Positions 1 to 64,000 of a stretch of 64,000 bases of DNA are shown here, one piece after another. Positions within the stretch are counted from its first letter, which is position 1. Each line of letters starts with the position of its first letter. The notes beneath the pieces are model-generated. The model was not told the DNA's origin. It ran no database searches and was given only the letters and a program-made list of their open reading frames with translations. Source of the stretch: Oopsacas minuta. Lineage: Eukaryota; Animalia; Porifera. Made by a program: the position numbers and the translations under genes. The DNA lies in NCBI GenBank assembly GCA_024704765.1, contig JAKMXF010000066.1, forward strand, positions 186,001 through 250,000, in the 5' to 3' direction.

Positions 1-2053
1 TCTTCAACTGTATTCGGGAGTTCCTTAATTGTCCCCATTGTTATACCATCCATAATTAAGAATTCTGGAGCTTCTTGGCATAATGGGCAAATATAGCTTG
101 TCTTATAGTTAATGTCTAACATACGTAAGTACCCATTCCATCCATGCTGTAGTATATGATAACTGAAGGTGAGTTCCCTTCCCATTCTCTCAAATTTATT
201 ATTCTTTGCTCTAAATACAATAAAGAGTAACCAGATCAACTTTCTAAAATGAATTTGATTTAATTGGTTATATAATTATGACTACCGACCGTAATAGATC
301 ACTTTCAATCGATATGTATTTCTTTTGTTATTTTGGTATTCGATTGAGTACATAACCAACGGACAAAAAGTATCTAAAATACATACCTCATGTATCCATG
401 TAGTGTATTCCGAGACATCGTCATAAACTCGCTGTATTCAAATAATACTCCATAGTGGATGAAATAGCGATTGTTGACATTCAGCAGTAAATATTTATTT
501 CCTTCAAACACAGAGGTGCATTTACAACTTCCTTCACAAGTGGATGTATACACTAAAAATTGGGTAAATAAGCTAGCTTGAATATTAAACGACAAATAAA
601 AATATATACTATGTAGTATATAATTAAATAACATACCTGTATGTTCTTTTAAATCGAGGACATCATTTTCTGTGTATATAATGATTCCCTTTTTTGCTAC
701 GACTAGACTTTTGGCAACATATTTATGTCCTTGCTCACAATGCAAAATATCTGGTTCAAGATTTGGGGGTAGAAATAATCCTCGTCTTAACTGTCCATTA
801 TATATAATGGCCTGGTTCTTACTAAGTTTAAAAGGAAGATATTGTTTAGATATGGTAGAATAATCAAGAGGTTTCTGAGGAACGGGTAACTGATCATTGT
901 ATTCTGCCATGATTGCCTGTAGAATTAACTTTTCTTGACACATACTACTACAATTGTCGCAATACCACTTCATTTCTTTCCTATATAGGCAATGATAGCC
1001 ATTCTTCAGCAAAAAAATTGTATTTGCACCTAATGTGTAGTAAGTACTGCCAGCATGGGATTTGGATTCGGAATTGTTTAAGGTTCGGAATTCCAAACAC
1101 AATTCATATGCTTGATAATGTGTGCAAGAATTCGTATGACAAGACAAGCATTTCATCAGACAAGTTTCGATCAAAACTTTTTTCTTGGTTAATATTACTT
1201 CACCTAGAAAATGAAAACACGAATTGAAACACTATAGGATCTGGGAGTACATTTTTCGAATGTTGTGTGCAAATGATTACAAGGCTGCCAAGCAGCGTTT
1301 GATAAAATTGAATACATGGTAGCTAACTTAGCCACCACCTCGCCTAACTAGGCTAAATTCTTTGGTGGCTTAAGGAAAAAAGCTACGGATTTATCGGGAA
1401 TGCTGCCAAGATGTGTAATATAGTATTATGGATTTGTTCGCAGTTGAATTAAATCTATATTATTTAATCTCAATTGTTTTTTGTCCGTTGAATACCCCGA
1501 GGCGCAATGCGGCGATTTCATCGCGAAGCGACGAGCCAAAGGCTCGTATACTTGTATAGCATTAGGCTCTGTTCTGATTCGAGGTTCGGATTAGCGAGGG
1601 TCACTGTAGTTACATATAGGTGTCATACCATTGATTACTTCAAAATCTGACATGAATACTACAGAGCAATCTTGCAAACGCCAAGCCTTCTGTTTATCAG
1701 CAAGCAGATGTACATATTGATATAGTATTGGAATAGTTAGCTCTTCTTGTGAAAAGATTTCAGTGTATACTTCTTTCTTGGGATGACCTAAAAAAGTATA
1801 TTAGGTAGTGTCGTGTTAAATAGTATAACATTCCATGGAAATGGGCCTTTTCAATACGTAACTTACTTGGTACAACTTCAAACTGCTCTTCTGATATTGT
1901 GATATCTACTGGCGAAACATTTGTCTTCGAAATTTCAATTCCTCCAATGTTGAGGGTTGTTGCAGTAATGTCAAATTTCTCCTCAACTATTCTTCGTTTC
2001 CTTGGATGTGGGTGTTTAATTTCAAAAGTTGAGGTAGAGATATTTTCGGCCAT
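1..2053 (-). CDS. KDZ (Kyakuja-Dileera-Zisupton)/HMGXB3-like transposase-derived protein, spliced, 3' end beyond window
   Basis: Phase-consistent GT-AG exons: 2053-1867, 1787-1629, 1203-637, 552-387, 210-<1. The translation contains CLSCHTNSCTH (SWIM-like CxxC..CxH), CKCTSVFEGNKYLLLNVNNRYFIHYGVL (CxC-cluster-like) and YICPLCQEAPEFLIMDGITMG (the C-x2-C-x2-P-x4-DG motif that starts the KDZ catalytic region). Family assignment is from recalled motifs. Confidence 0.65.
1453..1547 (+). mobile_element. Short, internally deleted Helitron-like element (family A) in intron of the KDZ-like gene
   Basis: Starts A|TCTATATTATTTAATCTCAATTG, like the 24127 element. Ends with hairpin TCGC-GAA-GCGA then ACGAGCCAAAGGCTCG|T, nearly identical to 24650-24682. 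Confidence 0.6.
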
Positions 2054-2135
2054 GTTTAAATGGGTGAGAAGGATGAAACTGATTATTTCTTATTGTATGA
2101 GACAGTCAGAGACTTATACCAGAGTACTAATACTA

Positions 2136-2235
2136 TAGTAGACTCTCGTTAATACGTACACAGGGGACTGCCAAAATACGTACTCCTTATCCGGAGTTAC
2201 GCCTTAACCCTGTTCGTATTAACGAGACTCTATTG
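2136..2235. mobile_element. Tc1/pogo-type MITE (CAGT-ended family)
   Basis: Terminal inverted repeats tagactctcgttaatacg / cgtattaacgagactcta; same end pattern as other CAGT...ACTG elements in the window. Confidence 0.6.
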
Positions 2236-2328
2236 ATATCGGAATACGTACAATTCGTGATATTACTTTTTCTGACCTACATTCACAATATATATGCATA
2301 CAACAAATTGAATAAATATTTTTACATG

Positions 2329-2388
2329 CATGCGCACAGCACTTAACGGACATGCGCACAGTACTTAACGGACATGCGCACAGTACTT
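2329..2388. repeat. 22-bp tandem repeat (about 2.7 copies)
   Basis: catgcgcacag(c/t)acttaacgga units start at 2329, 2351 and 2373 (last partial). Confidence 0.9.
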
Positions 2389-2751
2389 TTTAATATATGC
2401 GATTCCAACTCTATATCAGATAAGAAGTTGGTACGTTCTTCAGTATCTCATTAGATGGCATTTTGGTTTAATTTATAAACATAAATGTATCGTCATGCAC
2501 CACAGATTGTAATTTTTGATATACTTTGATAGTTACAGATAATTGTTCATCGTAAATGTTGCTGCCTAAAATGATCTAATAATCACGTGACTTAAAGTCA
2601 CCCTGAATAATTCCATTAATGATTTTTACACACGATCAGGATATGTACGAACCACAACACAACATACTTCACATTATATATAGCTAGACCTCCATAATTG
2701 TAATGCATACTTCTACTCTCTATTCATAATTGTTGTATATCCATTCGTAAT

Positions 2752-3909
2752 ATGAATCTACAACTCGTTGTCGTTAGCCTTTCAGCACTCCTGCTCGCTG
2801 TTTCAGGACAGTTATCTACCCTATCTCCCAGCTTCTCCTGGGATGGACATCTATCTACCACTACCAACAGTGCGGTGCAAACTACCATTAGCTTTGCTGT
2901 TGATGCAATCAATCGGTTGGAATACGAGACTTTCTCACTACTTTCAGCAACCGACACCCATTATGTCACTTTACATAGTGAGAATGATAGTGAAACGTTT
3001 TTGGTTACAAACGGAGTGTGCACTAGTTCGCCACACAGTCCTAACATTCTCTTCCCTATCGAACCCAATGTATGGGAACTGTTCGCTGCTGGGGATCAAG
3101 ATCCAATTGGGACGTGGACCTTCACAAGAAATGGCATATGGCACCAGGTGACGATGGAAAGTGGATTACCTGTCTCATTCGCTTATCGTTTAGGTGGTAT
3201 TGTACAAGTTATAACAGTTACAAACTTCTACAATACAACACCTGACGCCTCCTTATTCACTCTCCCCACTGAATGCTCCCATTACGATTGTAGTGCCTGT
3301 TACCAGAACCATCCGTTATCTCTCTTATCTCCTAGCTATTCCTTTCGAGGAGAACTAGTAAGAACTGAAAATGGTGTACAGAAGTTTGACGGCCCCTACT
3401 TTCTAGCTGTTGATGTAATCCGTCAGTTGCAATTCGTTGATGAGACTGTATCATCAACAGGAGGAATTACTTCTGACAACATCAGAATATCTAGTGTAAA
3501 TGATGACATTACGTATTTCAGTGCTAATGAAGTGTGTTATCCTGTGGCATACACCCCTCATGAAATGTTCCCGGTTAGTACCAATGTTTGGCTCTCGTAC
3601 CTAGCTGGAACTGAATCACCCAATGGAACTTATACCTTCATAGATAATTACATAACACACCAGGTGGTGATGGTCAATGGAAAACCTGCGTCATTTTATA
3701 TTACTTTCGCTACTACCGAAATTAATATTACAGTTTCATATTTCAACGACACGACACCTGACTTCTCCACATTCACACTACCTAGTGATTGTTCTGATTT
3801 AACCTGTAACTCCTGTTTCGGCTCATCTGCAGTCAGTGTATCCATTAGTAGCTTGTTGCTACTGACTACACTCCTCATTTACATGATTACAGACTTTACT
3901 ACCCTCTAG
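2752..3909 (+). CDS. Secreted, probably GPI-anchored protein with two tandem ependymin-related (EPDR)-like domains
   Basis: Single-exon 385 aa ORF. N-terminal signal peptide (MNLQLVVVSLSALLLAVSG). Two internal repeats end in F-x-x-T-T-P-D-x-S-x-F-T-L-P-x-x-C-S...C-x-x-C, which resembles the EPDR C-terminal F..P..C motif. Hydrophobic C-terminal tail after GSS. Confidence 0.7.
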   Translation: MNLQLVVVSLSALLLAVSGQLSTLSPSFSWDGHLSTTTNSAVQTTISFAVDAINRLEYETFSLLSATDTHYVTLHSENDSETFLVTNGVCTSSPHSPNILFPIEPNVWELFAAGDQDPIGTWTFTRNGIWHQVTMESGLPVSFAYRLGGIVQVITVTNFYNTTPDASLFTLPTECSHYDCSACYQNHPLSLLSPSYSFRGELVRTENGVQKFDGPYFLAVDVIRQLQFVDETVSSTGGITSDNIRISSVNDDITYFSANEVCYPVAYTPHEMFPVSTNVWLSYLAGTESPNGTYTFIDNYITHQVVMVNGKPASFYITFATTEINITVSYFNDTTPDFSTFTLPSDCSDLTCNSCFGSSAVSVSISSLLLLTTLLIYMITDFTTL

Positions 3910-4564
3910 TTCTCAGTCGCACAGTCATTTTATCTATTTATCGTTATATAAGTTAGGCCAGTCACATTAATGATCGAGTTAATTAGTTATTACGAATTAT
4001 TTAGAATGATTTGGAGACATTTATATGCCAAATTATTATTAGTAATGTTTTTAGGGGAGACTGATTATAGAGAAATTATTAGGCCGTAGAATCCAGATCG
4101 GCCGGTTCGCAATGGTTTGACCGGATGTTTTTCATAGGAATGTTAGCTCTATTGCTGACGGGTAGCTGAGGTTTGGCGGACCGGTTTTATGAGCGTGCTA
4201 CGCTCCTGGGTTTCTAATTAGCAACCTAGGTTGCTAGAAAAATCATTTACTTCATACCAATGCAACCATGTGCGCCGCAGCTCCCTTTTGTAAGGGAGGG
4301 TGTACCTGATTGACTAGGATTTGTCTACCCTCCCTGAATACTAGGATACATTCTCCCTGACATCTATGAGTAAACCTTACTGATTAGGAGGGGTATATCC
4401 TCCCTGATTAGCATAGATATACCCTCGCTGACTGATAGGGGTATACCCAGGTATATCCTCCCAAATTAGAGGACCCTCCCTGAGCCCTCCTCTTTTGTAG
4501 AATTTAGCAACAATTAATATCTACAATAGGTGGTTGACTACTTCATATTCAAAATTATGATTAC

Positions 4565-4991
4565 CAGAGCATTAAATGAGCGCGCTTCAAAGAGTGGCAC
4601 GCCAAGTGCGCGCTCCTATTTGAGGAGCGGGATCTGGAGTGCGCTCCTGTTTAATTGCAAAGAATTTACGAATCTCATCGTTATTCTGCATAAAATTTAG
4701 TATTCTTATACTATAAAAAGTGTATGCTGGGACACTTTTGTATAATTCCCATGAAATGGTTCGACGATCCTGTACAATGGTTAACTTCATCCTGATTACT
4801 CAAAATACAATTCTAATGTAAATCTGAAAGAATGAAAAGGAGCGCGATTGGAGCGCGCTCCATTTTTCCTGGAGCGGGAGACGGAGTGTACTAGTTTTCT
4901 GAGTAAGGAGCGGAGGTGGGAGCAGCGCTCCTTTTTTTAGGGCGGAGGAGCGAAAGCCCACTCCATAAAAAGATGAGCGGTTAATGCTCCG
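4565..4991. mobile_element. hAT-like non-autonomous element
   Basis: TIRs cagagcattaa / ttaatgctccg; subterminal GGAGCG/CGCTCC repeats; flanks atgattac / ccgattac look like a degenerate 8-bp TSD. Confidence 0.6.
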
Positions 4992-7586
4992 CCGATTACA
5001 CTAGTATACTGTATCTAAAACGAAATGATGTACAATTTGCATGGAAATAGGAACAATTTCCTCATTGACCACCTGATTTTCCTACAACAATGTAGCGTGA
5101 ACATTGTATTATTAATGTAACTTTGTCGCACGGTGTATGCTGCCCTGTTGTAGCAACAAAGTTGCATCGTGTATGATGGGCTTTACCTAACCTTTCTGAC
5201 CTAGGAGAATTTGGCGACCTCAAATTTACATACGCCTGAACTCAAATCCATTCATAACGTACGGCTTTATAGTGGTCAAGAGTAGCGAAGCTAAGGGATT
5301 GGGCATTTTTTGGTACTAGCATAAAATTTTTGCACACTGATTCTACAAATGATAAAGACCTTTTTACGATCAGGGTTCATCTTGAAGGTCGCATGTATTG
5401 ACCATGGTGGCTATTTTCATGTGTCACCTTGGAACACATTGTGAAGGTTTAATGGAGCAATTATATACGTAGCTAAAATTGATTCATTTATCGTATGGTG
5501 GAGATCTCGGTGACTGGGCCAAATATTTATGTTGAAATGCCGATAAAATTGTTAACTTGATGGCGTATCTTACCTACATCTTATGATTTATTCTTGAAAG
5601 ATAATCGTTTGCATGGAGATAAACAATACAGTAGGAAGTCAGTTGATCGTCTCAAACTATCACATGTATATATCCGTTTGGGGGCAATCAACCGATTTTG
5701 ATTTGGAGACATGATATTCTACATATCAGTATAACATTTCTTGGGCATGAAAGTACTGTTTGTGCGATATTAAACCATTCTGTATATATACTAATATAAT
5801 AATTACTACACTACTATATCCCTAGCGCAAAAATTCGAGGTTGATGGTAGAGAAGGCTATGGATCTACTAACATGTTCAAGTGTGCGAACTACGGAAAAG
5901 AGGCGTGGGGTTCTATTCTAGGATTGAAGACTAAGTAGTTATATAGATTAACAACAAACAATATTCCCAGGTTGTTTACAATATCAAATTCGATTAAGTC
6001 TTGTGTATCCGATTGCCGAAGTACATAGACAATCTTTCTCTGAATTTGAACAATGTTTAGAGTACCTACCTGGTATGAGGTCTAAACCTCTTCTAAAGGG
6101 ATTAAGCTTAAACCATAGTCAAGCCCATTTATTGGAATGCGATAATTGTGTTACTTCTAGAGAGTATAGGTATGTATATGTTATTTGATTATGACCAAGA
6201 TTAAAAGCCCAATACGCAAGAGGGCTTGAAAGTGACCTGTACAGAGTGTAAATGGTTCGAAGCTCTTCAATAAATTGGTAAGTACAAGTCTGGAATTAAG
6301 CCCTCTATAGTAATGGGCTTAAGCCTTTCGAATTTGCCGCTACCCATGCCACTACCGGCCATAGTATACTAAAGGGGTCGTATTGAAATCATGGCCTTTA
6401 TAATAATGGCAAGCTCGCACCCACCATACTGATGCAATATGCAACATTATTGTACCATGTATACTGTAAGGTAATACTTGCATGCAAATGTAACTTGCTG
6501 CATGAAATTGGGAAAGGTTCTATTTTCTTGGAGCATTGTGCCATGTAATTTATATTTTTCATACACCATTATTGCAGCTTGATTGTTACCTTGTTGAGTT
6601 GTATCATGACGTGTATGAAAGGTTTTACGTAACGTCTATATGAAATTGGGAATGATCTAAATGTTCATAGGATTTAGCACAAATTCATTCTATATCTAGG
6701 CTTTTAGGCGTATAGGAGCTCCCAATAATCTATAAAATTTCCTGATTAACAGAATACAGATCTGTTAACATTATGAATATATTCTAGTCCATAGTTTGAT
6801 TAATACACTAAATTTAGTAGGCTGAATAGAGTTCACGAGTTGGCTATTATGAATGTCGTATAAATACAACTGCTAAACTTATATCTCTACTATATAACTT
6901 TCTTCATTACATTCACACAGATCTCTAAATTCTTCAAGGTTTGTTAAAATATTTATAACTGCTAGAATTATATATTGATTTTAGATAAATGTAGTATTAA
7001 CATATTGCTGGTTTGATGCAAACATCATGCTAGAATCATGTGTTTGGATTGTTAACATCATATTTACTTTATACGTATTATTACTACTCAACTAATCTAC
7101 CTCTATATCATCTACTATCAATATAGATGTGTAAATATTTATGTTTGTCAGTAAAAATAATAATAAAATGATATCTCCTGCCTATTTGTCCTAGAAAAAT
7201 GAGAAATAATCAATATTTTACCCATCTGATCGGTTTTGGGCATGTAAAATATAGGGTTTCACGTACATGAAAATATAATATTTTTTATTAAAATCTTTTT
7301 GGGCTAATATGTCTGCAAGACGCTTGCTTTCCACTGTGCCAAATGATTTTCAAATTCATCAAGTATTTTAGCCACAAATACGTCATTATCACTTCCATAT
7401 TTGGTCATTTTTTTGAATTTTCTGAATTTTCTGAACTTTTTCGATTTATCAATCTATGTATTAATAGACTATAGCAGAAAATCGGGGTTGATTTGTGTAA
7501 GTGGGTAGGACAAGGAAGTTTGAAATTCAGGGATCACTAAACACATAGAACGAATTTTAGGCCTGACAAAATTGCCGGATTCATGT

Positions 7587-8015
7587 CAGGGTTGGAGTTT
7601 AACCCGGGTTAAAGAGGTTTAGCCAGGCCCAGTGGGTAAAACCCGGTTTAAACCGAGTTAACTAGGGTTAATCGAACTATAAAAGTATATTTCCCCCTTT
7701 TAGAAACTCAATTTTAATATTATTTAATTAATACATATATTTATGTGGAATGAATGCTAAAATTCTTACTAAATAACGTCTGGTTTTAAGTCAATTGTAC
7801 GATTACAGATGTTTATTTATAGAGACTTTGAATATTTACTGTGTTTACAATTTAATCAAATTATAGTCTGGAAATCCTAAATTAGAGTCTCAAACACAGT
7901 TTAGGTAGTTTACCCAATTATATGAGGTTTAGCACAGTGTAATTATCAGTTTTTGCCATAAAATAGGGTTTAAACCGGGGGGGTGGGGTGGGGTGGGTTA
8001 AACTAGCCAACCCTG
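7587..8015. mobile_element. hAT-type MITE with perfect 8-bp TSD
   Basis: TIRs cagggttgg / ccaaccctg; identical flanking attcatgt at 7579-7586 and 8016-8023; subterminal AACCCGG/GGGTT motifs. Confidence 0.85.
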
Positions 8016-8970
8016 ATTCATGTATAAACCTTGATTATATTACCAACAAATTGAAAAAATGACGAAAATTTGACAAAACATCAAATAAATGACTCAACAA
8101 AAAGATCTAAAGGACTAGGAAACAATTCGTCACGCTAACTATCTTCAACATCGTGTATGGTAAATTTTCCATTCAACTTTGTTGTATCGTGTATGTTAAG
8201 AGCTGCATGGAAATAGAACATGCTCTATTTTCGTGCAACAATGTTGAATTGATTTTCATTATTTATTGTAATTACGTATTACATTGGTTATTACTACTAA
8301 ATTGTTATCTTAAGCAGGATGCTTTATAAATTCTAGAGTATAAACTGGAAATCAATATACGTATACATGAAATTAATAACACAATCGTGTTTTGAAATGA
8401 TAATGAGTTTTTATGAGCTGAGATATACGTATATATAAGGCCATGTAAAGTAATATACTTGTTTCTCATCCACGCCCGCCCCAAATTTTGTCCCCCGTCA
8501 GGAAAGATTATCTTTGTATTTTTTCCAAATTTACTGATAATTCTTTGGTCATAGAGTGTGCAATCCACATTTTACTAGTTGTATAGTTGAAAAATTCAAT
8601 ATGTTAATGCCCAGAGAATGTGGAGAGATAATCGAAGGGTGAAAATATGCAACTTTGTTGCACGAAAATTTTTGTACGAAAATTCTGTGTTTTATCGTTA
8701 CACTGTGCATGTTGTCTTGTTGCATGCAACCAAGTTGCATCGTGTTAAGACACAATCTTCTAAAAACATCATTTATTTGTTGTATTTAACGCTTTCAAAA
8801 CCAATACACACAGCGTCTTAAATTTGTCGTTGTAAGAAAAACATTCAGTATTACAAAACCGTTAATCTCGGCTCCAATTCTAAATTTGATTCTATTTTAC
8901 CGCGACTTAGTGTCTAGGACTCTAGGGTCATATCACACCCCTAAATACAGTAAGTATGACTAGTGTTATG

Positions 8971-9125
8971 CAGTGGTCCGCAACCTTTTCCCATCTATGT
9001 TCAATTTAGGGTTCCACGGATCTCCTGCCATTAATTACAATGCGAAATATTGGAGAGGTCACAGAGCCCTATGATCGCTTATCAATCTCCTTAAGGGTCC
9101 GCGGGCCACATGTTGTGAAACCCTG
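8971..9125. mobile_element. Degenerate hAT/Charlie-like MITE just upstream of the PP2A-like gene
   Basis: Ends cagtggtccgcaac / gttgtgaaaccctg; no clear TSD. Related ends occur near 41830-41970, 50620-50745 and 62720-62800. Confidence 0.45.
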
Positions 9126-9203
9126 GTGCAATTCATATTTCCAACCTTATTATATTGCTGAGAACAGTTTTACATACTAACTATATTTTGTTCTAGTTTA
9201 GCT

Positions 9204-10085
9204 ATGGCACAAGAAGGTACTAGCATCTCAGATATAGACAAGTGGATAGAGAAATTGTATACATGTCAGATTCTGGAAGAGAAAGAAGTTAAACAACTCT
9301 GTGACAAAGCTAAGGAAATACTTTCGAAAGAGTCCAATGTAATAGAAGTGAACAGTCCAATAACAGTGTGTGGAGATCTATTTGGACATTTTCACGACCT
9401 GTTGGAGGTGTTCAAGACTGGAGGGAAATGTCCAGACACCAACTACCTCTTCTTAGGCAATTACATAGACCGCGGTACTCACTCTGTTGAGACTGTGAGC
9501 CTGCTGATTGCACTGAAAATCAAACATCCAGATCGTGTTAACCTCTTACGTGGTAACCATGAATGTCGACAGATCAGTAAAGTATATGGGCTCTATGACG
9601 AGTGTGTCAAAAAGTACGGAAATGGAAATGTTTGGAATTTCTTCATGGACCTCTTTGATCACTTCCCTCTGACAGCACTAATAGAAGGACGGATACTCGG
9701 TGTCCATGGAGGCCTCTCACCTTCAATCGAAACTCTGGATGAGATTCGTGATTTGAACCGTGTTCAAGATGTACCCGTTGAAGGCCCCATATGTGACCTC
9801 CTATGGAGTGATCCAGGCGAGCACGAAGGGTTTGTGAAATCGGCTAGGGGAGCAGGACATTCTTTCGGTGCGGACATCACAGCAAAATTCCACCTTAAAA
9901 ACGATCTCAAAGTGTTAACACGTAGTCACAAGGTAGACGTGGACGGGCACCGATGGCATCATGGCAAGCAAGTGGTTAGCATAAACAGTGCATCAAATTT
10001 TGAACATGACAACTACGCTGCAATAATGCAATTAGATGCACAAGTTCACAAGTTCCTCAAGTTTAAACTTTCAGCTGTGGCTTAA
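9204..10085 (+). CDS. PP2A/PP4-family Ser/Thr phosphatase catalytic-subunit-like protein with degenerate active site
   Basis: Intronless 293 aa ORF colinear with PP2A-C (DQWIEQL-like N-terminus, RGNHE, HGGLSP, DLLWSDP, RGAG). It has GDLFG instead of GDxHG and GNYIDRG instead of GDYVDRG, and lacks the TPDYFL tail. Confidence 0.9.
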   Translation: MAQEGTSISDIDKWIEKLYTCQILEEKEVKQLCDKAKEILSKESNVIEVNSPITVCGDLFGHFHDLLEVFKTGGKCPDTNYLFLGNYIDRGTHSVETVSLLIALKIKHPDRVNLLRGNHECRQISKVYGLYDECVKKYGNGNVWNFFMDLFDHFPLTALIEGRILGVHGGLSPSIETLDEIRDLNRVQDVPVEGPICDLLWSDPGEHEGFVKSARGAGHSFGADITAKFHLKNDLKVLTRSHKVDVDGHRWHHGKQVVSINSASNFEHDNYAAIMQLDAQVHKFLKFKLSAVA

Positions 10086-10265
10086 GTTGGCCCATGAGCT
10101 ACAGATCAACTACCAACTAATCCTACTAGTGGATATTTAGTTTTGTTTGTTGATTGTAACTTTTTGTCTATTTACTTCTATGCTACTACTTTTGATCTTA
10201 GTTTCCCCATTCTTGTTAACTAGACTGTATTTCTGTGAGAGATTGTATCTGCTAATAAACACCCT

Positions 10266-12821
10266 TTACTCACAATGGGCGTTTAACCTAGAAGGGCGGC
10301 TGAGTTAGTACGAATACTGTAGTATTATCTAGCTGAGCATTTAGGCTTTGTTCTTAGATAGAGTCAGGAATTCCCTGATAAAAGATCTAAGAACACGATG
10401 GGGGCTATTATCCTATTAGAGGAATAAGATTGCCAGCCTGATAGAAAAAACAATGAGCCATAGACTACTATATCATACAGATAGGAAAGTAGCCGAGCAA
10501 CGAATAAAAAAGAGAGGCCATTTATATAAATCTCATAAAACTTAAATTAACCCTTCAAAATTTGTGAATTGAACTTTTTTAGGGTTAGAAAATGTGAAGA
10601 ATCAGTTAAGACTACCTAAAAAGTTCAAACGGCCATCCTTCATCTCGTTTAGGCGTATTCAAATCACTACATCAAAATTCACACAAATGCTCATCAAAAA
10701 TAGGATTTTTTACTTTTTGAAATTCTTGTATTTCGATGAATTAATGTCCTCTATTTATTCATATGGTATAAATAACGTTTTCTTGAGAATAGATTTCGGA
10801 TCACATCTTCATACCATATTTTTTGATAAATATAATATTTTCATGTCCATGGTATAATTCAGAAATTTTTCCAATAAGCTATCTTTAAAACATGGATTTA
10901 ACTTGGGTGTGAAGTACATATATGAATTCACACAATATTAGCATAAAGTTAAATAAAATACATTTCTCACAAAATTCTTTGAGAAAATAGTTAAATTATA
11001 TAAATGCTAACGTCATCGCATAAATGGCGCCTAAACGAGATGAAGGATGGCCGTTTGAACTTTTTAGGTAGTCTTAACTGATTCTTCACATTTTCTAACC
11101 CTAAAAAAGTTCAATTCACAAATTTTGAAGGGTTAATTTAAGTTTTATGAGATTTATATAAATGGCCTCTCTTTTTTATTCGTTGCTCGGCTACTTTCCT
11201 ATCTGTATGATATAGTAGTCTATGATTAAGCTTATACCGTTTTAGCGCAATTTAAGTAAATCAATCAGTAGTGCTTCAGGTTTGCATTTCATGTTCCATT
11301 TCGTGTTTTGTGTATGTGATTTACTTTCTGTCCTTCGTGTCGTGTTGATGTGAAATTTGAACACGACGCTCGTCTCTAAATTATATACAGTAATATTCCT
11401 GAATTCAGTTAATTGCAATATTCGCCGAATAGCAAGTTCGCAAGGGACATTCGTGCAAATTAAGACTCGCTAATAATAGAACTTCTATATCGTATTAAGC
11501 ATTTGTGGGGTATTAAGAATAATCATTATTGATGCTGTGATATTATAACCATGATTCACTTTGCTTGATAGTTATATCTTATATGTAATACTTTTCCAAA
11601 AGAATTGGAGGAAATCGAACCTACTTAGAACATCTTTACCAATTTTAATGGTTGTTGTAAATACATACCATCATATACGATGCAATTTGTTCCATGCCAC
11701 AAAGAAGCATAACAAAGTTGCAAGAAAATAGAATTCAGAGCACGCTCCTAGTGCTCCTCCTCTCAAATTTTCATTGCCTAAATCAGAAAATTATTGTTAT
11801 TGTAAAGGGAAAGATTCCCGATTTATCAAGGGAGTATATATAAAATCGTCAAAGATCATACGCCTAGAAGAGTGCAAGTAACGATGAATATGTATTACGT
11901 GATACACCTAGTTAATAATACGTATTATGCTTATTGACGTATAAGTATAATAGTTCAAATAGACGTATTGAACCATGTGAGTGAAAGGATATTCATTTGT
12001 TTTTGCATTTATGTAAATTGGATATTGCGTTAGAATATTAATGAATGTACCAATATTATGGCAAATAAACTCATTTATTTGATTACGTATTCTGTCAAAT
12101 AAATTAAATTTGTCTAGAAGGGGATTCAAAGTAATATTCACCTATTATCTGGGGTAATAATGCATATCTCTATCTATTCCATCCTTACCAACTCTTTCTA
12201 TCAATTTACCCGGGTATTTATCTCGAAATCCCGGGACTTTCAGGGCTTGCAGATAATAAGATTTTTCACAATTTTACCAGAAAATTGCGAGAAATATCCA
12301 ATTTCCCCCTAGCTAAACGTCAAAACCCGGGAAGGTTGTCAAGTATGCTATTCCATACCTGTAATATAGTTCTCGGCGCCTCGAGTTTGTAAATAAGTTT
12401 TTACAGATTTTTCTATGTATTCGAATAGCTTGCTTGTACTGATTATTATTAATCCAGGGTATTTAAAGGTACTTTGATTATTGTACAAATAATTATACCA
12501 TTAGCTGAAGGAGGCTCTCATAATCCAAGGCATTACATTTTTAAATGTTTGGACATGGTATTTACAAAACGTGTTTATTGAATAAAAGTCCTTCGTTATG
12601 ATTTACAAATATTACGCTAAAACGTTATGGATTCTAAGCTCAATTTTCTATCAGGCTGGCGATCTTATTCCTGTGTAATTGCCACCATCGTAGTTCTTAG
12701 ATCGTTTATCAGGGAATTCCTGACTCTATCTAAGAATAATACCTAAATGCTCAGCCAGATAATACTACAGTATTCATACTAATTCAGCCCCCCTTCTAGG
12801 TTAAACGCCCATTGTGAGTAA
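10266..12821. repeat. Pair of ~140-bp inverted repeats (10266-10405 / 12681-12821), possible TIRs of a larger non-autonomous element
   Basis: ttactcacaatgggcgtttaacctagaag...cgatgggggc is matched in reverse at 12681-12821 with scattered mismatches; no TSD identified. Confidence 0.65.
10459..11224. mobile_element. MITE with 197-bp apparently perfect TIRs
   Basis: 10459-10655 (catagactactata...tttaggcg) is the reverse complement of 11028-11224; no obvious TSD, so the superfamily is unassigned. Confidence 0.85.
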
Positions 12822-12866
12822 GCGGTGTGTTCCCATGTCCTATTAAAAGGCTCTCCCTACGGACTA

Positions 12867-12966
12867 CAGTTGAACTTCGTTAATACGAACACCAACTAAC
12901 GGCCAAATTTTGTTCGCCTTATCCGGATTTCATATTAACCGTATTCGTATTAACGGGGGTCTACTG
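12867..12966. mobile_element. Tc1/pogo-type MITE (CAGT family)
   Basis: TA|cagttgaacttcgttaatacg ... cgtattaacgggggtctactg|TA. Confidence 0.65.
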
Positions 12967-13004
12967 TAATTTCTTTTTTGGAGCTCCTCCATGATTATTT
13001 ATGG

Positions 13005-14525
13005 TTAAATTAGGGTTAATGTATTACAAATTTTCTCTGTTGCCATCATTTATTTCTATCTAGGCCGTAGTCCTAACCAGGTCTGAATGATCCGAACCGA
13101 CTATGAACATCTGTCCTCCCACCTGTACTAGTCATTGGGTTATATATTGTAACCTCATTGACATAACTTAGTTTTGTTCAACTCCCACGAATAGGGTATA
13201 ATTACACCTTGTTACTTTAATTTTGTTGTTCATAAACGAGGGATGCGTATCCCAGGGAGATCTATCTTAATTGGTACCTGCGATACATTTATTTGAGTTA
13301 CACAAATTACTCCCTTGATAACATTGCTCTCTTAAATTGCTGTTCAACCTGCTCTGATGTAAATATTTGAGATGAAAACAACAATTCAAACTTGTATATT
13401 TTGTGTGAATTTACGCTCATTCAAGAAACCCAAAGCACAAATAAAAATAAACTACCGCGTAGCGTAAGCAAGCGAACTACGCTAGATGCTTAGCTTTTAT
13501 AATTATTATCTATATTTTTACTTATTTATGAATGAACATATTTTAGTCTCAGTAGTAATTGTGTCATCTTAGTACTGCTGGATATGAATTACTTATTGTG
13601 TAATTGTAGTGATATCTCCTATGTCTTGCTTTCTATCTATAGAATACCACTTGCATACCTAAATTTAAAAATATATTTGGGTGTATTTCTTGAATATAAC
13701 GAGTGAGTAATAAGTACATGTCTACACTTTAATTTGCCTTAGTCCTTTGATCTAGTTGAAAGAGTGGTTTCCATTCTTATAAGGAGGTATATACCACCAG
13801 TGCTTTTGTCAATGATATTGGAATTTTGGAGGTAACTCATAAGAATAATAACATATATTTTTGAATGTACTATTGTTATGGAAACTATTTTACATCTGTT
13901 AATTCGAACTGTAACGGGAAAAATAATTTTGTTCGAATTAACGAATATTCGAACTATCGAATGTTGCAATAAAAAATATGTAGAACGTCAATATTGAAGA
14001 CAAAAATACAAAATTACAACCTGTGCCGACAGCTTAGAATATTAAATTCAATTTAAATAGTGGTACTATTAATTGGAGGGAATATGAAAGGTAGGTTTAA
14101 ACTGACAGAATAATGTACTCTATTTGCAGCTAATAAATCTATTCTAGGCAATTATTAGAGAGAGAGAAAGAGAGAAAGAGAGGGAGAGAGAGAGCAATGT
14201 TATCAAGGGAGTAAATTGTGTAACTAAAATGAAAATGTATCACAGCTACCAATTAAGATAGGTCTCCCTTGGGGTACGCGTCCCTCGTTTACAAAGAACA
14301 AAATTAATGTAACAAGATGTAAATATACTCTATTCGTTCGTGGGAGCTGTACAAAACTAAGTTATGTCAATGAGGTTACAATATATAATCCAATGACAAG
14401 TTACAGGTGGGAGGGCAGATGTTAATAGACGGTTCGGATTATTCAGACCGGGTTAGGACTACGGCTCAGATAGAAATAATTAATAGCAACAGATAACATT
14501 TTGAATGAAATTAACCCTAAATTAG
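13005..14525. mobile_element. Long-TIR non-autonomous element (TIRs ~13011-13332 / 14189-14519)
   Basis: The ~320-bp arms are reverse complements with many mismatches (roughly 80% by eye); they enclose the 13507-13853 duplicated segment. Confidence 0.6.
13507..13853. repeat. ~345-bp segment duplicated in inverted orientation at 16225-16570
   Basis: Near-identical reverse-complement match; it explains the shared ILMSYLQNSNIIDKSTGGIYLL text of ORFs 13739-13969(-) and 16139-16444(+). Confidence 0.9.
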
Positions 14526-14723
14526 CAAAATGTTCGAATTAAAAGGCTGTAATTTTCAGGTGAAACAGAAAATATAATCCGAATAGTAAAACGAGGGGAA
14601 ATGGAAATTCGCTTGAGATAATGAATGTTCAGGTTAAGTCATATCGTAATTCCAACATTTCTCATTTACTTAGAATTATTGTCATTCTATTCAATTGGAC
14701 ATCTACTGACTCTAGATTGTGTA

Positions 14724-15600
14724 CAGGGTGCGGCAAAAGTTCTGTCCCAAACCTAATTTGAAATATCTCATAAACCCATTAACAGACCTAGCTAATTCTT
14801 TGCTGGATCATTTATTACTTATGTTGAATTTAAAATAAGATATTATTGTTCAATATAGCCACCTTTCTTACTTACCACAGCTTGGAGTCTAGTGCTAAAT
14901 TGGTATACGGCGCGCCGGAAGTGATCCTGAGGTATTTTCAGCCATTCTCGCTGCAAGCAAGCCTTGAGAGAGCTAATATTTGCGTGAGAACTTGCGCATA
15001 CCTTCTGCTCCAAGATGGACCAAACAGAATAGTCCATAGGATTCAGGTCCGGACTGGAGGGTGGCCATTGCTCTTTAGAAATGAAGTCTATTTTTTGATC
15101 TCGGAACCACTGTTGGGTAGCGTTAGCTGTATGAGCTGGAGCTCCATCCTGCTGGAAGGTCCAACTCGTATTTCCAAAGTTCTTACAACCGAAACCCTTC
15201 ACTTCAGCATCCAGAATGAGTTCACGATAGGTTTTCGAATTGATTTTCACACCAGACGGAACAAAAATAAAATTAGTCCGGGAGTTTGCGGAGATTCCCC
15301 CCCATACCATGACCGAAGCTGGCTTTTGCCTTCTCGGTATGAATCGAAGTTGTTCTGGGATGTCTTGGACGCTGCTTGAGATGATACGATCATTCTGAGG
15401 GTTGGAAACCTCTTGAATCGTGAACAATTTCTCATCGGAGAACAATATTTTGTTCACGACTGATTGGCCGGCACGCGATAACAGACATCGACTTCTTTGC
15501 AGCCGCTTTTCTCTAATGGCCTTTGTAAGCATGTGAACTTTCCTGCGCTTGAGAGACTTTAACCCTAGGTCATCGTGCACTACGCGTGCAATAGATCTAC
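14724..15600 (-). mobile_element. 5'-truncated IS630-Tc1-mariner DD37D (maT) transposon
   Basis: ORF 14843-15580 contains FSDEKLF, FQQDGAPAH and SPDLNPMD, with 37 residues between the 2nd and 3rd D. One TIR end (TA|cagggtgcggcaaaag) is at 14724. Homology stops near 15600, and the N-terminal HTH and the other TIR are missing. Confidence 0.9.
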
Positions 15601-16686
15601 ACTACGCGTTTAAATTTTGAATATGAAGAATTTGGCCATAAGCAATATTCCCTCAATACTATCTATAAATGCACTCAACAGGGCTACAAAATTAGAAATT
15701 AATCCATCCCAAGTTAAATTTCATTCAGGTGTATAATTACATTATCTGATCGTATAATGGAGAAAAATGGATAGAACAGTGGGACGACTGCAATAGTTCT
15801 TGTATACCCCCTGTCAGGGTGGGAAACATTTAAGTTAATAACCGCTGTTATGACTACTCTATCCAAAACTAGTATACAATATACTTTTATGTTACGTTGT
15901 ACCTTAAAAGGATTGAAACTTTGAGGATAAGTCTCTAAAATATAACTACGCGGAAAGTATTTAATATCAGAACTTAATATGAAAATTTTACATAAACCCT
16001 AGGAATAATATATAAATTGTTGAATATTCCTTAACTAATATATACCAAATAGCTCTGTAAAATCGAATAATGTTAGAAGATTTTGCGTTAGTTTACTAAC
16101 ATAAGTTATATTAAATACCCGTTGCCAAAAATATTGCTTTGGTTTGCCAGAATAATGTAAAAGATAATCGATTTGCAGGAAAAATTGAAAATAGTTTCCA
16201 TAACAATAGTACATTCAAAATAATTGTTATTATTCTTATGAGTTACCTCCAAAATTCCAATATCATTGACAAAAGCACTGGTGGTATATACCTCCTTACA
16301 AGAATGGAAACCACTCTTTCAACTAGATCAAAGGACTATGGCAAATTAAAGTGTAGGCATGTACTTACTACTCACTCGTTATATTCAAGAAATACACCCA
16401 AATATATTTTAAATTCAGGTATGCAAGTGGTATTCTATAGATAGAATGCAAGACATAGGAGATATCACTACAATTACACAATAAGTAATTCATATCCAGC
16501 AGTACTAAGATGACACAATTACTACTGAGACTAAAATATGTTCATTCATAAATAATTAAATATAAAGATAATATTTATAAAAGCTAATCATTAATTCTCA
16601 AATATGTAAGCAAGAGACGATAAACAAACTTTAATAAACAACATTATGACGCACAGAATTCTACAAATATATACAAATAATCAATA

Positions 16687-17700
16687 TCAATCAAACATTT
16701 CGTTAGGCTGAATAGGATCAAACTTCTTTCCCTTAAACATGAATCTTTGTAGAAGATTAGCAAAAGTAGTAGGAGTGAGAAAGACAATGAAAGATAGGAT
16801 TTTAAGATAGTAAGGTATGTAAATGGACTCTTTGTATTTACGAATCCCTTTAACAATCTGTTTAGCTACCTCATCTGCTCCAATCGGTTTTAAATACTCA
16901 AAATATTTAGACAATGAACTAATCAATGGTGTGTTAACGAATGTAGGATATACAACAGACACATGGACATATTTACAGTTTATTCTACTCAACTCTTGCA
17001 TAAGAGAGATACAGTAGTTAGAGATAGCGCCTTTACTTGCTGAATAGTGAGTTGCATGTGTACTGCCTCGTAGCGAGTAAGAGGATGCTATACAAACTAT
17101 GTGACTCTCTTTACCGTGTTCTATCATTTTATTCAGGAAGAATTTTGTTAGATATACAATGGATAAGAAGTTAACAGTAAGTAACTGTTCTATTTCATAG
17201 TGCTGTAAATTATACAATCTCTGTATATGCAGAATACCAGCATTACACACGAGTATATCAATATGTCTGTGTTCTGTCACTACACTCTCTGCTGCTTCCT
17301 CTAACGCATCTCTATCACTCACATCAACAGTATAGGGATAAGCTATCCCTCCGTTCTCTCTTATTAACCTACATGTCTTCTCGTTCCCTTCTTCATCCAT
17401 ATCAAATAGTATTAGAATACAACCCTGTCTACATAGCTCAAGACTAGTCTCTCTACCTATACCACTGCCTGCCCCTGTCAATAGAACTATCTTACCATTC
17501 AGTTTCTGTTGTTTGAATATAGGTAAAAAAGTAGGGAGGATAGACGTAATCAACTCCACACAGATTGTCAGGGTAAGTACGACCAACATAATTGGTAGGT
17601 CAATGATTAGGTATCCAGTTCTCATGGCGTATTTGTGGAATAATATAGTAAACAGAAGGAGCAGTACTAGAATATAGTTAAACCAGTCATCTGTAAGCAT
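16687..17700 (-). CDS. Membrane-anchored short-chain dehydrogenase/reductase (SDR16C-like: RDH10/HSD17B11 group)
   Basis: ATG at 17700; N-terminal hydrophobic segments; TGAGSGIG, DVSD, NAG and YSASK motifs; VYPTFVNT. Confidence 0.9.
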   Translation of the reverse strand: MLTDDWFNYILVLLLLFTILFHKYAMRTGYLIIDLPIMLVVLTLTICVELITSILPTFLPIFKQQKLNGKIVLLTGAGSGIGRETSLELCRQGCILILFDMDEEGNEKTCRLIRENGGIAYPYTVDVSDRDALEEAAESVVTEHRHIDILVCNAGILHIQRLYNLQHYEIEQLLTVNFLSIVYLTKFFLNKMIEHGKESHIVCIASSYSLRGSTHATHYSASKGAISNYCISLMQELSRINCKYVHVSVVYPTFVNTPLISSLSKYFEYLKPIGADEVAKQIVKGIRKYKESIYIPYYLKILSFIVFLTPTTFANLLQRFMFKGKKFDPIQPNEMFD

Positions 17701-17816
17701 AGGACTGATAGAAATAGCTACCAAATACAACTCAATAGAAGTATAAACTACAATTAGAACTAAATTAATCTGGAGTTAGTATGAATTCTAACATTATAAT
17801 ATCCGTAGACTGCCGT

Positions 17817-18335
17817 TACCGGCTAACAGCAAATTTGCAATCCCGGGAGATAATGAAATAAAAATAAAAATATTCAAAATTTCTGAAAATAACAAACTAG
17901 CACACGTACTAAAAATAATGTTAATTGAACATATACGAAGAGAAGTAAGACATCCATAAGATTATAGGAATTGATAAAAGTACGAGGAATTATACATTTC
18001 AAAAACAATCATCCGAGGGTAATGATAAAAATTCAATTCAATTAGTTAAGTGCACAAATTGAATGGACAGGACAACTACATGTAAAGAAAGGCCTTACAT
18101 ATATACATTCACATTTTGGATAATTATCAGAACTAGGATTAGAATAATGCTCTGACTTTCAGGAAAAGGGTTCTATCTATACCAGTCAATCCAAAATATG
18201 GATACGATTCCTGGAATACAATAATACTTTCTAACATCAATAGTGCTCATGAGGATACTTACTCTAAAGAGAGCTAAGTTAACTTTCCCACCCTGAGTAA
18301 TAGAATTTTCTCAGTAAAACATTATATGTAATTCA
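17817..18335 (-). pseudogene. Degenerate, internally deleted copy of the 3' part and downstream flank of the 19767-20414 gene
   Basis: Colinear with ~19510-20100 (e.g. ggaatacaataatacttt.taacatcaatagtgctcatgaggata...tttcccaccctgag), with a deletion of roughly 110 nt between gattcct and ggaatac plus small indels. Confidence 0.8.
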
Positions 18336-18687
18336 TGCATAGAAATAAACCGATTGATCCGATAAACGATAAAGTGGTACGACGCTCGCAATACCTGCCG
18401 CACCGGTCATACCACCCATGAGCAATCATTTGCAAGCAAACACTCGAAAGTACAGAGAAATGCTTTGCCGTCTAAAATGGCAAAAAATCAAAGTAACATT
18501 TCTTAATTTAAAACTCAAATAATAAATATAATAATCTACTGTAACTCAAGTACTCAAATCTTACGTCTAGGCAATAAAACCCATTACAGGGAAACTAGCT
18601 AATAACAAAGTAATTACGAATCTTAAGAAGACTGAATAGAAAACAAGTTATTAATGCAAATATAGAAAAACACAATGCACTTTCACA

Positions 18688-19209
18688 TTATATAGCCCTC
18701 CCCAGCTTGACCATAGTTTCTCTAGCTAAGGTATGGATAAAATGCTTAGTAATTTTCTGATTCAACTTTTTTCCATCAGTAAACCAACCTTTAGTCTCAG
18801 TTACCTTTGCAAACTCCACCCTGATACCGCTGATGACGTAGTTGGCCTCATTGGTCCTTTTATTCCTTGTCCAATAGAAAGCGTAAACAAAGAAATCTTT
18901 ACTTCCGTCAATAAGATTACCGTAGTCGTTCTGTATTACAGTACTAAATTTATCCATAGGATAGCAGCGTTTCAGTCCAGCTAATTTCACTTTATATTGA
19001 CCCTCAAACTCTACTATTCGGACTTTCCATTCTTCTTTAGTTTCTTCTAGATTGAAACAATGCTCAAAACAGATATTTGTTTTCACATAATCTAAAATAT
19101 TATGTTTATGGTACTTAGCAATTTCATCGACTTCATTATTATCAATGAGGCCAGCGAAAAAGGAGATCGCATCTTGTTTGAAATTTGAGGGTTGAATGAG
19201 TGCAGCCAT
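18688..19209 (-). CDS. Unknown ~173 aa protein, paralog of 19767-20414
   Basis: Clean single-exon ORF with first ATG at 19209; shares F-x-x-(Y/F)-A-F-Y-W-x8/9-A-N-x6/7-V with the neighbouring ORF. Confidence 0.7.
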   Translation of the reverse strand: MAALIQPSNFKQDAISFFAGLIDNNEVDEIAKYHKHNILDYVKTNICFEHCFNLEETKEEWKVRIVEFEGQYKVKLAGLKRCYPMDKFSTVIQNDYGNLIDGSKDFFVYAFYWTRNKRTNEANYVISGIRVEFAKVTETKGWFTDGKKLNQKITKHFIHTLARETMVKLGRAI

Positions 19210-19766
19210 TACAGAAACTGATTCGCTAAACAAAGCGTATATTGTTAAATCAATTATTGTGTGTTTCCGGTTTGTATTAAAGTAACGAGTAAATACTATG
19301 AACAGTGGAAACCGCCTATTCTACGATTTGCTAATAGGCAGTTTCACTCTATAATAGTAAGTACATATATGCAGTGGTGTTTCGGAGGGGGGCGGCGTCC
19401 CCTACTTCATCTCTATGACGCAACTTCTAAGAAAAAGCTTGATTTGAACAGGGAGTGCCTCTACTTTTAGCTATTCGGTTTATATAGAAAAAGGGTTCGC
19501 TATCTCGAATGCCGGTAAAAACTAATATTTACACAAATAATGAATAAAAATTCCAATAATATCTCAAAATTCTGAAAATAACACTACGTACTAAAAAGTG
19601 ATGTTAATTGAACGCATGCGAAGACTCCGAAGAGAAGTAAAGCATGACAAAATAATACACTTTCGATGGTAAGAATATAAATTCAATCCAATTAGGTAAT
19701 CGTCCACATTGAATATAGAGGACGATCACTTGTAAAGTAAAGGCCACAAGAACTATTTACATACAT

Positions 19767-20414
19767 TCAGATTAAAGCTACTCCTGGATAATTATCAAAA
19801 CTAAGATTAGAATAAAAATACTCTGACTTTTCAGGAAAAACGCACCATCTATTCCAGTTGATCCCGAAATATGTAAATGATTCCTCCTTCTCACAAGTAC
19901 TGGGTATGATAGTGTTCAAAACCTTTAATGTTAAAGCTTTGTTTAGCTGAACACTTGTCAGAGGTGGATTTAAGAGTGGAATACAATAATACTTTGTAAC
20001 ATCAATAGTGCTCATGAGGATATTTACTCTAAGGAGAGCTAGGTTAGCTTTCCCACCCTGAGTTATAGAAGTCTCCCAGTAAAATGCGAATAACTTAAAT
20101 TCACTATTTGGATCATTAACATTGATATCAGATTGAGAAATATGCTCAATTTTATTAGATGATTTGCATTTTGATAAGACCCTCTCCTCTACGTCAGTTA
20201 GACCTAGGTCCTTGACAACGATGTCGAAATCAAGAATGTTGTTAACCTCCTTGTAGACAACATTACTCAGACTGTTGTGTAATTCAAATCTTTTGAGATC
20301 TGCCACAGATTTGTTCTTATCACTGCTAGATAATAATCTCGAGAATACTTGCTGACAAGAATTTTCAAATGATACTTCTGCTATCTCCGGGACTGGAGGA
20401 TCTGCTACTGCCAT
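19767..20414 (-). CDS. Unknown 215 aa protein, paralog of 18688-19209
   Basis: Clean single-exon ORF with ATG; contains EFKLFAFYWETSITQGGKANLALLRV; duplicated as a pseudo-copy nearby. Confidence 0.75.
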   Translation of the reverse strand: MAVADPPVPEIAEVSFENSCQQVFSRLLSSSDKNKSVADLKRFELHNSLSNVVYKEVNNILDFDIVVKDLGLTDVEERVLSKCKSSNKIEHISQSDINVNDPNSEFKLFAFYWETSITQGGKANLALLRVNILMSTIDVTKYYCIPLLNPPLTSVQLNKALTLKVLNTIIPSTCEKEESFTYFGINWNRWCVFPEKSEYFYSNLSFDNYPGVALI

Positions 20415-21508
20415 GTTTACTAATATATATTTAATAAAATGCTGTTTGAACCAACAACCTAAATTGCGCTAAATAAGAATACGCACATAGATGGATGTAC
20501 GAATCTTTGGGGTATATTTATTTATAACTTGATTAAATAGTAAAAAACACAGACCAAATGCATGCTTATTTAGTCAAAAGTGAGAATATGAAAAATACAT
20601 ATTATTTGTACCAAAAAACGATAAATTTAAAAGTCATCCAATTAGACTAGGTCTTCTAGTAGCTCCTCTCCTCCATCCAAGTTGAAGATAGTTTCATAAA
20701 CTATGTAATGTAGAAATACTTATTGAGAGTTTGAAATTTACTATCACTCCATTATAGACCAACCACTCCTTGGTAACTTTGATTTCACTTTAATACCACC
20801 AATTATGTAGCTCGACCTTGAGTTAATGTATTCTTAACCGAATACAGCCGAGAAAATGTGTGATTTTATGACTTCAAACAGCTGATAAAATCTCGTTTTG
20901 GTGCGGGAATTGGTTAAAACGAAGTGGTAAATTTTAGTGTTCCTTTACATTACGAACTACGAACGTAAAACTTCAGTCGTGATCGTTTAACCCAGCAGAA
21001 AAAGTAAACATTGAAATCTTCAGTACCGTCACCAATCTCCTGAATTATTGGTCCGGTAAAACTACCAGCAATATAGCAGCTTTTCAATACAGTCAGTTCT
21101 ATGTCATAAGCAGGACTTAAATACCTTTTAAGGAAGTGAATCGCAGTTTCTGTGATTTTCTGGTCAATACTTGATGGGCCTTTTATATCGCAAATTAGTA
21201 TGTAATATTACAAAATTGTAATTACATAAATATCTAGAAATGAAAACCTAGAATTTAAAATGGTTAATTATGCTGGTACCTTGGATGTCGGTTATAAGTA
21301 CACCCTTGGAGTAATATATGTCTTTATAGCCAGTATACAATATACAAGAATATACGGGAACACATATCCAGAGGATGGTGCTTATATCCGGCATGTTCTT
21401 TTATCCGGTGTTCTTACAACCGACATTCACTGTACTATAATTATTCGATTTATTGCGTGCTAAAAGGAAATAAACAATATAATACGTATGTGAATGACGT
21501 CATAAACC

Positions 21509-22111
21509 TCATATACGTCCCTTTGCTTCCTGTGTAGCCTTTAATTTAGCTTTCTTCTCAGCTTTAGCAGCATCTACTAATGTCTTTCTTCTATGAAACG
21601 TATACTTATCTATTAGAATATCGATCTCTTCTAGCTTGTACTTTTCCTTGAGTTCTTCATAAAGAGGGAAATCTATCCGCTTTACGTAACGGAATAGTTT
21701 CTTGCGTTTGAACTTCAGAATACGTCTGTTAGCTTTAGATTGTTTATCTTTATTAAATTTATCAATGTGTAAATTGATATTTTCTATCCTACTTGAGAGA
21801 TTAGCGATCACAGCTCTCATCCTTGACCATCTCTCATCCTTATCCTTAATTGACATATCAATTTTCCTACGCTCTATTCTGTCTATTATACTCTTTGGGA
21901 GATATTTAAGTTGTAGGTGTGGAGGTAGGTCTGGATTGTTTTCATTTCTGACGCAGAATTCTATAAAGTTAGCATTTTTAAATCTGTCAGGAGAGACTGG
22001 GGTTATACGTTTGATAGAATGTATTGGAGCTTTAACTAATGGTGTAGTGATTGGGAGACCAGTGCTAGCTCTGGAAATATTCAGAGAAGAAAATCTAAGT
22101 AGAAGTGACAT
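21509..22111 (-). CDS. MRPS15: Mitochondrial ribosomal protein S15 (uS15m)
   Basis: Ser/Arg-rich presequence-like N-terminus. IANLSSRIENINLHIDKFNKDKQSK...KRKKLFRYVKRIDFPLYEELKEKYKL matches the S15 domain pattern. Confidence 0.8.
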   Translation of the reverse strand: MSLLLRFSSLNISRASTGLPITTPLVKAPIHSIKRITPVSPDRFKNANFIEFCVRNENNPDLPPHLQLKYLPKSIIDRIERRKIDMSIKDKDERWSRMRAVIANLSSRIENINLHIDKFNKDKQSKANRRILKFKRKKLFRYVKRIDFPLYEELKEKYKLEEIDILIDKYTFHRRKTLVDAAKAEKKAKLKATQEAKGRI

Positions 22112-22206
22112 CTAGATGTCAACATATACTAAACAAGTTAAATATTTCATGAACAACAATTGATATACAAATAAGCAATTGCGTGTTTGGTTTGGCGGAT
22201 CCAATA

Positions 22207-22370
22207 CAGTGGAGTTCGCTTATTAGCAAGTCGGGTTTTGCACGAGAAAACTTGCTAATAAGCTAACCTGTTTATACATAAATACCTATACCTTTGCTCC
22301 GTGCACTGAAAAAACTTGCTGATAAGCGAATCTTACTAATAAGGCAATTGCTAATAGACGAACTCTACTG
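22207..22370. mobile_element. Tc1/pogo-type MITE (CAGT family)
   Basis: TA|cagtggagttcgcttattagcaa ... ttgctaatagacgaactctactg|TA. Confidence 0.7.
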
Positions 22371-22807
22371 TAGTTCGAATTACTCAGTGCAGTAGTGAAT
22401 CAATTCGGAATATGGATATGTAGTCCTTGCAATTACGATTGCTGTTTACTGAGACATTTCTCTACATTCTACAACATAGTACGACATTCCTCTACATTTA
22501 CGAAATTCTGTTCTAGCTCACGACTACTCACTCAAATTTCATTCTAACTAACAACAGCATAGTACCTAGTTCCGATTCGAATTCACGCCTCGCAAATCTA
22601 ATAAATATAGACTGGGAACTAGATATATTTTCACATTTCAAGCTTCAATAACGAGAATGATACGATAATACAAGAGAATGAAAGTCTGCAAAATAAATTG
22701 TTAAAATACTAAACTTCAGACAGTTCAAAACATCTTCCCAATTCGTAATACAGCTAGCTGTACATGCAATTTAAATAGCTAATCAAGTATATCAATAACA
22801 AATTAGT

Positions 22808-24040
22808 TCAATTATGAGGTATCTCGAAACAAGGAAATGCTGATTTCATAGGATCTATCATGTCAGCAAGGAAGTATAGTTCCCCAGCTAAACCTTCAAA
22901 TAGAGAGAAAGGATTGTCTGGAGTTCCTTCAGTGTCTTCTCGATCCATAATCCATTCAGCAAATGCCCTGGCCTGTCGGAGATACTTTGAATCATGCGTG
23001 TGTCTGAACAGAGATAGAAACGCATATGCATTTCCACTTACACCGTGACACAGGTTATGTCCTTTAGTCAACAGACCTCGTGTCCACGTGACGTCAGCAG
23101 CAGATTCAGTTGCCTCAGCCAACCTTGCTACACCCAATTTGTGAGATTTAGCTAGACATAGCATAGGCAGAACTCCAGGAGCTCCGTGACAGAACTGCAC
23201 TAACGTATCTCTATGTCCACTCTCTATAGAAGACGGAAAATTCCCATTTGTCTTCTGTACTGAAATGATATACTCAATGAATGAAATTAACAGAGGTTTC
23301 AATTCAGGGTTCTTATCCTGATTAACCTGTAGCAGTTGACAAGCAATCCCTGCCATACCGTGTGCACCACCTATGTAATACTTACTATGCCAGGAATACG
23401 ATAGTGGACAATTCATGAGGGATGCTCCAGCTGATTTACCTGCCTTCAAGATAAACGTCACAAGATCTTTTATCAAGCCATCCGGGATAGAACCTGGGAT
23501 ATGATGGTTCACGAACAGCAGTGAGTGCAGATAACCAGAATGACCATAGAGTAGCTCAGATGGAAATGGTTTCTTTTTAACCAAATTCCCAAACATATCA
23601 ATTAGGAGATGAATATACTCTTGAGATTCTGCCTCATGTTTAAGCTTTCTGTGTGCAACAGCACCAATGCTGTATAGACCAGCTGGACCATGAAGAAATG
23701 CTATGTTACATTTCTTTATCACTTTCAAACTGTCTTGTACTAATGCAAGAGATTTCTGAAGGTATTTATCACGTAGAGGTAAATCACCAAGCACATAAGT
23801 ATTAGCTAGATGGAAATATAGCATTGCAATACCACCAGTACCTACATACACATCTTTGTATTTTTCTTTGAAAGGATCGTAGTTTTCCTCCAAATATTTA
23901 AGTTTCTTTGCGATGCTAGCTCTCAATTTTTCTCTAAACTCTGTCTCCTTTACATCATCTTTGATAACAATATTGTTAATGTAGTGACGATCATCAGAAG
24001 ATACTTGTAGATCAGAAGGGTATGGATTTGAACCAGCCAT
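22808..24040 (-). CDS. LANCL2: LanC-like protein (LANCL1/2 family)
   Basis: Intronless 410 aa. Motifs VYVGTGG, ELLYGHSGYL, GGAHGMAGI, QFCHGAPG, LCHGVSGNAY and SLFEGLAG; the Zn-binding Cys/Cys/His are intact. LANCL1 versus LANCL2 orthology is not resolved. Confidence 0.9.
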   Translation of the reverse strand: MAGSNPYPSDLQVSSDDRHYINNIVIKDDVKETEFREKLRASIAKKLKYLEENYDPFKEKYKDVYVGTGGIAMLYFHLANTYVLGDLPLRDKYLQKSLALVQDSLKVIKKCNIAFLHGPAGLYSIGAVAHRKLKHEAESQEYIHLLIDMFGNLVKKKPFPSELLYGHSGYLHSLLFVNHHIPGSIPDGLIKDLVTFILKAGKSAGASLMNCPLSYSWHSKYYIGGAHGMAGIACQLLQVNQDKNPELKPLLISFIEYIISVQKTNGNFPSSIESGHRDTLVQFCHGAPGVLPMLCLAKSHKLGVARLAEATESAADVTWTRGLLTKGHNLCHGVSGNAYAFLSLFRHTHDSKYLRQARAFAEWIMDREDTEGTPDNPFSLFEGLAGELYFLADMIDPMKSAFPCFEIPHN

Positions 24041-24126
24041 TATGAGGGAATAATGAAAACTGAATAACTAATTTATGAAATAGAGAGTAGTTATTTAACC
24101 AGAATTAATATCCATAGCACCATATA

Positions 24127-24681
24127 TCTATATTATTAAATCTCAATTGTTGTCTGTCTGTCTGTTTGTTTGTTTGTTTGTTTGTCCGTTGTTAAGGAAA
24201 GGATTTATGGTATGCAATTTTGAAATTGTCTCATAACTATGTATTTATCGTGTTTATCAAGGAAGTAATTAGAATTCAATAAAACTTCACTAAATATATC
24301 GAACATGCTGAATCCGACTTCCCACTTTTGGATTAATCATATGTAAATTTATTGTTGTTTTTATGAATATAAAGTAAACAAATTTCAAAATTGAGGTAGA
24401 ATCATACTTTCAACGACAATACTAGGGTAATCGAGTATGCTGAGTCCGAATATGGTATTGTAAACAACATACTGTGAATATTGTTTACTTTTAGGTACAT
24501 AAAGTAAACAAATTTCAAAATTGTTGTAGAATCATACTTTCAACGACTATACTGGCATACTCGAGTATACTGAGTGTGAATATTATATAAAACATCATTA
24601 AATCTCAATTGTTGTTTGTCTGTTGAATAACTCGAGGCGCAATGCGCTGAGTTCATCGCGAAGCGACGAGCCAAAGCCTCG
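24127..24681 (+). mobile_element. Non-autonomous Helitron-like element (family A)
   Basis: A|TC 5' end (TCTATATTATTAAATCTC) followed by a (TCTG)/(TTTG) microsatellite; internal ~130-bp tandem units; 3' hairpin TCGC-GAA-GCGA and end CTCG|T. Confidence 0.7.
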
Positions 24682-25295
24682 TAGTATATAAATTAATTAA
24701 ATTTTATAGAAACATATGATACAGACTACGAAATTGTAGCTGCTTATTTAGTGATGTAATTCATGGAGATTGGTGTGTATTGGCAATAATTTGATCCAAT
24801 TTTGTAACAACACATAGTGCTACGATTTTCCAAAGTATTTATTAGTATAAATTCTAGTTTACTAATCAATGCAACATTTACTTGTGTTACATATCGAAGT
24901 TAGTAAATCAAACATATTCCTAGTAGTATTCGTTTTGTTTTTCAATTTTAGCTTTGTAATTGCTCAAGAATGAATTGTACATGAACCATGGGTCCACAGC
25001 CTACATAAATACAACAACTTTGAGAAAATGGCGTTAATTTCAATTCCTATATAAATGACATCTATTGCTTACATGGAGTATCGTGAAGTAATAATCAATT
25101 TATTTATCACACAAGGTAATAATGAAACAAAATCGAAAATAATTCATAAATAATTTCTCATAAAACACTAAGAATACACAATTTACTATAAAGTAGAAAT
25201 CTATTCAAATTCTCCTAAGATTGTCATTTATAGAATTGAAACATCTCAAACAACAACTACAGAAGTGATAATATAAAGCTAATAGGATATAGTAT

Positions 25296-28200
25296 TTAGT
25301 TTGGATCAGATTTGAGAAAGGTAGAGTACATATCTGCATACAAATCTAGAGAGTCAGGATTAACAAGAGATCCTCTAGACTTCACTTCTTCTCCACATAA
25401 AACTCTCTTAACGGCTACTTCTACTTTCTTACCGTTAGTAGTGTATGGGATCTCTTGAGTCTCGTATATCAGGTGTGGCACGTGACGCGCTGATAACTCG
25501 TTCCTAATCTGCAGCTTAACTTTCTGTATTAATTCTTCTGATAGTTTGTAGTCACTACTCATTTTAAGGAATAGTATAACTCTTTCATCTCCTTTAAACG
25601 GTTGTCCTATACACAGACTATCTTCTATTTCCTCATTCATTTCTACAATACTGTAGATCTCAGCACTGCCAAATCTAACACCAGATGGATTAAGTGTGCT
25701 ATCACTTCGCCCTAACATAACCAGACCACCTGTACGCTCGTTAATCATACAGAAATCTCCGTGGGTCCATACGTCAGGGTACCCATTGAAATACGCTTTA
25801 TTATACTTGTTGTTACCTGGATCATTCATGAAGTGAGTTGGCTGACTAGGAAATGGTTTTGTGACAACTAACTCGCCGCTTCTGTTAAACACAGGTTGTC
25901 CTTTCTCGTTCCAAGATTCCACAGCCATGCCTAGGTTTCTAGCTTGTATTTCCCCGGCAAAAACGGGAAGTTTAGGATTCTGACCAACAAAGCAAGATAT
26001 AATATCAGTACCACCGGAAATAGAACCCAAACAAACCTGCTTCTTAATGCTCTTATACACATACCTGAAGTTGTCAGGTTTTAAGGGAGACCCAGTAGAT
26101 AGTATCGTATGCAGCGTGCTCAGTTTATGAGTTTTGATTGGTTCAACTCGTCTTTCCTGCAGAGCTGATATCCACTTAGCCCCGGTACCCAGGACAGTAA
26201 TACCTATCTTATCAATAAGGTCAAACAGTACGGCAGGGGTAGGCACAAATGGAGATCCATCATATAACACTATAGCGCTACCCACGGATAGAGCAGATAC
26301 TAACCAATTCCACATCATCCAGCCTGTAGTGGAATAATATATTATGACGTCATTATACGTCATGTTACCATGTAGCATATGTTCCTTCATATGCTGGAGC
26401 AAGGTACCCCCCACGGAGTGCACCATACATTTCGGAGGACCTGTGGTACCAGAGGAGAACATTATGTAGAGAGGATGGTTAAAGGGGACCTGTACGAACT
26501 CTATAATATCTCCAGTAGAGACGTGTCCTGCCAGGAAGGATTGGAGACTGATGGCATTCTATAACAGAAAATGTAAGTAAAATACTGTCTTCATTTTGAA
26601 TTAGAAATGTTAGTACAGGATTCAATAGGTGTGGTTAACAATAGATTGAGTATATAAGCTAGATAATCAAGGTTCAACGCTAAAATGACTTGGTTCTTGC
26701 AAATGTTTGAAAATCTAAACAAGCTTACTTACTTGCTACACGACCTCGTCATATGAATAACGAATAAATAATCTATGTAAGAAATTGTGAAAATGTCATA
26801 ACTTCTTGTCCAGGCCAGGACAACATAGATTTTAATCATAATAAGGTGAATCAATTCCCATTAATCAAGTGGAATTAAGTGGCTAGCAATAACCACGTCA
26901 GTGTAGGTAGAGTTTATAAAATAACATATTTGTAACATTACTGGCTATTACATGGCATAATTAACGATAAGATTGTATTGTCTGATAAGGATTGCACAAG
27001 TTGTGTAATAAAATTTATGCAATTTGTATAACATAATCATTTTTATCAAATAAAACAATAAGAGACTATAATTAAATAATAAATAACAAAATCTAAAATT
27101 ATACAAAGCTAAAAATACATGCAAAAATTGTTTCACTTGGGGTGGATACGATGGGTACCTCCTTAACGAATTCTTTTCAGAGAAAATAGTTTGAATAAAC
27201 AGAATAAAGATGGCAAATATTTGGTAACTATTGTAAACAACGAAAATAGAAAATGTTTACAAAAGTAAACATTTTCTAAAAATAACTACTGCCACTTAAG
27301 ATGTGAACTACTGGAAGTTGATAAGGATATTATTATGGAAGTTGATAAGGATATTATTATGGAAGTTGATAAGGATATTATTATGGAAGTTGATAAGGAT
27401 ATTATATTGTAGAACTTTGGATCATGAAATATTCCAAATTATGATATCATTTTGAAAGTTTTCACAACTAAATCTACTAAATATTCTAACAGAGGGTTTG
27501 ATAGTTTGAGATAGGGACATTGAGGGGGTGTGTGAGCAGCTTCAGCTAGGCCTTCTCATAGTAGGGGATTGAGAGTGCTGAAAAACGAGTTTGGTTTGCA
27601 TATGGATCATTCTTTTTTGTAACACTCAATTCATAAGATAGCGCTGCACACACATTATCCCGTGAGTACTATATAAATTCACATCGTCTTTCCCGTAATG
27701 ATTGCCAGAGCCTTAAAACCGAAACAGCTTTGGCACCATGAAAGACTTCACACTGAGATGGTCAGTAATTTAGTTTCCAAATAATATTGTATTATTCTTA
27801 CAAATCAATCTCGAGTTCAGAAACTATCGTGACTTACAAAATGTATTAATTGACAATTATCTTCTAAGATCTCGGACGGACGGACTAACTGATTGAACAC
27901 CCTCGAATAAATATTTCAATAATTTATTGAGGCGGGTCAAGCGTTCCGTGTAAACAGATAAATCAGGTTATGTTGTGTATTATAGTTAATCTGATGAAAT
28001 CTAATGACATAATTAGTGTAATTGATCCTACATATTTGATACCAAATATTCTAATAAATTCTTCATATCAATACAGATAGCAAGGTATCTAACATTTATG
28101 CTCCATTCAATCTGTTGTAAATATTTAACTACTACAGGTATAGATGATACGTAACTTTTGTACCATTCTTATCAAGTGTTAATTATTAAAACCAGAAAGT

Positions 28201-29004
28201 TATGAGTTACATAAGAACTTTCAATCATATCCTAATAATAATTTCCTACATATCCATGATGGTATTATGATAATATTATTTATTACATATTTTACTAATC
28301 TTTGAACAAAAACCAAGACAGGTGCAGTAATTACGTCAATAAATTTGCTCGATCTTTACAAAAAACCAAAATTAGTATCGAACTTTTTACTTTCAACCAC
28401 ATTATTAAATCGTGACAATATGCAATTGTGCCAAAATCATTTAATTACTGAATAATATGATAATTCATTATACCACTGTAGGTGCGGACTAGTTTTTGCA
28501 AGTTGTGTGTAGGAGTTCCGTATATTCGAGTAGTAACTTAGATGATTACTAGCTTTAACATATTTACTCATTAGATAGAGAATATTATAACAGATGCATA
28601 TAATTAAAAAGAATTTCGCATCTCATCATTACATGTAAGGCTAGTGTGAGCTATGTGTTTACATTTAGTTTATCCAATTACGAGTATTCTCTATTGGATA
28701 AATTGTTTGTGAAATGACTAAGACTAGCCCTCCTTATACACATCTTACTCCCATAGTAAGTAAGTATGCAAAGACCTCTCCTCCCTATTTCCTTTAATAT
28801 TAGATATTAGATAAGTGAAGTAGTGAACTATGTATTAACAGTGATATCATTTAAGCCATAATATTACCAATAAAGTTACATAATGCAACTTCCTTGAATA
28901 TTATATTAGTAGGTCTGTAAAATTTGCTTACTACCTCCGTCCCTTTCCAACGCTACGTAACATTTCATGTCTTTATATCTAATCAATATTAATAATACTC
29001 AATT

Positions 29005-29096
<92 letters not shown>

Positions 29097-32000
29097 TTGT
29101 CTACTTTGTATAATAATGATAGGGGAAGATGATCTGTGTAAATAATATAGGGAATAATATATCCTTCTGTTGACGATGAAGGAAAAGTAAATAATTACAT
29201 TGAGGTAATCGAGTATGCTGATTCCAATTTTCAGGCTTTTGAATTAATCATATGTAAATTTATTCGTTGTTTTTATGAATATAAAGTAAACAAATATTTG
29301 AAACCTTAAAATACACGTAGAAACTGGCTCTTAACGGCTATAGATTGGTATCAAAGGATGCTGAATCCTAATTTCGCATACTCAAGATACTCTTAAGTAA
29401 ATTCTGTTGTTTTTATGAATATAAAGTAAACAAATTTTGAAATATTAATTTATTACTCAATTTTGCAATTTTGTACATTACTAAATTCGAGGCACGAAGT
29501 GCCGAGTCCCATGTGAAGATAAAATGTTCGCAAGCCACCCAGCGCGAGCAAGCGAAGCGGCTCGTTACTCGTAAAATTAGTTGCAAATTAAAATAATGAA
29601 ATTTCCAGTTATTATTTGAACATAGCTTATTTGTTTTGACCAAATAACGTAACATGAATGTATAAGTAATGCGTAATTTAATAGGGAATTATCTATAATA
29701 TTAAGCATTTACTCTTTTTCTCCATCTTCATTCTTTGTGCCTGGACTGCAAACATCACCTCATCGAACACGTTAGATGTTCCCAATTGATTTATAGAGGA
29801 ACATTCTGTATACTTTCTACAACCTACCTTCCTGAGCCGCTTGGCTAGATCTGAGCCTTCTTTATAGTTAACGGGTGTCTGTTTACGAGCAATAAGGTTA
29901 GTGCATGTCTTCTCGTGATGTCTTAAATCTGTCTTTAATCCTACGAGTATAAACTGCTTTTTCGGGGCAAAGTGGTGTATTTCTTGTACCCACTTTGTTA
30001 GAACATTATCGAAGCTATTCCTGTTTACAACAGAGAAGCAGAGTAGGAAACAATCTGCATCCGAGTACACTAGGGGTCTCAATCTTTCATACTCCTCCTG
30101 ACCGGCTGTATCTTTGATTTGCAGGTCGTATTCTTTACCATTGAATCGTTGAGTAGTACTATAACTGTCAAAGACGGTTGGAACGTGTTTAAGATTGTAT
30201 GCGTTCTCTAAGAATGACGTCACAAGACATGTCTTGCCAATATTCCCATCACCGATTACAACGCAATTAACTGACTGATAGTATTGGGGATTTGTAGAAG
30301 TCATTTTGATCCGAAGTTTGATTTAAGTTCTATTTATTTTCATTGCTTTTCTATCTCCTATTTATACGACTAGTTTTCAACTCAGTACTTTGAAGTTGGT
30401 TGTATCAAACATTTTCAATATTCTGCTTAATCAGTAGTTTCAGTAATAATATTAATTTCAAAGGGGGATTAGTGATCTTTGGTAATAATGGAATGAATTA
30501 TATACTATTCATAATTTCATAATTGCTAATTTTCTGGCACTTGGATGATCTCAGGATTTAATATCCAGAGTTGTGAGAACTAGTAATTGAACCTATTTTG
30601 AAGTATTCTTGTATCCGTAATTGAAACAATGCTATTATCTCGTAACTTAATATATACCTTCTTATAACCAAAACTTTCTTATGCGTAATCAATTGTCTTA
30701 TATGCGAAATTATTTAAGTGTAAATTTCGTAAAAGATGCGATCAATCTAGGGTTTAGAAAATTAAAAATATATGAATTCTTCTTTAAAATAACAAAACAA
30801 TAATGTGGGACATTTTAAATTGACTTCGTGATATTGTCAGGAATCTCTGTACAATTAATTATATACCGAAAAATCCTGAACATTCAATAATATTAAATTC
30901 TTTTGCTCAGTTTGCTAGCAATTAAGTCAAATGTTACAGCTTAACTTGATTCCTATTATGCAACAGAAAAACAGACGCTAAATGCTATGTACATTACTAC
31001 GTAGTAATTAGGATGATATAGAAATCGAATCGAAAATTTTCCCAATTATAATGTAATATTCCCTATACTAATACTATGAATTGAAAATACATGGCGGGAC
31101 ATCACAACCAGACCACGCGTCCTAAGTCGGGGATAGCGCATTTACCCTAAGAGGAGGTTTAGAATCATGAAGATGCCTCAGACAGATGGATGATGGATCA
31201 ACATAAAAGTACACGTATTCTTAAAACATTATTAATACAATTTACTATACTAAGCATGAGGAGCCATGCTATAATCAACAACATGTTTTATAATAATAAT
31301 AAATCGAAACCGGATGACTAAGTTCTATAATTTTGCTTACTTGTACCCTTGAATGTACGAAAATATATTTGTTTGGATTATTGATTAAAACCATGAAAAT
31401 GAAACTGAGGTAAATACTTCTGCGTATGATACATATAACAATTACATAATTGGTATTAAGAAATGCAATTTGTGAAAACTAACAGTATATTAAAAAAAAT
31501 TTTTCCTATGAAAAGTTGTGGAAAGTGAAATGAATATATGTATAACTTTCGCTTTCAAATTTCGACAGACTTGACTTTTGTCGTTTCGCGAACGATTACT
31601 GAAAATTACAACCAAATCACTATGAAACACAATTATAATTCTATTTTTGGATAGGAATAATTCCATTACTAAATATTACAGAAACATTATGTACAACCGT
31701 ACAATATTATCAGAATTGACGCGTTTAACTCGCTTTGGGAGAAACACTGAATATTATTAATCATATCAATGCACTGTTGTAATATTATACTAGTAACTAA
31801 CCTTTATTCCAGATAGATCTAGTTCAATCTCAGGACGTACATATCCCATAACAATAACACGCTCTACTTCAGGCAATCCATCTACCACTTGTTTAAGTCT
31901 ATCCACGTGCATATGTATTTTATTGTTGTATCTATAAGGGGAATAGACAATTATTTAAAATTACTGTTTACGGACAGTTCAATAATTTAGAGATGAAAAT

Positions 32001-34615
32001 CAGGAAAATATGTCCTGAACTCTCAAATTCAATAGTGTCCCCGAGACGGGTAGCTTACAGTACTCCCAGATACCCAAGTGGAATTGAAGCCACACATTAC
32101 AAACTTCACATATCTATAGCCTTATTTTTAACAAAATTGTTTGTTTGTCCAGAATAACTTTGGAAGACAATGCACTACAGAGAAAGGGAGCACGAAATAC
32201 AGCTAACATAAATTGGTTTAGACAACAGAATAAAGAAGATGACTTAAAGAAGCTGGATAAAACCTTGCTACAATACATTGAATCGAAGAGTTAATTTCTA
32301 TAAAGTTATAAATAATAATAGTAATAATTTACCGGACCCCATCCACAGAGAACATTACTTTAGGTTTGATCTGAGAGAATCTGTCTAACACCCCAGTAAC
32401 ACCAAAATCAGGAGAAGCACTACTCCATATAGCTCCTAAGCTTACAGAAGCTAGCATAGCTTCTACTGCTAGAGCACAATTAGGAATATATCCTACTACT
32501 TTATCTCCTTTCTCTACTCCACAGGATTTAAGGGCAGTAGCTATGAGGGATACTCTACACTTCAGTTCTGAAAATGTTATCTTCCTAATCTCCTGTCCCT
32601 CTCCTAAATAAATACAGAAGTTTTACTTTCAGCCTGAACACTCTATATCTGCTTCAGGCATTTTTGAGCTGATTTAGTAATGATAATTGATTATACAATA
32701 CAATTTATCATTTTATCAAAATGTAGAGATACCATGGATACTCAATATTATGTTGGATTGTTATATACGAGCAATTTCGCAGTATAGAATGGATCATAAA
32801 CTATCTGCGTGTATTTCCAACATGTTTCGATTGTCTACACAACAATACAACCAAAAGATTCTGCTATTTCTATGACAACCACTAACGTGCATTGGTATTC
32901 TCAGTTTCCATAATTGAGTAAAGAAATCACATCATTGAAAACATTTCAAACATCCAAGAATGCAGAAGCTACTCGTAAGTCTGTTGAGGTGAATAATGTA
33001 ATCACTAACATATGAATATGCTAATCAACAAAATGGCACAATTCGAAGCTGTCACTACACTATAACAAATACAGTTATGTCAAACTCAGGAATGAATCAG
33101 GACTAGAAGAGCGAATTATCTACTCATTAAACTGTAAAGTAAGAATTAAATAACACAGAATGTATGCATGCGGTTAGTCTTTAACGAGGGCATACTATCC
33201 TTCTACAAACATTGAACTAATCAGTGGATACACAACTGAAATCCCACGAAACTTTTGAATCCGATCTTCAAATGTCCCAATTATTACAACTGTAAACTCA
33301 GAGTCTAAAGATGTCACACAAGGGAACTTGGATAATCTCTCAGTAACTGCCTGTAATAGCTGTTGGAAAGCTAACAATAAAATCTATATAAAGATTAATC
33401 AAATCAGCTAATTTACATAGCTAATTGTATAAACAGTCAGATTCAACTAATTTTCCATTTTAGGTAATCAGATATTGGAGAGGCTTACTCACAAGTAATC
33501 ATATGGGATATTTGTGACAGAAGACCACGTCTTAGTTACGGACACATCTTCATACTATGTTCCAATTCAATTAGTATAAGCTGTGAGAAGTGCCAGAGGA
33601 GCAGGTATGTTATCCACATGGATCAAAATATGCATAAGCAGTAGACTTCCCTTAATAGGGCCACAGCGAGACAAGGCCATTCCCGATTAACCGAGTAATT
33701 TAACACATCCGTATTGTCCAGTTTCTGGCCAAGTGACCCAATCAACTCTGGCTTTATTAAGCGTAGTCTACTGTATGTAGATACAGTGACAGTTTCACTA
33801 CTCAGAACTCAAAATCCTCAAAGATTTGGTACTCAACAAATAGGTTGTTCTAAAGATGTAAATAGTGTAATAAATAGTATTTTAGTGTAAATATGTCCAA
33901 ATTAGGTTGACATCTATCTCGTATATTCTTCCAGGGGATGATGCTATTGACTATGTTTCTTCTATTTGGTGGTGACAGAGGAGAACATTCCCATAACTGG
34001 TTTTAGCATTAATGAGACAATCAAGAACTCCCTCTTTCATAACAACTAATACATACACAATTGCAAGAGCGGTAGACAGACGAGTAAGAGCCAATTTCTA
34101 GGTCAATGTGGTAACACTAATATCACAATTTCCGGGATCGATAGTGAATCCAACATATTCGCCAACTATAGAAATATATAATATAACCCGATTTTGGCGG
34201 GACGTCCCGCATTTCTGGAGATTTGTATAGTAGCAATATTAATTAAAGTGCATGAATTTAAGTAATAAATACCTGTAGTAAACATAGCAGGTCTGTCAGG
34301 ATACTTTTCAGCAAATCTGAGAAGATTCTCTGCGAAATTAAGTCTAGCGCCTGAGAACCATTCTGGGACATCCTTCACTCCCTTACTCGTATCCACAACT
34401 TTATTGAATGTCTGTGATGTGACAATACCTGAATAATTATAAAAATCTTCCCAGAACTCAGCATACTTATTTATTGACCATTCATACAGCTGTTTATAAC
34501 TCCCATCTAAACTCATGCTACGTTTTGTATTCACGAAATCTATAAAAGCATCCATGTTAGTACGTAGGTCAGCTGGAGGCTTCCATAAGAGCTCGTCAGA
34601 ATTAGAACTAGACAT
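25296..34615 (-). CDS. AACS: Acetoacetyl-CoA synthetase, 4 exons, 668 aa
   Basis: Exons 34615-34273, 32603-32333, 31931-31802 and 26558-25296 are all GT-AG and phase-consistent (2007 nt). The translation includes [69 protein letters not shown] and [10 protein letters not shown]. Confidence 0.95.
27312..27404. repeat. 24-bp minisatellite (about 3.9 copies)
   Basis: tggaagttgataaggatattatta repeated head-to-tail without spacers. Confidence 0.95.
28978..29571 (+). mobile_element. Non-autonomous Helitron-like element (family B) containing a long (TG)n
   Basis: A|TCTAATCAATATT 5' end followed by (TG)n at ~29008-29092. Internal blocks are shared with the 24127 element (gagtatgctga.tcc, ttaatcatatgtaaattta, tataaagtaaacaaat). 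3' hairpin CGAGC...GCTCG and end CTCG|T. Confidence 0.65.
29693..30304 (-). CDS. Rho-family small GTPase (Cdc42/Rac-like), nested in AACS intron 3
   Basis: [37 protein letters not shown], Rho insert and C-terminal CLIL CAAX box; single exon. Confidence 0.92.
   Translation of the reverse strand: MTSTNPQYYQSVNCVVIGDGNIGKTCLVTSFLENAYNLKHVPTVFDSYSTTQRFNGKEYDLQIKDTAGQEEYERLRPLVYSDADCFLLCFSVVNRNSFDNVLTKWVQEIHHFAPKKQFILVGLKTDLRHHEKTCTNLIARKQTPVNYKEGSDLAKRLRKVGCRKYTECSSINQLGTSNVFDEVMFAVQAQRMKMEKKSKCLIL
33639..33773. mobile_element. Tc1/pogo-type MITE (CAGT family)
   Basis: cagtagacttcccttaata ... tattaagcgtagtctactg|TA. Confidence 0.55.
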
Positions 34616-35722
34616 GGGAGCTAGTAACAAATAGAAGAGAAATATTCATAGGTTGGTACATGGAAATACGTAGGTTAAATATTGTTAGATCAATATCCGA
34701 ATACATTAAGTTGAGTCAAGGCAGTAGCAAGCAAATGAAGTTGGCCTATGCAAAAATATAGAGTCACCAAATGATGGTCTGGTTTAAACATTACTAACCA
34801 GACCGTCCCCTAAGGCTATGTAGAATACATGGATTATACAATTCTTGGACATTCCTCTAAGCAGTGTTTCCCCAAAATATTAATAATCGCTAATGAGCAT
34901 AACCAATGTAATTCTGGAGGCTTTCCACAAACTCATCAAAAATTGCTTACACCGCTCGCTTTACATACAATATACAGTTTGTGGCCCTCCTTAGCAATTT
35001 ATGGATCCGCTAGTGAATTGGGTTCTAAATTTGTTGGCTAGGGTCATAGATACATGAACATATACAAAGTTGAAACAAATTGAAACACGCTTATTATAGC
35101 AAGTTATTGATTCAATAACCATATATCGCACAAATTGTCTGGTGACCAAAAGCTTTCTAGCAGAATAAGGCAATGGCACCATAATTATAATTGGATCATG
35201 AACCGGAGATTATTTATTAATCGTATACTCTAAAGATATCTGTTACATATTCCAAAACAAACAGATTAAATTAGTCAAAACAAATGCAAGATCGGAGGAA
35301 CTGGCCAGGCACTGGGAGGTCAGCTAATTACCTTGGCCTGTACAACTATGGGACATGCTGGATCAGTTCCCAATTTTGTCAGACCACTTTTAATTTGCTT
35401 CCGCTGGGTCTGAAAAGTATTATGATTTAAAGACAACATGTAGTTATTGCTTTTAAGTTATAAGTAATAATTGTTTGGGGAAATTCGCAGGGTGGGCGTG
35501 GGAATGAAATTTTGATTCCCATTCCCATCCATTTCCACAGGATAAGGGAATCACGTGAAATTCCAATTTCCCACTAGTTCCCCATAGGATTTCCCATGTG
35601 GGAAAACCCGTAAATCGTTTCCCATTCCTTTTCCCACGGACTGCCTATTTCAAGCAAACAATACAATAATGCAATTCTAGTTGAATTCTGATTTTGTAAG
35701 CTAAGGATATTGCATGATTAAA

Positions 35723-36880
35723 TTACAAAATGATACCAACTGAATTCAATGCATTTACTACCCAAACAGGATAATCCAAGTCTGGGAAAAGTGTTTTGAC
35801 AAAAGTTTCAGCAAATTGAGGAAATTTGCCATTACTAATTGCAGTTCTTGCATTCTGCATAAGAGAAAGTAAGTATGCCACATTATGTATAGAAATATAA
35901 CTAAGAGCAGATACTTCATCCATTGATAGTAAAGTATAGAGATAAGCACGTGTGAAGTGTTTACATGTATAGCAACAGCAGTCAGGATATATTGGTTGTT
36001 TGTCGTAGCAAAGAGATTGTCTCTTGAGGTTAATTGTTCCCCAGGGTACTAGAGCAGTACCATTCCTAGCAATACGAGTTGGATACACACAGTCAAACAT
36101 GTCAACACCTAGCGCAGTAGCAACCACGATATCTAGAGGGTATCCCACACCCATCAAGTATCGAGGCTTGTTAGCAGGTAGTAGTTCAGTACAGAGTGAA
36201 ACTACACGCCAGAATTGATCCTTCTCTTCTCCACCACTCAGCCCACCAATGGCATAACCAGGTAGATTTCTCTGAGTCATCTGTTTGATACATTTCCTCC
36301 TCAAGTCGAGATCTAAACCTCCCTGTATTATACCGAATAAGTGCTGGTCCTTCCGTTTATGAGCAGAGATACATCTATCCAGCCAGCGTATAGATCTCAG
36401 CATAGCTTCTTCCACACGAGGCCCTGTGGTTAAGCTAGATACCACATCGTCTAGTTGCATTATGACGTCAGCACCTATCTTGCTTTGAATATTAATAGAC
36501 ATTTCAGGAGTTAGCAACATGAGAGAATCATCATGAGGAGATCGGAATTCTACTCCCTCTTCTGATACTTTACTCATCTTTACTAATGAAACCATCTGAT
36601 AGCCTCCACTATCAGTCAACAGACCATTATTCCAATTCATAAATTTGTGTAGACCACCAACTGATTCTAATACTTTAATACCTGGCCTATTTCCCAAATG
36701 ATAAGTATTACCTAGCATTAGTTTACAATCTAATGATTCCAGCTGTTCAGGGAGGATTCCTTTCAAACTACCCTGTGTACCAACAGGCATAAATACGGGT
36801 GTAGGGACAGACGCATGAGGTAGGTGGAATATATTGTGACGAGCACTTGTAGTTTTGCAAGAAGCTAGAACCTCAATCAT
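35723..36880 (-). CDS. QTRT1: Queuine tRNA-ribosyltransferase catalytic subunit
   Basis: [75 protein letters not shown]...HN Zn site; first ATG at 36880. Confidence 0.95.
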
Positions 36881-37196
36881 CAAGAGTAATGTTCTACAGG
36901 TTAGTATAGATTTCTAAAGGACTTTATCTCAGACTTATGTGTGCAATTCATATACATATAATCTGAATTTGATCATTTTGATGGCATTTACGTACGTAAG
37001 TTTCAACCTAAGTACGATCAGTGGACTGTTAACATGTGTAATATAGAATTATGTATTTATCCGTAGTAGAATTGTAGGTGTATAACCTCTCTGTCCTGTC
37101 TACTGTACTAAAAATAGGCAAGTAGGGGCCAGTAATTAATTCCCATACCTTGTCCTGTTCTTGTCCTTATGAATATATTCTAGCACCCTAATTAGA

Positions 37197-37379
37197 ATGG
37201 TACAATTCTGGCGGATAGCAGGACTAAGCTATACACAGTTCTCCCGTATTTGTGCTAAACACCTACAGGGACTACTCAAACCAGAATTCAAGGAATTGTT
37301 AGCTAAGAGAGGAGAGTCTATGAGTAAGATTCATAGATGGCAGGATGGGAGGATGATCAAGGAGGAGATCAAGAAATAG
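37197..37379 (+). CDS. ATP5F1E: Mitochondrial ATP synthase F1 subunit epsilon
   Basis: MVQFWRIAGLSYTQFSRICA...LKPEFK matches the epsilon consensus (WR.AGLSY..YS.ICA...LK.EFK); 60 aa. Confidence 0.88.
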   Translation: MVQFWRIAGLSYTQFSRICAKHLQGLLKPEFKELLAKRGESMSKIHRWQDGRMIKEEIKK

Positions 37380-38030
37380 TTTATGTTGCTAGGATGCGAG
37401 ATAGGAATGCAGTATTATTCGATTATATTATTATTATTACTATGGATGTTAATTAGTGTTAATTATAGCTATATGTACTTGTTTAAGGGGTGAGATGAGT
37501 CTTGTCCCCCTGGACGACACCCAAGCGGTCTTCTAGTGTCATAATCAGGGGTCCATTAGGAGGAATTTTAATATTCCTTTAGTTCCGTATTCATATGTGT
37601 ATATATTTACCTACTCGTTTGTTGTTATTTACATTAGATTATATATTAACACTCATCATGGATCAAGGGTAACTATTTGTTTGTTTGTTTGTTTGTTAAT
37701 TTGTTTGTTTACTAATATATTATATTTATAGTTATATATGGATTACCTCTTGAGCCGGTTTCCGTTAGAAATTGCCCCATTTTGATAAACTTGAAATGAT
37801 TGTTTCATAATATCAAAATTCGACCTTTCGTCTCCTAACAAGTATACAATATCAAGATATTTCAAGTGCTCATCACCAAGTGAACGGAAAGATAATTATT
37901 AACTTGCATACGACTATTGAAACCATCAAAAACACAGATATCTCCATTAAAATGTGTCTCTCCATTTTCAAAATCACTCACATAGGTTGAGACTAGTGTT
38001 TCTCTATCAAGAAATCCTGAGATAAGTCTA

Positions 38031-38189
38031 CAGTCAGGGTCGCTTACTGTGAACAAATCCTGCCCAGATAAATAATTCGCATAGGATTTGTATTAAACTA
38101 AAATCCTTAATTAATAGAAACTAAGAAGTTTCCATATTATGAACAAGATTTTTGGTCATGTGGGGGTTCACAAAAAGCGACCCTGACTG
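38031..38189. mobile_element. Tc1/pogo-type MITE
   Basis: TA|cagtcagggtcgctt ... aagcgaccctgactg|TA. Confidence 0.75.
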
Positions 38190-38713
38190 TATACTCTATT
38201 ATTGCCTAACAGAATTTTCTGATCTCAACACAATGAAGAAATGTCTATCGGTACCTTTAACTCTTCTAACCTCTGATTTAATCAGTCCTAATATAGGAGA
38301 TTGTAAATGCCTTTCAAACGTAACAGTTGAAAAAGTTAGAGAGTGCTCTAATTGTGTGCATTAAGAGCACACAATTCATCAGAGCCCCAAAGATTATATT
38401 TTATATCTGTAATAATACCTAATTTCTGTAATGATACAAAATCTTTGTAACAAATTTTCAGTTCCATATCTAACGCATTGCTTTGATCATTAAGCGACTG
38501 TTACGTAATGTAAATTGATATACTGTGAAGTTCGCCTAATACCAACTTCACTGCATTTATTATCGACTTATATCAGGCCTCAAATGGAGATTTTGTATTT
38601 ATTCCGTTCCCCTATTAGCAACTGCGTACATATTAGCAACCGAAAGCTCTTTCAAAATACCTGTTGCTAATAAACGATTCCACTATACAAGATAAATAGT
38701 TCTACAAACTTCC

Positions 38714-40585
38714 ATGAAAATTATGAAATTCAAATTCAAAGCTACTATCGTAATTTGTATTTTGCTCATCCTATTTTGGAGGGTTTTTATCCAACAATAT
38801 GATACTGTAAGTAACTACGAAATAATGATAGAACCTGATACTACTCCCATCAATTATCATTTACAAGAAGGTTGGATGAGTAATGAGAGCAAACTGCTGA
38901 CATTATCAACAACATTTATTGACATTTCTAAGAAATCATCTAACGAAGAAGAAACAGTATACAGACACTTAGTTCAACTTAACTTCCTCAAAACAACAGA
39001 ATTCATTTCTTTCATACCATATATTCACTTTATCGTGTTTACAGAAGATCCTACATGGATAACATTAATACAATCTGAATACAAGAATGTCAAAGTCCTC
39101 CCATTACCTTCCCTTACAAATTCCACTCCACCTCTCATCAGAGACATTTTCTTAAAGACAATGGAATCTTACGACACACCATTTTACATGTTCGCTAATG
39201 GAGATAATCTTTATGATCTCTCGTTAGTTCAAACGATCAAAGGAGTAATGAAAGTGGTTAAGAAAGGTAAAATACGATCTAAGCTTTTGATTGTGGGACA
39301 GAGATATGACTTGAGTTACAGAGGTACAATAAGTCATGAGTACGATATTAAACAGCTGATTAAATATGCTACAATACATCCTCCTGTAGCCAAAGATTAC
39401 TTTATAGTCACAAGAGATAGCTTCGAGTGGGAATCATTTCCTGATTTTTACATTGGTAGACGTTGGTATGACTCTTACATAGTACAGTATGCTTTCTTTA
39501 ACGAAGTTGAGTTGATTGACGCTACAGCCACAATACAAATGATACATCAAGTCCGACATATAGGTTATTGGTCTAGTATGCATACGGATGCTAGTCAGAA
39601 TGATTGGAATCTATCATTGTTAGGTAAAGATACACACTCCTCAATACAATGTGCACGCTACAAAACAAAAACACCATTCGCTGAGGTAGGATTAGCTGAT
39701 AAACAAGGAAAGTTGAGTAATGACATACCTTTAAATCAATTGCACAACAAACTTGTTACAGATATTTTAACAATGAAACATGTAGCAGGGCAATCTAGTC
39801 TCAAGATTATAATATTGGCTTATAATCGGCCTAACTCTCTCAACCGTCTATTATATTCTCTAACACAAGCTGACTACATAGAAGATAAGGTGGATGTTAT
39901 TGTGATGTTAGATAGATGCAGGACCAGTTCTTTTGATGTAGAAGTTTTGAAAGTTTTAGCTGAATTCGATTGGAAATTTGGAGATTTTACTGTTCATTTA
40001 CAGCACAAACATGTGGGAGCCTTGCAACAGTGGATATTTGCTCTGAGCAGTTCAATTAGCCAAAAATCTCTCATACTTGAAGACAATGTTATATTGTCCC
40101 GTTATTTCTATACATACTTGAAATCTGCTATACGTATATATTCTGAATATCCACATTTAGCTGGGTTTAGCTTAGACATCCCGTCTCCTCTGTTAGATAA
40201 CATGAATATATATCATGGATATAACATTGTACTTTCCAGATACTCTCATAGCAGAGCATTTTTCCTTAACCGAAAATTACAGAACCAATTCATACAGTGG
40301 TATACGAGATATAAGTCAGAATTTATACTAATTGAAGATTCGACAAGATATCATACTTTTCATTCTCTATTTAAGATATATTCCAGTTTTCATAATATGT
40401 TAATTGGTTATCTAATGGATTCTGAAGGGGATTTAGCCACTAGAGCTTTCTTTACTATAAATGGTAACGAGGGATTTCTATTCCACAAATGCTATGTATA
40501 TGAAAGAGCAACTATATCAACAGATAGGGAATTAATGGTGGAAATGTCTGAGCTATATTTTCCTTCATCCCCTCCTAGCATCTAA
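38714..40585 (+). CDS. Type II membrane protein with two glycosyltransferase-like (GT-A) domains
   Basis: Single-exon 623 aa with an N-terminal signal-anchor. Domain 1: MFANGDNL, IVGQR, DYFIV, FYIGRRWYD, LIDAT...IHQ. Domain 2 is GT2-like: IIILAYNRPNSLNRLLYSL, VIVMLD, FDWKFG, LILEDN. Confidence 0.65.
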   Translation: MKIMKFKFKATIVICILLILFWRVFIQQYDTVSNYEIMIEPDTTPINYHLQEGWMSNESKLLTLSTTFIDISKKSSNEEETVYRHLVQLNFLKTTEFISFIPYIHFIVFTEDPTWITLIQSEYKNVKVLPLPSLTNSTPPLIRDIFLKTMESYDTPFYMFANGDNLYDLSLVQTIKGVMKVVKKGKIRSKLLIVGQRYDLSYRGTISHEYDIKQLIKYATIHPPVAKDYFIVTRDSFEWESFPDFYIGRRWYDSYIVQYAFFNEVELIDATATIQMIHQVRHIGYWSSMHTDASQNDWNLSLLGKDTHSSIQCARYKTKTPFAEVGLADKQGKLSNDIPLNQLHNKLVTDILTMKHVAGQSSLKIIILAYNRPNSLNRLLYSLTQADYIEDKVDVIVMLDRCRTSSFDVEVLKVLAEFDWKFGDFTVHLQHKHVGALQQWIFALSSSISQKSLILEDNVILSRYFYTYLKSAIRIYSEYPHLAGFSLDIPSPLLDNMNIYHGYNIVLSRYSHSRAFFLNRKLQNQFIQWYTRYKSEFILIEDSTRYHTFHSLFKIYSSFHNMLIGYLMDSEGDLATRAFFTINGNEGFLFHKCYVYERATISTDRELMVEMSELYFPSSPPSI

Positions 40586-40946
40586 GAAAAGACACATTCA
40601 AACTATAATTATAAATATACAATGTATTTTTATTACGGTTTAGATTATTTGTGTAAATATACATAGCAATTATCCAACATACCCCTAATTGCTCGCAACG
40701 CTCAAGCTCAGCCCCCTTCGAACAAACCTAGATTATCTAACTTCGTGCCTCGCAACTAAAAATGTTCAACAGAGATATTAAAATTACCAAATTCTAGCAT
40801 AATTATCACTATAAGGAGTATTAAGGAATATCACAAAAAATAAGCAAAACACTGAAGGCGTATATAATAGAGTATAAATAAGTATAAAATAGAGAGAAAT
40901 TATTCATATCAATAGAAAATAGAGAAAATAATCACATCTCTACAAA

Positions 40947-43900
40947 ATGATGTTCTTAATACTAATATCATTTGCAAGTTTCGTAAGAATTACTGAAGGT
41001 AATTTGTAATCTGTATAGTAATATTATTTCTTCAATTTATTTATTTTTCATAATTTTGCAAACGGAATACGAAATTCTATATTTACTTTTGTATTTTTAA
41101 GTTTAACACATGTGTAAATCAGGGGCGTACCGGCCCAGGATTTGACATATTGGGGCCTGGATTTCAAATCAGGGGCTCAGTTACCCCTAGGACAAGTCAC
41201 CATGTAGTGTATAATATTGTTGTTTTTGGTATTTATGTAAATATATGAACTCATTATCAGTTATGTTAAAGAAATACGTTTATATTACCAGGGCCACTTC
41301 TGTGAAGTTTGCATTAGCTTAGGTACAAATTCGTTTGCTCAAAATAATTATTGTAGTATAATAAATTATACATGTGTAGCCCAGACAAGTGGTTGTGGGT
41401 TGATTACGAAAGGTGGAAAATGTTTCAGTAACTTTGAGTTCTCAAGCAATCAGAATTGGTACGATGCTCGAGAAGACTGTAGAGCATGGGGAGGAGATCT
41501 AGCTACCATATCATCAGCTGAGGAGTCCCTCCTCTTGAGAACACTACGAGATGAATTTACATTTAATTGTTGGATAGGATTGAATGATATTAACATAGAA
41601 GGTAATTTTGTATGGGCTGACGGTAGTAGCAGTAACTTTACAAACTGGAAATCTGGTGAACCTAATGATGACGGTCAGCTAGGAGAAGACTGTGTAATGG
41701 CAGATGTTACATCAACATTACACTGGTACGATCAAACTTGTATATTCCTCAGAAGCTGTTGTTATTGTAGTACTACGGGTAAGTGCATATTATAGTGGAT
41801 AACAAATGCAAGCAACTAGTAGACACTAGCGCACGTTTCTCAACCTGGGGTCAATGGACCCCTTAGTGATCCACTGGTGACTGCGGGGGGTCCACAGGAT
41901 CTCAAAATTGCAGTCTATGGGAGGGGTCTACAAAATGTGTCAAAATTTCTCTAAAGGGTACAAGTGCGAAAAGTTTGGGAACCGCTAACACTAATGTCAT
42001 TAATTTGGAAAATATTTGATAATAGAAAATCACATTTGTATTATTTGCTAGTAATCTCGTCCGGAATACAGACTAACAGCACATCTGATCCTACAAGTAT
42101 CGAAAATACAATTCTAAATACAAGCTCTATACTATACTGTATGACAGAGAATAAGAACACTCCATCTGTCGTATGGAGCTATGTCAATCTAGATGGAAAG
42201 AGAACTGAACTAAATACGACAACCAATCAAGCTGGGATTAGTACGCTATATGTTTCTATTGATAATCCAGGGTATTACACTTGTCAGGTCAATCAAGATG
42301 GAGGAAACACGAAGAATGTTACTGTAGCATTGCTTGACATTGCAAACTTTACAAGTAAGTTCAAGATAATATGCTTCATTTGATGTAATGATAAATTATC
42401 TCATGTATAGTCAATACAAAATCCATTATTTATTTAGCTAATAAATAGCCAAATGGATATTACATCGCATTCATTTATAAATTGCGAAATAAATTTCGTG
42501 TAAGATCATAAGGTAATGCGGAAATAGTTTGACTTTGCAAAAATAAGAAATTTTCCAATTTTTGCAAGTAGATTTTTATTTTTTCCTATTATCCTATTCA
42601 TCCAAGATCGAACTATTTCCTATTTATCCAAGTCGATATATTCCCTCATTTGAGTCCAACTATTTCTATCATATCATTATTGTATATACGTACGTATATT
42701 AGTTGCACAGATCTCAGACAATCGTACATACACAGTTGGAATAGAAAGAGATGACATATTTCTGTATTGTCAAGATAACCTTATCCCACATATTGACATA
42801 ATATGGAGATCCGGAGCAAATCTTACTTACAGCAATCCGCTTAACATTAAAGGAAATATAGTAAATATGAACAACACTTCCTTGCAGTGCATAAATAGAG
42901 AGAGTGGTGACGTAGTAAGAAGTATTGATGTAATTGTACAAGGTAAGTTATAAAATATTATTTGGGTATTTCCAAGTTTTTCCTCGCAATGGTTCTTCCT
43001 ACTGCATATACATAGTTTTTGTTCTTTGTATATTTCGTAAATATGTTGGGCAACTCGCGTAAAACCATACTAAAATAGGTATAACAAATCAGTATTTTTC
43101 ACACAAATAGCAATTTTTACCACTCCCGCTGTGATTTGTATAAAGTTATTTTCATATTAAGACAGAAAATATAAATAGATAAATCTGAGTATATTTTCTC
43201 AGGTCCTCCAATAATTATAATAACTTTCAACAATGGATCTCAAATCATCCTGTCCCTCCTTCCGCCGCTATTCAATACTGTGAATGTAACTGTACTGATA
43301 GAGAACGTGAGTATACAAACAAATCTACATGAAGGAAACTGGCAACTCCCGAATAACGCATCTATAGATTCAGATACTCTGTTATTCCAAAATGTTCTAT
43401 TGAGTCAAGGAGGCTTATACAAGTTTAATGTCATTAATTGGGACGGAATAGAGACAATAGCAATTCAATTAAATATCGTAATTACAGGTAAAGTTATTAT
43501 AACAAAATACTGGTTAGTGTAAAATTAGCATTTTGTCATTTCTATTTCTATTACAGTAAACTCTCGCTATAACGAAATGCTTGTGCCTGGGACCCCGGTT
43601 TCATTTCGTTATACAGTAGAGTTCGCTTATTAACAAATCGTATTTTGCACAAATTTCCCCTGCCAATAGGAACTTGCTATTAGAAAAATTATTAAAAATA
43701 AATATGGACTGGACTCTAAGTCTCTGAAAATACTTTGCTAATAATGCGAACAGTGACATTGTAAACGGTGTTTCGTTGTAAGCTGAGTAAAATCAATCCA
43801 TTTCAAGCAATAAAGGGTAAAGAATCACTTCGTTATACTGGGAGTTTTAGTTATATCCGACTTGATTATAATGGGAGTTTACTGTACTAGAAATTCCTCA

Positions 43901-45530
43901 AACAATCACAGAGCTATACACAGAGACTTCTAGGGACAGCTCTATACTAATTACCTGGAGTTTGTTATATAACCAAACAATGGAATCTAACGAGACTTTC
44001 TCGATCTATTTCGGGATTGGGAATTTAGAGGAATATTCTGGTAGCACAAGAGAATTATTCTACAACTTAACTGGACTCAGTGGTAATTTCAATTATTCAA
44101 TTCGAGTTGAGCTAGAGTCTGAATATTCCACACAAATCGTATCTGTCATCACCTACCAATTCCTGGAATTAACGGATACGTTTGCATCCGGAACAACTAG
44201 GCTAGTGCAAACAACACAAACATCAATATTGACAACAACGAATAATAGTAATTTATCTACAACAAATAATCCAACTATCATTAACTCTTCAACAAACAAT
44301 TTTATCTTCATTTATGGAGGAATTACAATCATGGTGATAGTTGTCATAGTAATAATCGCAATAATAAATTTAACAGTTTGTATATACATATACAGACGAT
44401 ACAAATCAACGAGAAAGATTCCCAAAGATGACATCCCTGACAAATCAAAAGACCCAAATCAAATAGAAGAAGGCAATGTAATTTGGTATAAAAATCAATT
44501 CGCTGAGCCAAAAGATAAGGAAGAGGGGGAGTATGTTATAGATAATCTGTATGATGAATTAAGCAATTACGTAACTATGACCCCAATTGAAGAAGGATTT
44601 AATAGCCACAAATCTGAATTTATACAATTTTACAAAGATAATTTTAGTAATGAAGAGGCTACGAAAGAAAGTTTTGCTAGTGCTCAGTTTCGATTGCTGC
44701 ATGATAGTTCAGAAGATAATAATGAAGATTTAAGTAGTCAAGCAAGGAAACCGAAAAACTTCAAAAAGAATCCGACCCCAACAATTCTTCCATTTGACTA
44801 CAACAGAGTTATACTTAATTCTCCACACTGGGATGGAGATTTCATAAATGCTAGTTACCTGTTTAACAGAGGTGTAATAGCAACAGTGCACCCTAATGCT
44901 GAAACGCTAAGAGAATTTCTACACATGATATATCAAACACAAGCCAGTAATGTCGTTATGTTAACTAGCAGAGATGAACTAGAATACATTCAATCTGGAA
45001 CAGCTGATGGATGCAGTTATTTCGCCGAATTTAACAAAACATTTGAATGCGAACCGTTTACAATTTCAACAATTAAATCTAGTATTAATAATAATTATGT
45101 TAAGCAAACCCTCTCACTAACGCATAACACTGATAAATCTGTCCATAAGTTTGTGCATTTCATATCAACTTCTTGGAACGATAACGGTACAATTTCTGAT
45201 GTACCAAGTGTTCTAAATCTACTGGAGAGGGTGGTAAAGCATAAGGAAGATAAGAAAGCTGTTATAATACACTGTGAAGATGGAATTACAAAGACTGGTA
45301 TATTTATGACTGGGTATATAGTTCTGAAAGAAAATATAAAAATAGACATACACAACATTGTGGAGAGTCTACGCGGACAGAGAATGAATATGGTACCTAC
45401 TCTGGTGAGTATTTACATACATAAATACGTATGTTATCAGTGATTTGTTAAATTTATTTCTCTTATTTTCTAGGAATGCTACTCCCAGTGCTATTCTCTC
45501 ATCCATGAGCACTGCACAGTAAAAAAGTGA
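40947..45530 (+). CDS. Receptor with signal peptide, C-type lectin, three Ig-like, FN3, TM and single PTP-like domain (~949 aa)
   Basis: Exons 40947-40998, 41380-41778, 42052-42354, 42703-42942, 43203-43487, 43891-45404 and 45474-45530. All are GT-AG; the ectodomain exons are symmetric phase 1; the total of 2850 nt is in frame. CTL: WIGL, EPN, EDC. TM: FIFIYGGITIMVIVVIVIIAIINLTVCIYIY. PTP-like: LPFDYNRV, FINAS, IHCEDGITKTG. Confidence 0.85.
43554..43884. mobile_element. CAGT-family MITE (possibly nested copies) ending 4 nt before the exon 6 acceptor AG
   Basis: TA|cagtaaactctcgctataa ... ttataatgggagtttactg|TA; a second cagtagagttcgc end lies inside. Confidence 0.65.
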
Positions 45531-46497
45531 GGATAACACCCTATTAAGCGGTATATGTATTCAAATGTGTGTACACATAATTTTGCATGTATATGTATAG
45601 AACATTGCTTAGTGAGATAGTATGTGATGTAATTGACTAAATGCTCATATTTTCATGCATTATATATGTTGTATGGAAGTATAATATTATATATTTACAG
45701 TCAACTCCCCGTCTCAAACACGGGTATATCGAATACGTACCCGCTTATATTGAAGTCTGAAATTATACTAATATTGTCCCAAACCGTCAAACTGGATGTA
45801 ACTTTCATCAATCATATCGAACTCCGTTTATATGAATTATATCAAAGTAATTATTGCGGTCCATTTTGCTTCGATCTAACGGAAGTTGTTAGGGGAATAT
45901 TAGGGGAACAGAGAGGAACGCCTTTCGCTTATTGTTACTTGCAAACGAATACAACTTCTAAATTTATATATTAGGTATACATTATTCCAACCGTTAGCTT
46001 TACTTTAGCATTTATACAATTAAGCACATCTGTAAACACGTAAGTACGCAAATATATAAGCAAAAGTCATCATCAAAACAACACAGTAATTTGTCTTTAT
46101 TCGTAGCAACATATGTTGTTACGAATAAAACTTATAAATTTACATATTAGGTATACATTATTCCAATCGTTAGCATTATTAAACAAATCTGCAAACACGT
46201 AAGTACGCAAATATATAATTTTGGAATAAATCATTTAATTTGTTGGGCGATAGTCCAGCACATATTTGATCTAATTATGTAACTAATGGTAGTTTTAGAA
46301 AAGCAATGATTGACAATATCGGTACTGACTACTGAGCGCAGTTGTCCATTGGAAATAGGTTTCTTGTGTTAGAGGTTTACATCATGTTTGCATATTAAAC
46401 AACAAACAATAAAACAAATAATTATTGAACGTAATTATTACTGATAGATACACAGAACTCCTCATTAGATACATTCGTTATAATGTGATAGATATAG

Positions 46498-47139
46498 TCA
46501 ATTCAAAATTGATGTAATTTCTATAAATTTATTATCTAAAGATTCTTCCAGTTTCTCTTTCTGGAAAACGAATTCTCTCTCATGTTTTATTAGCTCTGTA
46601 TCGATATTAATAGAAATCCAATCTTGTGGTTTTTCCACATCTTTAGGACAATAATTTTGGTGAAGAAGGTTAGTTCTATTATTAATTTGAATCCTGTCTA
46701 GATTCCTTAACATCGGTAACATATCAACTACTTGTATGAAGTAATCAGGTTGCTTACATACAGGATTGCTAAGCTCGTTTGTAACATCATTAATCAATAG
46801 CTGTTTCAGATTATAGAGACTGCCCAGAGTGATAAATGCGTCTATAGAAATGAGTTTATTGCCAGCCAATTCCAATGTATTAAGTTGATAGAGCTGAGAT
46901 AAGAGAGTGATATTGGAAATTAAGTTTGAATTCAAAATTAATACTTTCAAAGATTTTAAGTCAGACAGAGGATTTATATCTGAAATTAAATTAGAAGAAA
47001 GATTTAGAATCATGAGAGAAGTGCAAAAAGAGAGAGAAGAAATGTCAAACAGTTTGTTGGTTGATAAATTGAGTTCTTGTACAAGCTCTAAGTCAAACTG
47101 TCCAGTACGAATACGCAGGTCATCAGTACTCAGTGACAT
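46498..47139 (-). CDS. LRRC61: Leucine-rich repeat protein, LRRC61-like
   Basis: LRIRTGQFDLE N-terminus, four SDS22-type LRRs (LNLSSNLISDINPL) and LRRcap (SNPVC...Y...V..MLP.LRNLD). Confidence 0.75.
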   Translation of the reverse strand: MSLSTDDLRIRTGQFDLELVQELNLSTNKLFDISSLSFCTSLMILNLSSNLISDINPLSDLKSLKVLILNSNLISNITLLSQLYQLNTLELAGNKLISIDAFITLGSLYNLKQLLINDVTNELSNPVCKQPDYFIQVVDMLPMLRNLDRIQINNRTNLLHQNYCPKDVEKPQDWISINIDTELIKHEREFVFQKEKLEESLDNKFIEITSILN

Positions 47140-47397
47140 GGTATAAATATCTAAATATGAAATTACAAGTAATTAAAAGAACATTTATCCAAAGTCATAA
47201 CACTGAAAGGAATATAGGAGAATTATTCATTGCTCAATAAATATACTAAATTCTTAATTGATATGTATATACCATATAAATTCCGGGAGGTACTCAAAAT
47301 GTGAATTTTCCGGGGAAGGAAGGACTAAAAAGGAGAAAAAATACCGTCCCCAATGTATCGTAAATACGGTATATAATTATACAAACTGATAAGGACA

Positions 47398-48826
47398 CTA
47401 ATTCACAGTTTTCTTACAACAAAATACTGTATTTTCTTGAAATAATTTCTCCAACTCTCCAACAGACTTTCCTTTAGACTCGGGAGTTAAAGTTGCTATC
47501 AGGATACACAGTACAATATTGAACACAGCTAACGCGTATATGAAGTAGGCCCTAGGTATCTGATTCGTAATTATAGGATAGAATGTTACTATTAGAAAAG
47601 CAGTCATGAAGAGTATGAATGTTCCGAAACCAGAAACTATATTTTTAACTTTTTGTGGGATAAGTTCTCCAAGTAATATGAATCCTATTGGACCATTTCC
47701 TGATGAAAACGCAAGGTTGAATAACACGAATGTAAGAATTGGCCATGCTATCAAATACTCACTTTCACAACTAGCTACTAATGTAGAATTCGGAAATGAA
47801 CTCATTAATGGGCAGATTTGGTCAATCAAGAGGAGATAAGTTCCCATTAAAAACAGTGCTAAAATTATCCCTACAAGAGATAAAATGAACAATATCTTTC
47901 TACCTATTTTCTCAATCAAAATCAATGTCACTAAGATTGCAGCGATCTGACCAATTGGCATTACTAATCCAATAACATTTGGATTAATTCTATCATTATT
48001 AAGTAATTCTGAAGAGTAGCTGCCGATTAGATTAACTCCAGAACTCTGATTTGATATCATTGCCAGACTCACAACAAAGAGTGCTTTGAGGTGATACAGT
48101 TTGAAGAGAAGCGATATCTTTGATAGAAAAGTGTTTTTATTTTCTGCTACGACTTGGATTATTTCTTTAACCTCTTCGAGAGCATCGTAATCCTTACATC
48201 GCAAAGTTTCTAAGGTTTGCAAGGCCTTTTTCTCTAAGTCAATACTAACTAAATATGTTGGAGTATATGGTACATGGTACAAAAAGCAATAGAATTATTT
48301 GTATTACATATACAATTGTTGCTATAAGTGAGAGCCAAGAATACGTCACTGCTATCCCGAGACTAAAAACCGCGAAGAATCCAATAGAAATAGACAAACC
48401 AACCACACTGAGATGTCTCCCTCGTGTGTTCTTGTTAGCTAGCTCAGCTATGTAGATAGGTACGATAGGAGTAGAGAGTCCACTCCCTAACCCAATAACT
48501 ACTCTAGCACAGATCAGTAATTCTGGTAATCTACTACTCCCGAGAAGAATCCAACCACCAGCTGATATAATTGCTGCTATTACTATCACTGACTTCCTGC
48601 CAAGCCAATACATCATGGGTATAGCTATGAGACCACTGATTGCTGCTGCCAGATAGAATATGCCAGAGAAAATACCGAATTGATAATCATCTAATATATT
48701 ACTTGACTTAATCTCAAGAGCTATTGGAGAGGGTAAACCGAACGAATATCCCAACATGAAAAACAATAAATTAGCAAAGAGAGTACAGTAAAGAACTCTC
48801 CATTCCAATGTACATACAAGATTCAT
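47398..48826 (-). pseudogene. GLUT6/8 (Tret1-like) sugar transporter interrupted by a 7-bp duplication
   Basis: ORFs 48826-48245 and 48282-47398 are the two halves of an MFS sugar porter (GRK loops, PIYIAEL, GELIP, PESKGKS). Removing one copy of ATGGTAC (48267-48280) gives a 1422-nt ORF restoring FVPYTPTYL. It could be a real null allele or an assembly error. Confidence 0.75.
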
Positions 48827-50889
48827 TTCTACAATTATTAACCACTACAATTACTATATATATATATGCTCCAGCAAGTGAGATAGTAATTTGGAATTTT
48901 GGCATCAGATTTCTACATATTTATCAGAGCAATTTATATACAATGTTAAGTAGCATAAAAATTACTTAATCACGTAAACATCACTATACAACTGTACCAC
49001 TTCCATATCACAAAGTATATGAGGAATTGCATTCATTAAAATGGTAATAACTAGGACATGCTTTCTCGAGTTTGAATATTAGCATAGCTATGGCACTAAG
49101 TATTAGAAATATTCTATAGAGATTAGAGAATACACACAATATTTCAAGAATTCTGGAACATACATTTCACCAACTGAAAACTTCACACTGCCTTCTTAGT
49201 AAAGCTTGCAGAGGTAAAACTATGAGACAGTAAAGAAGAGTCTGGAAATGAAGAGGTTCTGAGATATGAACATTTTCTCATGATCAAGTTCGCGCGTTCC
49301 AGAGTTATACTAGTGACCATGGATGGCATATTTTCGCCAACATGACAAAATTTTGATATTTTGTATAGTAACATCCTTAAATCCCATGGTATAAATCTGG
49401 AACCGTAATTGTATTAATTACTCTCTACAGAGTTTCAAAACTGGAACATTTTCTGACATATTTGCTAAGTATGTAATCAAATGAAGTACTTTTGGCTTGA
49501 AAATAGTCTATAACCCGACAGTGAAATAGCTTCCGACAATACAAATTCACCTGCATAATCCGGCAAAATTTTAATGATCCAACGAGTGCCGGTTTATGCA
49601 GGTTCCATTGTATGAGGATTTGGAAACAGTAAATGGTGAGATATTGACAAAATGTCATAGTGACAATATGCGTGTAGCAAAAAATTCAGATGCGGGAGGT
49701 GGAGCTGAAACAAGTTTACAACTAATAGTGGCATTATAGTAACAAAATTACATCATAGAGTTCTTGTTTGTAATATCATATGTTGTTACGAATAAAAACT
49801 ATAAATAAAAATGAGTGATATTCATGTTGTAAAGCACATACATTAAATCTTGTGGATTGGTAACTGTGTTGAAATATTTATGATGTTATCCAACAACTCA
49901 ACAATCCAGGAAATTCCTTTTGGAAATTAACAACCAACCAACAAGATCCTCAGCTAGTAAGGTGAATAAATACTGATTGAACGAAAATAATCAGCTTTAA
50001 TGCTTTAATGCTTTAATATGCATAAGGGAAGAGCCAAAAAATTAAGCATTTATAACAGAAATATCATGAATGTGGTCAAAACGAAATCTACAGGACTAGC
50101 GCAATCTTGCTACATTAAACGTATGTTCTTCTGAAGTTAAAATTATAAGTTTTAATAATAACTGCTTACATTACACAACTTTAAAATAGAAAAATAGACG
50201 AAAAGATAAACTGAAATTACTTTGACTTAGATTAAGCTATACGCTATACGTATTACACGTACATCAATCTACTTACTTGGCTAATCTGAACAAAATCGAC
50301 TACACAAGGCTCCCAAGGTATCCCGATAAATTTGTTTCGTTTTACCACACACATGAGCAGCACATAGTTAAATAGTGGTATAGTGGTTATCACTTACTAA
50401 AATACCCTTGTGAATAGCAAAATAGGTTCTTTTAACCGATATGAATTATACAAAAGTTATGTGAATCGTTTTCCGAAGGATGGTTCTTATATCTGGTATG
50501 TTGTTATAACGGGTGTTCTTATAACGATAACTATTGTATTTTAAGCCTAGCGGTAGAGCAGATTGTTCAGGTAAAGTGGTAGGAACCTGCTACCCCTAGT
50601 TAAATTTAAACTATTCAGGAAAGTTTTCCCAACCAGAACCTTTTGGGCCATATAAGGTATCTCTCTGGCCTCCCATAGATAGCAATACATTACACCCAAA
50701 TATGTTCAGTGGACCATAGGTTGGAAACACTGAATCAGAGTACCATAACAATACATTTAGGTTTTCAGGAATATTCAAATATTTGAGAGCATTTACAAGA
50801 ACACACTATAATACCTATAATTGTACAACATACAAGCTATAATTCTTCTAAAAATAGAATATAATACTGCATGCAGATAAATACACTTG

Positions 50890-52336
50890 TCACGTGTCTG
50901 TAATCTGTTCTGAAAATCTGAAGGCAACTAACAACTTATTACAGAGTGGGTATCCTAGTGCTAGTGCTAACTCTTCAAGAGTCTCATATATATAGTGTTT
51001 TGTTTCTGAATATATTTTATATTTATCAAGCAATTCCTCACATCTCATTATCTCTCCATTGAGAAATACACGTATGTTAGAACCCTTTATTATAATCTTA
51101 TGTACTTCACTCATGTATGCTCGGTCGATGTCAATTGATTTGTAGTTATTCTCACTATCAGGCAGAAGTTCGGGGCGAGATGAAGGCACGCTAGTTAATT
51201 CGGGAGGTATTCTACCCTCAGCTAACGGAGGTTGGAAACCAGTTTGGATGTATGGAATGTTGATATTTTCTGTCCAATAGGGACTGTGGCAAGGAGAACA
51301 GAATTCAATAGGTTTGTAATTCGCCTTATAAGCTAACTTATGATTTGGACCATTCCAGCCTTGTAAATAGTAATACTTACAAAAGGGATTAATCTTATTC
51401 AAACTTATTATATACTCAATCTCTTTAAGAGATGAATAAACTCCTAAAGACATCTTTGCAACTTCCTTAGACATGTCATAAAAGAAATATACACTAACTA
51501 CTCCTTCAAGAATGACGTCAATAACTCCTATTGCGATTAGTTTGCCATTTAGTCTGTATTCTTGATGGAAAGTACCGTAGTTAATGCCATTACGTGTTTC
51601 TGGTTTGAGAGGAGATAGTACTGCATGCTCTGCGTATGCATTAGCTGTTTTAGCTGATTTATCATGCTTATCGAGATGGTACCTATTGTAGAGATCTACT
51701 CCCTCCTGTGTTAATCTGAGGGATTCAAGAATAAATAAAAATTTTCTCAACATGATACGTAATCTATTGCTGGTACATATTTAGCGATCAGGTGGCTAAG
51801 TGTGGAAAATTGGCTATATAACACTCAATTTTTATTACCTTGCTGGTACAGTCTCAATGACAACATCATTAGGCACCTTCTTCAGTACTCTCTTAAATGT
51901 TTTAGAACTATTGATATCAAATTCCTTAACTCGTACTCTCGTCTCCCAATCACAGCAGACTTTTTTGTGTTGTGAATTGAACCGGAACATCTTACTGCCT
52001 CCCCTTCGGTACCAACCGTTGTTAACCAGCTGCTGATATTGCTCAAGTGTCACTGCGTCTGGTCGCATAACCACTTCAGATCTAGGAGCTTCTTGCTCAC
52101 AATTTGAACAGAAGTGACGAGTAACACCGAAATGTCTATGCACTATGAAATTATCGCTGTTGTTAGGAAGAATAGGATTTGTGACTGGTTGGGGTAATGG
52201 ACGGGGAATAACGTGACAAACAAACTTGTCTAAACAATCCAAGCACCATCTCTTCAAATCATCCATTTCATCTGCTAGTGAAGGTTTGTCCATAGCTTCA
52301 AATATAACTCCATCCAATCCAAAGTCTCCAGTGTAT
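50890..52336 (-). CDS. ATE1: ATE1-like arginyltransferase domain (last two exons)
   Basis: Exons 52336-51839 and 51715-50890 are joined by a 123-nt intron (an in-frame alternative acceptor at 51763 also exists). The N- and C-terminal ATE motifs are clear, but the protein is divergent, so orthology to canonical ATE1 is uncertain. Confidence 0.85.
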
Positions 52337-55300
52337 CTAAAGTAATATAAGCACTTTTATAATATGTCCACGTATATGAATATAATTGGGTTCTTCTACC
52401 CAATAACCTAGGTTGCTGTATACAAATTTTCCAGGAACCTATTAAGTAACGTAAAGGATGGGTTGCTGGGAGATTTGTATGTAGAATCTAGGTTGCCGGT
52501 TAGAAAATCCTTATAAACGAAAAACGGATTATGAAAGCAAATTTATTGTTTGACTGAAGAGTGGATGATTCTTTTGAAGTTATGTATAAACTATGTATGT
52601 TAAAGGGGTGTATAATACAACCGATATACTCTGCATTTGATTGTGAATTTGCAGAAATTGGTACCCAGAACGATTCTATATTTATAGGGGATCAATTTTT
52701 GCATCCAATGCAAGACACATTAAACTTATAATACATTCGGGTAGCACAAATTATCACACACGTATATATATGATGATGCATAATTATTGCAGGGTTCATT
52801 TTGGGGGCACCCTCAAATCAATTTTGGGAGGACCATAATGAACCGCTACAATTATCAAATGACATAATTAGGCAATGTTAGCAGCGTTTGCCCGCTGGCA
52901 GACATGATGATTATAACGTCAATTGGTTAGAGCAATTGTTGTATATTATTATTATTATAATGGAATATACATAAGAATGCTATGTATAAAGAACAACACA
53001 AAGAACATGTACCAGCCTCAAAAAGCGAATAATCTTAAACTTAAATATGGAGAAGAGTAAAGATATCGTAGACAGAGGAAAATGTATATGTATATTACGG
53101 AACTATTTAAAAAAGTATTTTGAGGTTACTAACAGTAGTTTGATCATTTGTCGTAGAAAGACAATAAACTAGATATGTTCACAAACAATGAATTAAACCT
53201 GCAAATTACACACATATAAATAATTGAATTTTAAAGCCAGGTCCAGCTGCATATACAGGTGGTAGATGGTTAGTAACAGTGAAATTTCCTTTGTTATGTT
53301 CTTTGGCCATTCAAAAAATAAACCCAGGAATATGATTAATTGACACCTACCTTACACCCAAATCATGCTCAGACATAGAGATAAAGAAGAAACAACCGTA
53401 ACCGAATATTTTTCCATGTTTCATCTTTCTCATTTGTGAAGAAATCAATTCAAACAATTGTTTTGTAAAGAATTGTTCTCTGTCAGGAACAGCCACGTAA
53501 CTCAGACCAGCCAAAAACGTGAAACTCCTCCAGATAACCTCAGTAACACTGGGATCTCTACGTAGAATACTCACTACATCTTTCTTTAGATCAGTTTTTA
53601 ACATAGCTTGTTTTGCATCATCTCCTGAAGCGAGTATTTGAATACCTCTAAGAGCTGTACAATATAACGACCAGTCGGGATCTGTATCTGTTGAAATTGT
53701 TTTAATCATGTCTAATAGCATTAAGTGCATCCCAGATTCTAAAAGGAAGAAACAAGGTTAGGATCTATCTAAATTTATACACCCTTATACTAATATGTGT
53801 AGATTAAATGTCTGAGAAACCCTCAGTGTAGATATGTTTTTGGAGTAAAAAAAATGCTTGATTTCCACACTTTAGTGTGATCAATGATATTTTCAATCTT
53901 TTCAATCTTTTCAATCAATTTATAACCAAGAATAAATATAATTTCTCACCAACAAACTTGTCTAAATATTAACTCTAGATATATTAAGGGTCTAGGCGAA
54001 CATTAATGTACAAAAATGGTAATATATTCCAATTATCATGTCAATAACTGCCAGTTTTGAAAGGATCGCATGGACGTAAATAGGGTCATACATCGTCCAT
54101 ACTCACAGCAAATTTCTTGCTCAAAAATAGATATATTATATAATACATGACACCGTTTAAAAAGTGTACCTTTAATATTCCTATTATCAACTGTACAATA
54201 TTTACATAGTAAAAGTGTATTTAAGAAAATTACAATACAAAATAGTAAAACTACACATTATCAATAATGAAGATGATTTTTCCATTGAAAAGATTCTCTA
54301 ACTCTGCAACAGATTTTCCTTTTGTCTCAGGAGTAAACACAAAAGTAATCACGCACACTATCATAAACAGTATACTCACTCCGAATAGGAAATAACATCT
54401 AGGGATACTGTTACTAACGATAGGGTATAACGTTACTAATACGAAAGATGTCATGAATAGCATGAATATTCCTATACCCGAAACTAAATGTTTAATATTT
54501 AGCGGTATGAGTTCTCCAAGCAGTATATAACATACACTATCGACTCCTAAACCAAAAACGAGGCTGAAAAACATAATGTAGACAATAGGCCATGCTATAA
54601 GATATGAACTCAAACATACGCCAGTAATAGTATATTGCAAAAGTATGTTCTCTAGGGCAACAGGACAAATCATGTCGATAATATGCAAGTATATTGACAA
54701 AACTACAAGTGATATCGTTATACCTAAGCATGATATTAACAACAGCATCTTCCTACCTATTTTGTCTATTAAGAATGTGTTCAAAACGCTGCCGAAAATC
54801 ATAGTCAGTGGATAAACTATTCCTATTAGATTAGCGTCTATATGATCGTTAGTGAGAAGTTCCGAGGCATAACTAGAGAGGAGATTAATACCAGACATTG
54901 GACAAGCAATGGCTATGAACATTATTATTATAAGTGCTTCGATGTTATTCAGCTTAAATAAAGTAAATCAATTGCTTATGTTTATAGACTGGCATTTTTG
55001 TATACATGCTACCTTTGCTTGTATAATAATTGTCTCTACTATGTACTCACCAAACATGGCCTCCTTAGCCTTAGTGCTATGTATTCCAATATTAGCCAGA
55101 GAGTTAATCGCTGCCCGGACACTGGTCTTTGTATAATGCTCTGGTGTGGAAATGAATTCCAGCATTTTAGGGATTACTCCATGTTCATACATTGAAATAG
55201 AAGATAACTTATCACATGATAAATTCATGAAACAGAATGATAGAACTTCATGAAGAGAGTCCTTTGTTTCGTCAGTTGTCTATGGTAATAATACACACAT

Positions 55301-58300
55301 ACATAATGACATAACATGCAAGCTGCATTACAAATCTAGTATAAGCTTACAGGTCTAAAGAAGAGAGTTATAAATGTATTGTGGAAGGTTGGATCATTTA
55401 ATTGTTTAATATCCTTGAATTGTTGTTGATAGCAGATCATGATTCCGTTAATAATCGTTAAAAACATCATTACTGTCTGGAGGTCTGCTTCTTGGGAAAG
55501 GCACTACAAGATTTTAATAAATCTTAATAGAATCAAAGAGAGAATTAAGAAAAGAATGGATAATTATGGATAATTAATTATGGATAATTTTTGACATCCG
55601 AGCTCAAACGCTGTGAATAATGGTTAAAATTCTCACATTATACGCATATCGATATAAATAGATATAATAACTCCGATACAAATACAGAATCGGAGAACCA
55701 GAAGAGACAAATATTCAAGATACTGAATATGTACATGAGTTAGTATATTCATTAATTATCAAACGGGTAGATATCACAATATACAAATATAAATATCTCA
55801 ATAGGGAATATAGCCAAAAGTACAGAAACTATGTAGGGGAAATTAATGCCATATTTGTAGTTGATTACTATCACATTGATTCACGACTATTATAGTGATA
55901 TTACTATCTTTTTGCACGAGAGTAATCCCAGTGAGTCTACCGAGTGTTTGTCTATTTCCAATTGTATGCAGACAACAGCCTTCGTAATTAAATATAAATA
56001 TCCTGTTAGCATCTGTTAATAGAATAAAATTATTACGATTATCAATGTCGAAATATCCTGGAAAACGAATATTTAGAATTGAGTCTCCAGACCATTTCCT
56101 CAATAAATGCCCATATATGGTAAAAAATAGGAACGTTGATTCTCCCCAGTCTAATACAATTAATTCCTCATTGTCAGTCACTTTAACATCTCTAGGGCTT
56201 GTAAGCTCTCCTTCGCATAGAATGCTATTGTTTGATGCAGGATTCAAATCATAGTCCAGGACAATAATATTTTTGTATCCATATGAGCATACATACAATT
56301 TCTCAGCATGAATACATATTCCAGTTGGATGATCTATATGACTGTAGTGTTTGGTGTAGCTACCTGTTACAGAGAATTTAATTACTCTATCAGGCTGACA
56401 TTGAGTTAAAAATATGTTATTAGCGTCTACACAGATAGAAATAGGATGAGAGAGTTTAGGATGTTGAATTTTGTATATGAAAGAGGCTGTGTAGTCGAAT
56501 ATTTGAATTCTATCATTATTTGTATCACAAATGTATAGAAATGAAGAGTTTGTTGCTATTCCTGAAGGAGAGTTTAACATACCATTACCAGATCCGTGAT
56601 TACAAGATGAAACCTCTGATCTAGTTAGTCGCTTATAAATGGATACTCTTGGTTTAGGAATTGGAGAAGAAATTGATATTTGCTTCTTTATGAAAATAGG
56701 TTTATCAATTGTACAGATACAATCCAATTGATCCATCATTCGCTGATCCCATTTTAATATTATATCACAATTCACTTCATGATCTAATTCCCTTCCAATC
56801 TCTTCCATTTGGATATTTACTCTATCAAACTTTTCCTTAACTAATCCGCTAAAACCGTTTTCTTTAAATATTTCCTCAAAAGTATCTTTCTCCTTCTGAA
56901 GGTTAGCATAATTTTCTTTAAGATTAATAAAATTTTTGGATATTTTGTTTAAGTCATTTGTTAATTTTTCTCCTATTTTATTGGCCTTTTTATGTAAATC
57001 TTCAACATATGTTTCTATTAAGAATTTCTTGTCATTAATTCTGCGAAAAAAGTTTAATTCTCTGTCTTTTTCTGGGAATTTTTCAGCCATTATTACAAAC
57101 AAAATGTTTATTAAATGAAAAGATGAATTTGATATGTTCACAATACTAGACCATAGAGAATAGAGAGATCCAGTAGAGCCATGCTCAGAATTGCAAAATT
57201 ATGTTCTTTGATAGAACCTTTACTTGTGTGCATAATAAGTAACAAGAGAAGTTATCCTTACTGTTGTAATTACCACTCAAATGAGCTCTTAGTTTTCTCA
57301 AACAATTCGACAGATTGAAAATAGCATATATGTATGTATTGGCACAACACATACAATTATTCTATAAAATCTGAAGTAAAATCGCTTTTACTCAGTACAA
57401 AAATAAACGAGAAATAGCATTCTTCCATCATGAAAATGCGGAATTAAATTTTCCACAAACGCCACTTTAGACTATTATCGAAAATAAGAGATTTTCAAAA
57501 ACAAAGATAATATAGAACTCAAGAAAAAGTGATATATTCCTACTAACTATCCATTATCCATTGATATCTCAATATATACTAGCTAATTTATCCTCATCTC
57601 ATGTTAAAGTATATCTATGTATATTCTAAATTATCCTCTGAAAACTTAACCTCATCATATCATATACTACATAGTAATTAATATACAAGTCATTTTTAGC
57701 ACAAGTGAATGGACAGGACAGTGGACTGGTTGTTCATAATAAAAAACCCTGACTGTACATAAAAGGATAATTGCTTTTGTACGTACACAAATAAGGTGTA
57801 AGTCTTTTGCGATTAAATACAGCCAACTTCCGTTATATCAAAGTCAAGGGACTGTGATAATTAATTCCATATAAATGGATGCAATACAACCACGACCAAT
57901 GAAATTAATGCTATTTTGACGATACAGAACTATACTTGTACAATTCAAGACTTCTACATAAGGGTGTATTAGATATGTCAGTGTTCGATATAACGGGAAT
58001 TGACCGTAATTCTATTTCCATAATCCCATCACATGGGTACATTTAAATGTGCCAAAAATACTTTGGATTAGAAGAATTATTTTAAGTTCTATGCGGGTTC
58101 TATTCGATCAATAAATAAGCATCCCTATAGTAAATTCTTACCTCAGTAATCCCACTAGCTATCTCAGAATCAACCATAGCTTCTGCTTGACTTCTATCAG
58201 ATTTATCTATACCGTATATTAGCCTCAGGATAAACTGAACAGTGTCTTTATCCCCGGTTCTATGGAAAACAATAAATGCATTTCTCAATCCTTTCAATAG

Positions 58301-61300
58301 CTCAGTAGAGAAACGCATGCTACGATTACGTTGTGCTAGGTTACTTAACATCCCTATTGACTGCAGTAGCACTACTTGTCCATCAGTGCTTGCCAGTGTT
58401 ATACCCAGGAGGTCTTGGAATTCTGAGTATGTTAGGGAAGAGGGAGGGGAGGCTAGATCATCTTTAGGGTCTTTTGATAATTTATCAACTGAATAACTGA
58501 ATGTTACTCCTGCAGTAGCCGCGAATACATTGTCAGGTAATTCGATCTTCTCTTTCCTTGCACGAATCAGATTTTTCAATAGTAACCGTGCTATTAAGGT
58601 TTTGTCCTCTATTTTCAATGAAAATACGATCAAACCCAATATAGGACAAACACTAAAATGCATGTCTATAGAACAGGTATCATCCTGTAGTGTAGTTATG
58701 CAGAAGGATAGTATAGGATGATTTGTATCAGCTAATTGCGGAATAAGCCCCCTCTGCTCTGTTATGAAATTAGTTAATAATACAAACACTTCTTTCATCA
58801 GTTCTACGTCACGCGGGTAAAGTTGTAGTAGTGTAGAAATGTGGTTTGGTAGAGAAGTAAAGTTTGTGTCCTGCTTTATATTTGGGTTAAATATGAATGC
58901 ATTCTTAAGCAGCGTCATGGTTGCTAAGCAAACAGACTTATGATTGGGATTGTCTTCAAGAATTGGTAGTAGTAACGGTAAATAATCAAATCCTCCGTGA
59001 TTAGTGAATAGAGTAGGTAGATGTATAACAAACTCACTGAGAACCGAGAGAATTAGAGATAGGTTGTGTGTAGTATGTTCTGAGTATGAGAAGTATAGTT
59101 CTGTACAGGTTGTGAGTGTTGTAGCAGCTACATCTTCTTGTGATTGTGATTTTGTGTTAGGCTCCCTTATGAAGTATACACAGCTCTAAAGTGGAGAAAT
59201 GTATTGAAAGTTTACTGATAGGTTGCATGTTCGTATGTTGCTGTTTGTTCACACTTGTATCACACGAGTATTAACCCCTTCCTGCAGGCAAATTTATGGA
59301 TATTTGAAGATACACAAAAGTGGAAAAAATGTCGGAATTTTTGTAGGAATGGGTAAATTAAGTGTACCAATTCACTATGACTGTAGTACTTACCAGTAAG
59401 TATAGAGTAATTGTGGCCTCATCCTTGGTGTTATCAGCATACAAACTGTTAGCAAGTTGAACTAGTTTATCAGTAAGAGACGGAGCTAAAATAAATTCAG
59501 AATCCTTTATGTAGATTGATAATACATTATTGAGGAAGCGTAAGAATGCAGTAAATTCCTTCCCATCTCTTCTGTACGTATCTATTGTATTTATAATAGA
59601 GAGTATAGGGAAATCTTTAAAGTCAGGACTAGCGGAGAGTTCTTCTAAGCGGGCGGAGTCTAGACAAGATTGAGCGAATTTTTCAGCTCTGACAAGAGAT
59701 TCTGAAGTGGGAGATGGGTTGTTTAAGAGTGACTTTAGTTCTATCAGCTGACTAGATAAATAAATTGTATTCATATCAGGTAAAGGTTCTTACAGTCAAC
59801 TCCCGTTATATCGACACAGATATAGCGAAATAATTGATTATACGAAGTATGAAATTGTATAAATATTGTCATAAACCGTCAAAGTAACATAAATATAATA
59901 AGTTATATAGAACTCCGTTATGTTGAAGTAATTATCACTTGAGCTTTGATATAATGCTAGTTGACTGTACACTATGTTTCTCGACCGATATTAGATCATA
60001 AACAAGATTATACAATCGAGAATATGTAATCCCTCATAATGTATTTTAAATTTATATTACTAAGAAATATAACATACTTCAAGAGTAGTTGGGAAGTAGA
60101 TACATCCTTTATCTGACTATCATCTAACTTTAATTCTAGAACCTTTGCGCCTTCAGCCATTTCTGCTAAATACCAAGTACGTATAGACAAGATGGTGAGA
60201 GCTACAATATTGTATCACTCAATCAATTGGAAACACCGATAGCTTGTGCCTGTCTTAAAGAAGTAACAAGCATATGCAAAAAATGGTGTGGGTTTCGCTA
60301 ACACGGAGACGATTGGTTCTGGTTAAGATGTACTAAATTTGCGTCTTTGCTCGAAAGAAAAATACAAAAAGAGCAGGGCCTTATTCAGTTTCATATTGAT
60401 AGTATTATGTGTATGTCGTAATGTGAAATGTAGTTAACATTGCGCAATAACACACAACTAACAATATTAGTATTGTAGAAGAGCTAAAAGAATCAATGAG
60501 GCTATTACAATATTAAGATATCAACAGCTGATTTAGATGACATGAACTGAGATAAATTTATGAATTAATAATTATCATAATTTACATTACCAAAGTATTA
60601 GAGAGAGATTGCATAGTAGATTGCCTATGAAAGTGAAGCTCTGCTGCAACTAGCTTATGAATATGGTAGCGTTATTTATTAGTATATTGAATAACGTAGT
60701 TATATATTGTACAAATGATATTTGACCTTTGATATATTAAAGAGAACACAGAAAATATCAAATCATTAGAATGCAGACAAGACTGATTGCATTCTAAGAT
60801 TATGATGTATAATATAAAAAGTGATAGAATTTACAAACGAAATAGCAGTCATATCAAAGTTCAATTCTCTGATTCTCAAATGCCTGTAGCTTTGAGTTAT
60901 ACAACTGGACGAGAGGATCGACAGTACCTTTATTCTTTTCCAAATTCTTGTACCAGCTAGTGAGACAGCGTGTAATGTCCCTGTCTTGTGGGCTCTTTAT
61001 CTGGAGAGCATCTAGTAGGGCATCAGCACAAGAGTATTGAACAGGCGGGGGTACTATATACAGTCAAGGGACAAAAGTATTCGACCACACAAATATATTG
61101 TCATAAATTGTATACTCTTTCCCGCTCCTATATATTGTGTAGTCTATATTCGTAGCTGCAATCTAGTAATTTCCATAGAATAACATATGTTTTTCAAGAA
61201 TTTCAAAAAAATATTTTCGATTTACACTTTCTGAAGGTGTTAATTATGAATAATTATTAGATAATTATTGATAATCAAATATGTGGTAATTCAAAGCCTA

Positions 61301-62859
61301 TTAAGAATCTATAATTTCTGACTTGATACTTGAATTCTACTTAGGCGAGTTACCCCAGATTGAAATTTCCAATCGAATTGAACAACTTTTACTAAAGTTA
61401 TAGAAGAATTTCAATTTGTCCCACTTGTGCCACTTTTGGAAAAAGTGGCACAAGTGGCAGGAAAAAGCGCCACTACAAGGAAATCAACTAGGGTTAGGAG
61501 GAATAAGTCAAAGTACTATTTTCGAATGATATGACTATGCTAACCCTTGAATTACAAAATAACTTCTTGGTAGCGGCCACTTGTGCCACCTTGGGCAAAA
61601 GGTGGCACAAATTGGAATTCTTCTATAACTTTAGTAAAAGTTGTTCAATTCGATTGGAAATTTCAATCTGGGGTAACTCGCCTAAGTAGAATTCAAGTAT
61701 CAAGTCAGAAATTATAGATTCTTAATAGGCTTTGAATTACCACATATTTGATTATCAATAATTATCTAATAATTATTCATAATTAACACCTTCAGAAAGT
61801 GTAAATCGAAAATATTTTTTTGAAATTCTTGAAAAACATATGTTATTCTATGGAAATTACTAGATTGCAGCTACGAATATAGACTACACAATATATAGGA
61901 GCGGGAAAGAGTATACAATTTATGACAATATATTTGTGTGGTCGAATACTTTTGTCCCTTGACTGTATACATATACATAAAAGGATTACAGAAGTGTGCA
62001 TTTTTAAGTCAGGGGGCGGACGAAATTGAAATGGTTAACTGGTGAGTAGTATGCTCATCGGAAATCTCCATATTAACCACATTTTGGTGAACATTTTCCT
62101 GTAATATTTGGATTTCGTACTCGGTTATAACGAAATTCAAGTACTGTTCTTGAGAGCTCTTATATTGTAAACTGAGTTAAATTGCTAATCAAATGATAAT
62201 TCAATTAATAAAGACTTAATACCTTTTGATGATTTAATACTCGTATAGAGGATGTTAATCAATAAGCTCTGCTGTTTGACAGGCTGTCTTTCGTCTCGAA
62301 TAAAGCGCAGTTTCTTCAAATAACCTAAATTCATATAGAAGAAATTTAGAGATTATCCACACATAAAGCTATGTCATTAATTCGGCAAAGTATAATCTAC
62401 GTAGAATATTAATAGATAAGTAAAAAGTGATATTATTAGATACAGAAATTAAAGTAAAATAAATATCATAAGTTATCAATCATATGATCTAGCATCATAT
62501 GATTGATAATACTGAAATTATGACGTATGCTCCTATCAGCATTCTAATTATAGATTTATAGTAAATTAATATTATATGTAACAGGAAATAATATTAATAA
62601 TTATAATCACCACTAGAGCATTTCAAGAAATGAATTAACTGTATTGGGGTTGTTTCCATATGATATATACTTAATAAAGGAAAAAATTTCCTAGAAGTAT
62701 TCATAAACAGTCTTTAGAACAGCGGGTCAACTTTTTTAACCCGTGGACGCCGTATAGGCCTATACCATTTTAGTACATTCTGTGGACCCCAGGTTGGCAA
62801 CCACAACACAAAAACTAACTTTCCAATTTCTGGAGTCAAATACCTTTCAACAACCCCAT
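50890..62859 (-). CDS. Predicted ARM/HEAT-repeat + ATE1-type arginyl-tRNA-protein transferase fusion (~1,174 aa)
   Basis: Phase-consistent GT-AG exons: 62859-62844, 62324-62223, 61053-60928, 60165-60078, 59751-59394, 58936-58142, 55279-55013, [54952-54892], 53738-53351, 52336-51839 and 51715-50890 (3525 nt). The first three exons and the bracketed exon are least certain. The C-terminal part has ATE1 motifs CSNC, GWYRRGG, CC, GTFHQEY, IAIGVID, SVYFFYD, SLGVYSSLKEI and YKANYKP. Confidence 0.6.
54251..54952 (-). CDS. C-terminal half (about 6 TM) of a GLUT8-like sugar transporter, paralog of 47398-48826, inside the ARM-ATE1 locus
   Basis: FKLNNIEAL...SGINLLSSYASELL...LIDKIGRK...LLGELIP...TPETKGKSVAELE aligns with the second half of the upstream transporter; no N-terminal half is visible. 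Confidence 0.75.
   Translation of the reverse strand: MNNIEALIIIMFIAIACPMSGINLLSSYASELLTNDHIDANLIGIVYPLTMIFGSVLNTFLIDKIGRKMLLLISCLGITISLVVLSIYLHIIDMICPVALENILLQYTITGVCLSSYLIAWPIVYIMFFSLVFGLGVDSVCYILLGELIPLNIKHLVSGIGIFMLFMTSFVLVTLYPIVSNSIPRCYFLFGVSILFMIVCVITFVFTPETKGKSVAELENLFNGKIIFIIDNV
55843..57090 (-). CDS. Coiled-coil + NHL beta-propeller protein (TRIM2/3/71-like, no RING or B-box), nested in an intron
   Basis: ATG at 57090. The N-terminus is heptad-rich. NHL repeats include GSGNGMLNSPSGIA..LYICDTNNDRIQIF, LSHPISICVD and LTSPRDVKV. It lies wholly within intron 55280-58141. Confidence 0.85.
   Translation of the reverse strand: MAEKFPEKDRELNFFRRINDKKFLIETYVEDLHKKANKIGEKLTNDLNKISKNFINLKENYANLQKEKDTFEEIFKENGFSGLVKEKFDRVNIQMEEIGRELDHEVNCDIILKWDQRMMDQLDCICTIDKPIFIKKQISISSPIPKPRVSIYKRLTRSEVSSCNHGSGNGMLNSPSGIATNSSFLYICDTNNDRIQIFDYTASFIYKIQHPKLSHPISICVDANNIFLTQCQPDRVIKFSVTGSYTKHYSHIDHPTGICIHAEKLYVCSYGYKNIIVLDYDLNPASNNSILCEGELTSPRDVKVTDNEELIVLDWGESTFLFFTIYGHLLRKWSGDSILNIRFPGYFDIDNRNNFILLTDANRIFIFNYEGCCLHTIGNRQTLGRLTGITLVQKDSNITIIVVNQCDSNQLQIWH
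59793..59967. mobile_element. CAGT-family MITE
   Basis: TA|cagtcaactcccgttatatc ... gatataatgctagttgactg|TA; a similar end is at 45698. Confidence 0.65.
61061..61965. mobile_element. 905-bp Tc1/mariner-type foldback MITE with 350-bp perfect TIRs and TA TSD
   Basis: 61061-61410 is the reverse complement of 61616-61965; TA on both sides; the central spacer carries two further hairpins. Confidence 0.92.
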
Positions 62860-63031
62860 TATGCAGATTTGCTTAGAATGTTCAGGCAAGCAAGAATATT
62901 TTGCATTAATTAATAAACGAGCAGCACAAGTTGTAATTCACAGGAATTACTCTAAATGAAATTATTTATGTTGTATTACATATAAAATTGTTCCAGTTTA
63001 GTGCAAATAGTCATGTAAATCTATATTGTAG

Positions 63032-63302
63032 CGTGACCTACGTAATATAAGGCCTGACTGTTCATTGGGACCATGGATTACTTAAAGTGCATACGTTGAA
63101 TATGATATGTTGAGATTAATACCGTTGTTTTTGACAATATTCTTACCAAATGGTAGATAGAAGGTAATCATATTTACACTACTACAACAAAAATTGTATA
63201 AATAAAGAAATAAGAAATGCTAGGACAACAAAATGCACTTTAAGTAATCCATGGTAGGTAATTCTATGCACAATAGTCAGGCCTTATATTACGTAGGTCA
63301 CG
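63032..63302. mobile_element. MITE with 7-bp TSD
   Basis: TIRs cgtgacctacgtaatataaggcctgact / agtcaggccttatattacgtaggtcacg, an inner inverted block ccatggattacttaaagtgcat, and attgtag on both flanks (63025-63031, 63303-63309). Confidence 0.85.
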
Positions 63303-63395
63303 ATTGTAGCTATTTAATTAAATACTAAATATTATGAATTAGTTTAATCATATATTCAATTTATAGACTCTAAGTTTAAGACACAATAGTGGGTG

Positions 63396-63938
63396 TTATA
63401 CAAATATCGAATGATGTAATGAATCTATTTTATCCTTCTTCCTCAGTCTCTCATCTACATAATATTGCATCAATTCGTCATTAGGTTCGCATGTCTTCTG
63501 TTGTTCTGTCTCATAGACCGTAACATCTGTTATTTCAAGCAATCCCTTAATTTGATCTACCCAGATCTGCATGATATCTGAAGAACCTGCACTAAAGAAG
63601 TAAGTCCTCCTCAGTGTCACCAAATCGAATATATTCCCAAACTTGTCATTTCCCAGTCCAATTTCAATACGTTGTACATCCTTAAGATTGATTATTGCTA
63701 TGGGATTGTCTTGAGTGCTGTTGGTATAATACTCCAGAGTTTTGTCAGCTCTTAAGATGAAATAGCGTTTATGCCATCTCTTCTTTACGATAGACTTCTT
63801 GAGAGGAGGAGATTTTATCAGGAACCCGGACATTATTATTTCTGAATGATTCCTACAGTGACATTTAGTACAATGAACCAGATCAGAATGTGTGGTCAGA
63901 CAACTTTCTTCTCCTTTGTAGTTAAGCATGGACTCCAT
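63396..63938 (-). CDS. PH-domain protein (GAB/DOS-like PH)
   Basis: SGFLIKSPPLKK...RWHKRYFIL...LEYY...IINL...FGNIFDL.T.RRTYFFSA...MQIWV matches the GAB-type PH pattern. The start is uncertain because it is near the window edge. Confidence 0.75.
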   Translation of the reverse strand: MESMLNYKGEESCLTTHSDLVHCTKCHCRNHSEIIMSGFLIKSPPLKKSIVKKRWHKRYFILRADKTLEYYTNSTQDNPIAIINLKDVQRIEIGLGNDKFGNIFDLVTLRRTYFFSAGSSDIMQIWVDQIKGLLEITDVTVYETEQQKTCEPNDELMQYYVDERLRKKDKIDSLHHSIFV

Positions 63939-64000
63939 GTATTCTTTATTAAGTGTGTAATTATGTTTATTAGTTATCTCAGTAATCTCTACTATTTATA

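What the first reader, a model, noticed from the sequence alone, without database searches (positions are those of the whole stretch)
50890..62859. ARM/HEAT-repeat scaffold fused to an arginyl-tRNA-protein transferase
Seen: the ATE1-like exon begins at a good acceptor (ttatattactttag|a, 52336) with no convincing start upstream. The preceding helical-repeat exon ends at a strong donor of matching phase (gta ag|gtaggt, 53351). The junction reads as a continuous ARM-like repeat: KIFGYGCFFFISMSEHDLGVR-YTGDFGLDGVIFEAMDKPSL. Tracing phases upstream links up to 11 exons into ~1,174 aa. Established: known ATE1/Bpt enzymes are stand-alone, tRNA-dependent N-degron writers of roughly 230-520 aa; I know of none with an ARM array. 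Inference: this could be a dedicated arginylation system with a built-in substrate or partner recognition scaffold, distinct from housekeeping ATE1.
Basis: partly seen in the sequence, partly recalled or inferred. Interest (0 to 1): 0.9.

Follow-up and report, generated by a model that had tools for sequence, protein, structure and literature searches.

The report
Sponge arginyltransferase with built-in armadillo arm
This is one gene for a 1,192-residue protein that joins a long armadillo-repeat arm to an ATE1-type arginine-adding enzyme; the same design is found in three classes of sponges, sits in databases only as "uncharacterized protein", and no paper I could find describes it.

Summary
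The fusion is real. The helical-repeat exon ending at 53351 and the ATE1-like exon starting at 52336 belong to one minus-strand gene.

- **Gene model:** eight coding exons (60160..50890), all GT-AG, 1,192 aa.
- **Ortholog test:** a related sponge genome has the same eight exons with identical lengths and no gaps. There the window's candidate start Met (52293) is Ile, and no stop follows the donor.
- **Family profile:** all five exon junctions from exon 3 to exon 8 are gap-free against a profile of the family.
- **Family size and range:** at least 148 ARM+ATE proteins, median 1,270 aa. Five loci I checked encode the whole protein as one uninterrupted ORF. Named members are Amphimedon and Sycon "uncharacterized proteins".
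- **Distinct clade:** one branch separates the family from canonical ATE1 (SH-aLRT 98).
- **Active site:** the catalytic Lys and the Arg-binding Glu are kept. So are the pocket Arg and, in the window's protein, the zinc cysteines. A functionally important Tyr of CGYC is Asn (CxNC) throughout the family.

The NHL gene and the half sugar-transporter ORF lie inside introns.

No RNA data could be obtained, and the function is inferred. The scan also flagged two more such loci in this genome; I did not check them.

The parts
60078..60160 (-). Coding exon 1 (83 nt). It starts at ATG 60160 (MAEGAKVLELKLD...) and ends at the donor AA|gtatgt.
   Evidence: The Met and the donor phase are conserved in the relative (MADTPKVLALKLD), while the sequence upstream of the ATG is not conserved as protein. 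The start codon is inferred, not shown.
59394..59751 (-). Coding exon 2 (358 nt), N-terminal helical region.
   Evidence: The exon has the same length and the same GT-AG sites in the relative, with 50% aa identity. It has no significant match to the wider family profile.
58142..59185 (-). Coding exon 3 (1,044 nt, 348 aa), armadillo-type alpha-solenoid.
   Evidence: It aligns to family HMM positions 140-402. The AF2 model has pLDDT 86.7 and pTM 0.80 and is all helical. The best PDB matches are armadillo proteins. Identity to the relative is 58%.
55351..55503 (-). Coding exon 4 (153 nt), ARM region.
   Evidence: It covers HMM positions 403-453, contiguous with exons 3 and 5. The length and splice sites are the same in the relative.
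55051..55279 (-). Coding exon 5 (229 nt), ARM region.
   Evidence: It covers HMM positions 454-526 (E 3e-8 as a lone ORF segment). Identity to the relative is 76%.
53351..53738 (-). Coding exon 6 (388 nt), the last ARM exon, ending at the donor AG|gtaggt after 53351.
   Evidence: It covers HMM positions 527-654 (1.3e-16). In the relative the donor is conserved at the same phase, and there no stop follows at once.
51839..52336 (-). Coding exon 7 (498 nt): linker plus the ATE_N domain. It carries CSNC (52110-52099), the pocket Arg in WYRRGG (52014-51997), CC (within 51960-51946) and the basic helix SKTFKRVLKK (51906-51877).
   Evidence: Pfam ATE_N scores 29.7 bits. It matches human ATE1 8TZV and K. 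lactis Ate1 7WFX. The HMM continues at position 655 with no gap. The codons before ATG 52293 show pS 0.75 against pN 0.18.
50890..51715 (-). Coding exon 8 (823 nt plus the TGA stop): ATE_C (GNAT) domain and C-terminal tail. It carries FHQ (within 51576-51556), the Glu of SLKEIE (51432-51415) and the Tyr-Lys of LAYKANY (51336-51316).
   Evidence: Pfam ATE_C gives 4e-25. Human ATE1 gives 1e-19 and yeast ATE1 1.7e-10. Identity to the relative is 79%.
55843..57090 (-). Intronless coiled-coil + NHL-repeat ORF nested on the same strand in intron 3. It is not part of the protein.
   Evidence: Pfam finds NHL. The exon 3/4 junction is gap-free in the family profile. No such ORF was called in the relative's intron.
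54251..54967 (-). C-terminal half of a sugar-transporter (MFS) ORF inside intron 5. It is not part of the protein.
   Evidence: Pfam Sugar_tr positions 262-452. The relative has a complete 472-aa Sugar_tr gene in the same intron. The exon 5/6 junction is gap-free.
60857..62859 (-). Separate upstream gene of about 105 aa: 62859-62844, 62324-62223 and 61053-60857 including the stop.
Evidence: Conservation runs past the assumed splice sites to a stop.

Best explanation
The locus is a single minus-strand gene of eight coding exons (60160-50890). It encodes a 1,192-aa long-form arginyl-tRNA-protein transferase. About 750 residues of armadillo-type alpha-solenoid are joined through a conserved linker to a complete ATE1 module (ATE_N zinc/Fe-S domain, ATE_C GNAT domain and a C-terminal tail).

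It belongs to a large family of ARM-ATE proteins. The family is a separate clade from canonical ATE1, and every member I could name comes from a sponge.

Inferred mechanism, not shown:
- The enzyme still takes Arg from Arg-tRNA(Arg). The catalytic Lys, the Glu that holds the Arg side chain, the basic tRNA helix and, in the window's protein, the CX2C...CC metal site are kept.
- It still needs a negatively charged acceptor, because the pocket Arg is invariant.
- The acceptor/tRNA-end pocket is remodelled: the Tyr of CGYC is Asn, and a second Tyr is Phe.
- The rigidly attached ARM solenoid selects or positions particular protein substrates or partners.
For: **One gene in this genome**
- All junctions are GT-AG with matching phases, and the 1,192-aa frame is open.
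- The orthologous locus in a related sponge genome (ENA ERZ25072740, loci L004-L006) has eight exons of identical lengths: 83, 358, 1044, 153, 229, 388, 498 and 823 nt. All are GT-AG, giving 1,192 aa with zero alignment gaps.
- In the relative the window's Met at 52293 is Ile, and no stop follows the exon-6 donor at once.
- Synonymous sites are saturated while pN is 0.10-0.24 in every part. This includes the 14 codons between the acceptor and the ATG.
- The junctions of exons 3/4, 4/5, 5/6, 6/7 and 7/8 fall on consecutive positions of a profile built from 26 family members.
- Overlapping contigs from independent DNA runs tile the intron between 53351 and 52336, with flat depth.

**The family**
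- An exhaustive phmmer search with the last exon gives, as best hits, proteins of 900-1,330 aa with the ATE domain at the C-terminal end.
- 148 proteins in hand match both the ARM and the ATE parts.
- In five loci the whole protein is one uninterrupted ORF.
- Named members are Amphimedon and Sycon.

**Structure and phylogeny**
- The AF2 model of the homolog P0002 has pLDDT 92.4 and pTM 0.85. Its C-terminal module matches human ATE1 (8TZV, TM 0.76 by target). Its N-terminal part matches armadillo proteins.
- One branch separates 40 ARM-ATE rows from 48 canonical rows, with SH-aLRT 98.3.

**Residues**
- K304, Y303, E277 and R80 equivalents (K. lactis numbering) are conserved in 128-132 of 132 family members.
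- The CxxC third residue is Asn in 121 of 132 family members, against Tyr in 48 of 48 canonical ATE1.
Against: - No transcript evidence could be obtained. The runs offered were genomic DNA, and none with an RNA library word was listed.
- An in-frame TAG sits directly after the exon-6 donor and an ATG lies 43 nt into exon 7. A separately translated ATE product, or an ARM-only isoform, therefore cannot be excluded in this species.
- The start codon at 60160 is inferred only from conservation in one relative.
- In K. lactis Ate1 the Y25F change nearly abolishes activity on Nt-Glu substrates (PMC9351520). The Asn here could therefore mean different chemistry, or loss of classical activity.
- The fourth metal-site Cys is less well kept in the family (Cys in 82 of 132; Ser, Ala or Asn in others), though the window has it.
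- The ARM part has no Pfam hit above threshold.
Confidence: 0.85

Rival explanations
1. There are two adjacent genes. An ARM-only gene ends at the TAG at 53349-53347. An independent ATE1-like gene starts at ATG 52293. The phase match of donor and acceptor would be a coincidence, or a relic of an ancestral fusion.
For: The TAG directly follows the last ARM codon if the donor is not used, and an in-frame ATG exists at 52293. No RNA data were available to exclude this.
Against: - In the relative the ATG is ATT (Ile), and read-through gives no immediate stop.
- Protein conservation starts exactly at the acceptor, not at the ATG. The 14 pre-ATG codons show 7 synonymous against 6 non-synonymous differences, with pS 0.75 and pN 0.18.
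- The family profile runs across the junction without a gap.
- Relatives encode both parts in one ORF.
Confidence: 0.05
2. It is a single fused gene, but the ATE module is no longer a classical N-terminal Asp/Glu arginyltransferase. It would be either a pseudo-enzyme used as a binding module, or an enzyme with a different acceptor, such as another N-terminal residue or a side chain.
For: - The Tyr of CGYC is Asn in the window and in 121 of 132 family members, and the Y87 equivalent is Phe in 117 of 132. In yeast ATE1 this Tyr contacts the tRNA 3' end (PMC10115844).
- In K. lactis Ate1, losing only its hydroxyl (Y25F) nearly abolishes activity on Nt-Glu and strongly lowers it on Nt-Asp (PMC9351520).
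Against: - The catalytic Lys (132 of 132), the Arg-binding Glu (128 of 132), the pocket Arg (132 of 132), FHQ and the basic tRNA helix are retained under strong purifying selection. The four metal-site cysteines are all present in the window and mostly kept in the family; the fourth is Cys in only 82 of 132.
- The Asn itself is conserved. That points to a working but altered site rather than decay.
Confidence: 0.25
3. It is an assembly artefact: the ARM exons and the ATE exons were joined by a mis-assembly.
For: Contigs of three runs break at 54964, and depth is raised over 54200-54800. The assembly around the sugar-transporter fragment is therefore not beyond doubt.
Against: - That break lies in intron 5, not between the ARM and ATE parts.
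- Overlapping contigs from the DNA runs tile 52251-54875.
- Two haplotype contigs of another species show the same order and the same exons.
Confidence: 0.01

Closest known systems
Canonical ATE1 arginyl-tRNA-protein transferase (human ATE1, PDB 8TZV; S. cerevisiae, 7TIF/8E3S; K. lactis, 7WFX)
   Same: - The ATE_N and ATE_C domains are present and the fold matches (TM 0.76 against 8TZV for the homolog model).
- The window has the CX2C...CC metal motif, and it is mostly kept across the family.
- The equivalents of K. lactis R80, E277, Y303 and K304 are kept, as are the basic tRNA-binding helix and FHQ.
   Different: - About 750 extra N-terminal residues form an armadillo solenoid.
- The Tyr of CGYC is Asn, and the Y87 equivalent is Phe.
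- The family forms a separate clade (SH-aLRT 98.3).
- Several copies per genome have been flagged in this sponge, whereas yeast and mammals have one gene (PMC9351520).
Amphimedon queenslandica LOC109580598 (XP_019849508.1, UniProt A0A1X7VEI5, 1,274 aa) and Sycon ciliatum LOC135804982 (XP_065175038.1, 1,310 aa)
   Same: The ARM + ATE_N + ATE_C architecture, the length class and the clade are the same. The Amphimedon protein shares a 90%-identity cluster with a hit that is 62% identical to the homolog P0002 over the ATE region.
   Different: They come from other sponge classes, and the sequences are far diverged. The best full-length relatives are about 36-59% identical to the window's last exon. 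They are annotated only as uncharacterized or by the domain name. I found no paper on them.
Bacterial Bpt (Asp/Glu leucyltransferase)
   Same: It shares the GNAT aminoacyl-tRNA transferase core. The AFDB fold search also returns Bpt-like entries for the C-terminal module.
   Different: Bpt proteins are small stand-alone enzymes of about 240-380 aa that transfer Leu. The window's protein is far closer to eukaryotic ATE1 in sequence, and it keeps the Glu tied to Arg binding.
Armadillo-repeat peptide readers (beta-catenin, p120, importin-alpha, ARMC5/ARMC8, ZYG11B/ZER1)
   Same: The N-terminal part has the same fold class. ZYG11B/ZER1 show that such repeats can read protein N-termini.
   Different: Similarity is at fold level only (TM 0.4-0.6, E about 1e-2 for the window's exon 3). 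The Pfam ARM_ARMC5 matches in homologs lie far below the cut-off (20-32 bits against 79.9). No BTB or other partner domain is present.

Membership tests
ATE1 / arginyl-tRNA-protein transferase | ATE_N domain (Pfam PF04376) above the curated cut-off | tested here: met
   29.7 bits against a cut-off of 27, E 7.9e-7, in exon 7.
ATE1 / arginyl-tRNA-protein transferase | ATE_C GNAT domain (Pfam PF04377) above the curated cut-off | tested here: met
   89.2 bits against a cut-off of 25, E 4.1e-25, in exon 8. Human ATE1 8TZV gives 1e-19.
ATE1 / arginyl-tRNA-protein transferase | Strictly conserved CX2CXnCC metal-binding motif (PMC10115844) | tested here: met
   CSNC at 52110-52099 and CC within 51960-51946.
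ATE1 / arginyl-tRNA-protein transferase | Catalytic Lys (K. lactis K304) with the preceding Tyr303, the acidic residue binding the Arg moiety (E277), and the pocket Arg80 (PMC9351520) | tested here: met
   The window has Y-K in LAYKANY, E in SLKEIE and R in WYRRGG. In the family they are conserved in 132, 132, 128 and 132 of 132.
ATE1 / arginyl-tRNA-protein transferase | Highly conserved Tyr inside the CxYC loop (K. lactis Y25, S. cerevisiae Y22), needed for full activity | tested here: not met
   The window has Asn (CSNC). Asn is found in 121 of 132 family members, and Tyr in 48 of 48 canonical ATE1.
ATE1 / arginyl-tRNA-protein transferase | Arg transfer from Arg-tRNA to N-terminal Asp, Glu or oxidised Cys | not testable with these tools
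   This needs an enzyme assay.
Long-form ARM-ATE family (sponges) | Colinear full-length match: ARM solenoid, conserved linker, ATE_N, ATE_C, tail | tested here: met
   Residues 202-1189 of the 1,192-aa protein (271-1258 of the first 11-exon model) align to profile positions 140-1158, total E 4e-192, with gap-free exon junctions.
Long-form ARM-ATE family (sponges) | Placement inside the ARM-ATE clade, separate from canonical ATE1 | tested here: met
   One branch with SH-aLRT 98.3 separates 40 ARM-ATE rows (window included) from 48 canonical rows. It was a quick tree on 137 columns.
Long-form ARM-ATE family (sponges) | CxNC signature and length of 1,100-1,350 aa | tested here: met
   CSNC and 1,192 aa.
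ARMC5-like armadillo proteins | ARM_ARMC5 (PF24768) above the cut-off, plus a C-terminal BTB domain | tested here: not met
   The window's exons give no hit. Homologs score 16-32 bits against a cut-off of 79.9. No BTB domain was found.

The most novel reading that the evidence does not exclude
Sponges carry a second arginylation system of their own, which may be restricted to the phylum. It would be a multi-copy family of armadillo-guided arginyltransferases whose remodelled pocket (Tyr to Asn) gives them an acceptor specificity different from the Asp/Glu N-degron rule. The ARM arm would choose the targets. In Oopsacas, whose genome is reported to lack several core animal genes, these might even be the only ATE-type enzymes: no stand-alone ATE1 has been noted in this scan so far, but that is not evidence of absence.
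Probability: 0.3. Interest if true: 0.8.

Novelty: new variant of a known kind. Interest (0 to 1): 0.62.

Why it matters
ATE1 is treated as a single, stand-alone enzyme, and how it chooses substrates is an open problem. The solved structures could not detect tight substrate binding (PMC9351520).

Here is a natural, strongly conserved version that is hard-wired to a peptide-binding type of scaffold, with a family-wide change at a residue known to control activity. That gives a ready-made system to ask three things:
- how targeting of arginylation can be achieved;
- what the CGYC tyrosine does;
- why one early-branching animal phylum kept and multiplied such enzymes.

It also corrects the annotation of this locus. 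There is one 8-exon gene with two unrelated ORFs inside its introns, and a separate small gene upstream.

Tried and rejected
- **RNA evidence.** The five runs offered were laid or inspected. X1-X3 have flat depth and Nextera adaptors, so they are genomic DNA. X5, a close relative, runs unspliced through the 123-nt intron, so it is also DNA. A second search restricted to RNA libraries listed none. The X2 'joint' 52022>52327 has a 29-nt side in one contig and was ignored.\n- **The 11-exon model.** Rejected at its 5' end once the relative showed conservation running through the assumed splice sites of 'exon 3' to a stop.\n- **N-terminal 270 residues.** They gave no significant match to any family member.\n- **Protein Atlas look-ups.** Those for the homolog P0002 and for the small upstream gene gave only generic ARM clusters or unrelated clusters, with scores of 0.82 or less.\n- **AFDB cluster search.** It returned only canonical ATE1 entries covering the C-terminal third. 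No organism names were given, so it could not define the family's range.\n- **Clade test with rows labelled by length alone.** It was rejected (p-AU 2e-8). The labels were wrong: they mixed in truncated fragments and one long unrelated-architecture protein. It was redone with architecture-based labels.\n- **WGS-prefix literature search.** An attempt to name three NCBI assemblies found nothing relevant.\n- **Search from the Sycon protein.** It found only six relatives, because of the word filter.\n- **The half sugar-transporter as an exon or alternative end.** I considered and rejected this. The exon 5/6 junction is gap-free in the family profile, and the relative has a complete independent transporter gene in that intron.
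Full report
**What is in the sequence**

All features lie on the minus strand. Pfam finds ATE_C (E 4e-25, 89.2 bits) in ORF 51753-50890 and ATE_N (29.7 bits, cut-off 27) in ORF 52317-51835.

Two facts left room for a two-gene reading. If the donor is not used, the ARM exon ends in TAG at once. An in-frame ATG also lies at 52293. In addition, two unrelated ORFs sit between the helical-repeat exons on the same strand:
- an intronless coiled-coil + NHL ORF at 57090-55843;
- the C-terminal half of a sugar transporter at 54967-54251.

**RNA evidence: none available**

The runs offered for this stretch are genomic. X1-X3 show flat depth of about 100-120 over exons and introns and carry Nextera adaptors. 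X5 is a close relative at 95-99% identity. It crosses the 123-nt intron unspliced, and it lies mainly on the exons, with only thin coverage in one intron. A search restricted to RNA libraries listed no run. The case below is therefore comparative, not transcript-based.

**The fused architecture is widespread**

I ran an exhaustive phmmer search of 1.84 billion representative proteins with the last exon. The best hits, after a 78%-identical fragment, are mostly proteins of 900-1,330 aa with the ATE domain at the C-terminal end. Pfam on eight of them gives weak ARM matches (ARM_ARMC5 in six), sub-threshold ATE_N matches in seven, and ATE_C in all. A word-indexed search found 158 long-form clusters at 90% identity. 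Of the proteins in hand, 148 match both the ARM and the ATE parts of the family profile, with a median length of 1,270 aa.

In five fetched loci the whole protein is one uninterrupted ORF on eukaryotic contigs of up to 1.3 Mb, so the fusion there does not depend on any splicing model.

The members that carry names are all sponges:
- Amphimedon queenslandica XP_019849508.1 / A0A1X7VEI5 (1,274 aa, 'uncharacterized protein LOC109580598');
- Sycon ciliatum XP_065175038.1 (1,310 aa).

With that, three sponge classes are covered. The species name is not verified here. The Nextera mate-pair adaptors fit the published sequencing of that species (PMC10280926), and the nearest named relatives are sponges.

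**The gene model**

A first 11-exon chain with matching phases gave 1,261 aa. A profile of 26 family members aligns residues 271-1258 of that model to profile positions 140-1158 (total E 4e-192). Five exon junctions fall on consecutive profile positions: 402|403, 453|454, 526|527, 654|655 and 875|876. Nothing is therefore missing or extra where the NHL gene, the transporter fragment and the 1-kb intron lie.

I then fetched the orthologous locus of a related sponge genome: ENA ERZ25072740, two haplotype contigs at about 320x depth, loci L004-L006. It shows:
- eight exons with exactly the same lengths as in the window (83, 358, 1044, 153, 229, 388, 498, 823 nt);
- GT-AG at every junction, and an open 1,192-aa frame;
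- an alignment to the window's protein without a single gap;
- per-exon identity of 48, 50, 58, 59, 76, 74, 80 and 79%.

At the critical junction the relative keeps the donor (GTTAG|gtatgt) and the acceptor (tttag|ATATACG) in the same phase. It has no immediate stop after the donor, and it reads ...FEAINKPSL where the window reads ...FEAMDKPSL. The candidate independent start codon is therefore not conserved. Protein conservation begins exactly at the acceptor. The 14 codons before the ATG differ at 7 synonymous and 6 non-synonymous positions (pS 0.75, pN 0.18). That pattern matches the rest of the gene, where synonymous sites are saturated and pN is 0.10-0.24.

The revised model is:
- exon 1: ATG 60160 to 60078
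- exon 2: 59751-59394
- exon 3: 59185-58142
- exon 4: 55503-55351
- exon 5: 55279-55051
- exon 6: 53738-53351
- exon 7: 52336-51839
- exon 8: 51715-50893, followed by the TGA stop.

**Correction at the 5' end**

In the relative, conservation runs through the assumed acceptor and donor of 'exon 3' to a stop. They form a separate gene of about 105 aa (62859-62844, 62324-62223, 61053-60857). Its family is unknown. The Met at 60160 is conserved in the relative while the sequence before it is not, so I take it as the start. This step is inferred.

**Fold**

AlphaFold2 on the 1,091-aa homolog P0002, with 60 family sequences, gives pLDDT 92.4 and pTM 0.85. The model is helical to about residue 635 and then a mixed alpha/beta module. 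Foldseek against the PDB matches the C-terminal module to human ATE1 8TZV (TM 0.76 by target) and to yeast ATE1 structures. The N-terminal part matches designed armadillo proteins and beta-catenin.

The window's own exon 3 (348 aa) folds as an all-helical solenoid with pLDDT 86.7 and pTM 0.80. Its best matches are armadillo proteins: 4RV1, p120 catenin, Armc8, Ric-8A, importin-alpha and ZYG11B/ZER1. The scores are weak (E from 3e-3, TM 0.4-0.59), as is usual for solenoids.

The AlphaFold DB cluster library holds no full-length look-alike. Only canonical arginyltransferases match, over the last third of the protein.

**Is the enzyme part intact?**

Alignments to K. lactis Ate1, yeast ATE1 and human ATE1 let the mutational data of PMC9351520 and PMC10115844 be mapped onto the window.

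Retained in the window and nearly invariant in 132 family members:
- the catalytic Lys304 and Tyr303;
- Glu277, which binds the Arg moiety;
- Arg80, the acidic-substrate pocket;
- the FHQ motif and the basic tRNA-binding helix.

The CX2C...CC metal site is complete in the window. In the family its first three cysteines are well kept (116-130 of 132), but the fourth is Cys in only 82 of 132.

Changed:
- The Tyr in the CxYC loop is Asn in the window and in 121 of 132 family members. It is Tyr in 48 of 48 canonical ATE1. This Tyr (sc Y22) contacts the tRNA 3' end. Its K. lactis equivalent, Y25, gives a Y25F mutant that is nearly dead on Nt-Glu.
- The Tyr87 equivalent is Phe in 117 of 132.

A change that is itself conserved, in a protein under strong purifying selection, points to a working but altered site rather than decay. 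That is an inference.

**Phylogeny**

I built a tree on the 137 best-aligned ATE_C columns with rows labelled by architecture. One branch (SH-aLRT 98.3) separates 40 ARM-ATE proteins from 48 canonical ATE1. The ARM-ATE side includes the window, its relative, Amphimedon and the Sycon group. The tree is a quick search on few columns. Relationships inside the clade are not resolved.

**Literature**

Full-text searches found no description of such a protein. The terms were arginyltransferase with armadillo, ATE1 with ARM repeat and fusion, and the Amphimedon locus name. The Oopsacas genome paper does not mention ATE1. The library is incomplete, so this is not proof of absence.

**Other copies**

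The scan's index lists two other loci in this genome where first readers saw an ARM + ATE1 fusion (a third note, seen, concerns one of them). I did not check them. No note of a stand-alone ATE1 exists so far, which proves nothing.

**Verdict**

- The fusion is real and conserved.
- The gene is an 8-exon, 1,192-aa member of an undescribed family of long-form arginyltransferases that may be restricted to sponges.
- Its mechanism is inferred from anatomy and awaits transcripts and biochemistry: ARM-guided arginylation through a remodelled acceptor pocket.

Noticed in passing
window 62859-60857 (-): A separate small gene of about 105 aa in three exons (MGLLKGYLKK...AFENQRIEL). The two upstream exons that align are 94-97% identical to the related sponge. 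It has no Pfam family and no convincing Atlas match. The N-terminal MG could be a myristoylation site.
   Followed up: partly
window 61057-61424 and 61602-61969: A 368-nt inverted repeat, 99% complementary, with a 177-nt spacer. It looks like a foldback or MITE-like insert in the last intron of the small upstream gene. Its end lies 4 nt from that gene's last acceptor (61053).
   Followed up: partly
window 57090-55843 (-): An intronless coiled-coil + NHL-repeat ORF of about 415 aa, nested on the same strand in intron 3 of the ARM-ATE gene. No such ORF was called in the corresponding intron of the related sponge, so it may be a lineage-specific insertion.
   Followed up: partly
window 54967-54251 (-), break at 54964: Only the C-terminal half of a sugar transporter lies in intron 5, whereas the related sponge has a complete 472-aa transporter gene in the same intron. 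Contigs of three DNA runs diverge from the assembly at 54964 in both directions, and depth is raised over 54200-54800. A second haplotype, or another copy with more of the gene, probably exists. The diverging letters are not found anywhere in the window.
   Followed up: partly
window 48826-47422 (-): A complete sugar-transporter gene lies downstream of the ARM-ATE gene. It is 49-68% identical, in two tBLASTn pieces, to the relative's intronic transporter. In the relative, a second transporter gene lies downstream on the opposite strand.
   Followed up: no
window 63938-63396 (-); L006 1040-1693: A PH-domain ORF lies upstream of the small gene in both the window and the related sponge. The gene order PH, small gene, ARM-ATE is therefore conserved. 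The relative then has an LRR gene after ARM-ATE.
   Followed up: no
window 50800-56800, run X5: Contigs of a closely related organism (95-99% identical) lie mainly on the exons of the ARM-ATE gene and on the NHL ORF, with only thin coverage in one intron and none on the transporter fragment. This acts as a rough conservation footprint that matches the exon map, although coverage is only about 5x.
   Followed up: partly
loci L001-L003, L008, L010: In the other genomes the ARM-ATE gene is a single intron-free ORF of 1,091-1,353 aa. The two glass-sponge-like genomes have seven introns at identical positions, so introns were either gained in that lineage or lost elsewhere.
   Followed up: no
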